From Candidatus Falkowbacteria bacterium (GTDB taxonomy: Bacteria > Patescibacteriota > Patescibacteriia > Patescibacteriales > GWE2-39-37), in contig JBAXJQ010000001.1 of NCBI GenBank assembly GCA_037137775.1, positions 32,316-96,315 on the forward strand: a stretch of DNA of 64,000 nt. The letters are read 5' to 3'. Below, in pieces: positions 1-64,000 of this stretch (positions are counted from its first letter, which is position 1; the number at the start of each line of letters is the position of its first letter). The notes under the pieces were generated by a model. It had not been told where the DNA came from and made no database searches. It saw nothing but the letters and a program-made list of their open reading frames with translations. The position numbers and the translations under genes are program-made.

Positions 1-1
1 A

Positions 2-1117
2 ACCGAACCAGGTGCCCGTGATCGCGGTGGCGATTTAGGTTGGTTTGGTCGAGGTCAGATGGTTAAACCATTTGAGGATGCTGTCTATAGTATGAAAGTG
101 GGTGCCATTAGTGAGCCAGTTGAATCAGATTTTGGTTATCACTTAATTTATAAGCAAGCTGAACGAAAAGTAGAGGAGGCTAAAGTACAACACATTTTGA
201 TTAAAACTAAATCAGAAGTTGACATTACTGGCCCACAAACAGAGTGGAAAAATACTGAGCTTACCGGTAAAAATTTAAAGAATGCTCAAGCTCAGACTAA
301 TCCGAATGACGGTAGTCTAGAAGTTTCTTTAGAATTTGATGAACAAGGTGCAAAATATTTTGAAGAAATCACTGGCCGTAACGTTGGCAAACAAGTTGCT
401 ATCTTTTTGGATGGTTATATCATTAGTCAGCCAACGGTTAATGAAGCGATTAAGGGTGGTAAAGCAGTAATTAATGGCAAGTTTGGGGCACAAGAGGCCA
501 GGGATTTGGCCATGCGCTTAAATGCTGGTGCCTTGCCAATCCCAATTTCTTTAGTTGATCAACAGAATATCGGGGCTACCCTAGGCCAGAAATCAGTTGG
601 TGATAGTGCTCGTGCCGGCTTAATTGGCTTTGCTTTTGTGGCCATCTTTATGGTTTTGTTCTATCGTTTCCCAGGATTATTGTCCGTTGTTGCTTTGGGA
701 ATTTATGGAGTCTTGTTATTAGCTTTATTTAAGGTATTTTCTTTTGCACTTACCCTTTCTGGTTTAGCTGGCTTTATCATGTCAATTGGAATGGCCGTGG
801 ATGCCAATGTCTTGATCTTTTCCCGCTTACGCGAAGAAATTGCCAGTCAAAAACCATTTGGTCTAGCTTTGGATGAAGCATTCCGTCGTGCCTGGCCATC
901 CATTCGCGATAGTAATGTTTCAACATTAATTACTTGTGCAGTACTGTATTACACCTCGACCGGTATGGTGCGTGGGTTTGCAGTAACACTTGGCTTAGGT
1001 GTGCTTGTTTCAATGTTTACTGCTATTTTTGTCACCCGCACGTTCTTGAAATTAATTCCGGAAAACTGGCTCGAAAAATATCCTTTTTTAGTGGGCGGTA
1101 AAAAACAATCCAATTAA
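2..1117 (+). CDS. secD: Protein-export membrane protein SecD, 5'-truncated by the window edge. The same open frame upstream of the SecD periplasmic head encodes the C-terminal half of a parvulin-type PPIase (PpiC) domain.
   Basis: The frame is open from nt 2. Residues [20 protein letters not shown]...[10 protein letters not shown] match the parvulin signature. They are followed by SecD P1-head and TM motifs ([39 protein letters not shown]). secF follows directly. Confidence 0.8.
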
Positions 1118-1130
1118 ATCCAAATTTCAT

Positions 1131-2051
1131 ATGACAAATTTTAACATCATTCAAAAAAGAAATATCTGGCTCTGGATTTCAGTCGCGCTGTTTGTGGTCT
1201 TTGGCTTGGCTTTAATGGTATGGGGCTTAAAACTTGGCATCGATTTTACCGGTGGTAGCTTGCTCGAAGTTCGTTTTAGCACTAATCGACCAACAGTTAA
1301 TGAGGTTCAAGAATCACTTGCCCAAGATACTAAAGTGGGTAATTTGGGCAGCTTAATTATACAGCCTTTGGGTCAATCCGAAATGGCTTTACGTTTTCAG
1401 GAATCAAGTGAGGAAAAACACCAAGCGGTGGTAAAAAATTTACAGAGCTTAGCCCTTAAAAAAGACAAAAAGAACCAAGTTGAGGAGTTGCGTTTTGACG
1501 CGGTTGGCGCTTCAGTTGGGCAGGAATTAAAAAGCAAAGCAGTTTCTTCCATCTTTTGGGTTATGCTTTTCATTTTAATGTATATTAGTTGGACGTTTCG
1601 CAAGGTGTCTAAGCCAGTCGCTTCATGGAAATATGGTTTAGCGGCCTTAGTGGCGTTATTTCATGATGCAATCATTACTATGGGCGTCTTTGCTGTTTTG
1701 GGTAAGTTTTATGGCGTAGAGATTAACACCGCCTTTGTGACCGCAATTTTGACCGTAATCGGATACTCAGTGCACGATACTATTGTGGTGTTTGATCGAA
1801 CCCGTGAGAATCTACCAAAAAGCCACCTGGACTTTGAAGGTACGGTTAATATGAGCTTAAACCAAACCTTAGTCCGCTCCATTAATACTTCATTAACCGT
1901 ATTGCTTACCTTGATTGCAGTGACCATTTTTGGTGGCGCCTCAATTCGGACTTTTGCCCTAGCCCTTACTATTGGCATTGCCATTGGTACATATTCCTCT
2001 ATTTTTGTTGCTTCACCGCTTTTAGTAGTTTGGGAAAAATGGAAAAAATAA
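1131..2051 (+). CDS. secF: Protein-export membrane protein SecF
   Basis: 306 aa with an N-terminal TM and a periplasmic loop, then a 5-TM bundle (ALFHDAIITMGVFAVLG, TVIGYSVHDTIVVFDR). It lies immediately downstream of secD. Confidence 0.85.
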   Translation: MTNFNIIQKRNIWLWISVALFVVFGLALMVWGLKLGIDFTGGSLLEVRFSTNRPTVNEVQESLAQDTKVGNLGSLIIQPLGQSEMALRFQESSEEKHQAVVKNLQSLALKKDKKNQVEELRFDAVGASVGQELKSKAVSSIFWVMLFILMYISWTFRKVSKPVASWKYGLAALVALFHDAIITMGVFAVLGKFYGVEINTAFVTAILTVIGYSVHDTIVVFDRTRENLPKSHLDFEGTVNMSLNQTLVRSINTSLTVLLTLIAVTIFGGASIRTFALALTIGIAIGTYSSIFVASPLLVVWEKWKK

Positions 2052-2070
2052 TCACTGACTTTAACCATAG

Positions 2071-2103
2071 AAAAAACCATGGCTTTTGCCATGGTTTTTT
2101 CTA
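2071..2103 (+). terminator. Rho-independent terminator after secF
   Basis: Hairpin aaaaaaccatggc-tttt-gccatggtttttt followed by a T-run. Confidence 0.6.
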
Positions 2104-2123
2104 TGGTTTGGGAAAATATTGCT

Positions 2124-2152
2124 TTGACAGAGTAGGCATTTTTGGGTAAGAT
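2124..2152 (+). promoter_or_regulatory. Putative sigma70-like promoter for proS (TTGACA, 17-nt spacer, TAAGAT)
   Basis: TTGACA at 2124-2129 and TAAGAT at 2147-2152. The ATG at 2142 of the ORF track lies inside this element. Confidence 0.35.
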
Positions 2153-2180
2153 TAAGCCAGTAATTTTTAAACATTCATTT

Positions 2181-3410
2181 ATGCGTCAATCCCAATTCTT
2201 TTCTAAAATAAGCCGTGAATTGCCCAAAGATGAGGAGAGCTATAACGCACAAACCTTAATTCGGGCTGGATTTATTGATAAGATCGGCGCCGGCATTTAT
2301 GTGTTTTTACCGCTAGGATTACGCGTCTTAAATAAGATTAATCAAATAATCCGCGACGAGATGGTGGCTATTGGTGGTCAGGAATTATTATTACCCGCCT
2401 TGCACCCCAAAGAATATTGGCAAGCAACCGGGCGGTGGGAGTCTTTTGACGTGTTGTTTCGGATAACTGGCCAAGATCAAAAGGAATATGCTTTGGGGGC
2501 AACTCATGAGGAAATTATTACGCCGGTCGCTAAAAAATATATTTTGTCTCACAAAGATCTCCCAAAAGCAGTTTTTCAGATTCAAACCAAATTTCGTAAT
2601 GAAAAACGGGCTAAGGCAGGGTTGATTCGCGGACGTGAATTTTTAATGAAAGATTTATATTCTTTTCACGCCAATGAAGAAGATTTGAATCTCTATTACA
2701 AGCAAGCACAAAAAGCCTATTTCAGGGTATTTGAACGGTGTGGTCTTTTAAATCAAACGTATCTCACCTTTGCCTCTGGTGGTGCGTTTAGTAAATACTC
2801 GCACGAATTTCAGACGGTAACTTCGGCGGGAGAGGACACAATTTTTATTTGTGATGATTGTCAAATTGCCGTGAATCAAGAGATTATTGCCGAGCAAAAT
2901 GGGTGCCCCGGATGCGGCAAGGCAGAGTTGCGAGAAGAAAAAGCAGTTGAAGTTGGTAATATTTTTAAACTTCGTACGAGATTTTCGGATGCAATTGAAT
3001 TTAAATATTCCACTGAAAATGGCGGATTAAAGCCAGTGGAGATGGGGTGCTATGGCATTGGTCCTAGTCGGGTAATGGGCACAATAGTAGAAGTGCATCA
3101 CGATGAACGCGGTATTGTCTGGCCAAAAGAAGTAGCGCCATTTCGGGTGCATGTCATTAGCCTTAATCAACCAAAAGTCGGTCAAGAAATTCACGATTTG
3201 CTCGAGGAAAAAGGTATCGAGGTCTTATGGGATGATCGTGAGATCTCAGCGGGGGAAAAGTTTGCCGAATCAGATTTGATTGGTTGTCCCTATCGAGTGG
3301 TGATTAGTGAGAAAACTTTAGCTCAGGGGAATAAGGTTGAGATTAAAGCAAGAAATTCGGCGAGCACTGAAATCACCAGTATTAGCCGATTAGTTGAGAT
3401 TGTGAAATAA
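2181..3410 (+). CDS. proS: Prolyl-tRNA synthetase, compact class II form without an INS editing domain
   Basis: The N-terminus MRQSQFF...LIRAGFI...GIYVFLPLGLRVL aligns with the bacterial ProRS N-terminus. It has class II motifs (FRNEKRAKAGLIRGREFLMKDLYSFH), a Zn-ribbon insert CDDC...CPGCG and a C-terminal anticodon-binding domain. The start is placed at the ATG at 2181 rather than 2142. Confidence 0.9.
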   Translation: MRQSQFFSKISRELPKDEESYNAQTLIRAGFIDKIGAGIYVFLPLGLRVLNKINQIIRDEMVAIGGQELLLPALHPKEYWQATGRWESFDVLFRITGQDQKEYALGATHEEIITPVAKKYILSHKDLPKAVFQIQTKFRNEKRAKAGLIRGREFLMKDLYSFHANEEDLNLYYKQAQKAYFRVFERCGLLNQTYLTFASGGAFSKYSHEFQTVTSAGEDTIFICDDCQIAVNQEIIAEQNGCPGCGKAELREEKAVEVGNIFKLRTRFSDAIEFKYSTENGGLKPVEMGCYGIGPSRVMGTIVEVHHDERGIVWPKEVAPFRVHVISLNQPKVGQEIHDLLEEKGIEVLWDDREISAGEKFAESDLIGCPYRVVISEKTLAQGNKVEIKARNSASTEITSISRLVEIVK

Positions 3411-3412
3411 AA

Positions 3413-3751
3413 ATGGATATGGATGATATTACAATTAGAGAGGTAGAAAATATTATTTCAGAGTTTGCTACAAAAAAAGGCTTGGGAATTAATCCGGAAG
3501 AGATTAATACACCAGAAAAATTTGTATTACTGCATAGCGAAGTGAGTGAGGCCTATGAAGCCTATCGTCGAGGAAGAATGGACGGCAAGGATGGACTGTC
3601 GGAGGAATTAGCTGATATTGCTATTCGGTTATTTCAATTAGCTATTATCTTCAAAATTGATCTGGGTCAAGAGATTGTAAAAAAAATTGACTACAATCAA
3701 CATCGTGAGTGGCAGCACCCTAACGAAACTATAGTTAAAAATAATGTTTAA
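3413..3751 (+). CDS. MazG-like nucleoside triphosphate pyrophosphohydrolase, small all-alpha NTP-PPase
   Basis: 112 aa with EExxE-type motifs (LLHSEVSEAYEAYRRG, EELADIAIRL) typical of the MazG/dimeric dUTPase-like fold. Confidence 0.5.
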   Translation: MDMDDITIREVENIISEFATKKGLGINPEEINTPEKFVLLHSEVSEAYEAYRRGRMDGKDGLSEELADIAIRLFQLAIIFKIDLGQEIVKKIDYNQHREWQHPNETIVKNNV

Positions 3752-4787
3752 TAAATTATTTGGTAAATTAAGTCATGATCTTGGTATTGATCTCGGCACT
3801 AAAAATACCCTGGTCTATGTAGAAGATAAGGGTATTGTTATCAACGAGCCAACAGTGGTGGCGGTTAATACCCGAACCGATGAAATTTTAGCCGTTGGTG
3901 AAGAGGCTCGTCGCATGATTGGCAAGACGCCATCTCATATTCAAGCTATCAAACCCCTGGTCGATGGGGTAATTTCTGATTTTGAGGTAACGGAAAAAAT
4001 GTTGAAGTATTTTATCGATAAGGCACATGAAGGTGGTTTTACTTTTTCCCCTCGCCCACGGGTTATTATTGGTATCCCGCTCGATATTACCGAAGTAGAA
4101 AAAAAGGCGGTGGAGGATGCGGCCAAATCTGCCGGTGCTCGTAAAGTGTATTTAATTGAAGAGTCGATGGCAGCAGCTATTGGTGCTCATTTGCCGGTTA
4201 CAGACGCCACCGCAACCATGATTGTTGATATTGGCGGCGGTACAACTGAAATTGCCGTAATCTCTTTAGGTGGTGTGGTTACATATAAAACGTTACGTTT
4301 AGCCGGTAATGAATTGGATAATAATATTACCCAGTATATTAGGGAAGAATATAATCTATTAATCGGTGAACAAGTAGCAGAAAGTATTAAAATTAGAATT
4401 GGTTCAGCTATACCAATGCGCGAACCGATGGAAATGGAAGTTCGAGGTCGAGACTTGATAAATGGCTTGCCACGTAGTATTACGATTGGTGATGCTCAAG
4501 TACGCGAAACCATGGGCCGTAGTTTGCATCAAATAATTGATAACATTAAAGCAACACTCGAAGCCACGCCGCCAGAACTCGTGGCTGATATTTACGAAAA
4601 AGGTATAGTCTTAACTGGTGGCGGTGCACTGTTAAGAGGATTGGACAAGGCAATAGCACAGGAAACAAAAATTCCCGTACGTGTTGCTGATGATCCACTT
4701 ATCTGTTTGGCCAAAGGAACGGGAATGTTGTTGGCCGATCCGGTCTTGCTCAATAAGGTATTATCTTTACCGAGTGAGGAACTGTAA
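3744..4787 (+). CDS. mreB: Rod shape-determining actin homologue MreB
   Basis: MFNKLFG..DLGIDLGTKNTLVY, DIGGGTTEIAVISLGG and the C-terminal PLICLAKGTG are all canonical MreB motifs. Confidence 0.92.
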   Translation: MFNKLFGKLSHDLGIDLGTKNTLVYVEDKGIVINEPTVVAVNTRTDEILAVGEEARRMIGKTPSHIQAIKPLVDGVISDFEVTEKMLKYFIDKAHEGGFTFSPRPRVIIGIPLDITEVEKKAVEDAAKSAGARKVYLIEESMAAAIGAHLPVTDATATMIVDIGGGTTEIAVISLGGVVTYKTLRLAGNELDNNITQYIREEYNLLIGEQVAESIKIRIGSAIPMREPMEMEVRGRDLINGLPRSITIGDAQVRETMGRSLHQIIDNIKATLEATPPELVADIYEKGIVLTGGGALLRGLDKAIAQETKIPVRVADDPLICLAKGTGMLLADPVLLNKVLSLPSEEL

Positions 4788-4808
4788 TATTTAAAACAGC
4801 TTACTTAT

Positions 4809-5609
4809 ATGAAAAAGCTCAATAGCAAACGATTGAGTTTGATTGGAGCAGTAATCGCCTTACTGCTATTTTTGCATTACAGTCGTTTGCTACTACCAGT
4901 AGAGGGTTTTATGTCGCAAATATTTAATCCGTTAACACAACGACTATATGGGGCGACAAGTCATTTGCGTTTTTTTTATGAAGAGCAGACTGATCGTCGT
5001 GATCTAAATCAAACAGTCAAAGACTTAGAAAAACAGGTAAGTGCCTTAACACAGGAAAATGCCAAATTGAAATTATTGGACGAAGAAAATCAAAGCTTAC
5101 GGAATTATTTGAAATTTTTACAACCTCGTTCACGCCATTATGTAATGGCAAATGTTATTGGTCGCGAAGATGTTGATCAAATTAGTCAGATCATTATTTT
5201 AGATAAGGGTAAACAAGACGGAGTGTTATCCGGCTATGCTGTGGTAAATGAAAATGGCCATATCGTTGGCAAGGTGTTGGAAACGAAAGATCATGAAGCT
5301 CAGGTTTGTTTGGTTACCAGCGGGCGTTGCCAGTTGGCCGTAGCTATTCAAAACCAAAATCGCACCATTGGCATTGCCAAAGGTGAGCTAGGCTTGGTGG
5401 TTAAAGTTGATTTTATTCCACAAAGCGAACAAATTGAAAAAGATCAAACAGTAATCACCTCTGGACTTGAGAAATCGATTGAGCGCGGCTTGGTGGTTGG
5501 CAAAATTACCGAAGTTATTAAACAAAATAACGAATTATGGCAAACTGCTCGGGTTGAACCTTTGGTAAATCCGGATAATTTATTAACGGTAGCGGTAATG
5601 CAACCCTAA
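4809..5609 (+). CDS. mreC: Rod shape-determining protein MreC
   Basis: N-terminal TM, a coiled-coil (LEKQVSALTQENAKLKLLDEENQSL) and then a beta-domain. It sits between mreB and mreD. Confidence 0.75.
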   Translation: MKKLNSKRLSLIGAVIALLLFLHYSRLLLPVEGFMSQIFNPLTQRLYGATSHLRFFYEEQTDRRDLNQTVKDLEKQVSALTQENAKLKLLDEENQSLRNYLKFLQPRSRHYVMANVIGREDVDQISQIIILDKGKQDGVLSGYAVVNENGHIVGKVLETKDHEAQVCLVTSGRCQLAVAIQNQNRTIGIAKGELGLVVKVDFIPQSEQIEKDQTVITSGLEKSIERGLVVGKITEVIKQNNELWQTARVEPLVNPDNLLTVAVMQP

Positions 5610-5610
5610 T

Positions 5611-6168
5611 ATGAATCTGAAAACATTTTGGCAATATTTTTTTTATAGCTTTGCAATTTTATTAGTAACTGAAATTCAGCTGGGTGCTTTGCCGGCCATG
5701 CCAGGAGTCTTGGCCTATACAGATGTTGCGATAATTTTTTTATTAGTTGTCTTGGTGCTTTATGATGTCACCACGGCGTTTTATTTTGGTTTAATGCTGG
5801 GCATTATTTTTGATGTGTTGAATTTTTGGTCATTTGGTCAGGCGGTAATTGGTATTGAAGTCGTACTGGTGGTTTGTTATATATTATTAACTAAAGTTTT
5901 TACTAATCGATCGCTCTATTCATTTTTAGCCTTAACTTTGATCGCAACCGTGGTATATTGGTTGGCGATTCGAATAACTGATATAACCACAGGATTTGTA
6001 TTTTCGGCACCTAGTCATTTGTTTTTTAACCCCGTAGCATTACGTTTATTGGGCTGGAAAATTGGCTTAAATTTAATAACATCAGCCATAACTTTCCAGA
6101 TAGCAACATTTATCAGCCACAGCTTAAAACCTGTCTTTTTGATGAAAAGCAATTATGTTAACCGATAA
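5611..6168 (+). CDS. mreD: Rod shape-determining protein MreD, polytopic membrane protein
   Basis: 185-aa hydrophobic protein between mreC and pbp2. Synteny supports the call; sequence conservation is weak. Confidence 0.55.
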   Translation: MNLKTFWQYFFYSFAILLVTEIQLGALPAMPGVLAYTDVAIIFLLVVLVLYDVTTAFYFGLMLGIIFDVLNFWSFGQAVIGIEVVLVVCYILLTKVFTNRSLYSFLALTLIATVVYWLAIRITDITTGFVFSAPSHLFFNPVALRLLGWKIGLNLITSAITFQIATFISHSLKPVFLMKSNYVNR

Positions 6169-8206
6169 AAAAAATGTAAATCAAGGCGATAATCCTTTTG
6201 TTATTCAGCAAGGACGGTTAAAGCATGGTAAAATTACTTCTTCATACCGATTAGGCTGGACAGAGGATGCGTTTATTATGGACGCAGGTCGCAAAGACGT
6301 TGTCGGTCGTACTATTTCAACAACTTATTTTAAATATCTCTTTGCTGGATGTTTGGTTTTTATTGGTTTACTTTTCGGACGGACGGCTTGGCTACAGGTT
6401 GCACAAGGCGATTATTATTATAAGATGGCCGAGGGAAATCGTATTAGAATTGAACGTATTGATTCTAAGCGCGGTATAATCTTCGATCGTCATGGCAAAG
6501 CTTTAGTTCGAAATCAAGCAAATTTTATGTTGTATTTGGTGCCGAGCGATCTGCCTAAAGATGATGCAGGCTTAGCCGCGGTTATTAAGCGGGTTAGTCA
6601 ATTAATTGGACCTTTGGGAAATTTAAATGGTGTACCAACAAATAATGAACAAAATATTAATGAAGCATCAGTTGAGTCTTATATTTTGGGGAAAATAAAA
6701 CCGATAAACAGGAAGTCGATTGCCGCTCTCGAGCCAGTATTTATTGCGGATAATTTGCCATATGAAAAAGCGTTGGCCCTTTCACTCGAGTCAACCGGCT
6801 TGCCTGGTGTTGTTTTATCAAGCTCGGCCAGACGACAATACAATGTTTCCGAAGCCGCTTCGTTAGCCCATGTCCTCGGCTATACCGGCAAGATAAATGA
6901 CAAGGAATTAGCTAAAGTAAAAACCGGCTATCAACCCATTGACTACATTGGCAAGTCTGGTTTGGAAAATTATTGGGAAAGTGAATTGCGAGGTGGCTTT
7001 GGTCAAAAACAGGTCGAGGTTGATGCCATGGGTAAAGAAAAGCGAATAATTAGCATTAAGCCAGCGGTTGACGGACAAGACTTAATTTTGTCCTTAGATT
7101 ATAATCTGCAAGCGAAAATTGAACAAATTACCAAGTCATATTTATCTGCAGCAAAATTAAGCCGTGCTTCGGTAGTAGCGATGGATCCGCGGTCGGGTGA
7201 GGTGTTGGCCATGGTCAGCTTACCGGCCTATGATGACAATATTTTTGCTCGGGGCATCAGTCAAAAAGAATATGATATTTTGTTAAATGATCCCGATCGT
7301 CCATTATATAATCGTAGCATGGGTGGCGAATTTCCTTCTGGGTCTACGATTAAGCCAGTGATTTCGGCTGCGGCCTTGCAAGAGGGCATAATTACTGAGA
7401 GTACGACATTTCTAAGTAATGGTGGCTTACGGATTGATAAATGGTTTTTTCCAGATTGGAAAGCTGGCGGACATGGCATGACTAATGTAAGAAAAGCAAT
7501 TGCCGAATCAGTAAATACATTTTTTTATATTATTGGTGGTGGGTATGAGGGCACAACCGGGCTAGGTGTTGATCGCTTGGCGAAATACTTTAAGCTTTTT
7601 GGGTTAGGCAGTCAGACCGGCATTGATTTGCCCGGTGAAGTGGACGGATTTGTACCGAGTAAAGAATGGAAAGAAACAACTAAAAAAGAAAATTGGTATA
7701 TCGGTGATACGTATCATCTTGCCATCGGCCAAGGCGATTTAAATGTTACTCCATTGCAGGTGGCCAATTACACTGCCTATTTTGCTAATGGGGGTAAATT
7801 GTTAGTGCCACATTTGGTTAAGGAAATTAGGCCAAGCGGCAGTCAGGTTGGTACGCCCGTGCCCGTCAAAATCATTCGTTCAGGTATTGTAAACCCCGCT
7901 TATGTGCAAATTGTGCGTGAGGGTATGCGTCAAACCGTAGTGGCTGGTAGTGCGCGTAGTTTGCAACAAGTGCCCGTGCCCATGGCGGGCAAAACAGGAA
8001 CGGCGCAGTGGTCTACTAAAAAAGATCCACATGCCTGGTTTACGGGCTTTGCGCCATATGACGACCCAACAATTGTTATTACGATTTTAGTTGAGGAAGG
8101 TAAGGAAGGTAGTACAATCGCCGTGCCGATCGCTCGGGAAGTATTACAATGGTATTTTGCCAGTAATCCAAAAATAAGTCCGACTTCAACGCCGGCTGCG
8201 TTTTAA
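6155..8206 (+). CDS. mrdA: Penicillin-binding protein 2 (peptidoglycan D,D-transpeptidase MrdA)
   Basis: N-terminal TM and a dimerisation domain, then transpeptidase motifs STIKP (SxxK), SxN and KTGTAQ. It lies in an operon with mreBCD. Confidence 0.88.
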   Translation: MLTDKKNVNQGDNPFVIQQGRLKHGKITSSYRLGWTEDAFIMDAGRKDVVGRTISTTYFKYLFAGCLVFIGLLFGRTAWLQVAQGDYYYKMAEGNRIRIERIDSKRGIIFDRHGKALVRNQANFMLYLVPSDLPKDDAGLAAVIKRVSQLIGPLGNLNGVPTNNEQNINEASVESYILGKIKPINRKSIAALEPVFIADNLPYEKALALSLESTGLPGVVLSSSARRQYNVSEAASLAHVLGYTGKINDKELAKVKTGYQPIDYIGKSGLENYWESELRGGFGQKQVEVDAMGKEKRIISIKPAVDGQDLILSLDYNLQAKIEQITKSYLSAAKLSRASVVAMDPRSGEVLAMVSLPAYDDNIFARGISQKEYDILLNDPDRPLYNRSMGGEFPSGSTIKPVISAAALQEGIITESTTFLSNGGLRIDKWFFPDWKAGGHGMTNVRKAIAESVNTFFYIIGGGYEGTTGLGVDRLAKYFKLFGLGSQTGIDLPGEVDGFVPSKEWKETTKKENWYIGDTYHLAIGQGDLNVTPLQVANYTAYFANGGKLLVPHLVKEIRPSGSQVGTPVPVKIIRSGIVNPAYVQIVREGMRQTVVAGSARSLQQVPVPMAGKTGTAQWSTKKDPHAWFTGFAPYDDPTIVITILVEEGKEGSTIAVPIAREVLQWYFASNPKISPTSTPAAF

Positions 8207-8265
8207 ATAAAAAAAGCCCCGATCTCGCCACCAGTGGCAGGAGAGTGCCATTAGGCGAGACCGGG
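8205..8265 (-). terminator. Terminator between convergent pbp2 and the 3D-domain gene, read on the minus strand (imperfect hairpin plus T-run)
   Basis: GCCCCGATCTCGCC...GGCGAGACCGGG forms a 12-bp stem with one mismatch. The A-run at 8205-8215 is a T-run on the minus strand. Confidence 0.4.
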
Positions 8266-8271
8266 TAAGTG

Positions 8272-8805
8272 TTAGCTTGATAGTGCTTTGGCAACGGTCT
8301 TTTTGACCGTTTTAAGCTCTATCAAACAAATGTTACGGGGGAGATTTAAGGCGCGATCGAGTCCAGCGACATTTTTGCCGGTGAAAAGATCAACTTTATG
8401 ACCTTTGATTTTACCCCCTTTGTCTTGGGCAATCAGGATGCTGCCTTTGCGTAATAGCACGCTTCCGTCTTGTCCGATCAAGTCGTTTGCCAAGCGAAGT
8501 TTCGTGCCTGGCTTGATGACTTCCTCGTCGACCGCTAGGGTTTTCATAGCAATCGGCTTAAGTTGGCTGTAATGAGCAATTTTGCCAGAGCCGTTCATCT
8601 CAAGATCTTTTTTGAGATTAGTGACGTAGCGTGATTGCCCTGGTTCCGGACCGTAGTAGCCTCGTAATTTGAGAACATGTTTGCGACCAGGAACTTCAAC
8701 CAACTTGGTTTCCACAACACTTTGGGCATGAGCCCGTGAGGTGGGTGTTGGTGTAATCGCAAACAGCAATAACAGCGCGATTACAACAAAACTAACACAT
8801 TTCAC
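8272..8805 (-). CDS. Secreted 3D-domain (MltA-like, lytic-transglycosylase-related) cell-wall protein
   Basis: A GTG start at 8805 is preceded by GGGAGGAAGAAC. The signal peptide VKCVSFVVIALLLLFA...AHA is followed by a C-terminal 3D-domain motif TLAVDEEVIKPGTKLRL...AQDKGGKIKGHKVDLFTG. Confidence 0.6.
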   Translation of the reverse strand: MKCVSFVVIALLLLFAITPTPTSRAHAQSVVETKLVEVPGRKHVLKLRGYYGPEPGQSRYVTNLKKDLEMNGSGKIAHYSQLKPIAMKTLAVDEEVIKPGTKLRLANDLIGQDGSVLLRKGSILIAQDKGGKIKGHKVDLFTGKNVAGLDRALNLPRNICLIELKTVKKTVAKALSS

Positions 8806-9014
8806 GTTCTTCCTCCCTTTTCCGGTCCTACTAGTGGCGATGGTGGATTTGCCACTAAACCGTATGTAAAAAACAAAAAAACTGCCTGTTGCCTCCAAAC
8901 AAGTAGTTAGATTGTTTAATTATTTGGAGTATATACTAATAGAGGGGTATTGTCAAGCCTTATAATTACTATTTTGGCTAACATTGAAATTATTTTAATA
9001 TTATGGAAAAATGA

Positions 9015-10454
9015 TTGTATATGATTAGGTACTTACGAAACAACAAGACTCGAACAATAATTTGGCTGGGATACTTTTTTTTACTAAGCATAGTCATTTT
9101 TAGAGGATTATTGCCTTTTGGTCAGGTGGTATATCGGTATAATTTTAATAATCCTGATTATTTTATTCGAAAATTAACACCGGCAGAACGGGTTTTGCCA
9201 GCCAACAAGCATGAACAGGGTATAATCGGTGAGCCGGTTTATTTTAGTGTGTACACACCTAGAACTTTTGATCAGGCGAAAATTACCTTAACATATAAAA
9301 TTATGGGTGAGGTGCCAGTTGTTGAGGTTGGGGTTTTAGCTCACCCCACTTTGACGCGGTATCGAACCGTGGCTATAGAGAATCAGCTTATTGATGACTT
9401 AGCAAAAAAATGGCAAGTGAAGTATGGCAACGGTTATACATTACTTGAGCAGGAAAATAAATATCAAAGCGTTGATGATTTTTTTAAATCGTTACCGCCA
9501 ACCAATCAAGTGGCAACCTATCGAGCGGAATTGCCTTTGAGGCAAGGTGAATATAATTTTACATTAGCCACTAGTTCGGTAAGAGTTGGTTTGCGTGGTT
9601 CGTATCAATTTTTCACCTATATTAATAGAGGGCAAATGCGGCTTAAATTGAATATTACTGATCGGAATCAAAACAACAAACCAGATCCTACTACTATTAC
9701 TGTTTATCGAGACGGCAAGTCAGTCTTTACCCGAATATTGCCAGATGATGGAGTGGTAATAGATACCTGGCAAGCTACTCCGGTGCGAACGTTTGACATT
9801 GAATCGCCAGTTTTAGAAAAAGGCATTTATCAAGTCGAGGTAGCTGCTAGTGATGATATTACTACTAATCAATTAATGATTAATTCAGGACAACTGGGTT
9901 TTTCTGGCTCTTTATGGCTGGCTGATACGACCAAACCACCAATTTTAGCCTGGACAGATGGTCAGGAGGTAAGTCTGCAAGTAACCGATCCAGCCAAAGA
10001 ACAAGTTGTTCTCATTGGACAAGAAAAATTAGTTGTTGATGACACTTTTAGATTGTTTCGCAAACAGACCAGCGCTACAGTCACCCCAATAAAACTAGAA
10101 AAAAATGATATTCGAATTGTGACAGACGGAGTAGTGGCGTTTAACCGTTCCCAATTATTTAACCCGAGAAGCATTCAGTTTGGCATTAATACGAAACTAG
10201 ACGAGCGAAAAATAAACTATGTGTTAACGGAATACTTACCTTCAGAAAATATTTCTTCCACAAGAGAAAAAAAGGCGACGTTGGATTTGCATGGCGCATA
10301 TCGTGAAGGGTCAAGATACGGATTTATGATCGCTTTGCCCGGGCTTAAAAATGATGCCAGTTCGACGGCAAATACTTTAGTGTTAAGCGATTTAAGTATA
10401 GAATTTAATGGCTCAACGTTATGGCAAAAAATTGCACGACTATGGCAAAAATAA
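9015..10454 (+). CDS. Hypothetical membrane-anchored protein: one N-terminal TM and a large beta-rich extracytoplasmic part
   Basis: 479-aa ORF with good coding statistics. I recognise no conserved motif in it. Confidence 0.5.
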   Translation: MYMIRYLRNNKTRTIIWLGYFFLLSIVIFRGLLPFGQVVYRYNFNNPDYFIRKLTPAERVLPANKHEQGIIGEPVYFSVYTPRTFDQAKITLTYKIMGEVPVVEVGVLAHPTLTRYRTVAIENQLIDDLAKKWQVKYGNGYTLLEQENKYQSVDDFFKSLPPTNQVATYRAELPLRQGEYNFTLATSSVRVGLRGSYQFFTYINRGQMRLKLNITDRNQNNKPDPTTITVYRDGKSVFTRILPDDGVVIDTWQATPVRTFDIESPVLEKGIYQVEVAASDDITTNQLMINSGQLGFSGSLWLADTTKPPILAWTDGQEVSLQVTDPAKEQVVLIGQEKLVVDDTFRLFRKQTSATVTPIKLEKNDIRIVTDGVVAFNRSQLFNPRSIQFGINTKLDERKINYVLTEYLPSENISSTREKKATLDLHGAYREGSRYGFMIALPGLKNDASSTANTLVLSDLSIEFNGSTLWQKIARLWQK

Positions 10455-10639
10455 TTAGCACCCATTGGCGCGCTATCATGGAAGAATGTTGGTATTGCTT
10501 ATCACTGGGCGGTGCGTTTTTGGTCTTGCTGGAGCTAGTTTGGCCAGGCGTGGTTTTATCTGTCATAAATCTTGATTATTTCTTGCTTTTTTGGCTAATT
10601 TTTGGTATGATTTTATTATTAACGCCTCGAAAGGCTTAA
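10421..10639 (+). CDS. Hypothetical small membrane protein with two predicted TM helices; the true start may be the ATG at 10442
   Basis: Its hydrophobic helices and its position between the previous ORF and rmlC support it. There is no homology support. Confidence 0.25.
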   Translation: MAKNCTTMAKIISTHWRAIMEECWYCLSLGGAFLVLLELVWPGVVLSVINLDYFLLFWLIFGMILLLTPRKA

Positions 10640-10666
10640 AATAATTTTGCTAATATTAAAAGATAT

Positions 10667-11116
10667 ATGATAAACGAAGTCGTTATAAAACCGTTAAATC
10701 AATATAAGGATGATCGTGGTTGGCTAACAGAAATTTTCCGTAACGATGAGACTGAATTTCGACCGGAAATGGGTTATGTCAGCTTAACAAACCAGGGAGT
10801 GATTCGCGGTCCGCACGAGCACGTTGCTCAGGCGGATTGTTTTGTGTTCGTCGGTCCTGGCGAATTTGAACTTCATTTATGGGATCGACGTGATACAAGC
10901 AGTACGAATGGTGAGTATTTTAAAGTTACAGTCGGTGAGAATAATCCATCCATGGTAATTGTGCCCGCTGGCGTAGTGCATGGCTATAAATGTGTAAAGG
11001 GGCCAGCATATTCCATTAACTTGCCGGATAAATTATATAAGGGCGAAAAGAAACAGGAAGAGATAGATGAAATTCGTTGGGAAGAAAAAACGGATTCGCC
11101 ATATCATATCGAATAA
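10667..11116 (+). CDS. rfbC: dTDP-4-dehydrorhamnose 3,5-epimerase-like cupin (RmlC family)
   Basis: KDDRGWLTEIF and IRGPHEH...QADCFVFVGPGEFELHLWD are cupin motifs of RmlC. It is clustered with rmlB, rmlD and rmlA. Confidence 0.6.
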   Translation: MINEVVIKPLNQYKDDRGWLTEIFRNDETEFRPEMGYVSLTNQGVIRGPHEHVAQADCFVFVGPGEFELHLWDRRDTSSTNGEYFKVTVGENNPSMVIVPAGVVHGYKCVKGPAYSINLPDKLYKGEKKQEEIDEIRWEEKTDSPYHIE

Positions 11117-11125
11117 TTTTTTAAT

Positions 11126-11518
11126 ATGGACAATTGTATCTTTTGTAAAATCGTGGCTGGGGAAATACCATCTGCTAAGGTGTATGAAGATGATAAGGTG
11201 CTGGCATTTTTAGATATCAATCCGGTTAACTATGGCCATGCTTTAATAATCCCCAAAGCGCATCATCAAATGATGCCGGATGTACCGGATGATTTGCTGG
11301 CGTATTGCTTTGTGAAAGCAAAAGAGCTGATGGTAAAAATAAAAACTGCGCTCGGGGCTGATTTCGTTTCGGTGTCGGTGGCAGGCACGGAAATACCACA
11401 TTTTCATATTCACTTAATTCCGAGATACTATGATGACGGTTTGCATAGCTGGCCAATGAAGAAATACGAGGAGGGGAAGATAAATGAAATAGTTGATAAA
11501 ATAAAATTAAAAATATAG
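11126..11518 (+). CDS. HIT-family (histidine triad) nucleotide hydrolase/transferase
   Basis: The CxxC...HxHxHxx signature HFHIHLIPR and the IFCKIVAGEIP N-terminus are diagnostic. Confidence 0.8.
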   Translation: MDNCIFCKIVAGEIPSAKVYEDDKVLAFLDINPVNYGHALIIPKAHHQMMPDVPDDLLAYCFVKAKELMVKIKTALGADFVSVSVAGTEIPHFHIHLIPRYYDDGLHSWPMKKYEEGKINEIVDKIKLKI

Positions 11519-11520
11519 CC

Positions 11521-11793
11521 ATGAATAAATTTTTATCAATTGTTGTTTTGGAAAGTGTTTTTGTTGCTTTGTTTAATATACTTTTGGTTATCGGATATTT
11601 TTTTGCAGTGACTTGGATTTTTTCAAAATTAGCTCTTTTTATTGATAAAAAAAACATTAAAAATTTAATATTGAAAAAATTTACAAAAATTTTTATTGGA
11701 ATTTTGGTTTATACTATTGGTTTATTTATTTTTGGTAAAATTTTAAGCGAAGTCGGAAATTGGTTAGTTGCGCATAATTATATGGAAGGATAA
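11521..11793 (+). CDS. Hypothetical small membrane protein (90 aa, AT-rich)
   Basis: Two or three hydrophobic helices. It sits between the HIT gene and rmlB and has no homology support. Confidence 0.3.
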   Translation: MNKFLSIVVLESVFVALFNILLVIGYFFAVTWIFSKLALFIDKKNIKNLILKKFTKIFIGILVYTIGLFIFGKILSEVGNWLVAHNYMEG

Positions 11794-11797
11794 ATAT

Positions 11798-12763
11798 ATG
11801 AAATTACTCGTAACCGGTGGAGCAGGGTTTATTGGCTCCAATTTTATTCGTTATTGGCTGAGTAAGCATCCGAGCGATTCAATCGTAAATTTTGATTTGT
11901 TAACCTATGCCGGCAACTTGGATAGTTTGCGTGATATTGAAAATAATCCGAACTATAGTTTTGTAAGAGGCGATATTTGCGATGCCGGTGCTGTTCGCGA
12001 TGCAATAAAAGGTGTTGATATTATTGTGCATTTTGCGGCTGAGTCACATGTTGATCGGTCAATTGATAATGCGAGTCCGTTTATTCACACCAATGTCCTG
12101 GGAACGCAAGTTTTATTGGATGCCGCTAGGCATCATGGTAACACCCGCTTTCATCATGTTTCAACGGACGAGGTTTTTGGCTCCCTTGATATTGATGATC
12201 CTAAGTTTAACGAAAATACACCCTACGATCCACGTAGCCCATATAGCGCTTCTAAAGCGGCCTCAGATCATTTAGTGCGCGCCTATTGGCACACTCATAA
12301 GTTGCCAATAACTATTTCTAATTGTACAAATAATTATGGCCCGTACCAATATCCAGAGAAGCTAATTCCATTATTTATTACTAATTTATTTGACGGCAGA
12401 AAAGTACCGGTCTATGGCCGCGGTTCGAACATCCGAGATTGGATTTATGTTGATGATCACAACGCCGGCGTAGAGGCGATAATTTTGAAAGGTAAAATTG
12501 GGGAGACTTATTGCTTGGGTGGTGAAAATGAATTGAGCAATTTAGAAATTACTAATGATATCTTACAATTAATGCATCAGGGTGAAGAGATGATAGAATA
12601 TGTTGAAGACCGTAAAGGCCACGATTTGCGCTACGCCATGGATATTAGTAAGGCCAAACGCGAGTTGGAATGGTATCCAAAGATTGATTTTAAAACCGGA
12701 CTGGTAAAAACACTTAATTGGTATAAAGAAAATCAAGAATGGTGGCAAGCCTTAAAAAAATAG
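11798..12763 (+). CDS. rfbB: dTDP-glucose 4,6-dehydratase
   Basis: MKLLVTGGAGFIGSNF Rossmann N-terminus and the YSASKAASDH catalytic YxxxK. The start is taken at the ATG at 11798, preceded by GGAAGGA. Confidence 0.9.
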   Translation: MKLLVTGGAGFIGSNFIRYWLSKHPSDSIVNFDLLTYAGNLDSLRDIENNPNYSFVRGDICDAGAVRDAIKGVDIIVHFAAESHVDRSIDNASPFIHTNVLGTQVLLDAARHHGNTRFHHVSTDEVFGSLDIDDPKFNENTPYDPRSPYSASKAASDHLVRAYWHTHKLPITISNCTNNYGPYQYPEKLIPLFITNLFDGRKVPVYGRGSNIRDWIYVDDHNAGVEAIILKGKIGETYCLGGENELSNLEITNDILQLMHQGEEMIEYVEDRKGHDLRYAMDISKAKRELEWYPKIDFKTGLVKTLNWYKENQEWWQALKK

Positions 12764-12773
12764 ACACAACATC

Positions 12774-13637
12774 ATGAGAATAGTTATTCTGGGCGCGCAA
12801 GGCAATTTGGGTCAACAATTGGTGACAGTATTTAAATCCAATACGCTAAATGAAGTAATTGGCTGGGATAAAGGCGAGATCGATATTACGGATCAGGGCT
12901 TGGTGAAGAAAAAAATAGCAGATTTAAAACCGAATGTAATTATTAATGCGGTAGCATATAACGCGGTTGACCAAATGGAATCTGACGAAGGCTTTGAGCT
13001 GGCCAAAAAACTGAACGCGACTGCGGTTGGATATATAGCGCAAGCTGCGCTGGATAACAACGCGGTGATTGTGCACTATTCAACTGATTATGTCTTTGCT
13101 GGTGATAAAACAGAAGGCTACACGGAAAGCGACCAGCCGAGTCCTATTAGCCGCTATGGTGAAAGTAAGTTAATGGGTGAGCAGGAAATCATCCGCTTGA
13201 GTGGTCGTGGGTTAAAATGGTATTTGATTCGTACTTCAAAATTGTTTGGCCCGAAAGGCGAAAGCGAGGTGGCGAAACCAAGTTTTTTTGATGTAATGCG
13301 CAAATTAGGTGAAGAAAAAAAGGAATTGGAAATCGTGGATGAAGAAATGAGTTGTTTTACCTATACGCCAGATTTGGCCGCACAAACTAAGGAAATAGTG
13401 GAAGGGGATTACGGCTATGGAATTTACCATGTGGTTAATTCTAAACCAGTCACCTGGTTTCAAGCTGCTCAATTTATGTTTCGCCAGATTGGTAATAAAA
13501 TAAAATTAATTCCAGTGTCGAGCGAAAAATTTCCTCGACCAGCCAAGCGGCCAAAGTATTCGGTTTTAGTTTCAACTAAGTTGAAAAAGATGAGAAGTTA
13601 TCAAGACGCTTTAAAAGAATATTTGAGTATTAAATAA
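12774..13637 (+). CDS. rfbD: dTDP-4-dehydrorhamnose reductase
   Basis: MRIVILGAQGNLG N-terminus and YGESKLMGE (YxxxK) fit the RmlD family. It follows rmlB. Confidence 0.8.
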   Translation: MRIVILGAQGNLGQQLVTVFKSNTLNEVIGWDKGEIDITDQGLVKKKIADLKPNVIINAVAYNAVDQMESDEGFELAKKLNATAVGYIAQAALDNNAVIVHYSTDYVFAGDKTEGYTESDQPSPISRYGESKLMGEQEIIRLSGRGLKWYLIRTSKLFGPKGESEVAKPSFFDVMRKLGEEKKELEIVDEEMSCFTYTPDLAAQTKEIVEGDYGYGIYHVVNSKPVTWFQAAQFMFRQIGNKIKLIPVSSEKFPRPAKRPKYSVLVSTKLKKMRSYQDALKEYLSIK

Positions 13638-13641
13638 AATA

Positions 13642-14043
13642 ATGAAAAAACAATTTAAAATAACGTTACTTGTTTTAATACTTATTGTCATTTCAGTTTT
13701 ATATTATTTCATTATTGATTCAGAAACGTATATTGAATGCAAAGAAAAAACGTTTGATGCATTTTTATGTGATTCAAAAGGATTTATTGGTGATATTAGA
13801 ATATTTTCATGTCCTTGTGGCAACGGTAAGACTAAAATCGCTACCGATTTTATCTTATCTCCAGGTGCTTTTGACGCTTTAGATTTAGATCCTAAAACAT
13901 TAAAATACGACAAGTCAAATAAAATTTATTCAGATAAAAACGGAATCTATAAATATGAATGCACAGATGCATGCGCAGGGCGTCACCCTTGCGTGATTGA
14001 TCCATCGGTAACCTGTTCACTTAATATATTGAAAAAATATTAG
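13642..14043 (+). CDS. Cys-rich small membrane-anchored (signal-anchor) protein, paralogue 1
   Basis: The N-terminus MKKQFKIT with a TM is followed by a 9-Cys domain (SCPCGNGK, DKNGIYKYECTD). It is a paralogue of 14178..14633. The locus is AT-rich relative to its flanks. Confidence 0.5.
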   Translation: MKKQFKITLLVLILIVISVLYYFIIDSETYIECKEKTFDAFLCDSKGFIGDIRIFSCPCGNGKTKIATDFILSPGAFDALDLDPKTLKYDKSNKIYSDKNGIYKYECTDACAGRHPCVIDPSVTCSLNILKKY

Positions 14044-14054
14044 TAATTATCACT

Positions 14055-14144
14055 ATGAAATGAATAATCTTGTCTGGTGGATCAGGTACACGCTTGCCAT
14101 TATTAACAAATATAACTAACAAGCAACTTTTGCCATTACTATAA
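14055..14144 (+). pseudogene. Decayed duplicate of the rmlA 5' end (about 90 nt, stop at codon 3)
   Basis: atgaaaTGAataatcttgtctggtggatcaggtacacgcttgcca...aagcaacttttgcca aligns at roughly 75% identity with the true rmlA start at 14666 (atgaaaggcattatactctctggtggctcaggcacgcgtttgcgg...aagcaacttttaccg). Confidence 0.6.
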
Positions 14145-14177
14145 GACTTAAAACAATGTATTTGTATAAAATAAATT

Positions 14178-14633
14178 ATGTCAAAACAATTTAAAATTAC
14201 TATAATTATTTTAACAATATTTTTAGCTTTGTTTTTGATTTATTTTTTGTCATTATTGGGTGTTGTTGATTTTATTAAGTTAAAGGAAGAAATGTTTCCA
14301 ACTTATTATAGTGAGAAATTTGAAAATGAGGGCTGGTCATGTAAAACCGTCCGCGATATTGAAGAAAAAAATGGTAATATTGTAATTATTGCTGAATGTG
14401 ATTGTGGTAAATTATTATTTAATTGTAAGATTGCAGGATATTTTGAGGATTCTGAATTTAGAGACTTTAAAAATGTAGAAGCAAAATCTTTGCAGTATAA
14501 TAATACCTTGGAAATGTATGAGGATAAAAATGGTTTTTATAATTTTGAATGTATGGGCGATAATGTTGGCAGTCGTTTAACTGACGGAAAAACTGAGCAT
14601 ATTTGTTCTCTTGAATTAGTTAAGAATAAATAA
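14178..14633 (+). CDS. Cys-rich small membrane-anchored protein, paralogue 2
   Basis: The N-terminus MSKQFKIT with a TM is followed by a Cys-rich domain (ECDCGK, DKNGFYNFEC) that can be aligned with the 13642..14043 product. Confidence 0.5.
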   Translation: MSKQFKITIIILTIFLALFLIYFLSLLGVVDFIKLKEEMFPTYYSEKFENEGWSCKTVRDIEEKNGNIVIIAECDCGKLLFNCKIAGYFEDSEFRDFKNVEAKSLQYNNTLEMYEDKNGFYNFECMGDNVGSRLTDGKTEHICSLELVKNK

Positions 14634-14665
14634 GTGATTGAATTAACTAGATTAATTATAATTTT

Positions 14666-15391
14666 ATGAAAGGCATTATACTCTCTGGTGGCTCAGGCAC
14701 GCGTTTGCGGCCACTGACTAAAATTACGAGTAAGCAACTTTTACCGGTATACAACAAGCCGATGATTTATTATCCGCTGAATACTTTGATTACCGCGGGC
14801 ATTAAAGAGATTTTAATAATTGTAGCACCAGAGCGGGCAGGGGATTATTTGAATCTGCTTGGATCCGGTAAACAGTTTGGGGTGAAGTTTACCTATGAAA
14901 TTCAAGATAAACCGGCAGGCTTGCCCGAGGCGTTTATCATTGGTGAGAGTTTTATTGGCAAAGATAATGTGACTATGATTTTAGGGGATAATATTTTTGA
15001 AGATAATTTTGCCAAAGAGATTAAAAAATTCAAGAAGGGTGGAAAGGTGTTTGCTAAGCATGTGCCGGATCCAGAGCGGTTTGGCGTGGTAAAGTTTGAT
15101 GCTAATCTGCAAGCTGTACAAATTGAAGAAAAGCCAGAACAGTGGATTAGTGATTATGCACTAACCGGATTGTATGTTTATGACAATCGCGTTGTTAAAG
15201 TAGCGAAAGAATGCCAACCAAGTGCTCGAGGCGAGCTGGAGATTACTGATTTACATCGATGGTATATGGACAAAGGCGTGCTTGAAGTTGCTATGGTAAA
15301 TGGAGAATGGCTTGATGCTGGTACCTTTGAGAGCTTATTAAAGGCGCAAAATTTTGCCAAGGATAAATTGGTAGACAAAATGGTAATTTAA
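14666..15391 (+). CDS. rfbA: Glucose-1-phosphate thymidylyltransferase (short form)
   Basis: MKGIILSGGSGTRLRPLTKITSKQLLPVYNKPMIYYPL is the canonical RmlA N-terminus. Confidence 0.85.
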   Translation: MKGIILSGGSGTRLRPLTKITSKQLLPVYNKPMIYYPLNTLITAGIKEILIIVAPERAGDYLNLLGSGKQFGVKFTYEIQDKPAGLPEAFIIGESFIGKDNVTMILGDNIFEDNFAKEIKKFKKGGKVFAKHVPDPERFGVVKFDANLQAVQIEEKPEQWISDYALTGLYVYDNRVVKVAKECQPSARGELEITDLHRWYMDKGVLEVAMVNGEWLDAGTFESLLKAQNFAKDKLVDKMVI

Positions 15392-15393
15392 TC

Positions 15394-16338
15394 ATGAACG
15401 AATCAAAACAAATTTGGGCAGGATTTATAACCTATGGCAAGGCCACGAGTGCCTATTTGCCTTTTTTTCTTGAGTCTTTACAAAATCAAATAGGAGTTAA
15501 TCTTAAAATTGTTTGTGTAGACAATTCAGAAACTGCCGATGATAATTTAGAAATTCTTAAAATCCACCCCGAAATTGAAATTTTATCCCGAGGGCAAAAT
15601 TTTGGTTTTGCCAAGGGCTACAATCTAATGATTAGTCAGGCAGCTAATGCCGGAGCTGAATATTTTTTAACGCTCAATGTTGATGTGTTGCTCGAGCTGA
15701 ATACGGTAGAAAAATTGGTAGCAGCCATATTGCAGGATGAAAATATTTCAGCCGTGTGCCCCAAGCTGTTGCGTTGGGATTTTCTACAAAACAAAAAAAC
15801 AAATATAATCGATAGTTGTGGCATAGCGCTGCTTTCAGGTTTACGTTTTGTGGATTTAGGGCAAGGTGTTGTTGATAATGGGCAATATGATAATGCTACC
15901 ATATTTGGCGTTTCAGGTGCGTTGGCTTTGTATCGCCTTTCGGCATTAGAAAAGTGCAAGGATCAGTTCGGCTATTTTGACGAAAGAATGTTTATGTATA
16001 AAGAGGATTGTGATTTGGCTTATCGGTTACAGCTGGCGGGTTTTAAGGCAGAATTAGTCTCCCAGGCGATCGCCTATCATGATCGGACAACCTCAGGTAA
16101 AGGAACGTTTTGGCTACAGGTAATAGCAAGTCGTAAGCAAAAAAGTTTTCGAACCAAATTGTGGTCGGCTGTTAATCAGCAAATATTAATTAAAAAACAT
16201 TGGCGAGCGTTATCATTAATTCAAAAAGCTCACGTTTTAGAACAAGAGTTGAAGTTACTGGGATACACAGTTGTGTTTGAATTTAAAATATTTCGTGCCC
16301 TAACTAAATATTGGCTTTCAGGCGATATTATTAAATAG
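15394..16338 (+). CDS. Family 2 glycosyltransferase
   Basis: The GT-A fold shows VCVDNSETAD (DxD-like), and the C-terminal region resembles rhamnosyltransferase-type GT2 enzymes. Confidence 0.7.
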   Translation: MNESKQIWAGFITYGKATSAYLPFFLESLQNQIGVNLKIVCVDNSETADDNLEILKIHPEIEILSRGQNFGFAKGYNLMISQAANAGAEYFLTLNVDVLLELNTVEKLVAAILQDENISAVCPKLLRWDFLQNKKTNIIDSCGIALLSGLRFVDLGQGVVDNGQYDNATIFGVSGALALYRLSALEKCKDQFGYFDERMFMYKEDCDLAYRLQLAGFKAELVSQAIAYHDRTTSGKGTFWLQVIASRKQKSFRTKLWSAVNQQILIKKHWRALSLIQKAHVLEQELKLLGYTVVFEFKIFRALTKYWLSGDIIK

Positions 16339-16341
16339 CAT

Positions 16342-17205
16342 ATGACCGAGTTGTCAATCATTATTGTCTCGTGGAATGTTAAGGAAAAATTACGGGAAAA
16401 TCTAACTGCACTATATCAAAGTGTTGGTGACTTAGGCTTGGAGGTATTTGTGGTTGATAACCATTCACATGACGGTACGGTTGCCATGATTCAACAAAGT
16501 TTTCCTCGAGTACGGCTAATCCCAAATAATCACAATCTCGGGTTTGCTAAGGCAAATAATCAAGCGCTTCGCCAAGCAGAAGGCAAGTATGTATTGCTGC
16601 TTAACCCTGATATGAAAGTGCTGCCTGACACTTTGCAAAATATGGTTAATTGGATGGATGCTAATCCTCAGGCCAGCCTGGCCGGTTGCCACTTAGTTGA
16701 TCAAAATTTAAATACTATTTTACACGTACGGCAATTTCCTACGCTTAATGATCAATTAGCCATTGTCTTGAAATTGCCTCATTTATTCAAACATATTTTA
16801 AAAAATTATCTGCAAGAAAATTTTGACTATACTAAGGCGGCAAAGGTAGATTCGGTTAGAGGCGGCTTTTTTATGTTACGACAAAAAACGATTGAAAAAA
16901 TTGGGTTGCTTGATGAGCAATATTTTATCTGGTTTGAAGAGGTGGATTATTGCAAGCGGGTGTACGCTCAAGGAGGCGAGGTGTGGTATACGCCTACGGC
17001 AACTTGCATTGATTATGTAGGACAGAGCTTTAAGCAAGTAAAAAACCGAACGACGCAAGCGTATTTTAAATCGAGTATGTTAAAATATTTTTTAAAGTGG
17101 CAGCCTAAATGGCAATATTATGTTTTGTTACTTGCTTGGCCATTCGGCCAAACATTGGCGTGGGTGGGTGGTTTGTTTCATTTTGCTCGAAAGGCTAAAA
17201 CATAA
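16342..17205 (+). CDS. Family 2 glycosyltransferase
   Basis: [28 protein letters not shown] and the motifs around [31 protein letters not shown] are all GT2 features. Confidence 0.75.
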
Positions 17206-17206
17206 T

Positions 17207-18061
17207 ATGATGAAAAAATTTATTTTATTTTTTGGTATACTTTTATTTACTGCTGGTTGCGGTAAGATTGAGCCTGCTCAAAAAACCATATTAACCCCAG
17301 GTCTGGATGGTATTAAGAAGGCTAGAGCGATAAACACTTCAAGCAGAGAACGAGCCGAAGAAATGAATCAATTGCTCGATGTAAAAGCGGCCACCGAAAT
17401 TAAAATGGCTTCACCGGTCGCCAAAACTTATCTGGTAACCCGAGTGATTGATGGTGATACAATTGATGTAAGCATAAATCAAAAAAATGTCCGAGTTAGG
17501 CTGATTGGCATTAACACGCCAGAGACTGTTGACCCGCGTCGACCTGTAGAATGTTTTGGCCAAGAGGCTTCAAAAAAAGCCAAAGAATTACTTTTAAACA
17601 AAATGGTTAGTTTAGAGATGGATATTTCTCAGTCGGATAAGGATAAATATGGCAGATTACTACGCTATGTAAGAGTCGGCGATGTGTTTGTTAACCTTGA
17701 AATGATTACCCAGGGCTTTGCATATGAGTATACCTACATTACACCTTATAAATATCAAAAATCATTTAAACTCGCTCAAGCTGAGGCGCGAACTGCGAAG
17801 CGCGGTCTGTGGGCGGATGGAATTTGTGGTCAAAAAAACAGTACAACCAAAATCATTTCGGTAACCAGTACCACATCATCAATAAGCAAGACGTGTCTCA
17901 TTAAAGGCAATATCAGTAGCAAGAAAGAAAAAATTTATCACATACCTAATTGTGTCTATTATAAAAAAACCGTTATTAATCCAACAGCAGGTGAAGAATG
18001 GTTTTGCAGCGAGGCCGAGGCTAAAGCAGCCGGATTTCGCAAGGCGTTAAATTGCACGTAA
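17207..18061 (+). CDS. Secreted lipoprotein thermonuclease (SNase/micrococcal-nuclease-like) with a C-terminal Cys-containing domain
   Basis: Lipobox LLFTAGCG, then SNase motifs VIDGDTIDV...[10 protein letters not shown]...RYVRV. The C-terminal module is [23 protein letters not shown]...[16 protein letters not shown]. Confidence 0.7.
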
Positions 18062-18066
18062 CCGAT

Positions 18067-19122
18067 ATGTCTAAAGTCGCCGTTATTATATCGCCAAATT
18101 GGAGGGATTATGGTCGCAAATATTTGCCGGATTGTTTGGCGAGCGTACGAGCACAGCGATACGCAGGAGAAATTAAACTGTTTTTAATCGATAACGAAAG
18201 CACGCCAGAAAGCCTTGGTTTCTTAAAATCATTAGCACCTGAAGCAGAAATAATTGTTCATAAAAAAAACACCGGCTTTGCCGAGGCGCACAATCCGGCC
18301 ATGGCCAGAGCGATTGAATCTGGTTGTAAATATGTTATTTTATTCAACATTGATACGATTGTTGAGCCAGAAGCAGTGAGCGAGATGGTTAAAACGGCTG
18401 ATCAAAATGAACAAATTGGAGCGGTTCAGGCTAGGCTGATGTTGTGGCCAGACAAAACAAAAATCAACAGTTTAGGAAACTGCACTCACTTTCTTGGCTT
18501 TGGCTATTGTGCTGGGTATCGCGATGAAATATCAAGTCATTCACTCCAAAATGGATCAAAAATTTTTTACCCCTCCGGTGCAGCTGTTTTGTTTCGTGCA
18601 GATGTCTTAATGCAAGTTGGGCTATTCGATGAAGTGTATTGGATGTATGCCGAGGATCAGGATATTGCCTGGCGTATTTGGTTGGCAGGATATAGCTGTG
18701 TCTTAGCCGCTGATGCGGTAGTATTTCACAAATATGAATTTAGTCGCAGTACTAAAAAATATTATTGGATGGATCGGAATCGAATTATTACCATTATTAA
18801 AAATTATCATTGGCTGACTCTGCTAATTATATTTCCCGCCCTGGTTTTAATGGAATTTGGCTTGTTGTTTTTTTCACTTACCAATGGGTGGTTTGGACAA
18901 AAATTAGCGTTGTATGCTTATTTTTTACGACCCAAAACGTGGCAATATTTAGTTTACGCCAGACAAAAAACCCAATCCTTGCGCAAAGTGCCGGATAAGG
19001 CCATAATATCATTAATAAGTACTAGTATAGGCTATCAAGAAATCGATTCTTGGTCTAATCGGTTGGCAAATTGGTTTTTTACCTTATATTGGTCAATAAT
19101 TAAGCCATTAATTAGATGGTAA
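18067..19122 (+). CDS. Family 2 glycosyltransferase with a C-terminal membrane segment
   Basis: VAVIISPNWRDYG and LIDNESTPES fit a GT2 GT-A domain, and C-terminal TM helices follow. An ATG at 18067 is preferred over the TTG at 18052. Confidence 0.7.
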   Translation: MSKVAVIISPNWRDYGRKYLPDCLASVRAQRYAGEIKLFLIDNESTPESLGFLKSLAPEAEIIVHKKNTGFAEAHNPAMARAIESGCKYVILFNIDTIVEPEAVSEMVKTADQNEQIGAVQARLMLWPDKTKINSLGNCTHFLGFGYCAGYRDEISSHSLQNGSKIFYPSGAAVLFRADVLMQVGLFDEVYWMYAEDQDIAWRIWLAGYSCVLAADAVVFHKYEFSRSTKKYYWMDRNRIITIIKNYHWLTLLIIFPALVLMEFGLLFFSLTNGWFGQKLALYAYFLRPKTWQYLVYARQKTQSLRKVPDKAIISLISTSIGYQEIDSWSNRLANWFFTLYWSIIKPLIRW

Positions 19123-19129
19123 GCGTAAT

Positions 19130-19924
19130 ATGGATTTGAGTATCGTAGTAGTTAATTTTAATACCAGAGAAAAGCTGGCAAGATGTTTAGAATCAATTGC
19201 CAAATCCGATTTGTCTGATTTAGCGACTGAGGTGATTGTGGTTGATAACCATTCTACAGAATATATTGGAGAAATGCCTCAAATGTCAGGTATTAGTCTT
19301 GCATTGATTAAAAATGACTCAAACAAAGGCATGGGTGCCGGTAATAATGTCGGCATTAAACAAGCGATTGGTGAATTTATTTTAGTGTTAAACCCCGATA
19401 CTGGGTTAGCCTCGGACGCGATACGACACATGGTAATTTATTTAAAATTACACGACGCAGTCGGTGTGGTTGGTCCCAAATTGATTTATCCGGATGGTAG
19501 TCCGCAGGCATCCTGTTTTCATTATCCCAACATATTTTTGCCATTGCTAAGAAGAACTTTTTTTGGTAAACTTGCTCCCATACAGTTAGCGCATTTTATG
19601 ATGACTGACAGTGATTTGAGAATACCACAAAGTGTTGATTGGGTTATGGGTTCTTGCATGATGTTTGCGAAAAAAGTTTTGGATCAGGTTGGTTTGTTTG
19701 ATGAACGCTTTTTTATGTATTTTGAAGATACGGATTTATGCCGTCGGATTACTTGCGCTGGCTTCGGCGTTGTATATTTGCCCGAAGCAGTAGTAACGCA
19801 TCATCATGGACGAGCCAGTGCCAAAGAACACTGGTATGTTTCCCCCTTTATTAATAAAATGTCACGTATACATATTGCCTCATGGTTGAAGTATTTTTGG
19901 AAATGGCGGCAGGGTAGGGCGTGA
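19130..19924 (+). CDS. Family 2 glycosyltransferase
   Basis: LSIVVVNFNTREKL, VVDNHSTE and FFMYFEDTDLCRR are GT2 rhamnosyltransferase-like motifs. Confidence 0.75.
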   Translation: MDLSIVVVNFNTREKLARCLESIAKSDLSDLATEVIVVDNHSTEYIGEMPQMSGISLALIKNDSNKGMGAGNNVGIKQAIGEFILVLNPDTGLASDAIRHMVIYLKLHDAVGVVGPKLIYPDGSPQASCFHYPNIFLPLLRRTFFGKLAPIQLAHFMMTDSDLRIPQSVDWVMGSCMMFAKKVLDQVGLFDERFFMYFEDTDLCRRITCAGFGVVYLPEAVVTHHHGRASAKEHWYVSPFINKMSRIHIASWLKYFWKWRQGRA

Positions 19925-19934
19925 TGCACTTTTT

Positions 19935-20450
19935 ATGCAATTAATTTTTTTATTAATTTTTTTATTTATCGGCTACACCATTATTAAGGCGTGTGCCACA
20001 TTTGCCCCATGGGTGCCAAGTTTTTCACGCGACCTCGATCGAGCTTTGCAATTAGCTGAACTGAAACCGGGTGAACGATTTTATGATCTTGGGTGTGGTA
20101 ATGGTAAGCTAGTTTTTCATGCCGCCAACCATTATTTCGCCGATGCAGTTGGGGTCGAGTTGATGTGGCCATTATTCCTCTGGTGCAAAACAAAACAGTG
20201 GCTTATGCCGAGAACCTCAGCAACGTTTCATTTTGGTGATTTATTTAAACACTCAGTTAAGGATGCTGATGTGGTTTACTTATATGGTTTACCCAATCAC
20301 ATGACCGAAAAAATTACCAATAAATTAAAATCAGAGTTACCTGTCGGCGCGAGAGTTATTTGTTATTGTTTTCCGCTTAAAGATTTAGCGCCAGTGGCAG
20401 TAAGTCGCTCCAGTGAAATTGATTTACCAATTTATATGTATAAATTTTAA
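19935..20450 (+). CDS. Small class I SAM-dependent methyltransferase with an N-terminal TM
   Basis: FYDLGCGNGKL is SAM-binding motif I. The protein is 171 aa and lies inside the polysaccharide cluster. Confidence 0.5.
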   Translation: MQLIFLLIFLFIGYTIIKACATFAPWVPSFSRDLDRALQLAELKPGERFYDLGCGNGKLVFHAANHYFADAVGVELMWPLFLWCKTKQWLMPRTSATFHFGDLFKHSVKDADVVYLYGLPNHMTEKITNKLKSELPVGARVICYCFPLKDLAPVAVSRSSEIDLPIYMYKF

Positions 20451-20453
20451 TGT

Positions 20454-21332
20454 ATGTCTCAATTTCGAATTAGAAAAGCCATTTTGCCCGTTGCTGGTTT
20501 CGGCACGCGTTTTTTACCCGCCACCAAGGCCATGCCTAAAGAGATGTTGCCGATTGTTGACAAACCCGCGATCCAATATTTAGTTGAGGAAGCAGTGGCA
20601 TCGGGCATTGAGGAGATTATTTTTATCACTGGACGAGGCAAGCGAAGCATCGAAGATCATTTCGATTATTCGTTTGAGTTGGAGTACACTTTAGTGGAAA
20701 AAAATAAGACCGATTTACTTAAAGAAGTTAGACGCATTAGTGAGATGGCCAGCTTCGCTTATGTACGCCAGCCTTTGCCGTTGGGAGATGGTCACGCAAT
20801 TTTATGCGCGCGCCATTTAATTGGCAATGAGCCGGTGGCTATAATGTTCGGTGATGATTTAGCCGATGCTCAGGTGCCCGCTTTAAAACAATTAATTGAT
20901 GTTTATGAAAAGTATCAAGTTCCGGTCATTGCTTTAGCACAAGTACCACGTGAAGATGTACATCAGTTTGGAGTAGTGGGTTCGACAAAATTAGATGAAC
21001 GAACCCACGAAATAAATCAATTCGTGGAAAAACCAAAAACCGAGGAAGCACCATCCAATGCCGCAGTGGTTGGAAAATATATTATCACTCCGGAAGTTTT
21101 GGATTACATTGAAGCATCAAAAAACGACAAAGGTGAAATCCGTTTGGCTAACGCATTTGTTCACATGCTTGAAGATAAAAAGCGGTTGATTGGCTACGAA
21201 TATGAAGGAGTACGGCATGATTGTGGCGATAAATTCAGTTTTGTTCGTGCCACGATTGAGCTCGGCTTAAAACATCCTGAAATCGGCCACAAGCTTGATG
21301 CCTATCTCAAACAAAAGTTCGGTCAACATTAA
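20454..21332 (+). CDS. galU: UTP-glucose-1-phosphate uridylyltransferase
   Basis: AILPVAGFGTRFLPATKAMPKEMLPIVDKPAIQY is the canonical GalU N-terminus. Confidence 0.85.
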   Translation: MSQFRIRKAILPVAGFGTRFLPATKAMPKEMLPIVDKPAIQYLVEEAVASGIEEIIFITGRGKRSIEDHFDYSFELEYTLVEKNKTDLLKEVRRISEMASFAYVRQPLPLGDGHAILCARHLIGNEPVAIMFGDDLADAQVPALKQLIDVYEKYQVPVIALAQVPREDVHQFGVVGSTKLDERTHEINQFVEKPKTEEAPSNAAVVGKYIITPEVLDYIEASKNDKGEIRLANAFVHMLEDKKRLIGYEYEGVRHDCGDKFSFVRATIELGLKHPEIGHKLDAYLKQKFGQH

Positions 21333-22702
21333 TTTAAAGCGAGACGGAATAAGCCGTCAACCTGATTAATTGTGCCGGAAACATATAAGGAATCACCCGT
21401 GGGGTTAATCGCTAAGCCGGTGATTTTTTCTGTGGTTAAGAGAGTAATGGTGTTATGCCGATCTCGTTCATCCAACTCTAGGCTGTTTACTTGGTGGGTG
21501 GTGGCATATACAATATAGTTTTTACTAGGATGCCACACAACACTAGTTATTGGCTGACTAATGCGAGTTAACAATCGTTTTTGGTTGTTGGCCGCATCAA
21601 ATAAATAGATTTCATTAGCATTCCAATACAACAGTTGATTTTTGGCTACCCAAACACCATTTAAAAAACCAGCAAGTGATATTGTTTTTACCAAACGGTC
21701 ACTACGGTTTAATAAATAGAGTTTGTTCGCCTTAGAATTAAGAAGCGCGATATAATTTATGGTTATATTGTGTATGGTAAGTGCTAATGCTTCCGGGGTG
21801 GGTAATGTTTCTACGATTTTTCCTGTTCGTTCATCTAAAATACTAATACTAGACCCACCTAATCCAAAAAGACTGATAAAAATTTGATTAGCTTGGTATT
21901 GAACGTCTATAATTTTTTCTTTTTGGTCGCTTGGCAGTTGATATATTATCGATACAGTGCCATTACTTAAATTGTATTCTAATAGTTGATTTTCTTTGAT
22001 ATAAATAATAGTTTGGTTATACCGGCCAAACACGAGCTTGCCGTCATGTTGGCCAATAAAGGCTTCGAGGTTGATCGGCTCTGCGTTGTTGGCAAGGTTA
22101 TACAAGACATTATTAATTAAGACTTTTTTTTGATCGCTTGACCAGGTGATGTTGTCAATCGATGAAGTTGCTACCAGGTTGCCTGGGCCAGTAATTTCAC
22201 GGTTAAGATAATAAACAGAGAGACCGGCAGCAGATTTCAGAGGCATAATTTCCGTGTTGGGTGAGGGTATGATTTGTGCCTGGCTCGTTTCTTCAATTAA
22301 ATTGGCTTGGTCTTTTTTAAATAAAACAATATCTTCAGCAAAAGTAGTTTGACCAGGTTGGATAACTAATTGTTTTTGCCAGGGCCAGTAGCCATCAAGG
22401 GAGAGCGCAATGTTGTAGGTACCAGGTAATAGATTGGTGATTTTTGCAGGAGTGGTTTGATACCGATTCAAGAAACGCAAACGATCGCCGATGGTTTTTT
22501 GCTGCTGGCCATTGATAGAGATGGTTGCACCAGCAGGCGAAGTTTCTAACGCCATTGTTCCGGTTTTAATTAAGATACGGTTGGAAAAATTTAATTGATA
22601 GCCATTAGCATAAATAATCACTAAGGGAGTGATTATAAAAAAAGATAAAATAAAGGTGAGATAGAGCCAGCGTCTAGTGGCGAGGTTCATACGGTTATTC
22701 AA
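21329..22702 (-). CDS. Hypothetical membrane-anchored protein with a PEGA domain and a beta-propeller-like C-terminal region
   Basis: N-terminal TM, then a PEGA-like segment (SPAGATISINGQQ...PGTYNIALSLDGYWPWQ). It overlaps the murA stop, which suggests an operon. Confidence 0.5.
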   Translation of the reverse strand: MNNRMNLATRRWLYLTFILSFFIITPLVIIYANGYQLNFSNRILIKTGTMALETSPAGATISINGQQQKTIGDRLRFLNRYQTTPAKITNLLPGTYNIALSLDGYWPWQKQLVIQPGQTTFAEDIVLFKKDQANLIEETSQAQIIPSPNTEIMPLKSAAGLSVYYLNREITGPGNLVATSSIDNITWSSDQKKVLINNVLYNLANNAEPINLEAFIGQHDGKLVFGRYNQTIIYIKENQLLEYNLSNGTVSIIYQLPSDQKEKIIDVQYQANQIFISLFGLGGSSISILDERTGKIVETLPTPEALALTIHNITINYIALLNSKANKLYLLNRSDRLVKTISLAGFLNGVWVAKNQLLYWNANEIYLFDAANNQKRLLTRISQPITSVVWHPSKNYIVYATTHQVNSLELDERDRHNTITLLTTEKITGLAINPTGDSLYVSGTINQVDGLFRLALN

Positions 22703-23954
22703 CCCGAGTTATATTGGCACCCAGGGTTTTTAACCGGGTGTCAATTTGTTCATAGCCACGATCGATCTGGTAGATATTGTCGATTTCGGTTTTTCCATTA
22801 GCAATTAGACCAGCAATAATCATGCCTATGCCGGCACGCAAATCCGGACTGGTTAATTTATGTCCATAGAGCTCAGTTGGCCCGCTTACCACTACTCGAT
22901 GTGGGTCGCACATAATAATATCGGCGCCCATCTGGGTAAGCATGTCAGTGTACAGCAGGCGACGATCGTAAATAGTTTCATGAATGATGCAACTGCCTGG
23001 GCACTGAGTGGCGAGGACAGTGTAGGGAGATTGCAGATCAGTAGGGAAGCCTGGATATTCATGAGTCTTTATGCCATAGCTACCCGTAAGTTTGCTGGGC
23101 AGGATCTCTAGCCAGTCGGCGCCAGCTTGCCAACGTACCCCTATTTTATGAAAGATGCTTAAAAGCGATTCAACGTGCTCGGGAATGCAATTAGTGATAT
23201 GAAAATGTGAATTGCTGGCCGCTGCAAGAATAGCAAAAGTGCCGGTTTCGATGCGGTCTGGCATGATGGTGATATTGCCGGCTGAAATGGATTTTACCCC
23301 TTCAATTACCATGGTGGGCGTACCAGCACCAGTAATCTTGGCGCCTTGTTGGTTTAAATAGTTGGCTAAAAAAGGGATTTCTGGTTCGCAAGCACAATTT
23401 TTTAAGACAGTCGTGCCTTCGGCTAAAACCGCCGTCATCATCATGGTTTCGGTGGCAGTAACACTAATGGTGGTAAAGAAATAGGTGCACGCTTTAAGTT
23501 TTTTAGCCGCTAAACGGTAAAACCCGTTTTCTTCGGTTAATTCGGCCCCGAATTGAATCAAGCCATCTAAGAAAATATCAATTGGCCGTTTACCTGCACC
23601 AATGACACAACCGCCAGGATGTTGGAAAAAAACCTCACCGGTACGCGCCAAAATTGGTCCGACAAAAACGATTGAGGCCCGGAATTTATTTACAAATTTG
23701 GGATCAAGTTGATTTTTTTTAACTTCGGGTAGATGAATTTTGTACGTGCCATTGGTTTGCTCAATGGTTGCACCGATATCCTGTAAAATATCTAGAGATA
23801 ATTTTACATCTTCAATTTCGGGTAAGTTAGAAATGGTAATGGGTTTGGACGATAATATGACTGCGGGAAGAACTTTAAGGGCAGAGTTTTTAGCGCCCTT
23901 AACTGCGATTTCACCAGCCAATTCATGCTTACCTTCGATAATAATTTTGTTCAT
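22695..23954 (-). CDS. murA: UDP-N-acetylglucosamine 1-carboxyvinyltransferase
   Basis: MNKIIIEGKHELAGEIAVKGAKNSALKVLPA and the active-site Cys context HPGGCVIGAGKRPID identify MurA. Confidence 0.92.
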   Translation of the reverse strand: MNKIIIEGKHELAGEIAVKGAKNSALKVLPAVILSSKPITISNLPEIEDVKLSLDILQDIGATIEQTNGTYKIHLPEVKKNQLDPKFVNKFRASIVFVGPILARTGEVFFQHPGGCVIGAGKRPIDIFLDGLIQFGAELTEENGFYRLAAKKLKACTYFFTTISVTATETMMMTAVLAEGTTVLKNCACEPEIPFLANYLNQQGAKITGAGTPTMVIEGVKSISAGNITIMPDRIETGTFAILAAASNSHFHITNCIPEHVESLLSIFHKIGVRWQAGADWLEILPSKLTGSYGIKTHEYPGFPTDLQSPYTVLATQCPGSCIIHETIYDRRLLYTDMLTQMGADIIMCDPHRVVVSGPTELYGHKLTSPDLRAGIGMIIAGLIANGKTEIDNIYQIDRGYEQIDTRLKTLGANITRVE

Positions 23955-24071
23955 AGGAGTATTGGTTAATATAAATATATTTTATTCTAATTTTAGATTA
24001 AATTCAAGTGTAGTGATTTGCTTATTGCAGTCCGGTCTGCTATGATAAAAGCACTTTGTTAAATTTAAATT

Positions 24072-25352
24072 ATGATGAAACAAGAGCAAAAAAATGGGCT
24101 TTCGGTAATTAAAGTTGGTCTTGGCGTGCTAATTTTATTAGCGCTTTTAGGTGCTACTTTTTGGAGTGGAATGTGGTATAGCCAGTTAACCACTAAGCCA
24201 GGTAATATTTTATCTACAGAACAAAACAAAGAACGGCTCAGTCAAATATTAGGGCAAAAAACCAATGCCGATAAGTCATTGTCAAAAGAGGTTGATTTTA
24301 ATTTATTTTGGGAAGTGTGGAATTTACTTAAAACTGACTATGTCAAGCAAGATACTTTAAATGAAAAGAATTTATTTTACGGCGCAGTTCGTGGTTTAGT
24401 CGCTGCAGCAGGCGATCCTTACACTATTTTTTTAGATCCTAAAGATTCAAAAACTTTCGCCGATGATCTTGCTGGTACCTTTGAGGGTATTGGTGCTGAA
24501 ATTGGCATTAAGAAAGAACAATTAGTTGTTATCGCGCCATTGCCAGAAACTCCAGCCGAAAAAGCTGGCTTACGTGCAGGCGATAAAATTTTAGCTATCG
24601 ACAAGCAGGCAACCATGGGCATAAGCGTGGATGAGGCAGTGAGTAAAATTAGAGGTAAGAAGGGAACCGTGGTAACACTAATTATTAATCGTCCAGGAGA
24701 AGACAAAAATAGAGAAATAAAAATCACGCGCGAAGTGATTATAGTTAAAAGTGTTAAGACCAATTTACGTAAAGACGGAGTGATGGTAATTACGATTACC
24801 AGTTTTAATAGTGATACGGCGTTGTTGTTTGAAAAGGCAGTGCAGGAAGCGGAAAAAACCAAACCCAAGGCAATTATCCTCGATTTGCGTAATAATCCTG
24901 GCGGATATTTAAATACCGCAGTTGAGGTGGCCAGTAATTGGATAGATAGCGGGCCAGTTGTTATTGAACAAGATTCTAAAAAGAACCGCCTGGAATATCC
25001 GGCTGTCGGTTTGGCTCGATTACAAAAATACAAAACCGTAGTTTTAATCAATCAAGGAAGTGCTTCGGCCTCAGAAATTGTCGCCGGAGCCTTGCAGGAC
25101 GACAGTAAGGCCAGGATTATTGGCGCGCAATCATTTGGTAAGGGTTCGGTGCAAACGTTAGAAAAATTATCTGATGGCTCGTCACTTAAAGTAACTATTG
25201 CCCAATGGTTAACGCCTAAGGGTACAAATATTTCCGAGAAGGGCATTACCCCAGATCAAGCAGTTGAGCTAACCGCTGCCGATTATGAAAAAAGCAAGGA
25301 TCCACAAATGGACGCGGCTATAAAATGGTTATTTCCCTTAGGTAAAAAATAA
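24072..25352 (+). CDS. ctpA: Carboxyl-terminal processing protease (S41, tail-specific protease) with a PDZ domain
   Basis: N-terminal TM, PDZ segment GLRAGDKILAID, and S41 motifs LDLRNNPGGYL and GSASASEIVAGALQD. Confidence 0.85.
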   Translation: MMKQEQKNGLSVIKVGLGVLILLALLGATFWSGMWYSQLTTKPGNILSTEQNKERLSQILGQKTNADKSLSKEVDFNLFWEVWNLLKTDYVKQDTLNEKNLFYGAVRGLVAAAGDPYTIFLDPKDSKTFADDLAGTFEGIGAEIGIKKEQLVVIAPLPETPAEKAGLRAGDKILAIDKQATMGISVDEAVSKIRGKKGTVVTLIINRPGEDKNREIKITREVIIVKSVKTNLRKDGVMVITITSFNSDTALLFEKAVQEAEKTKPKAIILDLRNNPGGYLNTAVEVASNWIDSGPVVIEQDSKKNRLEYPAVGLARLQKYKTVVLINQGSASASEIVAGALQDDSKARIIGAQSFGKGSVQTLEKLSDGSSLKVTIAQWLTPKGTNISEKGITPDQAVELTAADYEKSKDPQMDAAIKWLFPLGKK

Positions 25353-25364
25353 TATTTTAAAAAA

Positions 25365-25395
25365 ACCGCCTACACTTCAGTAGGCGGTTTTTTTA
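25365..25395. terminator. Bidirectional rho-independent terminator between ctpA (+) and rpmA (-)
   Basis: The hairpin accgcctac-acttcag-taggcggt is flanked by an A-run upstream and a T-run downstream. Confidence 0.6.
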
Positions 25396-25408
25396 TAGCC
25401 GGGGTAAT

Positions 25409-25687
25409 TTATTCAGTCACCACTTCAACAAAGGTTATCTGGCGGAGTTTATTATTGAAACCAATAATATTCTTTTTGCCGAATTTTACTTTGCCAAGTT
25501 GGGTTGAAAATAAAGTGTCATCTTTGCCAATTTGGACATTCTTGCCGGGGTGAATCTTGGTGCCACGTTGGCGCATGATAATTGCCCCTGGTTTGGCAAT
25601 CTCGCCGGCGTAAAGTTTGACACCAAGGCGTTGACTGTTCGAATCGCGGCCATTCGATGTTGAGCCGCCTGATTTTTTTGTAGACAT
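25409..25687 (-). CDS. rpmA: 50S ribosomal protein L27
   Basis: [29 protein letters not shown]...[16 protein letters not shown] is the canonical L27 sequence. No rplU lies adjacent. Confidence 0.9.
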
Positions 25688-26280
25688 ACTAGTATTTTGC
25701 CCGCGGCCTCAAAGCCGAATAAGCCAATATTTAATAAATATTATTAAAATAAATAATATCGCGCTTTGCGATACCCTTATTTTTTACCATATGAGCAAAA
25801 GTATGTCAATAAGCGAGGTTTTTATGTAATTATTTTATTCAAAATTTGTAATATAATTATATAATGGCTAGATAATAACCGGCGTAGCGTAAAATTATAA
25901 AAATTTTAATATTAGCCAAAAATTTTGTATAAATCTTAATAAATTGGGAAAAAAATTAATAAACTCCAAATCGATAAAGTATATCTGAAATTGTCTAATA
26001 ATGAGTAAAAGTTAAGCTATTGACATTATCTTTGTAAAATGTTTTAATTATAAATCTTTTTACCATGGTCTAATCTGACCGGAAAGGGGGTGGGTTCTTT
26101 GCAAATTAATTCAACCGACGAGCAGGAGGCTCGTCAAACTCAAACCGGAGATAATCCGGTGTGCCATATTTCAAACCTACATGTGGTCGACAACCAGACT
26201 CGCGTCAGAATCTTTACTGACGCCTGGAAATTTTTTTGGCTCGAGCACAAAAAAAAGGGTGAAAACTAGGGCACTGCCCA

Positions 26281-26337
26281 GGCGGGAGATTTACAATACA
26301 TTTCAATGTACTGTAAATCTCCCGCCTATTTTATTTA
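26281..26337 (+). terminator. Strong rho-independent terminator closing an unassigned plus-strand transcription unit upstream of hrcA
   Basis: GGCGGGAGATTTACA...TGTAAATCTCCCGCC forms a 15-bp stem followed by TATTTTATTT. Confidence 0.6.
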
Positions 26338-26361
26338 ATTTTAACTAAAAATAAAATATTT

Positions 26362-26389
26362 TATAGCACTCTTGACAGGAGAGTGCTAA
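26362..26389. promoter_or_regulatory. CIRCE operator (HrcA binding site) overlapping a TTGACA -35 box
   Basis: aTAGCACTC-ttgacagga-GAGTGCTAA matches the consensus TTAGCACTC-N9-GAGTGCTAA. It lies about 35 nt upstream of hrcA. Confidence 0.8.
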
Positions 26390-26423
26390 TAGCAGTAAAC
26401 TGTTATTACTGCTTAAAGATAAA

Positions 26424-27122
26424 ATGAATATGGAAAAGCGCGGTGAAAAAATCTTACTTGCTTTAATTAAGGAACATATCAAAAGCGGCCAACCGGTCGG
26501 CTCTGAAGTGTTAGTTAATAAATACAAGCTAGGTGTTTCATCTGCAACCGTTCGTAATGAATTGTCAGCTTTAGAGGAGGGCGGGATGATTATGCAACCG
26601 CACACCTCAGCCGGGCGCGTTCCAACTGAGGCAGCCTATAGGTTTTACTTGGAAAAAAACAAAGCCCGGAAATTAACCGATACGGAGGAACAGCAACTTA
26701 ACGCACTCTTAACCGATACGGAGGAACAAAATCTCAAACAATTAGCCAAAACAGTGGCACAGCAAAGTGGCTTGGCAGTTATATGGGCTTTTCATCGACA
26801 TAATTTATATTATACTGGCATTGCTAATTTTTTATCCCAACCAGAATTCAATCAGCCCAATGTAATTTATGATATTTCGGGTATCATCGATCGTATGGAT
26901 GAGGTAATAGACCAGGTCTTTGATGAGATTTCTTTTACCCCAGAGATTTTACTTGGCTCGGCTAATCCGTTTAGTCCAGTATGTGCCACGGTGATTTCAA
27001 AATACCGGCACGGTAACCACACTGGCTTGGTTGGCATACTTGGACCGATGCGGATGTGCTATGAACGTAATCTTGCCATTGTAGAATATTTATCACAAAA
27101 ATTAAATTCACCTATTATATGA
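26424..27122 (+). CDS. hrcA: Heat-inducible transcription repressor HrcA
   Basis: ILLALIKEHIKSGQPVGSEVL...SSATVRNELSALEEGGMIMQPHTSAGRVPTE is the canonical HrcA N-terminal wHTH. A CIRCE element lies upstream. Confidence 0.85.
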   Translation: MNMEKRGEKILLALIKEHIKSGQPVGSEVLVNKYKLGVSSATVRNELSALEEGGMIMQPHTSAGRVPTEAAYRFYLEKNKARKLTDTEEQQLNALLTDTEEQNLKQLAKTVAQQSGLAVIWAFHRHNLYYTGIANFLSQPEFNQPNVIYDISGIIDRMDEVIDQVFDEISFTPEILLGSANPFSPVCATVISKYRHGNHTGLVGILGPMRMCYERNLAIVEYLSQKLNSPII

Positions 27123-27991
27123 CCAATCAGTCTAAAATTGAACATCCGTTAGCCATTGTTGGTGCTTTCATCTTCAACGACCATGATGAGTTGCTCTTAA
27201 TTTCCGCGCCAAAGTGGTTGGATAAATATGTCGTTCCAGGTGGCAAAGTTGAACTTGGCGAAACCATGGAACAGGCAATACGTCGCGAAATTAAAGAAGA
27301 AACTAATCTTGATTTGGAAGATTTAGAATTGATGGGTGTTTCAGAGCGAGTTGATTCTATGTCTGAAAATAATGCCGGAGTTAAGCACATGATTTTGATT
27401 GATTATAAAGCGAGAGTAAAGAAGCCACAGAAATTAAAATTAAATGATGAAGGTACTGAGTTTAAATGGCAAAAAATTGAGGATTGGCAGAACAATGATT
27501 CGGTTTATGCTGGCACGATGGGCAATATTAAAAAATACTTTCTTGACAAACCTGTAGATGAGTGGGAAGCACAATGCAAACGAGCCTTGGCCGATTATCA
27601 GAATTTACTCAAACAAACTACCAAAGAAAAAAATGAATTTATTAAATTCGCGAACGAGCGAATTATTAATGAATTTTTACCAGTGTATGATAATTTAAAA
27701 CTATCTTTGGCACATATCGATGCGGCGGCAGAAAAAAGTAATTGGCTGGTTGGCGTGCAGTATGTTATTAAGCAATTCAGTGAGATTTTATCACGTCATG
27801 GTGTTGAGGAAGTAAAGACCGTTGGTGAAAAATTTGATCACAGCTCGATGGAAGCGATTGAGAATCAAATTACTGATGATGAAAAACAAGACGATGTGGT
27901 GGTTCGTGAAATTAAATCAGGGTACATGTTACATGGCAAGATAATTACGCCAGCGCGAGTAGTGGTTTATCACTACGAAGTAAAGGCTTAG
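27119..27991 (+). CDS. grpE: NUDIX hydrolase domain fused to nucleotide-exchange factor GrpE
   Basis: Residues 1-140 carry a Nudix box (GKVELGETMEQAIRREIKEETNL fits Gx5Ex7REUxEE). Residues 150-290 are a GrpE coiled-coil plus beta-domain (FANERIINEF...GVEEVKTVGEKFDHSSMEAIE...GKIITPARVVV). The ORF is contiguous and overlaps the hrcA stop. Confidence 0.75.
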   Translation: MTNQSKIEHPLAIVGAFIFNDHDELLLISAPKWLDKYVVPGGKVELGETMEQAIRREIKEETNLDLEDLELMGVSERVDSMSENNAGVKHMILIDYKARVKKPQKLKLNDEGTEFKWQKIEDWQNNDSVYAGTMGNIKKYFLDKPVDEWEAQCKRALADYQNLLKQTTKEKNEFIKFANERIINEFLPVYDNLKLSLAHIDAAAEKSNWLVGVQYVIKQFSEILSRHGVEEVKTVGEKFDHSSMEAIENQITDDEKQDDVVVREIKSGYMLHGKIITPARVVVYHYEVKA

Positions 27992-28057
27992 TTATATATT
28001 AATTATTAAGGCCACCCCAGTGCATATTGCAGTAAGGTGGCACAGGGAGAAAACCAT

Positions 28058-28489
28058 ATGGCTCTCATCAAATGGACGCCCCTCCTTGAACCGTTCGAGG
28101 AGATGGACAAAGTGTTTCACGATTTTCTGCCAACAACCAGGCAGATGGGCTCTGGCTTTATGCCGGCCGTGGATATGTATGAAGATAAAGACAATGTGAC
28201 CGTCGAGGCACAGTTGGCTGGTATTGATCCGGATCAGGTTAGTGTCTCGATCGAAAATGATGTTTTGTCAATTAAGGGAGAAGGTGAAAAAAAGAGCGAG
28301 GTTGAAGAAAAAAATTATTATCGTAAAGAAATTCGTCGAGGCAGTTTTTATCGCTCTATTCAATTGCCGACGCATGTTTTGGGTGACAAAGCCAAGGCAA
28401 CGGCCGAAGATGGCGTATTAAAAATATCGATTCCCAAGGCACCAGAAACCAAGCCGAACACTATTAAGATTGAAACCAAGAAAAAATAA
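28058..28489 (+). CDS. Small heat-shock protein, Hsp20/alpha-crystallin family
   Basis: Alpha-crystallin domain (PAVDMYEDKDNVTVEAQLAGIDPDQVSVSIENDVLSIKGE...RSIQLP). The ATG at 28058 is preceded by AGGGAGA. Confidence 0.8.
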   Translation: MALIKWTPLLEPFEEMDKVFHDFLPTTRQMGSGFMPAVDMYEDKDNVTVEAQLAGIDPDQVSVSIENDVLSIKGEGEKKSEVEEKNYYRKEIRRGSFYRSIQLPTHVLGDKAKATAEDGVLKISIPKAPETKPNTIKIETKKK

Positions 28490-28543
28490 TTGTCGGATGA
28501 TACTTGGCCGAATATTCTTCGGTCAAGACTTGAGCCGAAAATT

Positions 28544-29116
28544 ATGCAAATCGAATACGAAGCCACATTTTATCCAATCGACAAAGACGATATCCGCTCA
28601 CGGTTGTTGGCGGTAGGAGCTGAATTGATTCGCTCAGAGTACGTGCAAGAGCGTTCGAATTATACTTTACCCAGTGGCCATGAAATTGCCGGCGGCTGGA
28701 TTCGCGTGCGTAATGAGGGTGATAAAAATACATTAACGTTAAAAGTGGTCGATGGTGAAAAAATTGAGAATCAGCGCGAAATAACCACAGAAGTAAAAGA
28801 TTTTAACGCAACGAAGCAGTTATTAGAGGCAATCGGCTGTAGACACAAAGCAACCCAGACAACCAAACGGGAATTGTGGCGCATCAAGAGTGTGGAGATT
28901 ATGATTGATGAATGGCCCTGGCTTGAGCCGTTTGTGGAAATTGAAGGGCCGTCAGAAATAGCCGTGCGAAATATTGCAGAAAAGCTCGGCTTTGATTACA
29001 AACAAGCTCATTTCGGCGCTGTTGATTCTTTGTATGCCGCTAAATATGGTATTAGCAAAGAACAAATTAACACGACTGAGCAAGTTACGTTTGAAGGTGA
29101 AAATCCATTTAAATAA
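28544..29116 (+). CDS. CYTH-domain protein (class IV adenylyl cyclase / triphosphatase family)
   Basis: The N-terminal MQIEYEATF corresponds to the EIERKF-type start of CYTH. The acidic beta-barrel pattern follows (WIRVRNEGDKNTLTLKV...EIE). Confidence 0.55.
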   Translation: MQIEYEATFYPIDKDDIRSRLLAVGAELIRSEYVQERSNYTLPSGHEIAGGWIRVRNEGDKNTLTLKVVDGEKIENQREITTEVKDFNATKQLLEAIGCRHKATQTTKRELWRIKSVEIMIDEWPWLEPFVEIEGPSEIAVRNIAEKLGFDYKQAHFGAVDSLYAAKYGISKEQINTTEQVTFEGENPFK

Positions 29117-29131
29117 TAAGTAATTAATTTT

Positions 29132-31027
29132 ATGTCAAAAATTTTAGGCATCGATTTAGGCACAACCAATTGTGCTATGGCTATCATCGAGGGTGGCCAA
29201 CCAAAAATCCTTGAAAATGCTGAAGGTGTGCGCACCACTCCTTCAATTGTAGCAGTCTCTAAAGCAGGTGAACGTTTAGTTGGTTTATCAGCAAAACGTC
29301 AGGCAGTAACTAATCCAGTTAATACCGTCTATGCAGTGAAACGATTAATTGGTCGTCGTTTTGGAGATGCAGAAGTGCAACGCGATTTAGGCGTAATGCC
29401 TTTTAAAATTGTAAAATCTGGTGATGGCGTCAAAGTGGTAATGACTGATAAAGAATATTCACCCCAGGAAGTGTCTGCTATGATACTGTCTAAGTTAAAG
29501 GCAGACGCTGAGGCGAAAACCGGGGAGAAAATTACTGAAGCTGTGATTACCGTACCGGCGTACTTTGATGATGCTCAGCGTCAGGCCACGAAAGATGCGG
29601 GCAAGATTGCCGGCTTGGATGTAAAACGCATTATAAACGAGCCAACCGCCGCTGCTTTGGCATATGGTTTTGATAAGAAGGCCGGCCAGCAGATTGTAGT
29701 TTACGATTTGGGTGGTGGCACTTTTGATATTTCTGTTTTAGATATTTCCGCTGACACGGTTGAAGTGAAATCTACCAATGGTAATACGCATTTAGGTGGT
29801 GAAGATTTCGATATGCGGATTATTAATTGGATTATTGAAGAGTTTAAAAAGGATCAAGGTGTTGATTTAAGTAAAGACACCTTGTCATTGCAACGCATCA
29901 AGGAGGCGGCAGAAAAAGCTAAGATAGAGTTGTCGACCGCCATGGAAACTGAAATCAATCAGCCATTTATTACTAGCGATGCTAACGGACCAAAGCATTT
30001 GGTAATGAAAATGAGTCGAGCTAAACTTGAATCATTGGTGATGGATTTGGTTGAAGCAACTTTAGAGCCAACCAAGGCCGCCTTAAAAGATGCTGGCTTA
30101 AGTGTTGGTCAGATTCAAGAAGTGGTTATGGTTGGGGGCATGACCCGTATGCCCTTAGTCTTACAAAAAGTGAAAGATTTTTTTGGTAAGGAGCCACATC
30201 TTGGTGTAAATCCGGATGAAGTAGTTGCCTTAGGTGCTGCAGTGCAAGCTGGTGTACTTCAAGGCGAGGTAAAAGATGTGTTGTTGCTAGATGTCACCCC
30301 CTTAACCTTAGGTATTGAAACTATGGGTGGTGTTTCTACCGCGTTAATTGAGCGCAACACTACGATTCCTACTTCAAAATCACAAGTATTTTCAACCGCT
30401 GCCGATAGCCAGACGAGCGTGGAGATCCATGTATTGCAGGGTGAACGGCCAATGGCAACGGATAATAAATCCTTAGGACGTTTCATCTTGGATGGTATTC
30501 CACCAGCACCTCGTGGCGTGCCTCAGGTTGAAGTTAAATTTGATCTCGATGCAAATGGCATCTTGAATGTTAGCGCTCGAGACAAGGCTACTAATAAAGA
30601 ACAAAAAATTACCATCACTTCATCTTCTGGATTATCCAAAGAAGAGGTAGAGCGGATGAAAAAGGAGGCCGAGTTGCATGCCGACGAAGACAAAAAGAAA
30701 AAAGATCAGATTGAAATAATGAATCAGGCCGAGTCGGTTGTATTTACCACAGAAAAACTTTTGAAAGAATCTGGTGAAAAAATGAAGCCCGAAGACAAGA
30801 CCGAGCTAGAGGGTAAGTTGGATGAATTAAAAAAAGCTAAAGAGGCGGGTGTAGCTGATACGGTCAAACAAAAGATGGATGAACTTTCAACCGTTGCACA
30901 ACGTATTGGCGCAGCGATGTATCAGCAAGCGGATAGTGTTGCCAATGATAGTCAGGGCAAAGCTGGACCAGCAGGAGAAGAACCAAAGAAAGAAGATGGT
31001 CCAGTTGAGGGCGAGGTAGTACAATAG
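29132..31027 (+). CDS. dnaK: Molecular chaperone DnaK (Hsp70)
   Basis: [21 protein letters not shown] and the substrate-binding domain through to the C-terminal lid are all present (631 aa). Confidence 0.95.
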
Positions 31028-31105
31028 TAGTATTTTCATACGTTGTCCAAAACTTTGGACAACGGCTTGAGAATAGTAATAAAATTTTAACTATCAAAAA
31101 AATCA

Positions 31106-32182
31106 ATGGCCAAGGATTATTATAATATATTAGGGGTGGACAAGGGTGCATCGGCGGAAGAAATTAAAAAGGCTTTTCGGAAAAAAGCCCACGAATATCA
31201 TCCCGATAAACCGCATGGCGATGAAGCTAAGTTTAAAGAAATCAATGAAGCCTATCAAACATTAAGCGACGTGAATAAGCGGGCGCAGTACGATCGATTT
31301 GGTTCAAACTACGAACAGGCGCAGCAAGGTGGTTTTGGCGGCTTCAACGGTTTTAATCAGGGACAAGGTGGTGTTGAATTTGATATGGGTGATTTGAGTG
31401 AGATGTTCGGCGGGTTCGGTGATATTTTTGGTTTTGGCGGCGGACGTGGCAAGGGTCGTTCGCAACGCGGCAAAGACATTGAGGTAACCCTCTCTCTCAA
31501 ATTTGAAGAAGCAATATTTGGCACGGAAAAAGAAATCGGTTTGAAAAAGGCGGTAGTGTGCGGTCATTGTCATGGTAATGGTGCAGAACCCGGTTCAAAA
31601 ATTGATACCTGTCAGACCTGTCAAGGCACAGGTCGAGTAGTACGTATACAGCGAACTATTCTGGGTAATGTACAGACTCAATCAGTCTGCCCAGATTGTC
31701 ATGGTGAAGGCAAGTCTTACAGTCAAAAATGCCGCCAATGCGGAGGTAACGGAGTTGAGCACAAGGTTGCCTCAATCAACGTAAAGATCCCCGCAGGTGT
31801 GGATAATGGCTCGGTGATTAAATTAGTAGGGCAGGGCGAGGCAGGTTTACACAGTGGCGGTATGGGTGATTTATATTTACATATTCGAGTTGAAACGAGT
31901 AAGCAATTTGAACGCAGGGGAGATGATATACTCGACCGAGTAGAAATCAGCATGACACAGGCTGCTTTAGGTGCTAAAATAGAGGTGCAAACCTTAGAAG
32001 GCGTCATTACCCTAAAAATTCCCGAGGGCACACAATCCGGTAAGGTATTCATATTGCGGGACCGCGGCGTGCCTCGACTAAAGAGCAAAGGCAGGGGTGA
32101 TCAGTTAGTGACAGTGGTAGTTAAAACTCCCACTAATCTATCCCGACATCAACGTCAATTATTAGAACAAATAGGTTTATAA
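31106..32182 (+). CDS. dnaJ: Chaperone DnaJ
   Basis: J-domain (HPDKP), a G/F-rich region, four CxxCxGxG zinc-finger repeats and the C-terminal domains. Confidence 0.9.
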   Translation: MAKDYYNILGVDKGASAEEIKKAFRKKAHEYHPDKPHGDEAKFKEINEAYQTLSDVNKRAQYDRFGSNYEQAQQGGFGGFNGFNQGQGGVEFDMGDLSEMFGGFGDIFGFGGGRGKGRSQRGKDIEVTLSLKFEEAIFGTEKEIGLKKAVVCGHCHGNGAEPGSKIDTCQTCQGTGRVVRIQRTILGNVQTQSVCPDCHGEGKSYSQKCRQCGGNGVEHKVASINVKIPAGVDNGSVIKLVGQGEAGLHSGGMGDLYLHIRVETSKQFERRGDDILDRVEISMTQAALGAKIEVQTLEGVITLKIPEGTQSGKVFILRDRGVPRLKSKGRGDQLVTVVVKTPTNLSRHQRQLLEQIGL

Positions 32183-32204
32183 TTATCACATATAATCAAT
32201 CATT

Positions 32205-32837
32205 ATGTGTAGCGAATTTAAAACATCCCTTTTTGAAGAACCTTTAATCATCGACTACACGGCGTTGCTTAAGGAGGCAAGAGATTTTTCGCCAGAGTTA
32301 AAAAATGCCATAGAAGGTGTGATTAATGAAAAGATTGGCAATATTGCCAGGCGAAAAAACATTATTATATCATCGAGCTGGTTATACGAAATTGAAGATA
32401 GGCTTAATCATGATAATCCAGCAACAATAAATTCTGATTTACGTAAAATTATTTTAAAGCTGCTAATAAAAATTACAAACAGTAACTTGGGCGTAAGTTC
32501 AGACAATAAAGAATTAAAACTATTACTTCATAATTTAACTTTGGAAGATAATAATGCTGATCTAATAGAAAAAGGAGCACACCCGGCCTTGGTCGGACAA
32601 TACGGCGATGGGCACCAAGAAATTAAGGAGATTCTTGGCACAAATCCTTACATAAAAAATCATGGTAGAGGTAAAGAAGATGATATTGGCCATATTTATC
32701 GAACTAAGGGAAGTAGACGAGTGAATGGTAATTCTTCAAAACAGGTAATAACCGATCCAAATCAAGAATGGCTAAAAACACATGAGCGGGAAAAAGAGAA
32801 GGCAGAAGATGAATTAAGAAAACTTCGTTTTGGATAA
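32205..32837 (+). CDS. Hypothetical cytosolic protein (210 aa), AT-rich; its 3' end overlaps the htrA start
   Basis: Long ORF with a possible co-transcription overlap with htrA. I recognise no motif in it. Confidence 0.4.
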   Translation: MCSEFKTSLFEEPLIIDYTALLKEARDFSPELKNAIEGVINEKIGNIARRKNIIISSSWLYEIEDRLNHDNPATINSDLRKIILKLLIKITNSNLGVSSDNKELKLLLHNLTLEDNNADLIEKGAHPALVGQYGDGHQEIKEILGTNPYIKNHGRGKEDDIGHIYRTKGSRRVNGNSSKQVITDPNQEWLKTHEREKEKAEDELRKLRFG

Positions 32838-33975
32838 CTATAAACCAAAAAAAATGAAAACACGATTAAAATATTTTTTTCTCATTTCAGTCGGTTTTTT
32901 TATTGGTCTAAGTGCAATTGTGCTGCAACCCAAAACAATTGCTAATGTTTTGCAGTTAGATGAACAGGCGGCAACGGTATTGGCAATAAATAAAGTATCA
33001 CCTGCGGTGGTAAATATCGATCTTTTTGCCGATCAAGTAGTAACAAAGCAAGATGAATTAACGGGTCAGTCTAAAAGCGAAAAGCAAACTAAAAAAGTCG
33101 GTTCGGGAACTGGTTTTTTGGTTTCAGCCGATGGTTTAATCTTGACCAATAAACATGTTATTCAAGTAGATAACCCTTCTGCGGCAAGTTATCGGGTTAC
33201 TCTACATAGCGGTAAAAAATACTACGCGCAACTTATTGGCAATGATCCGTTAAATGATTTAGCGGTTATTAAAATTTTTGATAAAAAATTACCGTTTGTA
33301 GAGTTGGGTGATAGTGATAAGTTAACCGCTGGGTTATCTGTTATTGCCATTGGCAATGCGCTCGGTATTTATCAGAATTCAGTTACCAAGGGCATTGTGA
33401 GTGGTTTAAATCGGGATATTGTGGCGAGCGATCAATCGGGCAATGCAGAAAATTTGGGTAACATCATTCAGACTGATGCAGAAATAAATGTTGGCAATTC
33501 GGGCGGGCCGTTAGTTGATCTAAATGGTAAGGTGGTTGGCGTGAACGTTGCCACAGATCTTTCCGGTGCCTCAATTGGCTTTGCTATACCAATTAACGAT
33601 GCGAGGCCAGTAATACAAAGCGTTTTAAAATCGGGACGAATAATTCGACCACGACTGGGAATAAGATATTTAACGTTAACCCCTGAAATAGCCAAAGAAA
33701 ATAAATTGGCGCGTGATAGCGGAGCCTGGCTAAATACAAGTGAAACAGGCGAATCGCCGATTACACCTGGTTCTCCAGCTGAAAAAGCTGGCCTTAAAAC
33801 TGGGGATATTATTTTTGAAATCAATGGCAAGGCGCTGTCGGAGGCCAACACTCTAATAAGTTCTACTCAAAAACTAAAACCAGGTGACAGTATAAAATTG
33901 AAAGTTTTTCGTGATGACAAGGTAATAATACTGCAGGCAATATTAGATGAGTTTATGATTAACTTGCGTTCTTAA
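32830..33975 (+). CDS. htrA: HtrA/DegP-family serine protease with a C-terminal PDZ domain
   Basis: Catalytic triad contexts TNKHV, DLAV and GNSGGPL, with a PDZ segment (GLKTGDIIFEINGK). Confidence 0.85.
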   Translation: MDNYKPKKMKTRLKYFFLISVGFFIGLSAIVLQPKTIANVLQLDEQAATVLAINKVSPAVVNIDLFADQVVTKQDELTGQSKSEKQTKKVGSGTGFLVSADGLILTNKHVIQVDNPSAASYRVTLHSGKKYYAQLIGNDPLNDLAVIKIFDKKLPFVELGDSDKLTAGLSVIAIGNALGIYQNSVTKGIVSGLNRDIVASDQSGNAENLGNIIQTDAEINVGNSGGPLVDLNGKVVGVNVATDLSGASIGFAIPINDARPVIQSVLKSGRIIRPRLGIRYLTLTPEIAKENKLARDSGAWLNTSETGESPITPGSPAEKAGLKTGDIIFEINGKALSEANTLISSTQKLKPGDSIKLKVFRDDKVIILQAILDEFMINLRS

Positions 33976-34047
33976 TCTTTCTCAATTATAATAGAAGTAG
34001 AAATCCACAGTGATGGGGATTTCTCTTGTAGTAGAATAAAAAACCTT

Positions 34048-34977
34048 ATGATTGAAATCACAAATCTCGTGAAAAAGTTCGGACACCACAAGGTGCTCGA
34101 TAATGTGAGTTTTACTGTTTCTAAGGGGGAAGTGCTTGGTTTACTAGGGCCGAATGGTGCCGGTAAATCGACCACCATGAAAATTTTAACCACTTTTTGG
34201 TTACCGACCAGAGGCAGTGTTAAAATTGACGGGCTTGACGTTAACGAACAGCCATTGGCTATTCGGAAAAAAATTGGGTATTTGCCCGAAACAGTACCAT
34301 TGTATGACGAAATGCAGGTGCGTGAGTATTTAAAATTTGTTGCGGGTGTTCGTAAAATACCAAAAGAGAGGGTAAATAGTCGCTTACGAGAAGTGGCTAA
34401 GCGGTGCGGTTTAGAAAAAGTCTGGAAACAGCCAATCGAGGAACTTTCAAAAGGATATCGACAACGGGTCGGTTTGGCTCAGGCGATTATTCATGATCCA
34501 GAAATTTTAATTTTAGATGAACCAACCACCGGACTCGACCCGAATCAAATAGTTGAAATTCGTGAACTTATTAAAGAACTAGGTAAAGAAAAGACAGTAA
34601 TTTTTTCCACTCATATATTAACCGAAGTCAGTGCTACTTGCGATCGTGTGATTATTATTAATCAGGGCAAAGTAGTTGGCGAAGGAAAACCGGATGATCT
34701 CACTAATGCGCTGGGCGGGAAGAATACGGTGGTTGTTAAAGTAAGCGGACCAGCCGATGAAATTGTTCGACAGGTGCAGGCCTTGGCTGGAGTTGAAAGT
34801 GCAAGCATTGTTGAACGCGGATTGAATAATCAAACTATTTTGGAAATCGTACCCAAGCCGCAAGCTGAAATTAGAGACGAGATCCTTAAGGTTATCATCG
34901 GAGGTGGTTGGCAGTTGATTGAATTTAACCAAAAAGCTGCATCGCTTGAGGATGTATTTAGAACTTTAACTAAATAA
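34048..34977 (+). CDS. ABC transporter ATP-binding protein (ABC-2/GldA-like)
   Basis: Walker A GPNGAGKST, signature LSKGYRQR and Walker B ILILDEPT. Confidence 0.85.
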   Translation: MIEITNLVKKFGHHKVLDNVSFTVSKGEVLGLLGPNGAGKSTTMKILTTFWLPTRGSVKIDGLDVNEQPLAIRKKIGYLPETVPLYDEMQVREYLKFVAGVRKIPKERVNSRLREVAKRCGLEKVWKQPIEELSKGYRQRVGLAQAIIHDPEILILDEPTTGLDPNQIVEIRELIKELGKEKTVIFSTHILTEVSATCDRVIIINQGKVVGEGKPDDLTNALGGKNTVVVKVSGPADEIVRQVQALAGVESASIVERGLNNQTILEIVPKPQAEIRDEILKVIIGGGWQLIEFNQKAASLEDVFRTLTK

Positions 34978-34978
34978 T

Positions 34979-35716
34979 ATGACTATCAACAAAGCCTATT
35001 TAGAAACGGTCTATATCTTGGGCAAAAAAGAACTGGCGTCATATTTTAATTCGCCGATCGCTTATATCTTTATCGGTGCATTTTTGCTGGTTGGAAATTG
35101 GTTATTTTTTACCAATTTTTATTTGATCAATGAGGCAAGTATGCGGCAATATTTTAGTTTTTTGCCGTGGATGTTTATGTTTTTAGCCCCGGCTATCACC
35201 ATGCGTTTGTGGGCCGAAGAAAAAAAATCTGGTACAATCGAATTTTTGCTTACGTTGCCGATTACCAACTTTCAGGCCGTATTAGCAAAATTCTTAAGCT
35301 CCTTAGCCTTTATCGCAATTGGTTTATTGCTTACATTAACATTACCAATTTCAGTTGCACAAATCGGGCATTTAGATTGGGGGCCAGTCATTGGCAGTTA
35401 TTTAGGCGCATTACTTTTAGCTGGAGCATATTTAGCCCTGGGTCTATTTATTTCGGCATTAACTAAAAATCAGATTATTTCATTTGTGTTAGCGTTGTTT
35501 GCCAGCTTTGGTTTTTATATAATCGGTTCTGATTTTGTGGTCGCTAGCGCCCCACAATTATTCGTACCGATTTTTAGTTTTCTTGGGTTGGGTAGTCATT
35601 TTCAGACAATTGCCAAGGGCGTAATCGACACTAAAGATTTGTTTTATTACTTATCATTTATCCTGTTTTTTCTCTGGCTCAATCACCGAGTGATTGAACA
35701 GCGGAATTGGCAATAA
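34979..35716 (+). CDS. ABC-2 family permease (GldF-like)
   Basis: A six-TM hydrophobic protein lying directly after the ATPase gene. Confidence 0.6.
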   Translation: MTINKAYLETVYILGKKELASYFNSPIAYIFIGAFLLVGNWLFFTNFYLINEASMRQYFSFLPWMFMFLAPAITMRLWAEEKKSGTIEFLLTLPITNFQAVLAKFLSSLAFIAIGLLLTLTLPISVAQIGHLDWGPVIGSYLGALLLAGAYLALGLFISALTKNQIISFVLALFASFGFYIIGSDFVVASAPQLFVPIFSFLGLGSHFQTIAKGVIDTKDLFYYLSFILFFLWLNHRVIEQRNWQ

Positions 35717-37245
35717 CGTTTATCAGTATGAAATTAACTAAACAATTAAGCGCCTGGCAAAAACAAACTAACTTCGGCATAACCATCGTATTAGTAATCG
35801 CTGTTGTGGCGATGCTTAATTTTTTTGCCAACGAGATTTTTTTTCGCTTCGATTTAAGCCAAAATAAAAGCTATACCTTATCAACGGTTAGTAAAAATTT
35901 GGGCAAGAATCTAGATGATGTTATAACCATTAAAGCTTTTATCAGTGATAATTTACCCAGCCAATATTTTACCGCCAAGCAAGAGGCCTTGGACTTACTC
36001 AATGAATACGAGCGGTATGGCCGAGGTAAAATTAAAGTGTTATTTTTAACACCCAAGACTGATCAAGAAACAGCCATGGCCATGCAACGTCAAGGCATCC
36101 CCCAGGTTCAATTTAATGTAACAGGCAATGATAAATTTGAAGCGGTAAATGGATTTTTTGGCATCACTATTGCCTATGGCGGTGATCAAGAAGTAATTCC
36201 TGTTGTACAGCCAGGTGATAATTTAGAATATCAAATTACAACCGCTATTAAAAAATTAACCAACAAAGAGGGATTGAAAATCGGTTGGTTAACGAGTAAT
36301 CAAACGTTGAATACACAAAATGAAGTAAATACCGTTTATAGTGAACTGTCCAAGCTCTATACCATAACTGATGTCGATTTAACAAAGGAAAAGGACGTGC
36401 CAGCTGGTCTGAAATCGTTAATTATTGCTGGTCCAAAATTAAAATTTGAAGCCAAGGAATTGGCTGCAATTAAAGCCTACCTTGGCCGAGGTGGCTCAGT
36501 TTTGTTGTTAGCCGATGGTGTTAAAGTTGATCAAGGCTTGGTCGCTGCTACTCAGGATTTAGGACTTAATGGATTACTAAATGAATACGGTTTACATTTA
36601 AATCAGAATCTAGTCATGGATTCACAGCAAGGTATCGCTTCGTTCAATTCTGGTTTTATGGTTATAAATTTGCCCTATCCATATTGGCCAAGAATTTCTG
36701 CGAACGGTTTTGATCAAAAAAATCCAGCCGTATCAAAATTGGAAAATCTTGTCTTGCCCTGGGTAAGTAGTATTGATGTTACCAAGGAAAAGTTACCAGC
36801 TAATTCGACTGCTGATCTTTTAGTAAAGTCGTCCAATAAAGCGTGGTTGGCTGCCGACAAACCAGACTTAAACCCCACCAACACGATTAAGCCAGGTAAA
36901 TATGCGCAGTATAATTTGGCAGTTGCGGTAGCTGGCCAGGGGCAAAATCTCTTCCGTTTAGTGGTAGTCGGCGATAGCGACTTTATTAAAGACAATCTTT
37001 TATCCGTGGGCGATAATGCCACCTTTTTCTTAAATTTAGTTGATTCAATTAGTCTAGATGGTGATTTAATGGCCATTAGAGCTAAGGCTGCACAAAGTAG
37101 TCCAATTGATAAAACATTGAGTGATGGTACTAAAAAAACCATTCGGTATGCTAACGTTTTTGGTATTACTATTTTGGTAATCAGTTTTGGCATTTATCGG
37201 TATTACGCCCGAAGGCGAAAAAAGACTAACGAACTTGAGGATTAA
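35707..37245 (+). CDS. GldG-like ABC-transporter auxiliary component, with N- and C-terminal TM anchors
   Basis: 512 aa with TM helices at both ends, in a gldA/gldF/gldG-type arrangement. Confidence 0.5.
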   Translation: MAITFISMKLTKQLSAWQKQTNFGITIVLVIAVVAMLNFFANEIFFRFDLSQNKSYTLSTVSKNLGKNLDDVITIKAFISDNLPSQYFTAKQEALDLLNEYERYGRGKIKVLFLTPKTDQETAMAMQRQGIPQVQFNVTGNDKFEAVNGFFGITIAYGGDQEVIPVVQPGDNLEYQITTAIKKLTNKEGLKIGWLTSNQTLNTQNEVNTVYSELSKLYTITDVDLTKEKDVPAGLKSLIIAGPKLKFEAKELAAIKAYLGRGGSVLLLADGVKVDQGLVAATQDLGLNGLLNEYGLHLNQNLVMDSQQGIASFNSGFMVINLPYPYWPRISANGFDQKNPAVSKLENLVLPWVSSIDVTKEKLPANSTADLLVKSSNKAWLAADKPDLNPTNTIKPGKYAQYNLAVAVAGQGQNLFRLVVVGDSDFIKDNLLSVGDNATFFLNLVDSISLDGDLMAIRAKAAQSSPIDKTLSDGTKKTIRYANVFGITILVISFGIYRYYARRRKKTNELED

Positions 37246-37248
37246 ACC

Positions 37249-37515
37249 ATGAAAATAGTGAAGTTTTCCGCTCTTTGGTGTGCTGATTGTATTGTCATGC
37301 GACCAATGTGGCAGGAAATAAACAACGTTTATCCGGACATTTTAATAGAAGAATTTGACATTGATGATTATCCGGATGTAGCTAAGACACTAGGTGTTGT
37401 TAAAGCGCCCACTACCATATTTTATGGTAGTGATGAAATTGAATTGACTCGATTGATTGGGATTCAAAATCAGCAAACGCTATTTGATTATATAAAACGA
37501 TTAAGTGAAACATAA
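37249..37515 (+). CDS. Thioredoxin-like small protein
   Basis: 88 aa with a WCADC (CxxC) motif in a thioredoxin-fold context. Confidence 0.5.
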   Translation: MKIVKFSALWCADCIVMRPMWQEINNVYPDILIEEFDIDDYPDVAKTLGVVKAPTTIFYGSDEIELTRLIGIQNQQTLFDYIKRLSET

Positions 37516-37517
37516 TT

Positions 37518-38432
37518 ATGACTACACAAGCAAAACAAAACGCCTGGTTGGGCGGAATATTAGTCGGTTTGATCGTTCTAGCCGTACTCTATCAAGGGCC
37601 ATATCGTCAATGGCAAGTAAGTAGGAGTGAACCGATAAATGTGTTTAGCGGAATTCAGACCGATGATATTAATCGCATGACAATAGAAGTAAATGGCAAG
37701 ACCATTGAATTAATCAAAAAAGATAACGGCTGGGAGTTTCCCGACCAAGCACATGCCTTTCCGTTGGAGCAGTCATTTGTAGTCCAGGCCATTGACCGTA
37801 TCAAGGCCGCTGCCAAGGCCAAGGTGCAATTAGTCAGTACCAAGAAAGAAAAGCAATCAGAATTTGGTGTTGGTAGTGAGGGCTCAACGGTTAAACTGTT
37901 TCAGGACAACAAGGAAAAAGTCGCTGTAGTCATAGGTAGTACGGCAAAGGATTATGTCAGCACCTATCTCCGTCCAATTAAAGATGACAATACATATAAG
38001 CTTGATGGAATAAGTTTGGCCGTTTTTTATACGCCAGATTGGCGCAGTAAAGAAATTGTTAAATTCGATGTTAAATCTATTAATAACGCAAGGCTGCAAA
38101 CACCCAAAAGTGAGATCAAATTAACCAAAACTGGAGAGGATTGGTTTGCGGGCAAGGTTAAATTAAACAAAATCAAGGTAGAATCACTTCTTTCAACGTT
38201 ATCGAATCTTTTTGCGGCTGATATTCCGGAACAAAAATTTGAACCAAGTGGGTTAGCGAAGAGTTCGCTTATTATTCAAGTGGGCGGCAAAGATGCCAAT
38301 ATCACGGTTATGGTTGGTAATAAAAACAGTAAAGGTGAATTTTACGTAAAAACAGGGGACAGTGATCGAATTTACTTGATTGGCGGTGGTGATCAAGCGT
38401 CATTAAGTAAAAATTTAAATGAGTTGAAATAA
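37518..38432 (+). CDS. Hypothetical membrane-anchored protein, DUF4340-like partner of GldG-type systems
   Basis: N-terminal TM followed by a soluble domain. It sits where DUF4340 proteins are usually found in GldG operons. This is an inference from synteny. Confidence 0.4.
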   Translation: MTTQAKQNAWLGGILVGLIVLAVLYQGPYRQWQVSRSEPINVFSGIQTDDINRMTIEVNGKTIELIKKDNGWEFPDQAHAFPLEQSFVVQAIDRIKAAAKAKVQLVSTKKEKQSEFGVGSEGSTVKLFQDNKEKVAVVIGSTAKDYVSTYLRPIKDDNTYKLDGISLAVFYTPDWRSKEIVKFDVKSINNARLQTPKSEIKLTKTGEDWFAGKVKLNKIKVESLLSTLSNLFAADIPEQKFEPSGLAKSSLIIQVGGKDANITVMVGNKNSKGEFYVKTGDSDRIYLIGGGDQASLSKNLNELK

Positions 38433-38449
38433 ATATCAAGGGGTAAATA

Positions 38450-38486
38450 AAAAATGAAGCTGGAAAAATCTAGCTTCATTTTTTGT
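38450..38486 (+). terminator. Rho-independent terminator
   Basis: Hairpin atgaagctgg-aaaaatc-tagcttcat followed by TTTTTT. Confidence 0.6.
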
Positions 38487-38497
38487 TTCATGATATT

Positions 38498-38506
38498 ATG
38501 GTATAA
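38498..38506 (+). promoter_or_regulatory. Extended -10 promoter element (TGgTATAAT) upstream of the pfkB-family kinase
   Basis: TGGTATAAT lies 20 nt upstream of the ATG at 38527. Confidence 0.4.
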
Positions 38507-38526
38507 TATTAAAAATAGAATTCATT

Positions 38527-39516
38527 ATGCAATACCAAATAATAACAATCGGAGGAGCGACAGAAGACATATTTCTCTATACTAATGAAGGAGTCTTAAT
38601 TCATAATGATCATGATGTTGTTAGGCCAAAACTATTAGGCTTTACTTATGGTGCCAAAATTAAAATCGACCGTTATTTCAGCTCGGTGGGTGGAGGTGCA
38701 GCAAATACTGCAGTTTGTTTGAGTCGACTTGGCTTTAAGACCGCAGCTGCAATTGCGATAGGCAAGGATGATCGTGGGGCTAATATAATTTCTCAATTAA
38801 AACAAGAAAAAGTGGCTACGGGTTTGGTGCAAAAATTTAGCCACGAGATTACCGGCATGTCTTCTATTGTGGTAAATAATAATTTTGAACATGTAACGTT
38901 TTCCATTCGAGGCGCAAATACACAATTGGAAATTACCAATCGAGTAAAGCGCAAGTTAGGACAAACTGAATGGATTTATCTTACATCTCTTTCAGGTAAA
39001 TGGCAGCATAGCCTTGACCAAATTTTTTCCTTACCTGACGTAAAAGTCGTTTGGAATCCGGGCAATGTTCAACTGAAAGCAGGAAAACAAGCTTTATCAA
39101 AATATTTAAAACAAACACATGTTTTGATTTTAAATCACGACGAAGCAAGAGCATTAGTACATTCAGATAAACGCTATGTCCGCAAACCCTTACGGTTCTA
39201 TGATGATCCAGCGCAACTAATCAAAGTAATTAACGGTTGGGGACCGCAGATTGTGGTAATTACATTAAGCGATAAGGGTGCGGTCGGCTGTACTCATAAA
39301 CAGTGCTATCATGTGCCAAGTATTAAAGTGCGTCATCATATCAATACTGTTGGCGTGGGCGATGCCTTCGGCTCAACTTTACTAGCTGGCTTAATATGGC
39401 ACCCTGATGATTTAGCTAAGGCGATGCAACTAGCAGCTAAAAATGCTGCAGAGATTGTAAAAAAATTAGGCGCGCAAACGGGGCTACTGCGCCGGAAACA
39501 ATTAATCGAAGAATAA
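38527..39516 (+). CDS. PfkB-family carbohydrate kinase (ribokinase-like)
   Basis: N-terminal IITIGGATEDIF and the C-terminal anion hole TVGVGDAFGSTLLAG. Confidence 0.8.
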   Translation: MQYQIITIGGATEDIFLYTNEGVLIHNDHDVVRPKLLGFTYGAKIKIDRYFSSVGGGAANTAVCLSRLGFKTAAAIAIGKDDRGANIISQLKQEKVATGLVQKFSHEITGMSSIVVNNNFEHVTFSIRGANTQLEITNRVKRKLGQTEWIYLTSLSGKWQHSLDQIFSLPDVKVVWNPGNVQLKAGKQALSKYLKQTHVLILNHDEARALVHSDKRYVRKPLRFYDDPAQLIKVINGWGPQIVVITLSDKGAVGCTHKQCYHVPSIKVRHHINTVGVGDAFGSTLLAGLIWHPDDLAKAMQLAAKNAAEIVKKLGAQTGLLRRKQLIEE

Positions 39517-39519
39517 TAT

Positions 39520-40107
39520 ATGTTTATCCGCAATAAAAAAACCGTGCATGTTGAGATGTCAGCTCGACATGCCCATTTAACAAAAGCTCATTTTGAAAAG
39601 TTGTTTGGCAAGGGTGCAGTTTTTTCAGTTTTACGAGCACTTTCGCAACCAGGAGAATTTGCCAGCAGCTTAACACTTGACGTAGTTGGCAAGCATGGTG
39701 AATTGAAATCGGTTCGAATTCTTGGTCCGTTACGACCATATAGTCAAGTCGAAGTATCATATACAGATGCACGTGCGCTAGGTGTAGTGCCACCTATTCG
39801 GGAGAGCGGTATGCACGATGGCACGCCTGGTGCTACGCTGGTTGGCCCTGCTGGCTCGGTAACGATTAAAAAGGGGGTGGTGGTTGCTAATCGACATATT
39901 CATTGTTCTACGGCGCAAGCCAAGTCGCTTCGTTTGCGACATGGGCAATTTGTTAAGATAAAAATCGCTGGCGCGCGTGCTGCGGTGTTAGATCGAGTTA
40001 TGATTAAAGTTAATGATAACTACGACTGGCATTGCCATCTCGACACAGACGAGGGGAATGCGGTTGGCATAACCAAGGAGAATGATCTTGCCGAAGTAAT
40101 TATTTAA
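39520..40107 (+). CDS. pduL: PduL/EutD-type phosphate acyltransferase
   Basis: Two PduL repeats with SARHAHL and ANRHIH motifs. Confidence 0.7.
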   Translation: MFIRNKKTVHVEMSARHAHLTKAHFEKLFGKGAVFSVLRALSQPGEFASSLTLDVVGKHGELKSVRILGPLRPYSQVEVSYTDARALGVVPPIRESGMHDGTPGATLVGPAGSVTIKKGVVVANRHIHCSTAQAKSLRLRHGQFVKIKIAGARAAVLDRVMIKVNDNYDWHCHLDTDEGNAVGITKENDLAEVII

Positions 40108-40108
40108 T

Positions 40109-41158
40109 ATGCCCAACACATTAGTTTTAAATGCCGGCTCAACTTCTATTAAGTATAAACTTTTTGACGAAGTGGAAAAGGAATTAGCGCAAGGCCAGGT
40201 TAACACCGTCAAAGATTACCCCTCAAGTTTTAAGCAGATTTTACGACAAGTAATCAAATTTGGTGAAATCAGCTTAGTTGGTCATCGGGTCGTACATGGT
40301 GGGTGGCGCTTTACCGAACCGACCATAATTGGACAAACAGAACTCGCTGATCTAGCTGAATTTAACCATCTTGCCCCTTTGCATAATCCATATAATTTTG
40401 AAGGTATTAAAGTGGCTATGGAGTTTTTGCCTGAGTCAAAAAACGTGGCTGTGTTTGATACTGGTTTTTTTGCTGAATTACCAGATGAAGCCAAGACCTA
40501 TGCTATTCCTAATAAGGTGAGCGAACAATATCATTTACGTCGTTATGGCTTTCATGGCATCTCCCATAATTATGCCATGTTAAATGCGGCAGAAATTTTT
40601 AATATAAAATTACATTCGTTAAATTTAATTAGTGTACATTTAGGTGGTGGCTGTTCAGTCGCTGCTATTAAAAGAGGCAAGGCAATAGATATCTCCAATG
40701 GATTTACTCCTAATGAAGGGCTGATTATGATGAGTCGTAGCGGTGATATTGACTCTGGTTTGGTGTTAGAACTGTTACGACTTTTACCCGGAACAATCAA
40801 CGCCGAAAAAGTTGAAGCATTAAATCATTTATTAAATTACGAATCAGGTATTAAGGGGTTATCTCCCCGTGATCATGATTTTGTCGAGCTGTTGCGTTCG
40901 GTTAGTTTAAGTCAATCAGCCGCCACGCGGGCATTTAATTTGTTTGTCTATCGAATTGTTAAATATGTCGGTGCTTATTGGGCGGTGTTAGGTGGGGACG
41001 TGGATGGTATAGTCTTTACCGGTGCCATTGGTGCTGGGCAAGCTCAGACACGTAACGCCATTATGCGCCGTCTAAAATTTTTATCTGGCATCCCCACGAT
41101 TGTAATAAAACCGAATGAAGAGTTGCTTATCGCCCGACAGGCCCGCACAATTGTTTAA
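40109..41158 (+). CDS. ackA: Acetate/propionate kinase (ASKHA family)
   Basis: LVLNAGSTSIKYKLF, GHRVVHGG, PLHNP, VAVFDTGFF, RRYGFHGISH and SRSGDID are all acetate-kinase motifs. Confidence 0.8.
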   Translation: MPNTLVLNAGSTSIKYKLFDEVEKELAQGQVNTVKDYPSSFKQILRQVIKFGEISLVGHRVVHGGWRFTEPTIIGQTELADLAEFNHLAPLHNPYNFEGIKVAMEFLPESKNVAVFDTGFFAELPDEAKTYAIPNKVSEQYHLRRYGFHGISHNYAMLNAAEIFNIKLHSLNLISVHLGGGCSVAAIKRGKAIDISNGFTPNEGLIMMSRSGDIDSGLVLELLRLLPGTINAEKVEALNHLLNYESGIKGLSPRDHDFVELLRSVSLSQSAATRAFNLFVYRIVKYVGAYWAVLGGDVDGIVFTGAIGAGQAQTRNAIMRRLKFLSGIPTIVIKPNEELLIARQARTIV

Positions 41159-41160
41159 AT

Positions 41161-42783
41161 ATGATACGTAAAATTTTACACAACAAGACTTCAAGCATAG
41201 CAGCGGCCGCTTTATTTGTGGCCGCTTCTTCGTTAGTTTCTCGAGTACTTGGCTTGGTTCGTGATCGCATTTTAGCCGGCAGTTTCGGTGCAGGCGATAC
41301 CTTGGATGTATATTATGCCGCCTTCCGCTTGCCAGATTTAGTTTATAATTTACTGGTTTTAGGTGCTCTTTCCGCAGGCTTTATCCCGATTTTTACTCAG
41401 CTGATCAGTAAAAATGATTCCGATACTGTTTCAGTAGAAGGGTGGCGTTTGGCTAATAATATTTTTTCAATTCTTCTATTTATGTTGTCCGGTCTGTTAT
41501 TGTTTGTGGCCATATTCGCTCGTCCGTTAGCCGGAATTTTTGCACCAGGCTTTAGTGGTGATAAATTGGAGGCAACGGTTGCCTTAACCAGGATTATGGT
41601 TTTTTCACCGTTGTTATTGGGCTTGTCAGCAGTCATGGGTGGGGTGTTGCAATCGACGAAGCGTTTTTTGATTTATTCATTAGCACCGATAATGTACAAC
41701 TTGGGTATAATTTTTGGCGCTCTGGTTTTTGTACCAGTATTCGGTATTACCGGCCTAGGATTTGGTGTTGTCTTAGGTGCGTTATTGCATTTTGCGATTC
41801 AATTACCAACTATGTTTCAACTTGGTTGGCGATTTCAGCCAGTTATAGATTTTCGTGATGCCTCTGTACGCAAAATTGCCGTAATGATGGTGCCGCGAAC
41901 CTTATCATTGGCCGTTGGACAAGTAGATTTGTTGGTTAGCACTGCCATTGCCAGTACTTTGGCCAGCGGCTCGTTGGCTGTTTTTAATTTTGCGAATAAT
42001 ATCCAGATTTTCCCAGTTGGCATTTTTGGTATTGCTTTTGCTACGGCGGTTTTTCCAACCTTATCTGCTTTAGCTGATAAGCGATATCAATTTGTGGCCA
42101 GTTTTTCAAGTACGATAAAACAGATCTGGTTTTTTATTATTCCCGCCACAGTATTCTTTCTTATTTTTCGAGCTGAAATTATTCGCCTATTGTTAGGCGT
42201 TGGTCAATTTTCTTGGGAAAACACCAGACTAACTTATGAGGCTCTAACGTTTTTTGTTATTTCACTTTTTGCTCAATCCGCCATTCCATTGTTAGTGCGC
42301 AGTTTCTACGCTCGTCACAATAGCCGCCAACCATTTTATATTGGAGTAGTAGCCGTGGCAGCCGATGTTTTTTTCTCATTATGGTTTAGTCAAATTTGGG
42401 GTGTAGCTGGCATTGCTTTGGCTTTTTCAATTTCCAGCATAATTAATTTTATTGGCTTATGGTGGCTTTTGCGTCGTGAATTAAAAAATTTAAATGAACG
42501 CTCTATCTTAATTTCAACAAGTAAATTTATTTTAGCGGCGGTAATTGCAGGTGGTATTACACTAGGTCTAAAAAGTATTTTGCATAGTTTATTACCAATG
42601 GATAGAACAATTGGCATCTTACTTCAGTCCGGTTTAGCTGGCAGTCTAGGTCTTTTGGCCTATGTTTTTTTCTGCCATTGGCTTGGCTGTACCGAGGTTC
42701 AATTTTTTTGGCAAAAATTAGCTAAAAAATCATCATTACTAAAAACCAAGTTAGCAGATCAAGGTGAGGCTAGAGGTATTTGA
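41161..42783 (+). CDS. murJ: Lipid II flippase MurJ (MviN)
   Basis: The N-terminus LVSRVLGLVRDRILAGSFGAGDTLDVYYAAFRLPDL is followed by 14 TM helices. Confidence 0.85.
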   Translation: MIRKILHNKTSSIAAAALFVAASSLVSRVLGLVRDRILAGSFGAGDTLDVYYAAFRLPDLVYNLLVLGALSAGFIPIFTQLISKNDSDTVSVEGWRLANNIFSILLFMLSGLLLFVAIFARPLAGIFAPGFSGDKLEATVALTRIMVFSPLLLGLSAVMGGVLQSTKRFLIYSLAPIMYNLGIIFGALVFVPVFGITGLGFGVVLGALLHFAIQLPTMFQLGWRFQPVIDFRDASVRKIAVMMVPRTLSLAVGQVDLLVSTAIASTLASGSLAVFNFANNIQIFPVGIFGIAFATAVFPTLSALADKRYQFVASFSSTIKQIWFFIIPATVFFLIFRAEIIRLLLGVGQFSWENTRLTYEALTFFVISLFAQSAIPLLVRSFYARHNSRQPFYIGVVAVAADVFFSLWFSQIWGVAGIALAFSISSIINFIGLWWLLRRELKNLNERSILISTSKFILAAVIAGGITLGLKSILHSLLPMDRTIGILLQSGLAGSLGLLAYVFFCHWLGCTEVQFFWQKLAKKSSLLKTKLADQGEARGI

Positions 42784-42864
42784 CCGATGAGGATAAAATC
42801 GGTATTATAATAGCGCTACTGCAAGCCGAAGCGCTTAATTTGGCTTTTATTAGAAATATAGAAA

Positions 42865-44649
42865 ATGCAACCGATTAGAAATTTTTGTATCATTGCCCAT
42901 ATCGATCACGGTAAGTCTACGTTAGCTGACCGTCTTTTGGAGTTTACCGGCACTGTTGAAAAACGGAAAATGAAAGAACAGTTGTTGGATAAAATGGATT
43001 TGGAGCGCGAGCGGGGAATAACCATTAAATTAGCGCCAGTGACCATGGATTATCAAGGGTATACCCTAAATTTAATTGATACTCCAGGTCATGTCGATTT
43101 TACCTATGAGGTCTCTCGCAGCTTGGCAGCTGTCGAAGGGGCGATACTTTTAGTTGATGCGACGCAAGGCATTCAAGCTCAAACAATTGCTAATTTATAT
43201 TTGGCTATTGAACAGAATTTGGTGATTATTCCAATAGTAAACAAGATTGATTTACCCGCGGCAGATTTACAAAAAACCAAGCATGAAATTATTAAATTAT
43301 TAGGTTGTGATGAGAATGAAATAATTTGTGCCTCGGGCAAAACCGGTGCTGGTATTCCGGAGATTATTAAGGCGGTAATCGACCGAGTGCCAGCGCCCGC
43401 TGGCAAACCAGATGCCCCGGCACGTGCCTTGATTTTTGATTCCAATTACGATGAGTATCGCGGCGTAGTTGCTTTTGTGCGCGTAGTCGATGGCCAAATT
43501 AATAAGAACGATAAGATTATTCTAATGGCGACCAAAGCCAGAAGCGAGTCATTGGATGTAGGCATATTTAAACCCGATTATTTTTCTACTAGTTTTTTAA
43601 GTACTGGTCAGATCGGCTATATCGTTACCGGTTTTAAAGATGTTTCTGATTGCCGCGTGGGCGACACTGTGGCTTTTCAGCAGACTGCTGCTACCACACA
43701 ACAGTTAATAGGTTATCGTGAGGCAAAGCCGATGGTTTATGCCGGCATTTATCCCAAGGAAGGTGATGATTTTCAACAATTGCGTGAAGCGATTTCAAAA
43801 TTAAAATTGAATGATGCCGCCCTAGTCTACGAGCCGGAGCATTCTCAAGCACTCGGCTTTGGTTTTCGTTGTGGTTTTTTAGGCTTACTCCATTTGGAAA
43901 TTTTTCAAGAACGATTACGTCGTGAATACGATTTGGATTTGATTGTTACGGTGCCTAGTGTTTCCTATCACGTGCAAAAACATAATGGCGATGAGGTGGT
44001 GGTTAGTAGCCCACAACTCTTACCTACGCCAACTGAAATTAAGGCAGTACTTGAACCTTGGGTGAAGTTAGACGTGGTTACACCTAAGACTTATTTAGGG
44101 GCAATTATGAATTTTAGCCAAGAAAAACGAGGAGTTTACAAGAATACGGAGTATTTGGACGAGGAGCGGGCAGTTCTCCATTATAATATTCCGATGAGCG
44201 CGATTTTAACTGATTTTTATGATAAAATAAAAAGTATCAGCTCTGGCTACGCTTCTATTAATTATGAGTTTTCAGATTATCAGCCAGCTGATGTGGTCAA
44301 GCTTGATATTTTAGTAGCAGAAGAGGCGGTTGAGGCCTTAACCACCATTGTCTATCGCGATGAATCTTTCCGTCGGGGCAAAGAAGTGGTAACGGTTTTA
44401 AAAGATACCTTGCCTAAGCAGATGTTTGTAATAAAAATTCAAGCAGCTATTGGTGGCAAGGTAATCGCCTCGGAAAAAATATCCGCTATGCGTAAAGATG
44501 TTACGGCCAAATTGTACGGCGGTGATGTAACCCGTAAACGTAAATTGTTAGAAAAACAGAAGAAAGGCAAGAAAAAAATGATGGCCATGGGTAAGGGTAG
44601 TGTGGACATTCCCAGTGATACTTTTGTAAAAATATTAAAACGACAATAA
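42865..44649 (+). CDS. lepA: Elongation factor 4 (LepA)
   Basis: IRNFCIIAHIDHGKSTLADRLLE and DTPGHVDF G-motifs plus the LepA-specific C-terminal domain. Confidence 0.95.
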   Translation: MQPIRNFCIIAHIDHGKSTLADRLLEFTGTVEKRKMKEQLLDKMDLERERGITIKLAPVTMDYQGYTLNLIDTPGHVDFTYEVSRSLAAVEGAILLVDATQGIQAQTIANLYLAIEQNLVIIPIVNKIDLPAADLQKTKHEIIKLLGCDENEIICASGKTGAGIPEIIKAVIDRVPAPAGKPDAPARALIFDSNYDEYRGVVAFVRVVDGQINKNDKIILMATKARSESLDVGIFKPDYFSTSFLSTGQIGYIVTGFKDVSDCRVGDTVAFQQTAATTQQLIGYREAKPMVYAGIYPKEGDDFQQLREAISKLKLNDAALVYEPEHSQALGFGFRCGFLGLLHLEIFQERLRREYDLDLIVTVPSVSYHVQKHNGDEVVVSSPQLLPTPTEIKAVLEPWVKLDVVTPKTYLGAIMNFSQEKRGVYKNTEYLDEERAVLHYNIPMSAILTDFYDKIKSISSGYASINYEFSDYQPADVVKLDILVAEEAVEALTTIVYRDESFRRGKEVVTVLKDTLPKQMFVIKIQAAIGGKVIASEKISAMRKDVTAKLYGGDVTRKRKLLEKQKKGKKKMMAMGKGSVDIPSDTFVKILKRQ

Positions 44650-44651
44650 TT

Positions 44652-44759
44652 ATGTTAGATTTAAAAAGAAAAAAGCGCATCCGCATTATTTGGGCGATTA
44701 TTAGTTTAATGGTGATTTTTTCCATGGTGGCGTGGACGGTCGGCATCGCTTTAATGTAA
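44652..44759 (+). CDS. Candidate 35-aa micro-membrane protein, below the ORF-track size cut-off
   Basis: MLDLKRKKRIRIIWAIISLMVIFSMVAWTVGIALM has a basic N-terminus and a single TM. It lies between lepA and recJ. Confidence 0.25.
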   Translation: MLDLKRKKRIRIIWAIISLMVIFSMVAWTVGIALM

Positions 44760-44783
44760 GAAGGTAGATAATAAACAAACGTA

Positions 44784-46529
44784 ATGACGATAAAAATTTG
44801 GCAACAGATGCCGGCCATTACGCCGGTAGTTCGTGAGCTATTCTCGTCTCAAGACGAGGTGTCCGCGCAGCTTTTATTTAACCGAGGTCTAATTACAGCC
44901 CAAGCTGCTGCTGATTTTTTAGTAGGAGAAGATGACCGCTTGCAACATGATCCATTTTTGTTTCGCAACATGATTGAGGCAGTTGATTTGGTAATCAGTC
45001 ACATCAAGGCGGGAAATAAGATAATTGTCTATGGTGATTATGATGCTGACGGTGTTACCGCAGCTTCGTGTCTTTATGAAACGCTTGCAACATTGCATGC
45101 TCAAGTTGGTGTTTACATTCCCGATCGAGTCAGTGAAGGGTATGGACTTAATCAAGCCGCAATTAATGAATTAGTTGCTCAACAAGCGAAATTGGTCATT
45201 ACGGTGGATAATGGCATTCGTGACCAAGCCAATGTGGCACGGCTCATAGAACGGGGTGTGCAAGTAATTGTGACCGATCACCATGTTCCTCCGCCTGAAA
45301 CCTCTAATTGGCCGCAGTGTTTAATTATTAATCCGATGTTACCGAACGAAACCTATCCGTTTAAATATTTGGCCGGTGTCGGGGTGGCAAGTAAATTTGC
45401 TCTGGCAATTATAAAACGGGCAAATATTTCAGATGAGATTAAAGACCGACTAAGCGATCGGATAATGGATTTAGTCGCTTTAGGCACAGTGGCTGATTGT
45501 GTAACGCTTTTGGGTGAAAATCGAGCTCTTGTTAAGCGGGGTTTGCGGGTAATGAATCATACCACTCGTATTGGTTTACAAGAACTTATTAAGATTGCAA
45601 AAATCAATGAAGAAAAAACTTTAGATAGTTGGAATATCGGTTTTCAGCTAGCGCCTCGATTAAATGCGGCAGGACGAATGGATCACGCTAACACGGCATT
45701 TGAATTGATGATAACCCGAGACCAGCCTACTGCCGTTAAGTTGGCTATGGGCTTAAATGATAGCAATCAGATTCGTCAACGAATTACCGAGGGCATCGTG
45801 AAGCAGGTAACCGCTACCATTACTGAACAACAATTGGCGGATAAAATAATTATCGCTGTTAGCCCCAGTGTGTATGGCCAAGGTGAATCTTGGAATGAGG
45901 GTGTCATTGGCTTGGCCGCCGGACGTTTGATGGAACGGTATTATTTGCCGGTTTTAGTTATTACCGGAACGCCAAATCATATCAAGGCCTCGGGGCGGAG
46001 TATTGAGGAGTTTCATTTAATTGAGGCGATTGAATTGGCTAGTGAGCATTTAGATAAATATGGTGGTCATGCCGCAGCTGCCGGCTTTACTATTACGAGC
46101 CAAGCCAACCTTGAAGCCTTTATGACAGCAATGAAAGGGTTGGTTAAAGCCAAGCTGGGCGACTTAACGCTAGGGGCTAAATTAAACATTGAAACGGAAA
46201 TTTCGTTGCGACAAATCGATATGGATTTGTGGACCAACCTAGAACGGTTTGCCCCTTTTGGTGAAGACAACCCTAAACCAATTTTTGTCACCCATGGCGT
46301 TGAAGTAGTTGATTTGGCTAAATTGGGTACCGAGGGCCAGCATTTACGCCTGCGTCTGCGTCAGGATCAACCGCGATTTTTAAGCGCAATCGGCTTTAAT
46401 CAAGTAGTTGACTGGCCGGATTTAAAAATCGGTTCAATAATAAATGTTGTTTATTATTTAGAATTAAATACTTTTAATGGTCGTACCGAATTGCAGCTTA
46501 GATTAATTGATTTAAAAATACTGTCGTAA
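44784..46529 (+). CDS. recJ: Single-stranded-DNA-specific exonuclease RecJ
   Basis: DHH motifs (VYGDYDADGVT, VTDHH), a DHHA1 domain and an OB-fold C-terminus. Confidence 0.85.
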   Translation: MTIKIWQQMPAITPVVRELFSSQDEVSAQLLFNRGLITAQAAADFLVGEDDRLQHDPFLFRNMIEAVDLVISHIKAGNKIIVYGDYDADGVTAASCLYETLATLHAQVGVYIPDRVSEGYGLNQAAINELVAQQAKLVITVDNGIRDQANVARLIERGVQVIVTDHHVPPPETSNWPQCLIINPMLPNETYPFKYLAGVGVASKFALAIIKRANISDEIKDRLSDRIMDLVALGTVADCVTLLGENRALVKRGLRVMNHTTRIGLQELIKIAKINEEKTLDSWNIGFQLAPRLNAAGRMDHANTAFELMITRDQPTAVKLAMGLNDSNQIRQRITEGIVKQVTATITEQQLADKIIIAVSPSVYGQGESWNEGVIGLAAGRLMERYYLPVLVITGTPNHIKASGRSIEEFHLIEAIELASEHLDKYGGHAAAAGFTITSQANLEAFMTAMKGLVKAKLGDLTLGAKLNIETEISLRQIDMDLWTNLERFAPFGEDNPKPIFVTHGVEVVDLAKLGTEGQHLRLRLRQDQPRFLSAIGFNQVVDWPDLKIGSIINVVYYLELNTFNGRTELQLRLIDLKILS

Positions 46530-46531
46530 GT

Positions 46532-46945
46532 ATGACTAATAAAATTACAATTTATTCCGATGGCGGGGCACGTGGCAATCCAGGCCCAGCAGCCATTGGC
46601 ACGGTGCTGTATGATGAGGGTGGTGTAGTAGTTGCCGAAATTTCAGAATATATTGGTGAGACAACAAATAACCAAGCCGAATACAAGGCGATTATTGCTG
46701 GCCTAATTTGTGCCAAAGAGCTCGGTGCGCAAACGATTGAGTGTTTTCTTGATAGTCTTTTAGTGGTTGAGCAGTTAAATCATCGGTACAAAGTTAAACA
46801 CCCTGGCCTGGCACCCTTGTTTTTAGAAGTACACAATTTACGTCACCATTTTAAGCAAATTAGCTTTCGGCATATCCCTAGAGAAAAAAACAAAGCCGCA
46901 GATAAGTTAGTTAATTTAGCACTGGACAGGGAATTGGGCTGTTAG
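46532..46945 (+). CDS. rnhA: Ribonuclease HI
   Basis: IYSDGGARGNPGPAA, NNQAEYKAIIAGL, DSLLVVEQ and REKNKAADKLVN are RNase H catalytic motifs. Confidence 0.75.
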   Translation: MTNKITIYSDGGARGNPGPAAIGTVLYDEGGVVVAEISEYIGETTNNQAEYKAIIAGLICAKELGAQTIECFLDSLLVVEQLNHRYKVKHPGLAPLFLEVHNLRHHFKQISFRHIPREKNKAADKLVNLALDRELGC

Positions 46946-46967
46946 TATAATAAAAAATGTTTTTCAT

Positions 46968-47120
46968 TGTCATGCCGGACTCGATCCGGCATCTCGTAAA
47001 TTTCACCTGATACCGGATCAAGTCCGGTATGACAACAAGGTCGCATTCTGCCCAGGGCTGAACCGCCTTGGGCAGAGGCTCAGTTGGTTACCTGCCTGCT
47101 GGCAGGCTGGGAGCGCACTA
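46968..47120 (+). repeat. Cluster of four GC-rich palindromic hairpins embedding a partial copy of the tRNA-Val 5' half (acceptor 5' strand plus D-arm)
   Basis: GGTCGCAT[tctgcccagggctgaaccgccttgggcaga]GGCTCAGTTGGTTA[cctgcctgctggcaggctgg]GAGCGCAC reproduces nt 1-30 of the downstream tRNA-Val with two palindromic insertions. It is preceded by the CCGGA-N5-TCCGG hairpins gccggactcgatccggc and ataccggatcaagtccggtat. Confidence 0.55.
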
Positions 47121-47141
47121 TGTAGTAGAAAAAAAATATCA

Positions 47142-47215
47142 GGTCGCATGGCTCAGTTGGTTAGAGCGCACCGTTCACATCGGTGAGGTCCCAGGTTCGA
47201 GTCCTGGTGCGACCA
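47142..47215 (+). tRNA. tRNA-Val (anticodon CAC)
   Basis: Cloverleaf with acceptor GGTCGCA/TGCGACC, D-arm GCTC-AGTTGGTTA-GAGC, anticodon arm CACCG-TTCACAT-CGGTG and T-arm CCAGG-TTCGAGT-CCTGG. CCA is not encoded. Confidence 0.9.
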
Positions 47216-47224
47216 CAAGTAAAG

Positions 47225-47261
47225 TGTTTGTCCGTTAGGGCAAACAAATTATTTGTTTTTT
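47225..47261 (+). terminator. Terminator after tRNA-Val
   Basis: Hairpin GTTTGTCC-gtta-GGGCAAAC followed by aaattatttgtttttt. Confidence 0.55.
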
Positions 47262-47311
47262 AAACAAAAGTCCTCGCTAGTCACGAGGCGGATAACGCAA
47301 GGAGACTCACC

Positions 47312-47494
47312 ATGGATACCACCAATTTGGGAAGTCTTGTGGCCAAGACGCAAGTCGGGCAGGCAGTGTATTTAACCGCTTTTGGTAACACGGTAATAGA
47401 CCAGCTCCTTGGGATGTATAATTTTTACTGGAATTGGTTTTATTGCCCAACGGGCTTGCTATCAACTGACCGGAATGTGTCGACAGAAAATTAG
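47312..47494 (+). CDS. Hypothetical 60-aa protein with a strong RBS
   Basis: AAGGAG lies 7 nt upstream of the ATG, and the ORF is followed by an intrinsic terminator. There is no homology support. Confidence 0.3.
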   Translation: MDTTNLGSLVAKTQVGQAVYLTAFGNTVIDQLLGMYNFYWNWFYCPTGLLSTDRNVSTEN

Positions 47495-47532
47495 CCAGCC
47501 CTATCCTTGAACGCAGAATGCACTTCATCCTA

Positions 47533-47567
47533 CCCCCGGAGTTTTTTATCCGGGGGTGATTTTTTTG
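47533..47567 (+). terminator. Rho-independent terminator
   Basis: Hairpin CCCCCGGA-gtttttta-TCCGGGGG followed by tgattttttt. Confidence 0.65.
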
Positions 47568-47618
47568 CTTTTTAGTCTAACCTTGGTATACTTTCAATAT
47601 GATCATTAAACTAAAAAT

Positions 47619-48371
47619 ATGTCACAGTATTATAATCCTAAGCGTACCAAAAATATTTTTAACCCAACTTCTCCGGAGCCGTTCAAAATCAGCCGGTCGA
47701 AAATCGATCTATTTTTGAATTGCCCGCGCTGTTTTTATCTCGATCGCCGGCTTGGCATCGGTCAACCGCCAGGCTTTCCATTCAATCTCAACTCCGCCGT
47801 TGATGCCTTGCTAAAAAAGGAATTTGATATTCATCGGGCAGGGAACACAGCGCATCCTTTGATGAAGGCCTATGGCTTAGATTTAGTTCCGCTGCAGCAC
47901 GAGTTGATGGACGAATGGCGGGAAAATTTTAAGGGAGTGCAGTTTTTGCATGAGTCGACCAATTTCTTGGTTACCGGTGCGGTGGATGATTTATGGGTGG
48001 ATAAGAATAATAAGATTCACATTGTTGATTATAAGGCTACCAGTAAATCGACCGAGGTGAATCTAGATGCGGATTGGCAGATAGGCTATAAGCGCCAGAT
48101 GGAAATTTATCAGTGGTTAGTGCGCAACAACGGTTATACTGTATCGGACGTGGGTTATTTCGTGTATTGCAACGGTAAAACCGACCGTGAGGCCTTTGAT
48201 GGCAAGCTAGAATTTGATATCAAAATTATCCCTTATACCGGTGATGCCTCATGGGTAGAGAAGGAGTTAATTAAAGCGCATGATTGTCTGATGAGCAAAA
48301 AAATTCCTAAGCTGGGTGTCAATTGCGATTATTGCCAGTATGTAGCAGCGGTAGAAAAAGCAACAAAATAG
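47619..48371 (+). CDS. PD-(D/E)xK nuclease-family protein with a 4-Cys cluster (Cas4/RecB-nuclease-like)
   Basis: N-terminal CPRCFY, the core motif VDDLWVDKNNKIHIVDYKATSK (D...DYK) and C-terminal CDYCQY fit Cas4-like and AddB-like Fe-S nuclease domains. Confidence 0.65.
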   Translation: MSQYYNPKRTKNIFNPTSPEPFKISRSKIDLFLNCPRCFYLDRRLGIGQPPGFPFNLNSAVDALLKKEFDIHRAGNTAHPLMKAYGLDLVPLQHELMDEWRENFKGVQFLHESTNFLVTGAVDDLWVDKNNKIHIVDYKATSKSTEVNLDADWQIGYKRQMEIYQWLVRNNGYTVSDVGYFVYCNGKTDREAFDGKLEFDIKIIPYTGDASWVEKELIKAHDCLMSKKIPKLGVNCDYCQYVAAVEKATK

Positions 48372-48465
48372 TTTACGAAATCATATAAAAATGGTTTAAT
48401 GTAATTAATACGTAACATTTATTCTTTTTGGTTGTATTAAAAGAGTAATATTAAACACAATCAAC

Positions 48466-49854
48466 GTGAACGAATACAAATTATTACTTAAATCAATTAC
48501 CCAGCCAACAGCTGATTTGCTAATATTAGAGCTGGTTAATCATGACAACAGTCCAGTTTTTAGTTATAAGCCGGGTCAATACGTGATGTTGTCGTATGTT
48601 AATGAGCAGGGTAAAAAAGAGGAAAAACATGCTTTTTCTATTGCCAGCTCACCAACCGAGAGTGGGGTTATTCGGTTAGGCATTCGGAAACAGGGAACAT
48701 TTACTCAAGGCTTAGCCAAGCTCAAGCCCGGTGCGCCTTTTGTTGTGTATGGTCCGTATGGTCATTTTTGTTTTAACGAAACCAAGCATCCCGATGTCGT
48801 TTTTTTTGCTGGCGGTATTGGCATTACGCCATTTTACAGTGCAATGCGTTACGCTACGGATAAGGGTTTGTCAAATAATTTGTCATTGGTTTATAGTAAT
48901 CGTACCTTAGCCGGTACTGCGTTTTATAATGAAATTAATAATTTAGCCAGTAACAATCCTCGATTACGAACATTGTTTTCCGTGACTGATGAGACATTGC
49001 CAGTAGCTGCACCAAATTTGTTAAATAAAAAAATCGATTTATTTATAACCAAAGATTTTATTGGCACAACGGTTGGTAAGACATTTTTCTTGTGCGGGCC
49101 AGCACCATTCATGGCTGGCATGAAAAAAAATCTGTTAGAACTCGGTGCGCTTGAGGAACAAATTTTAATGGAAGAGTTTTCCATGATTTCAACTCAGAGT
49201 TTTTTCTTAAAGATAAAATATCTCTCCACCGTGGCAGGCTATGGTGCTTTGGCATTGCTACTACCGTTGTATTTAATCTCGGCAGCTAGCGGTAAAAGCT
49301 TGTTTATTAAGCCAACTGCTGCAACCGCAGTTTTAAATCAAGCTCAGGACAACACCCAGCCCCCATTAAATAAATTGCCAGAGGCAGACGACAAAATTCC
49401 TTATAATGATCTGACAGACGATGATGAAAATAATAAAATTGAATTTGATCAGGCCGCTACTCAGCCAACTGCTGTTGCTGACTCGGTAAGTAATGGTTTG
49501 GTAGAACCAATAAAATATCAAGCTCCAGTTCCAGTAAAACCGGTTCAACCAACTGCCATAAAGAACTCGGTTGTTAAACAACCAGTAGCAGCACCCAAGC
49601 CGACCACCGCTGCATCAGTGGTAACTAAAACAACTCCAGCGCCTATTACTCCGACTACGCCAGCGCCCGTAACATCCGCCTCGGCACCAGCTGGCAGTGC
49701 TACCACGCCTTCGACAAATAATAATCCAACCGTTGCGCCAACACCAACAACCGGCGCCTCGACTGCAGCTACTGGTGGAACGGTTTCAAACCCAACAACA
49801 CCCACAACAAATACTGGTGGCAGTCGTCGAAATAGAGAAGATGATGATGATTAA
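48466..49854 (+). CDS. FNR-like FAD/NAD(P)-binding oxidoreductase domain, then one TM, then a Pro/Thr-rich low-complexity tail
   Basis: The FAD motif HAFSIASSP (RxYS-like), GPYG and the NAD motif FFAGGIGITP occupy roughly the first 240 aa. A TM helix LSTVAGYGALALLLPLYLISAAS follows, and then a PT-rich tail ending RRNREDDDD. A GTG start is used. Confidence 0.6.
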   Translation: MNEYKLLLKSITQPTADLLILELVNHDNSPVFSYKPGQYVMLSYVNEQGKKEEKHAFSIASSPTESGVIRLGIRKQGTFTQGLAKLKPGAPFVVYGPYGHFCFNETKHPDVVFFAGGIGITPFYSAMRYATDKGLSNNLSLVYSNRTLAGTAFYNEINNLASNNPRLRTLFSVTDETLPVAAPNLLNKKIDLFITKDFIGTTVGKTFFLCGPAPFMAGMKKNLLELGALEEQILMEEFSMISTQSFFLKIKYLSTVAGYGALALLLPLYLISAASGKSLFIKPTAATAVLNQAQDNTQPPLNKLPEADDKIPYNDLTDDDENNKIEFDQAATQPTAVADSVSNGLVEPIKYQAPVPVKPVQPTAIKNSVVKQPVAAPKPTTAASVVTKTTPAPITPTTPAPVTSASAPAGSATTPSTNNNPTVAPTPTTGASTAATGGTVSNPTTPTTNTGGSRRNREDDDD

Positions 49855-49863
49855 AAATAACCC

Positions 49864-50268
49864 ATGAAAAAATTTAAGATTATTAGTTTGCCGATTTTAT
49901 TGTTAGCAGTAGTTTTTAGCATAGGCGGCTATTATTGGGGTGCGCTCAGTCAGCGTTCTAAAGTTTATATTATCACAAGAAATGATCAAGTATCGACGAC
50001 TACGCCTACAAATCAGGTTGCGACAACTACCAACGTAAAGCCAGTTACAAGTGTTTCAGGCGTGGTTGCACCAGTTGTAACTAAACCGGCTCCCGTTCCA
50101 ACCGCTCCAAGTATAGTCAAGCCAAGTGCAACAAAACCAAACATCCCTGCCGTAAACCAGCCGGCCACAGTGAAGCCAACACCGACACCAACCCCTGCAC
50201 CAGTTGTTATGCCAGTTCCAGTCCCGACACCAACTCCTGCACCAGCACCTACTACAAAGGTTTCTTAG
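49864..50268 (+). CDS. Pro/Thr-rich small membrane-anchored protein
   Basis: Signal-anchor MKKFKIISLPILLLAVVFSIGG followed by a PT-rich, low-complexity extracellular region. Confidence 0.45.
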   Translation: MKKFKIISLPILLLAVVFSIGGYYWGALSQRSKVYIITRNDQVSTTTPTNQVATTTNVKPVTSVSGVVAPVVTKPAPVPTAPSIVKPSATKPNIPAVNQPATVKPTPTPTPAPVVMPVPVPTPTPAPAPTTKVS

Positions 50269-50272
50269 TCGT

Positions 50273-51220
50273 ATGGCAATGTTATGGAAAAAATTTGAGG
50301 CATTAGGCACAGAAATTATTATTACCGCCGACTTACGACCTGAACAGAAATATTTACTTGATAAGGCGCAAGCCAGTGTAGTGGAATTTGAGCAACGATT
50401 TAGTCGCTTTATTCCAGATAGCGAGCTTAACATGTTGAATAATTTTGCAGGCGGAGAATATCGCCTTAGCGCCCAATTTGCGGATTTACTTAAACACGCA
50501 CAAACGTTTTATCACGAAACCAACGGTTTATTCGATCCAGTAATAATTGATGTCTTAGAGGGAATTGGTTATGACCGAAATTTTTCCGATATTAATTCAC
50601 ATAATCTAACTAAACAACAGGTAGAAATTAAATGGCAGACAGCTAGTTCGATCTATGAACATCGTCCAAAAATGGATGAGTTAAAGATGAATGGGGAAGT
50701 AGCACTGGTGCCACCTGGTTTTAGATTAGATTTAGGTGGATTGGGTAAGGGCTACGTTGTAGATTTAATTGCCCGTGAAGTGTTTGCCGATATTAAAAAT
50801 TTTTGGATATCAGCTGGTGGCGATTTACTTGCCAATGGTAATGATGAACAGAAAAATGGCTGGCAGATTGGCGTGCAAAATCCATTAAAGCCAGAATCCG
50901 AAAGTTTTTACATCAACACCTTGGGTAAGCAGCTTGGCATTGCTACTTCTGGGGTAATTAAACGCAAGGGCGAGGCCGGTGGACTTGCATGGCACCATAT
51001 CATTGATCCACACACTGGTCGTCCGGCTATAGTTGATATCTTGTCCGTTAGTGTAGTCGCTCCATCGGCAGAGACAGCTGATGTATATGCTAAAACAATA
51101 TTATTGCTTGGCTCAAAGGCTGGAGTGGAATTTGCGGATCAACACGAGGGCGTGGGTTGTATTATATTTTTAACAGACGGTGCTCCGATTTTTTCACGGG
51201 GCATGGTCGCATATTTGTAA
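50273..51220 (+). CDS. apbE: FAD:protein FMN transferase (ApbE family)
   Basis: DLGGLGKGYVVD and WHHIIDPHTGRP are hallmark ApbE motifs. No obvious signal peptide is present. Confidence 0.8.
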   Translation: MAMLWKKFEALGTEIIITADLRPEQKYLLDKAQASVVEFEQRFSRFIPDSELNMLNNFAGGEYRLSAQFADLLKHAQTFYHETNGLFDPVIIDVLEGIGYDRNFSDINSHNLTKQQVEIKWQTASSIYEHRPKMDELKMNGEVALVPPGFRLDLGGLGKGYVVDLIAREVFADIKNFWISAGGDLLANGNDEQKNGWQIGVQNPLKPESESFYINTLGKQLGIATSGVIKRKGEAGGLAWHHIIDPHTGRPAIVDILSVSVVAPSAETADVYAKTILLLGSKAGVEFADQHEGVGCIIFLTDGAPIFSRGMVAYL

Positions 51221-51225
51221 ATTAT

Positions 51226-51942
51226 ATGGAACGAATTATAAAAATTATTTTGATTTTGGCAGTAGTAACCACTATTGGGTATGTCTTGGGGGTAGGCACA
51301 AATACGAGTGAAGTACGAGTTAAAGATGCACAAGGAAATGTTCAAGTAATAAAGCCAGCCGCGACAAGCGAACTTGCAGCGCTTAATCCAGGATATGTTT
51401 CACAGCTTCCGTGGTTTATTTCTCGTTCATCTGCTTTAGCTGCGTACATTTTGTTATTTGCCATCGTAATTTGGGGCATGGGCATGACCGTTGGTTGGAC
51501 ATACAAAATTTTTGATCCAGCACGAGCCTGGCAACTACATCAAGACATGAGTCTTTCTTTTGCGGTTTTAGTAGTAGTACACGCCTTTTCATTGTTATTC
51601 GATCATTTTATAAATTTTACCATTCTGGATATTTTGATTCCGTTTTTTTCCAAATTTAACACCATCTTTTTAAGCTTGGGTATAATTGGATTCTATTTAC
51701 TTGTTGCCATTGTGGTAATTTCAGTATTCTTGCGACTTAAGATGCCACGTTTGTGGCGCCTGAATCACTATTCAACCTTTTTGTTATTTATTTTTGCTAC
51801 TTTACATGGGTTTAACATGGGTACGGATTCGTCTACGATGATTATGAAAATTGTCTACCCAGTTGCTGCTATTGTGTTTTTATTAGTTGCCACATATCGC
51901 TTTATTATTTATCCTCTGAGTGTAAAAAAGAAAATCGGCTAA
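51226..51942 (+). CDS. Ferric-reductase-like transmembrane (FRD) domain protein with bis-heme His pairs (MsrQ/NOX TM-domain-like)
   Basis: Six TM helices carry H-x13-H (HQDMSLSFAVLVVVH) and H-x12-H (HYSTFLLFIFATLH) pairs, as in FRD/NOX helices 3 and 5. No FAD/NAD domain is attached. Confidence 0.7.
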   Translation: MERIIKIILILAVVTTIGYVLGVGTNTSEVRVKDAQGNVQVIKPAATSELAALNPGYVSQLPWFISRSSALAAYILLFAIVIWGMGMTVGWTYKIFDPARAWQLHQDMSLSFAVLVVVHAFSLLFDHFINFTILDILIPFFSKFNTIFLSLGIIGFYLLVAIVVISVFLRLKMPRLWRLNHYSTFLLFIFATLHGFNMGTDSSTMIMKIVYPVAAIVFLLVATYRFIIYPLSVKKKIG

Positions 51943-51956
51943 AGTTTCGACATTTT

Positions 51957-52000
51957 AAAACGAATTTGTCAATTAAAAAAAGGCAAATTCGTTTTATTTT
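51957..52000 (+). terminator. Rho-independent terminator after the FRD gene
   Basis: Hairpin aaaacgaatttg...caaattcgtttt followed by ATTTT. Confidence 0.6.
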
Positions 52001-52025
52001 AACTAATATTAAACAAAAATGTATA

Positions 52026-52054
52026 TTGACTAAATCATTGTGATTTGGTAATAT
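52026..52054 (+). promoter_or_regulatory. Promoter for rnpB (TTGACT, 17-nt spacer, TAATAT)
   Basis: Consensus-like -35 and -10 boxes about 30 nt upstream of the P1 stem. Confidence 0.5.
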
Positions 52055-52086
52055 TATGTAAGTTAGTAATTTGCCAAAATAGATAT

Positions 52087-52487
52087 TTCTAGGTCAAACA
52101 GGCGGCTGCTCGGGGCAAAAAATATGCCTCGGGAGGAAAGTCCGGACTCCAACAAAATGATGGTGGCTAACGGCCACGAGGAGTAATCCTACGGAAAGTG
52201 CCACAGAGACAATACTAGCTTCGAGTTAATCGAAGTGAAAGGTGAAAAGTTTCAAGAGGTTTTCGTTCTATTGGCTAGCCGTTTAACGAAGGCTACTTGA
52301 TTCGCTCCCATGTGAGTGGGATGCGTGGTAAACCCCATCTGGAGCAAGAGCAAACCTATAGGTTGTTGCATAAGCAATACGCTATAGATGAAAAGTGGCT
52401 CGCTTGAAGCGATTGGTAACAATCGTTCCAGATAGATAGTCGTCCTCTTAATTAAGAGACAGAATCCGGCTTACGGTTGGCCTAGAA
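52087..52487 (+). ncRNA. rnpB: RNase P RNA (bacterial rnpB)
   Basis: P4 strand GGGAGGAAAGTCCGGACTCC, the GTGCCACAGAGACAA region and the 3' ACAGAATCCGGCTTACGG are all conserved. P1 pairing is ttctaggtcaaac with ggttggcctagaa. Confidence 0.85.
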
Positions 52488-52515
52488 ATATCTGCATTGG
52501 TAAAATAAATAAATT

Positions 52516-53931
52516 ATGAAGCGATCAGAATTATTTTTTTCTTTTCTTTTGGTGCCGCTCGACTTCGCTATGATTGTCTTGGCTGGAATTTCAGCCTATA
52601 ATTTGCGTTTTGCGCAAATAGCCACGGAAATCCGTCCAGTTATTTTTAATTTGCGTTTCGGTGACTATATTCAAATTTTACTCGGCATTGCGATTGCTTG
52701 GCTTTTTATTTTTGCGTTTGCTGGGTTATATCGCATTCGGGGAAATAAAAGCTTGGTTAACGAATTTTATTCGATTGTTCAAGCTAGCTCTACTGGCTTG
52801 GTGTTAATCGTTTTATTAATTTTCTTTTTTCGCGAGTTATTTTCCTCGCGATTTATTGTATTAGCCGGCTATGTTTTGGCCATGTTGTATATTTTAATTG
52901 CTCGATTGATTGTTCGTTTAATCCAACGCATTTTATATAATCACAATATTGGGGTACGTAAAGTTGTTATTGTGGGTAATGGCAAAACGGCAGATATTTT
53001 AATTGCGTATTTTTCTAGTCGCAAAGTTGCTGGCTATGAAGTTTTTAAGCGTTTGCGTGATTTTAGTTTGGAAACGGCGCAAGAGTTGGCAAAAATGCTT
53101 GAAACGAAAGAGGCGGACGAGATAATTCAATGCGATCCAAATTTATCTAAAGCTGAGGTGGTTCGATTGTTTGATTTTGCTTACGAACACCATTTGAGTT
53201 TTAAATACGCTGCTGACCTACTTGATGCCAAGGTGTTAAAGACAGAGGTGACAGAGGTGGTGGGCATTCCAATAGTAGAGGTAGAACGAACATCGCTAGA
53301 GGGTTGGGGGCGCATTATTAAACGCATTTTTGATATTATTGGTTCAAGCTTAATCATTATTATAATTAGTCCAATATTACTAGTCACTGCTATGTTAATT
53401 AAGCTGGACTCTAGAGGGCCGGTGTTTTTTAATAAGCGTGATGATGGTACGCCAGTTTATCGAGTCGGGCAGGGTGGCAGGTTGTTTAAATATTTTAAAT
53501 TTCGTTCGATGCGCCCTGGAACTGACAATATGCGTTACGCAGAGTTGGCTGGTCAAAATTTACGCAGTGATGGGCCGATGGTAAAAATTAAGGACGACCC
53601 GAGAGTAACTCGCGTGGGGAGATTTATTAGACGATTTAGTATTGATGAACTAGCGGAGCTGTTTTTGGTGCTAAAGGGCGACATGAGCCTAGTTGGTCCT
53701 CGACCACATTTGCCAGAGGAAGTTGCTAAATACGAGCAATCTCACAAAAAAGTGTTAACCATTAAGCCAGGGATAACTGGTTTGGCTCAGGTTTCTGGTC
53801 GCAGTGATTTAACGTTTGAAGAAGAAGTAAAGCTCGATACCTATTATATTGAAAATTGGAGTTTATTATTAGACTTATCAATCATGTTGCAAACCCCGAT
53901 GGCCGTACTAAAAAATCGTCAAGCTGAATAG
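52516..53931 (+). CDS. Polyprenyl-phosphate glycosyl-1-phosphate transferase (bacterial sugar transferase, WbaP/PglB-like with a CoA-binding-like domain)
   Basis: N-terminal TM helices, a Rossmann-like central domain and the C-terminal sugar-transferase motifs GPVFFNKRD...FKFRSM...SLVGPRPHLPEE. Confidence 0.8.
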   Translation: MKRSELFFSFLLVPLDFAMIVLAGISAYNLRFAQIATEIRPVIFNLRFGDYIQILLGIAIAWLFIFAFAGLYRIRGNKSLVNEFYSIVQASSTGLVLIVLLIFFFRELFSSRFIVLAGYVLAMLYILIARLIVRLIQRILYNHNIGVRKVVIVGNGKTADILIAYFSSRKVAGYEVFKRLRDFSLETAQELAKMLETKEADEIIQCDPNLSKAEVVRLFDFAYEHHLSFKYAADLLDAKVLKTEVTEVVGIPIVEVERTSLEGWGRIIKRIFDIIGSSLIIIIISPILLVTAMLIKLDSRGPVFFNKRDDGTPVYRVGQGGRLFKYFKFRSMRPGTDNMRYAELAGQNLRSDGPMVKIKDDPRVTRVGRFIRRFSIDELAELFLVLKGDMSLVGPRPHLPEEVAKYEQSHKKVLTIKPGITGLAQVSGRSDLTFEEEVKLDTYYIENWSLLLDLSIMLQTPMAVLKNRQAE

Positions 53932-53934
53932 CCT

Positions 53935-55053
53935 ATGAAAGTTGCCTTAGTTCATGATCACTTAGCTCAAGATGGTGGCGCGGAAAAAGTATTAAAGGTT
54001 CTAACCGAGCTTTTTCCTGACGCACCGATTTATACGCTATTGTTCGAGCCCAAGAATGTCAGTAAAAATTTTAAGAACAAGGATATTCGGACATCGATTA
54101 TCCAGCGTTTGCCGGGAGGCATAAAACATTATCGATGGTATTTGCCACTCATGCCCATAGCGGTAGAGTTTTTTGATTTGCGAGATTACGACGTGGTCAT
54201 CTCGGATGCCAGCGCATTCGCCAAGGGTGTAATTACCACTTCGGAAACACTTCATATTTGTTATTGCCATACCCCTACACGGTATCTCTGGAGTGATTCT
54301 CACCAATATTTGAATGAGCTTAGCTATAATAAATATTTTAAAAAAATTATCGCGCTTTTGTTAAGTAATTTACGGCTTTGGGATCGAGCTGCAGCAGATC
54401 GGGTTGATACGTTTATTGCTAATTCCAACTTCATCGCTCGTCGCATCACAAAGTATTATAAGCGTGATTCACAGATTATATATCCGCCAGTTGATGTTGA
54501 TCGTTTTGGCATTTCAAAAGAAATTGGTGATTTTTATTTGATTGGTGGTCGGATTGTACCATATAAGCGAATTGATATTACCGTGGAAGCATTTAAAAAA
54601 TGGGGCAAGAAGTTGGTGGTATTTGGTGATGGGGTAGATTTACCTCGCTTAAAGAAAATTGCTGCTGGTGCACCTAATATCGAATTTGTTGGTCGGGTTG
54701 ACGATGCCACGCAAGCGGCACTGTATCAAAAGTGTTTGGCCTTTATTCATCCGCAAGAAGAGGACTTTGGTATTACTGCGGTTGAGGCCATGGCGTCTGG
54801 ACGGCCTGTTGTTGCCTATGGCCGGGGTGGGATACTGGAAATTGTAGCCAATCATAAGACGGGGGTGTTTTTTCACGAACAAACGGCTGACGGGTTACTT
54901 CGCGTCTTAGAGCGTTTTAATCCATTGGCATTTGACCCCAACGTTATTCGCGCCAAGGCCGAGTCATTTTCACGGGAGCGGTTTCGTCAGGAATTAAAAC
55001 ATTTTATCGAGCAAGAATATTGTCGCTTTACTCAAGGTAAGTGTGATTTTTAA
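53935..55053 (+). CDS. Family 4 glycosyltransferase
   Basis: GT-B fold with the EEDFGITAVEAMASGRPVVAYGRGG (E-x7-E) motif. Confidence 0.8.
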   Translation: MKVALVHDHLAQDGGAEKVLKVLTELFPDAPIYTLLFEPKNVSKNFKNKDIRTSIIQRLPGGIKHYRWYLPLMPIAVEFFDLRDYDVVISDASAFAKGVITTSETLHICYCHTPTRYLWSDSHQYLNELSYNKYFKKIIALLLSNLRLWDRAAADRVDTFIANSNFIARRITKYYKRDSQIIYPPVDVDRFGISKEIGDFYLIGGRIVPYKRIDITVEAFKKWGKKLVVFGDGVDLPRLKKIAAGAPNIEFVGRVDDATQAALYQKCLAFIHPQEEDFGITAVEAMASGRPVVAYGRGGILEIVANHKTGVFFHEQTADGLLRVLERFNPLAFDPNVIRAKAESFSRERFRQELKHFIEQEYCRFTQGKCDF

Positions 55054-55055
55054 TT

Positions 55056-56213
55056 ATGCGTATTGGCATCGATGCCACGCCCTTGCTAGATAAGCAATAT
55101 AGTGGCGTGTCAGAATTAACGTATCAATTGCTCAAAAATATTATTCCACAAGATCAGGACAATACCTATGTCCTGTTTTGTAATTCAAGACACAAATTGC
55201 CCGTAAATTTTAATGAATTGACTCGACTAGGTGCAAAAGTTGAAACAACACACTATCCTAGTAAAGTATTTAATTATATTTTACAAAAACGTCTGGGGTA
55301 TCCCAAATTAGACAAGAGAACTAACGCTGATATTTTTTATTCGCCACATTTTAATTTCGGTGCAATTTTGAAGGCCACTCCAGCGATAATGACCGTGCAT
55401 GACGTCTCATTTTTGCATTATCCGGAATTTTTTTCTTGGCGTAAAAATGTATGGCATCGTCAACTTGATATTATTCCCTTACTGCAAAAACAAAACAGGC
55501 TAGTAGCAGTTAGTGAACAAACCAAGCAAGATGTGATTCGAATGTGTCAGATTGATGCGGAAAAAATTTCCGTTGTGTATCCTGGTATTAATTCGTTGTA
55601 TCTAAATAATGCGACAAGTCAAAATGACAAAGACGCAATTGTTGAAAAATATCATTTGCCCAAAAAGTTTATTTATACATTAGGCACCATTGAGCCTCGT
55701 AAAAATATTGATGGTTTAATTCTGGCATATGAAGCACTGCGAGAAAAATACCAAGATTTAAGTGAATATCATTTAGTGATCGCTGGAGCCTCTGGTTGGA
55801 AAAATAGCGCGATTTATCAAACATGGGAAAAATCAAAATTTAAAAATCAAATTCATTTTTTAGGCTATGTGCCGCTTGAAGACAAGCTTGGCTTGTACCA
55901 GCTTGCTACCATTTTTGTTTATCTTTCATATTATGAGGGGTTTGGCTTCCCACCACTCGAAGCGATGGCCTCTGGCACGCCAGTGGTTTCTAGTTATGCT
56001 GGTAGCTTGGCAGAGGTCTTAGCAGACGCAGCATTATTAGTTGATCCCTATAATCATTTAGACGCAACCGAAGCCATGGCAACCATGCTTCAATCCGAAT
56101 CGGTGCGTCAAATCTATATTGAGCGAGGCTTAAATCAAGCCAAGCAATTTAACTGGAAAAATACTGCTCTAAAATATTTAGAGATTTTTAAGACTGCTAA
56201 AAAGATTAAATAA
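55056..56213 (+). CDS. Family 4 glycosyltransferase
   Basis: YEGFGFPPLEAMASGTPVVSS motif and a GT-B fold. Confidence 0.8.
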   Translation: MRIGIDATPLLDKQYSGVSELTYQLLKNIIPQDQDNTYVLFCNSRHKLPVNFNELTRLGAKVETTHYPSKVFNYILQKRLGYPKLDKRTNADIFYSPHFNFGAILKATPAIMTVHDVSFLHYPEFFSWRKNVWHRQLDIIPLLQKQNRLVAVSEQTKQDVIRMCQIDAEKISVVYPGINSLYLNNATSQNDKDAIVEKYHLPKKFIYTLGTIEPRKNIDGLILAYEALREKYQDLSEYHLVIAGASGWKNSAIYQTWEKSKFKNQIHFLGYVPLEDKLGLYQLATIFVYLSYYEGFGFPPLEAMASGTPVVSSYAGSLAEVLADAALLVDPYNHLDATEAMATMLQSESVRQIYIERGLNQAKQFNWKNTALKYLEIFKTAKKIK

Positions 56214-56892
56214 TTTTAGTGCCAATAAATTTTTGACTGGTTAAGCATTTACGCAGATTAGCATAATTTTTTCCATCAAGAATATCAACTTCCAGACCTA
56301 GTTTGTGGGCTAGTTTGCTCGCTACTGGATCAAAAGGAGCATTGGCTCCAGGTGACCATTTTTCGGGCAAAAGTTTGCGAAATTCAGGCCAGTTGATTTT
56401 AGTAATCGGGTGAGCATTTTTATATTTAGCCGGGTCTTTATCATAAACACAGGTGATGTTTGATAGGTTCAATATTCGCTTTGCCTTGAGTTGTTTTGCA
56501 ATTAAGACGGCAACATAATCCGTACTCCGACCAGGCTTCCAGCCCGCGGCTATTAAAATTGATTCCGAAAAATGAATTTTTTCTAGCGGATGTGTAATAA
56601 TTTTAGGATTTGCACTTTGATAAAAAATAGTGCGGAGTAAGTGCGCATTTAATCGAGTGCTGTGAATTCCAAGCCAGTCAAGATCCTCGTCAGTTAATTT
56701 AATAACGCTTTTGGCAGCAGATTGATAATATCGACAGGTTTTGCCGCCGCCACAAATTAACACAAATCGTTCGCCCTTGGTAGTTAAATTATCAATGACC
56801 CGTTTAAAGCTTTTTAAAAACGCGACATCAATCTGATCTGGCACAATCAAAGAGCCACCCAGTGAAATTATTGTTATATTATTGTTATTCAT
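56206..56892 (-). CDS. pyrH: Amino-acid-kinase-family protein, probable archaeal-type UMP kinase
   Basis: IISLGGSLI and LICGGGKTCRYY resemble archaeal-type UMPK glycine motifs. Its 3' end is convergent with the upstream GT4 gene and overlaps it by 8 nt. Confidence 0.5.
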   Translation of the reverse strand: MNNNNITIISLGGSLIVPDQIDVAFLKSFKRVIDNLTTKGERFVLICGGGKTCRYYQSAAKSVIKLTDEDLDWLGIHSTRLNAHLLRTIFYQSANPKIITHPLEKIHFSESILIAAGWKPGRSTDYVAVLIAKQLKAKRILNLSNITCVYDKDPAKYKNAHPITKINWPEFRKLLPEKWSPGANAPFDPVASKLAHKLGLEVDILDGKNYANLRKCLTSQKFIGTKII

Positions 56893-56900
56893 AATGCTAT

Positions 56901-56926
56901 TAAAAAAAAGAGCCTTTCGGCTCTTT
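56901..56926 (-). terminator. Rho-independent terminator after sodA, read on the minus strand
   Basis: Hairpin AAGAGCC-tttc-GGCTCTT with an adjacent 8-nt T-run on the minus strand. It lies only 8 nt before the pyrH start. Confidence 0.55.
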
Positions 56927-56932
56927 TTGGAA

Positions 56933-57511
56933 TTATAAACGATTACTGACTGCTTGCCAGTTAATGGCTGCCATAAAGGCGTCTAAATAATCAGCTCGCT
57001 TAAGTCCGTAGTCGACCATGAAGGCATGTTCAAACACATCCATGATTAAGAGTGGTTTCGCGCCGGCTAAATGCCCACCATCATGCTCGTTAATCCAGGT
57101 ATTAGTTAAGGTGTCTGTGCTTTCGTCGTAATAGAGTATTACCCAACCAATGCCACGTATAGTACCGGTGGCCTTGAACTGTGCTTGCCAGTTTTCAATC
57201 GAACCAAACTGAGCAATGATTTTTTGACCAAGGTTTGAGTTAGTATCTAGTGGGGCAGGGGTTTTGGTGAGATTACTAAAATAAAGTTCATGCAGTCGGA
57301 CACCGTTCCATTCCCAGCCGAACCGGCGTTTTAGTTCAGCGAAGTGTGGTGTGGCAGTCTGGCCATCACTAGCCAGTTGCGCTAATTCGTCACTAACTTT
57401 GTTGGTATTGGTAACATAACCTTGATACAGCGTGAAATGATTGGTTAATAATTGATCAGAGAATCCAGGTAGACCAATCAGCGCCTGAAAATCTTGTGCT
57501 TGGTATGACAT
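56933..57511 (-). CDS. sodA: Fe/Mn superoxide dismutase
   Basis: DVFEHAFMVDY matches the DVWEHAYY motif. Metal-ligand His and Asp contexts and the NNH..YW-like N-terminus are present. Confidence 0.9.
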   Translation of the reverse strand: MSYQAQDFQALIGLPGFSDQLLTNHFTLYQGYVTNTNKVSDELAQLASDGQTATPHFAELKRRFGWEWNGVRLHELYFSNLTKTPAPLDTNSNLGQKIIAQFGSIENWQAQFKATGTIRGIGWVILYYDESTDTLTNTWINEHDGGHLAGAKPLLIMDVFEHAFMVDYGLKRADYLDAFMAAINWQAVSNRL

Positions 57512-57635
57512 ATTATTGAAATTAATTATTTAGTCCCCTTATTTTATCACCAAAACGTGCAAATCGTCAATCTTTACGCTTTTGCAATAAATCTTGTTTT
57601 TTATCAAAAATTAGGCTATTATTTAAACAAATCAT

Positions 57636-58838
57636 ATGAAATACGTCCATATTTTAGGTATTAGTCTGCCAGTGATGTCGAGTGGTGAGATTTGGCGACA
57701 AATCACTGCCTGGTGTGATAGTGAGGATCATCATCAGATTGTAACGCTAAATCCGGAAATAATTTTGGCTGCCCAGCAGGATGAGGAGCTCTTTTATATT
57801 ATTAATCAATCCCAATTGGTTTTGGCTGATGGTTTTGGACTGATCTTGGCTGCAAGTTTATCCGGTAGTAAAATAGCACGCGTTACCGGCGCAGATTTAG
57901 TGCCACAGATTTTAAATTATGCCAAGGTTCACGAGCTAAAAGTATTAATACTTGATTGGAATAAAGGATTATCTAAGTCAGCAGATATTTATGGGGTTAT
58001 AGCCGATAGATTTTCCGGCCTTAAAGCATTAGTATGTGATATCGAAAAGGATGGTGCGGATTTGCCCTTGAATCAAATTTCAGAGTTCGCTCCTCATATT
58101 GCATTGGTTGGTCTAGGTGCACCTTGGCAAGAAAAAATTATTTATCATCAACTCAAGCATTTACCAAGTCTTCGGTTGTCAACCGGCGTTGGTGGCTCGT
58201 TTGATTTTTTAACCAAAAAAATTACACGCGCACCCAAATGGATGCGATTTATTGGTATTGAGTGGCTGTGGCGTCTGTTAAAACAACCAAGTCGGTTAAA
58301 ACGGATATATAATGCGACCGTTATTTTTTTCGCCATGTTTTTGTTTTACCGCTTTGTTCAACCGAAGTTATATCGACCGAATGTGGCATGTTGGCTGTAC
58401 AAGTCAGAGCAGGGCAAGGATTATGTTTTGTTAGTACAACGTGCGCAAAGTAATACAGTTCATTGGCAATTGCCTCAAGGGGGCCGAAGTTTTGAATCGA
58501 TAAAAAAAGCTGGTTTACGAGAATTAAAAGAAGAATTAAATACTGATTCGATTGTTGCTAAAAAAGATTTTAAAAATTTGCATCAATATCGATTTCCTAA
58601 TCATAATCCATCACTCGAGCGTGAACGCCATGGTGGTTGGCGGGGTCAAAAGCAGTCATTATTAATTGCAGAGTTTACTGGTAAAGACGAGGATGTCTCG
58701 GTTAATTTTTGGGATCATTCCGGGTGGCGCTGGGTACCGGTTGAAGAAATTGTCGATCAGGTGCATGAAGTGCGTAAACCTTCAGCCAAAATTTTTTTAG
58801 AAAAATTTAAAGAATTTAAAAAAACTATTAATCGATAA
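57636..58838 (+). CDS. WecB/TagA/CpsF-family (GT26) glycosyltransferase fused to a C-terminal NUDIX hydrolase domain
   Basis: Residues 1-220 are GT26 (VTLNPEIILAAQQDEEL, VGLGAPWQEKIIY). A TM-like segment follows, then a Nudix box GGRSFESIKKAGLRELKEELN (x7-RE-L-x-EE). Confidence 0.65.
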   Translation: MKYVHILGISLPVMSSGEIWRQITAWCDSEDHHQIVTLNPEIILAAQQDEELFYIINQSQLVLADGFGLILAASLSGSKIARVTGADLVPQILNYAKVHELKVLILDWNKGLSKSADIYGVIADRFSGLKALVCDIEKDGADLPLNQISEFAPHIALVGLGAPWQEKIIYHQLKHLPSLRLSTGVGGSFDFLTKKITRAPKWMRFIGIEWLWRLLKQPSRLKRIYNATVIFFAMFLFYRFVQPKLYRPNVACWLYKSEQGKDYVLLVQRAQSNTVHWQLPQGGRSFESIKKAGLRELKEELNTDSIVAKKDFKNLHQYRFPNHNPSLERERHGGWRGQKQSLLIAEFTGKDEDVSVNFWDHSGWRWVPVEEIVDQVHEVRKPSAKIFLEKFKEFKKTINR

Positions 58839-58847
58839 TTTAACTAT

Positions 58848-60344
58848 ATGTCAGACATTCGTTTACGTTTTGCTCCATCACCTACTGGATTCGTCCATAT
58901 CGGCAGCCTTCGTACCGTGTTATATAATTTTTTAATTGCTAAATCACTGGGTGGTAAATTAATTTTACGCATCGAAGATACTGATCAAAAGCGCGAGGTG
59001 CTTGGTGCGGCAGAGCATCTAGTTCAGGTTTTAGATTGGGTAGGTATTAAGTTTGACGAAGGACCGGAAATCGGTGGTAGTTTTGGGCCGTATATCCAAA
59101 GCCAACGACGTGAGATTTATGATCAATATGCCGAGCGACTACTTGCCACTGGCAATGCCTATCGTTGTTTCTGTTCAGTTGAACGAATTCAAAAATTAAA
59201 AGAGGATTTAATAGTTAACAAACTGCCACCTCGCTACGATGGCACTTGTCGCCATATAGATTCGGTCGTCTCAGCAGAGCGCGCCGCTAAAGGGGAACCA
59301 TTCACTATCCGCCAAGCGATTCCGACCGAGGGTGAGTTGGTGGTACACGACGAACTGCGTGGTGATATAACATTTAAAGTTGAACATCTTGAAGATCATG
59401 TTTTAATTAAAACTGATGGTATGCCAACCTATCAGTTTGCCAATGTGATTGACGATCATTTAATGGAAATAACTCATGTGGTTCGTGGCGACGAATGGAT
59501 TCCTTCATTTCCGAAAAACATTTTGCTATATCGGGCATTCGACTGGCAGCCACCTAAATTTGTTCACATTCCTTTGATTTTAAACAAAGAAGGTGGCAAA
59601 CTTTCAAAACGACATAGTGATGTGGCGGTAGAAGATTATAAAGTTAATGGCTATTTACCCGAGGCAATGATAAATTTTTGCACCTTGCTAGGTTGGCACC
59701 CGAAAGGAGATAATGAAATATTATCCTTGCCCCAAATCGTGGCAGAATTTAATATTAACAATATCGGCATTAGCCCGGCTATATTTGATCTTGATAAATT
59801 GAATTATTTTAATGGGTATTATATTAGACAACTTTCTTTAGAGGATTTAACGAAAAAGGTTAAACCATATTTAATTGAAGCAAATTTATTAGCAGAAGAA
59901 TCTGGAGATTTACGCAATAATCTAACTGGTGACAAAATTTCAGAAATTGACCTGCAAGCTATTGTGGGGCTTGCCAGAGATCGGTTAAAAAAATTAAATG
60001 AAATAAGCGAATTGACCGATTTCATTTTTCAGCCAAAACTCAAATTTGAACCAGAACTTTTGATGTGGAAAAATTTTGAAAAACCAGTAATTGTAAAAAA
60101 TCTTTCCTTGGTTCAAACTTGGCTCGAACTGGTTAATGAATCTAGTTGGAATCGGAATAGTTTAGAAGAAATTGTCATTAAACATATCGCTGATAATAAT
60201 CTCACGGTCGGGGAAGTGCTCTGGCCGATGAGGGTAGCATTGACAGGACGCAAAGCTAGCCCGGGGCCATTTGAAGTTGCTGAAGTATTGGGAAAAAAAT
60301 CGGTATTAATTCGACTGCACTCTGCTATTGCTAAGCTCAGCTAA
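58848..60344 (+). CDS. gltX: Glutamyl-tRNA synthetase
   Basis: RFAPSPTGFVHIGSLRT (HIGH), KLSKRH (KMSKS) and the class I catalytic core with anticodon-binding domains. Confidence 0.9.
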   Translation: MSDIRLRFAPSPTGFVHIGSLRTVLYNFLIAKSLGGKLILRIEDTDQKREVLGAAEHLVQVLDWVGIKFDEGPEIGGSFGPYIQSQRREIYDQYAERLLATGNAYRCFCSVERIQKLKEDLIVNKLPPRYDGTCRHIDSVVSAERAAKGEPFTIRQAIPTEGELVVHDELRGDITFKVEHLEDHVLIKTDGMPTYQFANVIDDHLMEITHVVRGDEWIPSFPKNILLYRAFDWQPPKFVHIPLILNKEGGKLSKRHSDVAVEDYKVNGYLPEAMINFCTLLGWHPKGDNEILSLPQIVAEFNINNIGISPAIFDLDKLNYFNGYYIRQLSLEDLTKKVKPYLIEANLLAEESGDLRNNLTGDKISEIDLQAIVGLARDRLKKLNEISELTDFIFQPKLKFEPELLMWKNFEKPVIVKNLSLVQTWLELVNESSWNRNSLEEIVIKHIADNNLTVGEVLWPMRVALTGRKASPGPFEVAEVLGKKSVLIRLHSAIAKLS

Positions 60345-60378
60345 AAAATCTTCACTATTTTAAACTTTTTGCGATTTA

Positions 60379-60387
60379 TGCTATAAT
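60379..60387 (+). promoter_or_regulatory. Extended -10 promoter element (TGcTATAAT), likely producing a near-leaderless mRNA for the M23 peptidase
   Basis: TGCTATAAT ends 6 nt before the ATG at 60394. Confidence 0.4.
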
Positions 60388-60393
60388 ATTAGT

Positions 60394-61653
60394 ATGAGTC
60401 GATTATCCATGCGAACAATTTTTTGGTCGCTAAAACTTTTAGCCGGAGGTATTTTTTTATCAGCGATTATCATTGCTTTTTTTGCGTTTGATATTAAACT
60501 CACCCTAGGGCAGGATCAGCCAGAGTCTGCTGAAGTGAAAAAAATTAGCGATCAAATAAAAGCCAAAAAAGATCGAGCCGACGAGCTTTCCAGACGGCAA
60601 GAAGAATATGCCAAAGCTCTAGAACAAAAGCAGAGTGAAAAGCTTGATTTGACCAATCAGATGGGTATTTTAGATAATCGGGTTGCCTCACTAGAATTAG
60701 ATATTATGCGCACCGGCCTAGAAATTGATCAAGTAACATTGGAAATTAAAAAGCTATCCTTAGAAATTAGCGATAAAGAGGATAAGTTGGTACAAGAAAA
60801 GGAACATATTGCTACTATTTTACGTGCACTACATCAGCAGGATCGAGTTAACACTTTACAAGTATTATTATTAAATGATTCTCTGTCAGATTTTTTAAAT
60901 CAGGTAAAATATTTGGAAGATGTTAATAGTGAGTTAGGCGACAGTGTTCGCGAATTGGAAAAATTACGTGATGAGTTGTTATTGCAAAAAGCTAATCAGG
61001 AAAAAAAGAATACAGATTTAGCAATTTTAAAGAAAGATCTGGATGACAAAAAAACAGCATTATTAGCTGAAAAGGAAAGCAAGCAATTTTTAATAGTTCA
61101 AACTGAGTCTTCGGAAATAGAGTTTCAACGACTAATTCGATTAGCCAAGCAAGAACAGGCGCAAGCCGCTTCCGATGTAGTATCGCTTGAAAAGGCGATG
61201 CGTGAAAAACTGGAGCAGCAAAAGAATAAAAAATTAGTTTTAAATCCCAACGGCTTAATCTGGCCAGTAACTAAAAACACGGTTACAGCTTATTTTCATG
61301 ATCCAGATTATCCATTTCGCTATGTCTTTGAGCATCCAGCCATTGATATTCGGGCCAAGCAGGGAACTGTCATACGAGCAGCCGCCTCTGGTTACGTTGC
61401 CCGGGCTAAAGATGCAGGACAGGGGTATAGTTATATTATGATTGTCCATGGCGACGGTCTCTCTACCGTTTATGGCCATGTTTCTAAGATTATGGTTGAT
61501 GAAGAGCAATATGTAGTTCAAGGTCAGCAAATTGGCCTTTCTGGTGGTACCCCAGGCACTCCTGGCGCAGGCAACATGACCTCTGGCCCCCATCTTCATT
61601 TCGAGGTACGACTAAATGGTATTCCGGTTAATCCTTTGGAATATTTGAAATAA
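60394..61653 (+). CDS. EnvC-like coiled-coil M23 metallopeptidase (peptidoglycan DD-endopeptidase)
   Basis: N-terminal TM, a long coiled-coil and a C-terminal M23 domain with the HxxxD (HPAIDIRA) and HLHFE (HxH) zinc ligands. Confidence 0.8.
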   Translation: MSRLSMRTIFWSLKLLAGGIFLSAIIIAFFAFDIKLTLGQDQPESAEVKKISDQIKAKKDRADELSRRQEEYAKALEQKQSEKLDLTNQMGILDNRVASLELDIMRTGLEIDQVTLEIKKLSLEISDKEDKLVQEKEHIATILRALHQQDRVNTLQVLLLNDSLSDFLNQVKYLEDVNSELGDSVRELEKLRDELLLQKANQEKKNTDLAILKKDLDDKKTALLAEKESKQFLIVQTESSEIEFQRLIRLAKQEQAQAASDVVSLEKAMREKLEQQKNKKLVLNPNGLIWPVTKNTVTAYFHDPDYPFRYVFEHPAIDIRAKQGTVIRAAASGYVARAKDAGQGYSYIMIVHGDGLSTVYGHVSKIMVDEEQYVVQGQQIGLSGGTPGTPGAGNMTSGPHLHFEVRLNGIPVNPLEYLK

Positions 61654-61666
61654 TTTTAGCCTCTTT

Positions 61667-62461
61667 ATGAAAAAAATAGTAATTTTAATGTGCTTAATTT
61701 TTGTTTTGCCTTTATATTCCTTGGCAGCTGATTTTACCAAGGAAGCAGAGGCTGTAGTTAAAAGCGGTAAAGACGTAAATCAACTTTTGAAAAATACAAA
61801 AAGTAAAATTGATGTAAAGGGCCAAAAATCTACAATGGAATTTGACACTGAACCCTTAGTTAAGGGGTTCAAAGTTTCAACAGCGCAAAAGTATTCAATT
61901 AATAATTTTATTCTTTATGGCACGAATTCAACAAAAAAGTTTCGGCAAGTTTTCAGAAAAGAGATGATTAAAAATTTTATATACAAAAATAAAAAACTTC
62001 CGGAATCAGCTAAGGATTGGGAAAAAATATTGTCTAGAAATAACTCTGCTAATAGTTGCTTGCCAATGCCAAATAAAAGTATAATTCCCAATGGTTATGA
62101 TTTTAAAAAACAAGAAGATCAAACATTATTTACAGCCTTTGGCGAATGCTCAAATATATTTGTTTTAGGGAGTGGTAATTATTTCTCTCCAACATCAACC
62201 TCAATTTCTGTTTATAACTCTCCACTTGAATCTTCACAAATCATTCAAAAGTTAAAAAATGATACAAATTGGAAACTCATTGAACAAAAAACAAATAATA
62301 AAATCTTAATTTCAGTTTTTAGATCAAATTATGATACAAATAAAACCAGCTATCAACTAGTAGCAAAATATTATAACGGTAGTATAATTTTTATTTCTTT
62401 TGATAATGCAAAGAAGGACGACATGCTTTTAATGATGCAAAAGTATGTTAAATCAAAATAA
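61667..62461 (+). CDS. Hypothetical secreted protein (signal peptide), AT-rich
   Basis: MKKIVILMCLIFVLPLYSLAADF signal peptide. It is Lys/Asn-rich with no recognised motif. Composition is shifted relative to the upstream genes. Confidence 0.45.
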   Translation: MKKIVILMCLIFVLPLYSLAADFTKEAEAVVKSGKDVNQLLKNTKSKIDVKGQKSTMEFDTEPLVKGFKVSTAQKYSINNFILYGTNSTKKFRQVFRKEMIKNFIYKNKKLPESAKDWEKILSRNNSANSCLPMPNKSIIPNGYDFKKQEDQTLFTAFGECSNIFVLGSGNYFSPTSTSISVYNSPLESSQIIQKLKNDTNWKLIEQKTNNKILISVFRSNYDTNKTSYQLVAKYYNGSIIFISFDNAKKDDMLLMMQKYVKSK

Positions 62462-62474
62462 TAAAATTAATTTT

Positions 62475-63101
62475 ATGAAAAAATTAATAAATTTAGTTTT
62501 AATTATATCGACAGTATTTTTTCTGCAAACAGGAATTTTACAAGCAGCAAGCACTTCAACTATTCCAAAAAAATTAAAAATCTCAACTGCTAGTCTTAAT
62601 AATTATCAAGCTCAAATACCCTTAGATAAAATAGTTGCTAAAATAAAAATTAGCACTGAAAAACAAAAATTAATTGTAAGTGACAAGTGGTGTGGTAATC
62701 TAAATTATATGTCTGATTGTCAAATTGTGTATCGTTTAATAAGTGACACAAAAGGAAAATCCAATGCTTTTATGGTTGGGTTAAACGCTGAAACGGTTGC
62801 AACTACCTCGACAGATAAAAATACAATCAAAAAATTAATCAGTTCAAAAGTCAAAAAGAGCTTTTTAGCGGGTAAAAAACAAGATTGTATTAAAAATAAA
62901 TGCACAAACCTTAGTATAAAAGGCGCAGACTCTGCTTATAAGATATCAACTGGTACAATAAAGGCATTAAAGGGGGGTATTGTCGTTACAATAGTTGATG
63001 AATCAAATAAATTTAGTAAATTATCAAAAGAGATAGCCCCTCAAATTTTAACTCAAGTTGGCAGCGGTTTGGATTACCAAAAATTTACCCCAAAATTTTA
63101 A
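62475..63101 (+). CDS. Hypothetical secreted protein (signal peptide), AT-rich
   Basis: MKKLINLVLIISTVFFLQTGILQAAS signal peptide with no recognised motif. The start is taken at the ATG at 62475. Confidence 0.45.
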   Translation: MKKLINLVLIISTVFFLQTGILQAASTSTIPKKLKISTASLNNYQAQIPLDKIVAKIKISTEKQKLIVSDKWCGNLNYMSDCQIVYRLISDTKGKSNAFMVGLNAETVATTSTDKNTIKKLISSKVKKSFLAGKKQDCIKNKCTNLSIKGADSAYKISTGTIKALKGGIVVTIVDESNKFSKLSKEIAPQILTQVGSGLDYQKFTPKF

Positions 63102-63120
63102 AATGTAATATTGTTTAATT

Positions 63121-63150
63121 AAAAACTAACCATTATAATGGTTAGTTTTT
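63121..63150. terminator. Bidirectional hairpin terminator between the secreted-protein gene (+) and the recombinase gene (-)
   Basis: AAAAACTAACC-attataa-TGGTTAGTTTTT. It overlaps the recombinase stop codon. Confidence 0.5.
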
Positions 63151-63996
63151 AATTTGTTTACCACCGTGAAATTTCTGGTGAATGTCGCTTAGTTGTTTGT
63201 TGGTTACGTGGGTATAGATTTGCGTGGTGGCAATATTAGAGTGACCTAAAAATTCTTGCACTAGACGTAAATCTACGCCCTGAGTAAGTAAATCCGTGGC
63301 ATAGGAGTGCCGCAGGGTATGCGGGGAAGTCATAATCGGCAAGCCAGCCAGCTTGGTGTATTTTTTAACAATGTCTTCGATTGCTCGCACGGTTAGGCGT
63401 CGTGTAGTGCCGTCACCACGCCCTAGAGAGTAGTTTATAAATAGGGCAGGATCCATATCTTTTCTAGCCGCTATATAGGCACGTAGCGCCTGAATAGCAC
63501 GTTCAGAAAAATAGACAGTCCGCACTTTGCCGCCTTTACCTGAAACGCTGATTTCTAAAAAATTTGTTAGTGGCTTGATACGAAGTTGATCACAATCAAG
63601 ACGGGTTAATTCAGCTACGCGTAAGCCGGTAGAAAATAAGCTCTCCAGGATTGCCCGGTCGCGTAAGCCGGCCAGGGTAGAGAGGTCTGGGCCTTGAAAT
63701 AATTTTTCAATCTGATCTAGTTTTAAAAAGGTAACTTGATGCTGCTGTTTTTCCCTGGCCAGCTTAATTTTATCAGGTGGTAGGGAAGTGATATCTTTTT
63801 CAATAAAATAACTTAAAAGACTTCGTAGAGCTATAAGGTAATAGTTTTGAGTACTTTTTTTAAGACCTGGCTGATCATGGCCATGTTGTTGGCGCGATAA
63901 GTATAGCCGGTAGCGCCAAACAATTTCATCGGTAAGGCTTTTTGGTTGTAATTCAGTCAGGTTATTTTCTTCCAACCAATGAAAAAACTTTTGCAA
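63142..63996 (-). CDS. xerC: Tyrosine recombinase (XerC/XerD-like integrase); the N-terminus may continue beyond the window edge
   Basis: The C-terminal catalytic motifs R...HTLRHSYATDLL...LGHSNIATTQIYTHV carry the Tyr. An N-terminal core-binding domain is also present. Confidence 0.8.
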   Translation of the reverse strand: MQKFFHWLEENNLTELQPKSLTDEIVWRYRLYLSRQQHGHDQPGLKKSTQNYYLIALRSLLSYFIEKDITSLPPDKIKLAREKQQHQVTFLKLDQIEKLFQGPDLSTLAGLRDRAILESLFSTGLRVAELTRLDCDQLRIKPLTNFLEISVSGKGGKVRTVYFSERAIQALRAYIAARKDMDPALFINYSLGRGDGTTRRLTVRAIEDIVKKYTKLAGLPIMTSPHTLRHSYATDLLTQGVDLRLVQEFLGHSNIATTQIYTHVTNKQLSDIHQKFHGGKQIKN

Positions 63997-64000
63997 AAAT

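Follow-up and report, generated by a model that had tools for sequence, protein, structure and literature searches.

A four-gene operon of Candidatus Falkowbacteria (Patescibacteria/CPR) has, in our estimate, even chances of encoding a split, quinone-independent transmembrane electron exporter of the NOX/FRE type with tethered FMN, in which electrons would run outward from NAD(P)H through FAD and two b-type hemes to tethered FMN and the cell surface. Specifically, cytosolic NAD(P)H would reduce FAD on the FNR-like domain of ORF1, which the C-terminal TM helix of this protein would anchor to the membrane in a complex with ORF4, and two b-hemes loaded into this six-TM FRD subunit would pass the electrons to the outer membrane face. 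There they may be taken up by FMN covalently attached by the operon's ApbE (ORF3) to the last Ser of a PxP[T/R]Tx[A/V]S motif, candidate copies of which are three in the disordered tail of ORF1 and one at the C terminus of ORF2. The long flexible tails could then act as leashes on which the flavins, once reduced at the outer heme, cross the wall to reach an external acceptor, with Fe(III), O2 or another oxidant as candidates. If true, a tiny-genome bacterium without a respiratory chain would thereby have an NAD(P)H sink. Gene content, folds, heme-ligand geometry and the conservation of operon and motif are established below, and every part of the original prediction that is testable in silico is supported.

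A conserved four-gene cassette

That prediction described four consecutive plus-strand genes, all of which are found in the ORF list of the window (the whole 64,000-nt stretch of DNA analyzed), tightly packed with intergenic spacings of 4 to 10 nt and followed by a hairpin:

48466..49854, plus strand: ORF1, 462 aa; FNR-like FAD/NAD(P)H oxidoreductase subunit, then TM anchor, then disordered PT-rich tail (ORF list, Pfam, AF2, Foldseek)
49864..50268, plus strand: ORF2, 134 aa; signal-anchored PT-rich protein with the motif at its extreme C terminus (ORF list, hydropathy scan, same position in other loci)
50273..51220, plus strand: ORF3, 315 aa; ApbE FAD:protein FMN transferase without signal peptide or lipobox (Pfam, PDB match, inspection of N termini)
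51226..51942, plus strand: ORF4, 238 aa; six-TM ferric-reductase-domain protein, predicted di-heme cytochrome b
51956..51996, plus strand: 15-bp hairpin, then U-rich run; likely intrinsic terminator at the end of the operon, ahead of rnpB (RNA fold)

The true start of ORF3 is the ATG at 50273, 4 nt past the ORF2 stop, which was favored over an upstream TTG at 50204 (rejected), and that of ORF4 is the ATG at 51226. Termination just before rnpB (52090-52488) had been proposed as well, and the hairpin bears this out: it folds at −16.1 kcal/mol (z = −5.4), which none of 200 shuffles equaled, and was missed by a consensus terminator scanner. Glycosyltransferase genes lie downstream of rnpB in the window.

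At least 24 distinct loci of Patescibacteria show this gene order: FNR-TM-tail protein, a small secreted protein that may be missing, ApbE and FRD. Their flanking genes are unrelated and protein identities are roughly 25 to 60%; the genes are thus co-conserved. In every cassette examined, across wide divergence and changing flanks, apbE sits between the FNR and FRD genes. Acidic elements accompany the cassettes in the form of poly-Asp tail ends, TSP3 repeats on FRD N termini and small acidic secreted proteins; no acceptor or terminal reductase is encoded nearby.

The FNR-like subunit and the predicted cytochrome b

The cytosolic part of ORF1 and the heme-ligand pairs of ORF4 are placed as follows:

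48466..49185, plus strand: cytosolic FNR-type domain, ORF1 aa 1-240 (conserved motifs, pLDDT > 90, 1gvh match)
48628-48654, plus strand: HAFSIASSP, NOX-like HPFT-type FAD motif of ORF1
48808-48831, plus strand: AGGIGITP motif of ORF1
49219..49287, plus strand: single TM helix, ORF1 aa 252-274; its LLP[LF]Y core is conserved (hydropathy scan; AF2 helix 244-274; kept in homologues)
51538..51582, plus strand: TM3 His pair H105-x13-H119 of ORF4, predicted heme ligands (invariant in alignments A1 and A2; helix 98-123)
51766..51807, plus strand: TM5 His pair H181-x12-H194 of ORF4, predicted heme ligands (invariant in A1 and A2; helix 174-202)

The FNR-like FAD/NAD(P) module claimed for ORF1 is recovered by the Pfam models FAD_binding_6 (34.7 bits against a cut-off of 21.1) and NAD_binding_1 (36.9 against 22), with an additional match to FAD_binding_8. 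Residues 1-240 are modeled by AF2 with pLDDT > 90 in a normal FAD/NAD fold, and Foldseek matches this model to flavohemoglobin (1gvh, E 1.4e-20), cytochrome b5 reductase, NqrF and SpNOX dehydrogenase domains at E values from 1e-20 to 1e-17. Together with GTFT, GPYGHF, CGP and EEF (the last bearing the C-terminal aromatic residue), the two listed motifs occupy columns that are invariant or near-invariant across 67 homologues. The one TM helix expected for ORF1 is found by hydropathy scan and AF2; its predicted topology is N-in/C-out, and it presumably docks onto the FRD subunit.

ORF4 itself matches no Pfam, NCBIfam or PDB sequence model and falls below every Pfam threshold; its homologues (30-55% identity) do match, with 17 of the 18 sequences of alignment A1 recovered by PF01794 (Ferric_reduct). 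The AF2 model (pLDDT 87) is the six-TM bundle that had been anticipated, the H-x13-H and H-x12-H pairs mapping to TM3 and TM5, and all four His are invariant in both alignments.

A recurrent motif on the extracytosolic tails

The original prediction had pointed to a TGAS element (ORF1 aa 429-432) as loosely resembling [ST]GA[ST] flavinylation sites. The resemblance turned out to be stronger than claimed: the element is part of one copy of a short, strongly conserved and highly nonrandom motif, PxP[T/R]Tx[A/V]S, on the extracytosolic tails:

49288..49854, plus strand: extracytosolic disordered PT-rich tail of ORF1 with acidic REDDDD end (pLDDT < 50, no Pfam match, compared across homologues)
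49594..49617, plus strand: copy 1, PKPTTAAS, ORF1 aa 377-384; candidate FMN attachment site S384 (motif enrichment)
49660..49683, plus strand: copy 2, PAPVTSAS, ORF1 aa 399-406; candidate site S406 (identical PAPVTSAS in homologues P0214 and P0222)
49738..49761, plus strand: copy 3, PTPTTGAS, containing TGAS, ORF1 aa 425-432; S432 shares its alignment column with the C-terminal Ser that is invariant in homologues
49879..49947, plus strand: signal anchor of ORF2, an N-terminal TM at aa 6-28 that follows MKKFK (hydropathy scan)
50038..50058, plus strand: internal motif-like KPVTSVS, ORF2 aa 59-65; weaker candidate site (PxPVTSVSG in P0221 and P0238)
50242..50265, plus strand: terminal PAPTTKVS-COOH, ORF2 aa 127-134; candidate FMN site S134

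In 42 of 69 FNR-tail homologues the motif is the exact C terminus (consensus PxPxP[R/T]TRVS-COOH), and the terminal form xT.[VMATL]S-COOH was expected only 0.19 times from shuffles (maximum 3 in 1000). There are 52 occurrences of the internal form P.P[TVIE]T.[AVS]S, where 0.14 would be expected, and one form or the other is present in 59 of the 69. The subgroup of the window carries the motif as internal repeats; in alignment A3, S432 is invariant, and P425, P427 and T429 are conserved at 90% or more. Where FNR tails have poly-Asp ends, an extra ORF2-like protein bears the motif at or near its C terminus (seven of seven cassettes). ORF2, described before as a signal-anchored PT-rich protein, is indeed PT-rich beyond its anchor and has no family match in profile searches; ORF2-like genes occupy the equivalent position in L001, L003, L004, L040, L041 and L042, with C termini identical or near-identical to its own in L003 (PAPTTKVS), L001 (PTPTTKAS), L004 (PAPQTNVS) and L042 (PQPATKVS).

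Relative to the ApbE site [ST]-G-A-[ST], the motif keeps positions −3, −1 and 0 (skeleton [ST]-x-[AV]-[ST]); its majority form, T-R-V-S, has Arg in place of the canonical Gly and lacks the Asp. Two branches revert to a near-canonical form, TGAS or SG[IV]T, the latter in a divergent branch of FNR tails that ends in ...QSG[IV]TTC, almost the canonical SGAT.

An ApbE without export signal

The assignment of the third gene to ApbE is secure (Pfam E 1.7e-53), and its best PDB match is Listeria monocytogenes FmnB (7esa, 1.1e-23), with which the following motifs align:

50729-50755, plus strand: DLGGLGKGY motif of ORF3
50993-51019, plus strand: HHIIDPHTG motif of ORF3

ORF3 also has an ATSG motif, aligned in the same match, and retains the FAD-binding and catalytic motifs of characterized FMN transferases, including the His of HHIIDP. 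A signal peptide or lipobox is absent from the ApbE of 22 of 22 cassettes, even with the longest possible ORF, and from its sequence the enzyme looks cytosolic. Neither an FMN_bind domain (Pfam) nor a Dxx[ST]GA[ST] flavinylation site occurs in the operon or the window. The missing export signal and the missing FMN_bind domain had both been overlooked previously. Since the FNR domain likewise has no subgroup-specific Ser/Thr motif, no part of the three conserved genes other than the tails offers a candidate substrate.

A signal-less ApbE is hard to reconcile with an extracytosolic target, and the motif-bearing segments of both proteins are predicted to lie outside the membrane; in E. coli, a cytosolic ApbE is no substitute for the exported enzyme (PMC12052999), which counts against the proposed exporter. 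Because the enzyme lacks an export signal, we infer that the unstructured tails would be flavinylated in the cytosol before export; unconventional export of ApbE is the alternative. In mutagenesis of an ApbE site, D→A had minor effects, G→A and A→V kept about 50% of flavinylation, and short unstructured tags were also modified (PMC12052999). The majority form, with Arg for Gly and no Asp, is at most a putative ApbE site and also counts against the exporter. Every confirmed ApbE substrate has a folded flavin-binding environment (PMC11334425), a fold that the tails lack, and their Ser/Thr motifs could be O-glycosylation or wall-interaction sites instead.

Alternative explanations

It is possible, if doubtful, that ORF1 and ORF4 alone form a plain split NOX or ferric reductase, in which electrons from NAD(P)H leave the outer heme directly for O2 or Fe(III). 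ApbE would then have a cytosolic role, flavinylating an unlinked enzyme (as in Klebsiella) or handling FAD/FMN, and the PT motif would be unrelated to flavin, serving, for example, as a sequon for O-glycosylation, as an element for adhesion or for spanning the wall, or as a docking peptide for acidic Ca-binding partners. The FRD fold of ORF4 has matches among NOX and STEAP enzymes, whose reduction of O2 or metals needs no additional flavoprotein; the ApbE lacks an export signal, cytosolic ApbEs are documented (PMC12052999), TRVS deviates from SGAT, and the acidic elements suggest cation or metal binding. However, the constant place of apbE between the FNR and FRD genes is left unaccounted for, the FNR domain offers no conserved cytosolic candidate site, the motif keeps its skeleton and its near-canonical branches, and the glycosyltransferase genes after rnpB are not conserved beside other cassettes.

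The signal-less ApbE would also fit a target on the FNR domain, in a loop of the FRD or in the juxtamembrane region, all on the cytosolic or membrane side, where covalent FMN would replace or supplement FAD, a useful trait for a flavin-scavenging organism; according to PMC11334425, flavinylation can evolve on formerly noncovalent flavoproteins. We think this improbable: the conserved Ser/Thr residues of the FNR domain all belong to ordinary family motifs, common to relatives that lack the TM helix and tail or are fused to an FRD, and neither the FNR domain nor ORF4 has a conserved [ST]GA[ST]-like site. Least likely among the options originally offered, and very improbable in our view, is an MsrQ-type feeder of a separately encoded extracytosolic reductase (e.g., MsrP-like), with the FNR subunit in the role of Fre. 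The FRD family does include MsrQ (PMC8238504), and several homologues are labeled “methionine sulfoxide reductase heme-binding subunit” or YedZ in source databases; yet no MsrP or molybdoenzyme gene adjoins any examined locus, and ApbE and the conserved tails would be left unexplained.

Comparison with known systems

Bacterial and eukaryotic NOX enzymes (SpNOX, csNOX5, NOX2 and DUOX) and STEAP metalloreductases are among the closest known systems, O2 reduction by the cassette being only putative. The former are single chains with the TM domain first and the dehydrogenase last, and work without ApbE, whereas the cassette has an ApbE and uses two chains in the opposite gene order, its dehydrogenase module being extended by a separate TM helix and some 190 aa of tail. 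In E. coli, Juillan-Binard et al. 2017 (cited in PMC8238504) are reported to have found that MsrQ, an FRD-family heme protein, receives its electrons from a distinct FNR-like NAD(P)H flavin reductase, the soluble Fre, a precedent for an unfused FNR-type donor as in the cassette. Fre is soluble, unlinked and untethered, and MsrQ feeds MsrP, with neither ApbE nor tails.

The arrangement had been thought uncharacterized, which holds only in part. ApbE-associated “MsrQ-like” clusters (PF01794, NAD-binding domain, apbE and FMN-binding protein) are already described bioinformatically (PMC8238504); that survey (Méheust et al. 2021, eLife), in which Patescibacteria are strikingly underrepresented, discarded signal-less ApbE genes and would thus have missed this variant. 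On sequence grounds, the cassette appears to be a signal-less-ApbE, split-FNR relative of these NAD(P)H-driven systems, themselves a class established bioinformatically (PMC8238504). Both have a PF01794 di-heme membrane protein adjoining apbE, a PF00175 NAD-binding module implying NAD(P)H as donor in the cytosol, and a proposed role in sending electrons out to an extracytosolic flavin, perhaps to reduce iron (PMC8238504). In the mostly actinobacterial “MsrQ-like” clusters, the NAD-binding domain is fused to the C terminus of the MsrQ-like protein, the substrate is a folded FMN-binding-domain protein, and ApbE and substrates have signal peptides (a selection criterion); in the patescibacterial cassette, the FNR module is separate and precedes its own TM helix, and short candidate motifs lie on disordered tails.

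In flavin-based extracellular electron transfer of Listeria (Ndh2, EetA/B, PplA and FmnB; PMC9973259), likewise, a monoderm relies on FmnB, which is of the ApbE type and gives the best PDB match to ORF3, to flavinylate a surface protein that reduces extracellular acceptors. That route is quinone dependent and has dedicated flavin export; its FmnB is a lipoprotein, and its PplA contains folded FMN_bind domains (PMC9973259), whereas the cassette has no quinone step, folded flavin domain or exported ApbE. The cytoplasmic ApbE of Klebsiella pneumoniae also lacks a signal peptide and is active in the cytosol, but its substrate, a soluble fumarate reductase, has a canonical FMN_bind domain (PMC12052999), and no such substrate is linked to the cassette. 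Finally, multi-flavinylated proteins, proposed to carry electrons over longer distances, have several predicted flavin sites per extracytosolic, wall-spanning polypeptide (PMC8238504; PMC11334425; PMC10339131), as we propose here; they are strings of folded FMN_bind domains, whereas the putative sites of the cassette are 8-residue motifs repeated in a disordered PT-rich chain.

Operon layout and genomic surroundings

Four consecutive genes lie on the plus strand at 48466-51942, as the original prediction had described; they are tightly spaced and have the following setting.

Features of the operon and its surroundings (window coordinates)
47142-47216, tRNA-Val(CAC), upstream of the operon
47619-48371, PD-(D/E)XK nuclease gene, between tRNA-Val(CAC) and ORF1
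48466-49854, plus strand, ORF1: FNR-like domain, transmembrane (TM) helix and Pro/Thr-rich (PT-rich) tail
49864-50268, plus strand, ORF2: signal-anchored PT-rich protein
50273-51220, plus strand, ORF3: ApbE
51226-51942, plus strand, ORF4: ferric reductase domain (FRD) protein, by homology
51956-51996, hairpin and U-rich run
52090-52488, rnpB, bacterial class A RNase P RNA (224.6 bits), directly 3' of the operon

Reading of the DNA and comparison with orthologues refined the start of the ApbE gene to the ATG at 50273, 4 nt past the ORF2 stop, and that of ORF4 to the ATG at 51226, about 5-6 nt past the ApbE stop. Between ORF4 and rnpB, an AT-rich hairpin of 15 perfectly paired bp leads into a U-rich stretch (ΔG -16.1 kcal/mol, z = -5.4). 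It is likely an intrinsic terminator that closes the operon ahead of rnpB, where termination had been predicted. A consensus promoter/terminator scan was uninformative and missed this hairpin. A Candidatus Falkowbacteria MAG has an annotated protein identical to ORF4, which places the host among the Patescibacteria/CPR.

Beyond rnpB, a polysaccharide-type cluster (52516-56213) comprises a Bac_transf initiating sugar transferase gene and two ORFs that presumably encode glycosyltransferases. We considered whether these enzymes act on the PT-rich tails and rejected the idea, since the linkage to the operon is not kept in other loci; the cluster is therefore probably unrelated to the tails. Across the window (1-64000), nearly all ORFs of at least 120 aa lie on the plus strand and the GC skew is positive in each 2-kb bin, which fits a position wholly within one leading-strand replichore; the skew falls to 0.03-0.05 over 48-52 kb, where C-rich Pro and Thr codons dominate.

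ORF1 and ORF4 resemble a NOX-type core split over two genes

The FNR-like module predicted for ORF1, which we tested as PF00970/PF08022 plus PF00175, is borne out by profile, motif and fold. Residues 1-240 exceed the Pfam cut-offs for NAD_binding_1 (36.9 bits, cut-off 22), FAD_binding_6 (34.7, cut-off 21.1) and FAD_binding_8 (24.6, cut-off 22), and NCBIfam gives sub-threshold matches to many FNR-type reductase modules. The motifs PGQY, HAFSIASSP, GxFT, GPxGxF, AGGIGITP, CGP and E-x-F (EEF in the window) are kept in 67 homologues; among them, HAFSIASSP is a His variant of the RxYS-type FAD motif typical of NOX/FRE, AGGIGITP corresponds to the GxGxxP nucleotide loop, CGP to the CG motif and EEF to the C-terminal aromatic residue. 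The AF2 model of this region (pLDDT >90) has the two-domain fold and matches the flavohemoglobin reductase domain (1gvh), 4eh1 and NqrF with E values of 1e-20 to 1e-18, and also cytochrome b5 reductase and the SpNOX dehydrogenase domain (overall range 1e-20 to 1e-17). The remainder of the protein likewise agrees with the predicted single TM helix and Pro/Thr-rich tail: a helix at residues 244-274 holds the only hydrophobic TM segment (aa 252-274), and the last ~188 residues form a disordered stretch enriched in Pro, Thr, Ala and Ser. The protein is predicted to be N-in after its folded cytosolic domain, with the tail outside the membrane.

The Pfam Ferric_reduct search that the original prediction had proposed gave a divided answer: ORF4 itself has no PF01794 match, even at E up to 10, but 17 of the 18 sequences in an alignment of its homologues (30-55% identical to ORF4) match this family, with a best E value of 6.9e-09, and precomputed matches are also listed. 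The probable membership of ORF4 in the ferric reductase domain superfamily (NOX/FRE/STEAP/MsrQ) thus rests on transitive homology. Its model (pLDDT 87) shows six helices and is superimposable on solved FRD proteins, and the bis-His pairs, the predicted heme ligands, map to TM3 and TM5 as had been claimed: the first, H105-x13-H119, sits in helix 98-123 and the second, H181-x12-H194, in helix 174-202. None of the four His varies among the 18 sequences. We consider it very probable that ORF1 and ORF4 form a split NOX-type transmembrane core.

The gene order is conserved in diverged loci

Neighbourhoods were recovered by looking up homologues of ORF4 and ORF1, by scanning genome contigs (3 loci) and metagenomes (25 loci), and then by a locus search with the window proteins. 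In at least 24 distinct loci with differing flanking genes and protein identities of roughly 25-60%, we found the same order of FNR-TM-tail gene, optional small gene, ApbE gene and FRD gene, hereafter the cassette, so that the neighbourhood proves to be co-conserved in relatives. The labelled loci are nearly all from Patescibacteria, with one given as candidate division KSB1. The core consists of three genes, as the small gene would not fit into several cassettes (L015, L025, L026, L030-L032 and L037). Remoter relatives include classical fused FRD-FNR proteins (locus L035; proteins P0280-P0323).

Several loci carry further genes. Four follow the cassette in L038 (6862-9182), beginning with a secreted Big_14-like Ig protein and including a signal-anchored 170-aa protein beside a second signal-less ApbE (270 aa) and, encoded on the other strand, a fused FRD-FNR protein. 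By eye, the 170-aa protein appeared FMN_bind-like (…YKDGTY…GGKITSV…IGGASLTT…); neither Pfam nor PDB searches support this, and we therefore do not count it as evidence. Two distant cassettes (L038 6862-7701 and L039 7467-7967) encode, directly 3' of their FRD gene, a secreted Ig-like protein with weak Big_14 matches and a conserved C-P-x-E-P-L-x-V-Y motif, which is absent from the window. In the Chloroflexi-type relatives L007 (5251-6789) and L008 (4341-6801), a signal-anchored Gln-rich coiled-coil protein precedes a remoter FRD homologue that has no FNR gene adjacent to it. The L008 coiled-coil protein has SGAT just past its TM helix, and the ApbE of this locus has a 75-aa N-terminal extension; L007 encodes a second small protein ending ...FRTSGS and no ApbE within 6 kb. 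Finally, several loci that otherwise differ have a DNA_alkylation (PF08713) gene beside the cassette (L002 6723-7433, L003 5031-5741, L040 6907-7617 and L039 1322-2032), preceded in L002, L003 and L041 by a glyoxalase/Ble-like gene; this linkage may reflect either function or residual synteny.

ORF3 is a predicted FMN transferase of the cytosol

The identification of the third gene as ApbE holds. ORF3 is a canonical member of PF02424 (Pfam E 1.7e-53, 182 bits), among solved structures FmnB, the FMN transferase of Listeria, is closest to it (7esa; E 1.1e-23), and its DLGGLGKGY, ATSG and HHIIDPHTG segments align with the DxGGxxKG, TSG and HHI(I/L)DPxTG of 7esa and other ApbE structures. It keeps the motifs for FAD binding and catalysis known from characterised transferases and is a predicted FAD:protein FMN transferase. 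The protein opens 9 residues ahead of the first conserved strand, and no signal peptide, lipobox or hydrophobic segment was found even in the longest possible ORF. Signal peptide and lipobox are absent from all 22 cassette ApbEs, longest possible reading frames included; these elements are typical of extracytosolic ApbEs and do not define the ApbE fold. By its sequence, the ORF3 ApbE is predicted to be cytosolic.

A short conserved motif marks the disordered tails

ApbE puts FMN on the last Ser/Thr of D-x-x-[ST]-G-A-[ST]; changing D to A has minor effects, G to A and A to V retain about half of the activity, and the enzyme also takes short unstructured tags as substrates (PMC12052999). The operon and the window ORFs of at least 60 aa contain neither an FMN_bind domain nor D..[ST]GA[ST] (Asp at -6), and we rejected a canonical substrate there. 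A cytosolic flavinylation site in the FNR domain was also rejected; no Ser/Thr motif is specific to the subgroup relative to relatives that are FRD-fused or have no TM helix and tail.

The tails of the FNR-TM-tail proteins instead share a motif, PxP[T/R]Tx[A/V]S, which retains the [ST]-x-[AV]-[ST] skeleton and whose last Ser is the candidate FMN site. Of 69 homologues, 42 end in xT.[VMATL]S-COOH, with the consensus P-[AV]-P-[TM]-P-[RT]-T-R-V-S, in which Thr at -3 and Ser at 0 are invariant; when each tail was shuffled 1000 times, such endings numbered 0.19 on average and 3 at most. A second class, which includes the window, has a poly-Asp/Glu end and 1-4 internal copies of P-x-P-[TVI]-T-x-[AVS]-S (52 observed versus 0.14 expected), and a third branch ends in C-T-T-x-Q-S-G-[IV]-T-T-C, nearly canonical SGAT. 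ORF1 carries the copies PKPTTAAS, PAPVTSAS and PTPTTGAS, and S432 of the last one shares an invariant column with the terminal Ser of other proteins in a 29-sequence alignment. The element said to resemble [ST]GA[ST] loosely turns out to be an exact T-G-A-S (ORF1 aa 429-432) within this conserved, non-random motif. It is the only such core in the operon, the other copies reading T-A-A-S, T-S-A-S and T-K-V-S, and the sole other [ST]GA[ST] among the window ORFs lies in an unrelated ORF (32830-33975). The motif sites fall in regions of pLDDT <50, not in a folded FMN_bind, NqrB/RnfD or DUF2271 domain.

The small genes carry the motif or acidic repeats

ORF2 matches its prediction as a Pro/Thr-rich, signal-anchored protein: MKKFK is followed by 23 hydrophobic residues, a classical signal anchor, and the rest is PT-rich. 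Neither ORF2 nor the ORF1 tail has a Pfam match, even at E up to 10, and a homologue search with ORF2 returned no significant match because the sequence is of low complexity. Comparison of loci was more telling: in all seven cassettes of the window's subgroup, the ORF2-like protein carries the motif at its C-terminus or at most 4 residues from it (PAPTTKVS, PTPTTKAS, PAPQTNVS, PQPATKVS, PTPTTSASPTKP and PIPTTGASAPK), and ORF2 itself ends in PAPTTKVS-COOH. We also considered that ORF2 and ORF3 are one gene (anchor, linker and ApbE) broken in two by a frameshift or an error in the sequence, and rejected this: seven diverged cassettes have two separate genes, the ORF2-like one stopping 4-50 nt ahead of the ApbE start, and the ApbE always opens at the same conserved strand.

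In other subgroups, the small gene that separates FNR from ApbE is unrelated to ORF2 and encodes a secreted, very acidic protein, found in cassettes whose FNR tail ends in ...TRVS.

Acidic small-protein genes in cassette loci
L006, 4687-5058
L010, 5223-5714
L011, 5405-5782
L016, 5686-6060
L022, 3342-3746
L039, 5172-5660
L023, L024 and L028, gene present

These proteins have no Pfam match of their own. Their Asp-rich DxDxDG-type repeats (DSDxDGxxDxxDK...GEDDF...NGIxDELE) resemble the TSP3 repeats of FRD N-termini and look TSP3/EF-hand-like and Ca-binding, and the FRD N-terminus often carries TSP3_bac repeats in the same cassettes. For the window's subgroup, it is the poly-Asp terminus of the ORF1 tail that supplies the acidic part. 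Acidic elements of one kind or the other, poly-Asp tail ends or TSP3 modules with small acidic proteins, always accompany the system and may hint at a metal acceptor such as Fe(III).

A candidate electron route and its chief rival

The observation stands, and the original interpretation is supported with caveats attached. Within the conserved gene set, where FMN_bind, D..[ST]GA[ST] and an FNR-domain site are all missing, the tails are the only plausible ApbE substrate. In the most likely mechanism, electrons from NAD(P)H would pass to the FAD of ORF1 and on to the inner and then the outer heme of ORF4, from which FMN covalently tethered on the PT-rich leashes (the ORF1 tail and ORF2) would carry them to an external acceptor. 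We regard this full mechanism as evenly balanced between right and wrong, because the ApbE is cytosolic by sequence, the motif-bearing segments of ORF1 and ORF2 are both predicted outside the membrane, and modification before export is itself a proposal. This mismatch is the main difficulty. Cytosolic ApbEs do occur, as in Klebsiella (PMC12052999), and an unstructured C-terminal site might be modified in the cytosol ahead of export, which would make a flavin exporter unnecessary. More specifically, and only tentatively, the signal-less ApbE may load FMN in the cytosol onto the eight-residue PxP[T/R]Tx[A/V]S motif, often the exact C-terminus of a disordered PT-rich tail, and the tail may then be exported, so that its tethered flavins would swing between the outer heme of the split NOX-type cytochrome and extracellular acceptors in a relay free of folded flavin domains.

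As the chief rival we see a split NOX or ferric reductase of the plain kind, with an ApbE and a tail motif unrelated to each other. We think this rival possible though rather unlikely.

The conserved operon bears on how ultra-small CPR/Patescibacteria, which have neither electron-transport chains nor quinones, get rid of reducing equivalents: it would let them send electrons from NAD(P)H out of the cell by a self-contained path, whether to reduce or take up iron, to reduce O2 or to interact with a host. If the flavin relay is true, organisms without quinones or a respiratory chain gain a dedicated NAD(P)H-to-extracellular electron sink, and ApbE gains a new recognition motif and a new substrate class. 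If the tail motif is an ApbE site, covalent flavins can do their work with no folded domain to bind them, ApbE recognises more than D-x-x-[ST]-G-A-[ST], and surveys filtered by signal peptide and FMN_bind have under-counted flavinylation in CPR.

Comparison with known systems

NOX proper, which produces superoxide/H2O2, has its FRD at the N-terminus and its DH domain at the C-terminus of one polypeptide, whereas here two genes encode these parts in reverse order. The view that this arrangement is uncharacterised holds in part: we found no paper that combines Patescibacteria with ApbE, but related 'MsrQ-like' flavinylation clusters, mostly from Actinobacteria and sometimes tied to iron uptake, have already been defined by Méheust et al. 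(PMC8238504). That survey retained only ApbE and FMN-binding genes with a signal peptide or lipidation site and reported CPR as strikingly underrepresented (PMC8238504), and a later structural survey lists folded substrates only (PMC11334425). The 'MsrQ-like' class (Méheust et al. 2021) is defined by a PF01794 gene within a cluster containing apbE or an FMN-binding gene; the cassette agrees with this, ORF4 being assigned to PF01794 by homology, and its ApbE does not pass the signal peptide/lipidation filter. Two features that are typical of the class but not obligatory also differ: no PF04205 substrate gene is present here, and the NAD-binding domain, there fused C-terminally, is here a separate upstream gene. 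The cassette would work like the 'MsrQ-like' class yet misses several of its typical features, and its candidate sites are short motifs in disordered tails.

Follow-up and report, generated by a model that had tools for sequence, protein, structure and literature searches.

The fusion gene and its neighbours

The window, a stretch of 64,000 nucleotides (64 kb) from a Candidatus Falkowbacteria bacterium, contained a complete open reading frame on the plus strand (57636..58838; ATG start, 400 aa plus stop codon) that encodes a GT26 glycosyltransferase followed by an RppH-type Nudix domain at the C-terminus. This architecture, which had been proposed from the letters of the DNA, was borne out by two Pfam matches on the ORF, namely PF03808 (Glyco_tran_WecG) at aa 60-225 (E 3.7e-35, 121.7 bits vs a cutoff of 27.4) and, C-terminal to it, PF00293 (NUDIX; aa 246-385, E 3.4e-13, 50.2 bits vs a cutoff of 21.1), and by the presence of both folds in an AlphaFold2 (AF2) model of the protein (pLDDT 93.4, pTM 0.84). 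In the model, the Nudix domain started right after the last helix of the GT26 tail, without a low-confidence linker. The protein was 100% identical to a recorded protein (P0001) from a Candidatus Falkowbacteria MAG. Such proteins carry only the database name "WecB/TagA/CpsF family glycosyltransferase", which leaves the RppH-like half unnamed.

The fusion gene and a sod gene on the minus strand diverge from a 124-bp intergenic region (57512..57635) that is likely to be a promoter region. Promoter-like matches were found on both of its strands; these were consensus matches only, at a count that was not clearly above the shuffle expectation. Downstream, gltX (glutamyl-tRNA synthetase; 58848..60344, plus strand; Pfam tRNA-synt_1c in relatives) started 9 bp past the fusion stop codon, with no terminator between the two genes, and was followed by a gene encoding an M23 peptidase (60394..61653, plus strand; PF01551). 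The order of fusion gene, gltX, and M23 peptidase was the usual one in 80 inspected loci, the peptidase being the conserved third gene of the cluster. The conserved downstream partner, gltX, was present in 71 of 82 loci and started within 45 bp in about half of these. Upstream, the window encoded an EPS-type polyprenyl glycosylphosphotransferase (52516-53931, plus strand; TIGR03025, 385.5 bits vs a cutoff of 295.6) and two GT4 glycosyltransferases (53935-55053 and 55056-56213, both plus strand), and GT4 genes were also located near the fusion locus in relatives. Neither a UDP-GlcNAc 2-epimerase nor WecA/TagO was found among the approximately 40 ORFs of the 64-kb window that were scanned. A gene encoding an archaeal-type UMP kinase was located two genes from the fusion gene; it was rejected as a clue to the pathway because it lacked conservation, CorA occupying this position in many relatives.

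Both halves retain their catalytic residues

The GT26 core, which is Rossmann-like and includes the catalytic-base equivalent D65 (aa 1-195; 57636..58220, plus strand), was assigned from PF03808, TIGR00696, and homology to TagA. TIGR00696 scored the fusion protein at 105.2 bits, above its cutoff of 69, and phmmer matched the protein to TagA of Thermoanaerobacter italicus (7mpk) at E 2e-22. The protein stayed far below the equivalog cutoffs for the enzymes that transfer ManNAc or ManNAcA to GlcNAc-PP-undecaprenol, both TarA (NF041710, 95.5 bits vs a cutoff of 350) and WecG (NF002980, 88.7 bits vs a cutoff of 323). A TagA-like Rossmann-type core fold was present in the AF2 model, and Foldseek matched the N-terminal half of the model to TagA 7n41/5wb4 (E 1.7e-13, TM 0.86, target-normalised). 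Asp65 is the catalytic base in TagA (PMC8784642), and D65 of the fusion protein was invariant in two alignments of homologues (40/40 and 81/81).

The core is followed by a C-terminal tail (aa 196-244; 58221..58367, plus strand) that was delimited by the TagA alignment and the AF2 model and contains the equivalents of TagA helices H10'-H12'. Full-length TagA could be aligned as far as aa 227, and the tail helices of the model were located at 201-206, 209-216, and 218-244. The TagA tail residues that matter for catalysis, E210, W211, R214, R221, and R224 (PMC8784642), correspond with a one-residue offset to E209, W210, R213, R220, and R223, which were invariant in 40 homologues and also in 81 homologues, apart from a single sequence with a W-to-T change. 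With the same alignment offset, the membrane-patch residues of TagA (I203, L209, L212, and I216) correspond to W202, I208, L211, and L215, and these positions therefore stay hydrophobic in the fusion protein. The preliminary description had placed a hydrophobic segment between the two domains. Such a segment is present (aa ~226-244), but it is the last helix of the GT26 tail, H12', rather than a separate element. A transmembrane helix is not predicted at this position, as the best 19-residue Kyte-Doolittle mean was 1.36 and homologues carried 2-4 charged residues in the segment. Judged from the conserved residues and the predicted fold, the GT26 half is most likely a catalytically competent inverting glycosyltransferase of the TagA/WecG kind. 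TagO/WecA is a pathway partner of TagA/WecG, whereas the initiator near the fusion gene is a hexose-1-P-type EPS phosphoglycosyl transferase. Other GT26 enzymes act after Bac_transf-type initiators, such as GumM after GumD and HfsJ after HfsE, and the GT26 of the fusion may resemble these enzymes.

The C-terminal half (aa 245-400; 58368..58835, plus strand) was assigned to the RppH/NudH type of Nudix domain by PF00293, the RppH models, and its fold match. The Nudix string quoted in the preliminary description, GGRSFESIKKAGLRELKEELN, was located at aa 282-302 (nt 58479-58541), and the full Nudix box, GGRSFESIKKAGLRELKEELNTD, spans aa 282-304 (58479..58547, plus strand) with an intact REUxEE (R295, E296, E299, and E300). 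Compared with the usual pattern, GX5EX7REUXEEXGU, the first loop of the box is one residue short (GX4E), with the gap opposite P42 of E. coli RppH, the X7 spacing is kept, and N302 occupies the usual Gly position. E296, E299, and E300 were invariant or nearly so in alignments of 40 and 81 homologues. All five top Nudix models of NCBIfam were RppH models; the best of these, NF001938, gave 71.8 bits vs a cutoff of 116, and the equivalog test thus failed. The closest solved relatives by sequence were lupin Ap4A hydrolase (1f3y, 1.3e-11) and then E. coli RppH (1e-5). More than 30 Nudix structures matched the C-terminal half of the model in Foldseek, with E. coli RppH (4s2x) as the top Nudix match (E 2e-11, TM 0.75-0.78).

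In E. coli RppH, the phosphate ligands are R8, N10, R27, Q37, Y77, Q95, and K140, and the metal ligands are E53, E57, and E120, as well as Q37 (PMC7144940). R247, N249, R269, Q281, Y318, Q338, and R380 of the fusion protein align with the seven phosphate ligands in this order, and E296, E300, and D360 (D or E) align with E53, E57, and E120. In the fusions, these RppH-equivalent phosphate and metal ligands were invariant or conservatively substituted (40 and 81 homologues). The cleft that holds the second nucleobase in RppH (R27 over V137/F139, with S32) was altered: R27 was kept, whereas the other three residues were replaced, S32 by H276, V137 by H377, and F139 by a variable residue. Because of these changes, RNA recognition by the fused Nudix domain may differ from that of RppH or may be lost.

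A comparison of 62 fusion representatives with 44 stand-alone RppH-like proteins revealed that 17 of the 18 Nudix positions conserved to at least 85% in the fusions were common to the stand-alone proteins, in which the 18th position, R380, was either R or K. No invariant Nudix residue specific to the fusions was found in this comparison. Three histidines (H276, H361, and H377) were considered as a mark of new specificity and rejected, as they were fixed only in a narrower Falkowbacteria-type set and the pattern was gone across the 62 representatives. The nearest stand-alone relatives scored above the RppH equivalog cutoff of 116 (151 bits for P0183 and 162 bits for P0198), and the gene for P0183 was located near a PtsP-like gene (GAF plus PEP-utilizers). 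In E. coli, rppH adjoins ptsP. On the evidence of its aligned ligands, the Nudix half is predicted to belong to the RppH/NudH family and to be catalytically competent.

Distribution of the fusion and its relation to a second Nudix fusion

The GT26-Nudix fusion was matched in 216 species-level genomes, nearly all of which were Falkowbacteria/Patescibacteria MAGs. Among the best 80 of these 216 matches, all 80 contained the fusion as a single ORF, one of them frameshifted. No unfused tagA-rppH gene pair that could represent the ancestor was found in these 80 loci, all of which were fused, in a genome scan that used clade-specific peptide patterns, which distant unfused arrangements could escape. 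Both domains were present in every one of more than 120 clusters formed at 45-50% identity, and over 200 species have kept the fusion unbroken at identities of 35-50%. The mean pairwise identities of the two halves were 49% and 52%, which indicates similar evolutionary rates. High-scoring Nudix sequences without GT26 were truncated fragments of the fusion; the apparent stand-alone Nudix genes in the fusion clade (P0123, P0128, P0135, and others) were rejected as truncated ORFs that start in the linker helix or in mid-domain. Two stand-alone relatives were inspected, and neither had an adjoining GT26 gene. The fusion is thus old and fixed in the Falkowbacteria-related part of Patescibacteria. 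A literature search for a GT26-Nudix fusion, for WecG together with Nudix, or for RppH in Patescibacteria found nothing relevant.

The window also contained an ORF for a NUDIX-GrpE fusion (27119..27991, plus strand; NUDIX aa 13-123, GrpE aa 142-283), which was used as a comparator. The earlier observation that two different NUDIX fusions, at 57636..58838 and 27119..27991, occur in one 64-kb window was confirmed, and a six-frame scan of the window for RE[LIVMFA]xEE without in-frame stops retrieved only the Nudix boxes of these two. From the deviation REUxEE-x-N that both boxes display, it had been proposed that one ancestral NUDIX gene was dispersed as a mobile domain in this lineage. Both boxes do read in this way, but the deviation does not hold as a shared derived character, as the position is N/G-polymorphic: it was N in 41, G in 33, and another residue in 7 of the 81 GT26-fusion sequences, and N in 27 and G in 6 sequences of the GrpE-fusion family. 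This position presumably caps the Nudix helix, a place at which Gly, Asn, and Asp usually substitute for one another.

The proposal of a common mobile ancestor was contradicted by BLASTP, profile, and cross-score comparisons. When the two Nudix domains were aligned with each other, BLASTP similarity was significant only over the 18-residue Nudix box, and the profile-profile identity was 17%. The best solved relatives of the GrpE-fused Nudix were MutT-like proteins, NUDT18, and NUDX1; its PDB matches included neither E. coli RppH nor lupin Ap4A hydrolase, and the unrelated RppHs of Bdellovibrio (3ees) and B. subtilis (4jzu) matched it weakly. With an HMM of the GT26-type Nudix, the median score was 85 bits for stand-alone RppH-like proteins but 0 for the 120 NUDIX-GrpE proteins (maximum, 26.8 bits). 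Every NUDIX-GrpE protein was more distant from the GT26-fused Nudix than at least 150 cluster representatives were, free-standing RppH-like proteins among them. By these measures, the GT26-fused and GrpE-fused Nudix families share superfamily-level similarity only, and each fusion is an old, separately conserved family of Patescibacteria. The Nudix domain is N-terminal and MutT-like in the NUDIX-GrpE fusion, whereas it is C-terminal and RppH-like in the GT26 fusion.

Proposed function and comparison with known systems

The analysis showed the architecture, the two folds, the conservation of the catalytic residues in each half, the gene order, and that the fusion is fixed. We consider it roughly an even chance (probability about 0.5) that the gene encodes a bifunctional enzyme, GT26 plus RppH-type Nudix, that works at the cytoplasmic face of the membrane and originated from an old fusion; for the location at the membrane, for what each half acts on, and for any coupling of the activities, we infer the following scheme. 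In the GT26 half, a UDP-sugar would most likely be the donor for extension of a saccharide carried on polyprenyl diphosphate, with the release of UDP, and a phosphoglycosyl transferase, for example the EPS-type enzyme encoded nearby, would have started this saccharide. The C-terminal tail of GT26 would close the active site and supply a membrane-binding patch, as in TagA. The Nudix half probably keeps the chemistry of its family, namely, Mg-dependent cleavage of a terminal pyrophosphate linkage at a nucleotide 5' end, for which 5'-ppp or 5'-pp RNA, Np4-capped RNA, and NpnN are candidate substrates. On this view, an RppH-type hydrolase would be anchored at the membrane through its link to an enzyme of envelope-glycan synthesis.

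A stronger version of this reading is that the covalent link is itself functional, so that the hydrolysis of nucleotide or RNA-5'-end pyrophosphates is coupled to envelope synthesis at the membrane, which we regard as unlikely. Coupling could serve to clear UDP at its place of origin, or to make 5'-end-dependent mRNA decay respond to the flux of envelope precursors. DapF serves in the synthesis of peptidoglycan precursors, and for this reason the RppH-DapF pair of E. coli may be considered a partial precedent for physical coupling. DapF, a diaminopimelate epimerase, binds and stimulates E. coli RppH (PMC6061855, PMC6061791). If coupling were true, the fusion would represent a covalent counterpart of E. 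coli DapF-RppH and point to a recurring link between RppH and cell-envelope enzymes.

The fused Nudix could instead turn the released UDP into UMP plus Pi and in this way relieve product inhibition of the GT26 half, or hydrolyse the UDP-sugar donor to throttle the pathway, which we consider possible but somewhat doubtful. Golgi nucleoside diphosphatases relieve the product inhibition of eukaryotic glycosyltransferases, and WcaH/NudD (GDP-mannose mannosyl hydrolase) of the colanic-acid cluster offers an analogous precedent for a Nudix enzyme acting on a polysaccharide precursor. Removal of the terminal phosphate of UDP is the same chemistry as that of RppH on 5'-diphosphorylated RNA. PMC7144940 describes slow hydrolysis of NDPs and NTPs by E. 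coli RppH, which would bring UDP removal chemically within reach; however, the phosphates of mononucleotides bound to E. coli RppH do not extend into the catalytic site (PMC7144940). The altered second-base cleft in the Falkowbacteria-type clade favours this role, but no fusion-specific conserved residue was found across the fusion representatives, and a uracil or sugar pocket therefore has no signature among them. Similarly, the archaeal-type UMP kinase gene two genes away in the window would fit nucleotide clearance, although this neighbour is not conserved and is replaced by CorA in many relatives. The absence of a split fusion in the best 80 of 216 genomes and the pTM of 0.84, which suggests a fixed arrangement of the GT26 and Nudix domains in the model, also argue for this role.

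It is less likely still that two unrelated housekeeping genes were fused for convenience in a streamlined genome, with the halves working independently and sharing only their expression. This explanation overlaps with the preferred one, a bifunctional enzyme at the membrane, and differs from it only on whether co-localisation matters. It is in line with the variety of partners seen in other fusions of RppH-type Nudix domains, among them a radical SAM/SPASM enzyme and, from a Holosporaceae MAG, Polysacc_deac_2, with the fusion of a different Nudix to GrpE in the same lineage, and with a downstream gene, gltX, that has no obvious functional link. However, the fusion has persisted in over 200 species that differ to the level of 35-50% identity, and no split form was found, which argues against mere convenience, and the modelled position of the Nudix right after the last helix of the TagA-type tail, with no low-confidence linker (pTM 0.84), also points away from it.

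It is highly improbable that the membrane-held Nudix dephosphorylates a polyprenyl diphosphate at the cytoplasmic face, for instance by converting new undecaprenyl-PP into undecaprenyl-P as carrier lipid for the neighbouring phosphoglycosyl transferase and the GT26 pathway. Terminal-phosphate removal from a diphosphate monoester is the same chemistry, the Nudix is attached to a predicted membrane-peripheral enzyme that would use a polyprenyl-PP-linked acceptor, and prenyl-diphosphate Nudix enzymes exist (e.g., geranyl diphosphate phosphohydrolase, 6ypb), but these match the MutT/NUDX1-like GrpE-fused family and not the GT26-fused Nudix. The latter keeps the nucleobase-stacking Arg (R269, for R27 of E. 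coli RppH) along with the entire RppH signature, and nothing in it marks a hydrophobic groove.

Patescibacteria are uncultivated, have reduced genomes, and are biochemically poorly understood, and the fusion, an unstudied variant of known enzyme kinds, provides a concrete, testable clue. Under the preferred reading of a bifunctional membrane enzyme, it would tether to the membrane an RppH-type enzyme that may initiate 5'-end-dependent RNA decay; under the alternative of UDP or donor hydrolysis, it would add a nucleotide-clearing step to lipid-linked glycan assembly. If the halves work independently, the result is a tidy annotation point and no more. The result also corrects the database practice of naming the glycosyltransferase half only. 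In the fusion, an RppH-type enzyme is linked covalently to a cell-envelope enzyme, whereas the link in DapF-RppH is non-covalent, and why RppH associates in this way is open to experiment. As a separate observation, the Polysacc_deac_2-RppH fusion in Holosporaceae also hints at a link between RppH and envelope enzymes.

Among characterised systems, TagA/TarA (T. italicus 5WB4, 5WFG, 7MPK, and 7N41), the N-acetylglucosaminyldiphosphoundecaprenol N-acetyl-beta-D-mannosaminyltransferase of family GT26, has the fold, Asp65, and the C-terminal tail in common with the GT26 of the fusion, which is approximately 24% identical to it. However, TagA stops at residue 244, whereas the fusion protein runs on into the Nudix domain. 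E. coli RppH/NudH (4S2X, 4S2Y, 6VCK, and 7SP3) shares the YRPNV, WQxPQGG, REUxEE, GQKQ, and GWxWV motifs with the fused Nudix, which differs from it in being only approximately 25% identical, in scoring below the equivalog cutoff, and in having a shorter first box loop and a changed cleft. In addition, the fused Nudix is never free-standing in its clade and is covalently joined to GT26. The Ap4A hydrolase of Lupinus angustifolius (1F3Y/1JKN) belongs to the same RppH/NudH-like subgroup and aligns over approximately 150 residues; it is a stand-alone eukaryotic enzyme that acts on dinucleoside polyphosphates, and its fold match was slightly weaker than that of E. coli RppH. The RppH-DapF complex (5YGU, 6D13, and 6D1Q) resembles the fusion in that an RppH-type Nudix is physically tied to a cell-envelope enzyme, but there a soluble epimerase is bound non-covalently, whereas the fusion links the Nudix covalently to a predicted membrane-peripheral glycosyltransferase.

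Domain architecture of the GT26-Nudix fusion

The gene at 57636..58838 (+) has an ATG start and encodes a protein of 400 aa, in which Pfam identified Glyco_tran_WecG (PF03808; aa 60-225, E 3.7e-35) followed by NUDIX (PF00293; aa 246-385, E 3.4e-13), both well over the gathering cutoff. The preliminary description had placed a GT26 enzyme with a C-terminal NUDIX domain at exactly this ORF, and the Nudix-box string quoted there lies at aa 282-302. Only two uninterrupted Nudix boxes were found in the 64 kb by a six-frame scan for RE[LIVMFA]xEE, one in this gene and one in ORF 27119..27991, which encodes NUDIX (aa 13-123) and GrpE (aa 142-283); the window therefore does hold two different NUDIX fusions, as had been proposed. 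An AlphaFold2 model of the GT26-Nudix protein, with 40 homologues as input, reached a mean pLDDT of 93.4 and a pTM of 0.84. A 100% identical protein (P0001) is recorded from a Candidatus Falkowbacteria MAG. In databases these proteins are named WecB/TagA/CpsF glycosyltransferase only, and no paper on the architecture turned up in the literature collection searched. The GT26 and Nudix domains are each of a well-known kind, and their fixed combination is an unstudied variant.

The N-terminal 246 residues matched Thermoanaerobacter italicus TagA (7mpk; E 2e-22) in a sequence search, with an alignment that takes in the C-terminal tail and ends at residue 227, and this half of the model superposed on TagA structures with a TM of 0.86 (Foldseek). 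In TagA, D65 of the core and E210, W211, R214, R221, and R224 of the C-terminal tail are important for catalysis; the tail, made up of helices H10'-H12', folds shut over the UDP-sugar and bears a membrane-binding hydrophobic patch of I203, L209, L212, and I216 (PMC8784642). The equivalents of the catalytic residues (D65, E209, W210, R213, R220, and R223) were invariant in 40 database homologues of the fusion and showed almost no variation in 81 sequences drawn independently from genomes, and the patch positions correspond to W202, I208, L211, and L215. The hydrophobic segment reported between the two domains is present at aa ~226-244, but it belongs to the GT26 enzyme, being the C-terminal part of a long helix (218-244) that matches H12' of TagA. 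The reading as a membrane-spanning linker was rejected, since hydropathy over 19 residues peaked at 1.36 in this segment, where homologues have 2-4 charged residues. The protein missed the NCBIfam equivalog cutoffs for both TarA (95.5 vs 350) and WecG (88.7 vs 323); judged by these profiles, the N-terminal half is a sound GT26 member and not a demonstrable TagA or WecG. The initiating enzyme nearby is an EPS-type polyprenyl hexose-1-phosphate transferase (TIGR03025, 385 bits), which is followed by two GT4 enzymes, and neither UDP-GlcNAc 2-epimerase nor WecA/TagO was seen among the ORFs scanned in the window.

The Nudix fold claimed for the C-terminal region was recovered by structure as well as by Pfam, with E. 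coli RppH as the top Nudix match of the model (E 2e-11, TM 0.75-0.78; Foldseek). Among solved structures searched by sequence, lupin Ap4A hydrolase was best (1.3e-11), followed by ten E. coli RppH entries (~1e-5), and the five best NCBIfam Nudix models were all RNA pyrophosphohydrolase (RppH), the top one scoring 71.8 bits, under its cutoff of 116. E. coli RppH binds the 5'-phosphates through R8, N10, R27, Q37, Y77, Q95, and K140 and Mg through E53, E57, Q37, and E120, and it holds the second nucleobase in a cleft formed by R27 with V137/F139 and S32 (PMC7144940). In a HMMER alignment, the phosphate and metal ligands mapped to R247, N249, R269, Q281, Y318, Q338, R380, E296, E300, and D360, all of which show either no variation or conservative substitutions only within the fusion family. 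In contrast, the base cleft is changed (S32 to H276, V137 to H377, and F139 to a variable residue), and the first loop of the Nudix box has one residue fewer than its E. coli RppH counterpart. The single polypeptide comprises a complete TagA-like enzyme with its tail and then, at once, a complete RppH-like Nudix domain, and both catalytic sets are under purifying selection.

Distribution and gene neighbourhood

The best 120 protein clusters listed (45-50% identity) were all ~390-460 aa long, with both domains precomputed in all but one, and more divergent representatives (P0144, P0164, P0188, P0240, and P0153) also combined GT26 and NUDIX. When each GTDB species was scanned through a single genome, 216 relatives emerged; in the best 80 of these and in two metagenome loci, both domains were encoded in one ORF, apart from locus L048, where the gene is apparently frameshifted, being split into two ORFs (297 aa and 81 aa) by a frameshift or an assembly error. 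The mean pairwise identities of the halves were 49% and 52%, indicating similar evolutionary rates. An exhaustive search with the Nudix part only returned 679 cluster representatives, the best of which were almost all ~400-aa proteins matching at the C-terminus, and free-standing proteins of ~150 aa first appeared near E 1e-12. High-scoring hits without a GT26 match, considered as stand-alone Nudix proteins, proved to be truncated fragments that start inside helix H12' or mid-Nudix; these scored at least 115 bits, whereas true stand-alone proteins scored at most 111 bits. The free-standing relatives are RppH, because two of them (P0183 and P0198) score above the NCBIfam equivalog cutoff for RppH and a PtsP-like gene is found close to P0183; in E. 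coli, rppH adjoins ptsP. A fusion of TagA-like with RppH-like enzymes genuinely exists across the clade and is open to direct testing.

Record titles of the relatives were overwhelmingly Falkowbacteria, Patescibacteria, or Parcubacteria MAGs. Many species-representative MAGs (loci L006, L007, L011, L013, and others) titled "uncultured Gammaproteobacteria bacterium", and one (L035) titled "Methanosarcinaceae archaeon", carried the Falkowbacteria-type gene. Since these loci have the same gene and the same downstream genes (gltX wherever the contig is long enough, with the M23 peptidase also present at several, L035 among them), such titles probably reflect contamination during binning, or taxonomic labels that are wrong or only placeholders.

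The conserved order is fusion, gltX, and M23 peptidase. The gltX start lies 9 bp past the fusion stop codon in the window, with no terminator-like site between them, and roughly half of the loci have at most 45 bp at this junction. In many relatives CorA lies upstream, encoded on the other strand, with GT4 genes further out, whereas the window has an Fe/Mn superoxide dismutase and, adjoining it two genes upstream of the fusion, an archaeal-type UMP kinase in a bacterial genome (56206-56892, minus strand; TIGR02076, 192 bits vs cutoff 158). Downstream of the M23 peptidase, two adjacent ORFs of 264 aa and 218 aa (61667-63101) had no Pfam or NCBIfam match; a XerC/D-like tyrosine recombinase follows on the minus strand, likewise in relatives. 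Elsewhere in the window, recJ is directly followed by a gene for a small RNase H/RVT_3-type protein (46532-46942) and then a PD-(D/E)XK nuclease gene (47619-48371). The G+C content is ~40%, nearly all long, non-overlapped ORFs are on the plus strand, and GC skew stays positive across all 2-kb bins (1-64000); the entire window seems to belong to a single replichore, with strongly co-oriented genes.

Comparison with the NUDIX-GrpE fusion

The proposal that one ancestral NUDIX gene was dispersed as a mobile domain did not hold, as the two Nudix domains belong to different families. Their BLASTP alignment was significant only over the 18-residue box (E 0.008, single comparison), and profile-profile comparison gave 17% identity, no more than the homology usual across the superfamily. 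The GrpE-fused Nudix had its best solved relatives in MutT-like proteins, NUDT18, and NUDX1; neither lupin Ap4A hydrolase nor E. coli RppH was among its matches to solved structures, and NCBIfam returned weak NAD diphosphatase and MutT matches only. An HMM of the GT26-type Nudix scored a median of 85 bits on stand-alone RppH-like proteins and a median of 0 (maximum 26.8 bits) on 120 NUDIX-GrpE proteins, and the reverse comparison was symmetrical. The asparagine at the usual glycine of the box, taken earlier as a sign of common descent, varies within each family (N 41, G 33, other 7 in 81 GT26 fusions; N 27, G 6 in 33 NUDIX-GrpE proteins), and is best read as a recurrent, tolerated substitution and no marker of shared descent.

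NUDIX-GrpE forms an old Patescibacteria family of its own, with >120 clusters (44-53% identity) that each contain both Pfam domains, and its MutT-like Nudix box is intact, with R56, E57, E60, and E61 invariant. The family joins a DnaK nucleotide-exchange factor to an active-looking Nudix domain. The chaperone cluster runs in the order of a putative hrcA-like gene, nudix-grpE, a putative small heat-shock-like ORF (28037-28489), a CYTH-domain gene (28490-29116), dnaK, and dnaJ. The CYTH protein matched class IV adenylate cyclase/triphosphate tunnel enzymes at 44.9 bits, short of the required 58; it and the GrpE-fused Nudix give the cluster two nucleotide-polyphosphate enzymes.

Possible role of the fused Nudix domain

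By analogy with TagA, the GT26-Nudix protein would sit on the cytoplasmic face of the membrane, where the GT26 half would extend a polyprenyl-PP-linked glycan and release UDP, and the Nudix half would perform RppH/NudH-type hydrolysis of a nucleotide 5'-terminal polyphosphate. We give this joint reading a probability of roughly 0.5. The main rival, in which the fused Nudix works on the UDP or UDP-sugar of its own transferase, is considerably less probable. It is chemically close to the reaction of RppH on diphosphorylated 5' ends, E. coli RppH hydrolyses NDPs, slowly, and it would fit the altered base cleft; however, the conserved positions do not support it. Of 18 Nudix positions conserved at ≥85% in 62 fusion representatives, 17 were common to 44 stand-alone RppH-like proteins and the last, R380, is R or K there, so that no fusion-specific fixed residue was found between the two sets. 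This sharing argues that RppH-family chemistry is retained in the fused Nudix. A functionally neutral fusion is improbable, and a lipid-pyrophosphatase role of the Nudix domain is very improbable indeed.

An RppH-type Nudix domain is also fused to a radical SAM/SPASM enzyme (P0256/P0391). In E. coli, RppH has a partner in the diaminopimelate epimerase DapF, which binds and stimulates it. A protein encoded in a Holosporaceae MAG (P0220, MDR1561356.1) joins a divergent polysaccharide deacetylase (Polysacc_deac_2) to an RppH-type Nudix that scores above the equivalog cutoff, and here too RppH is paired with an enzyme of the cell envelope. Because of these two cases, the association of RppH with cell-envelope enzymes may be a recurrent one, which we offer only as a lead.
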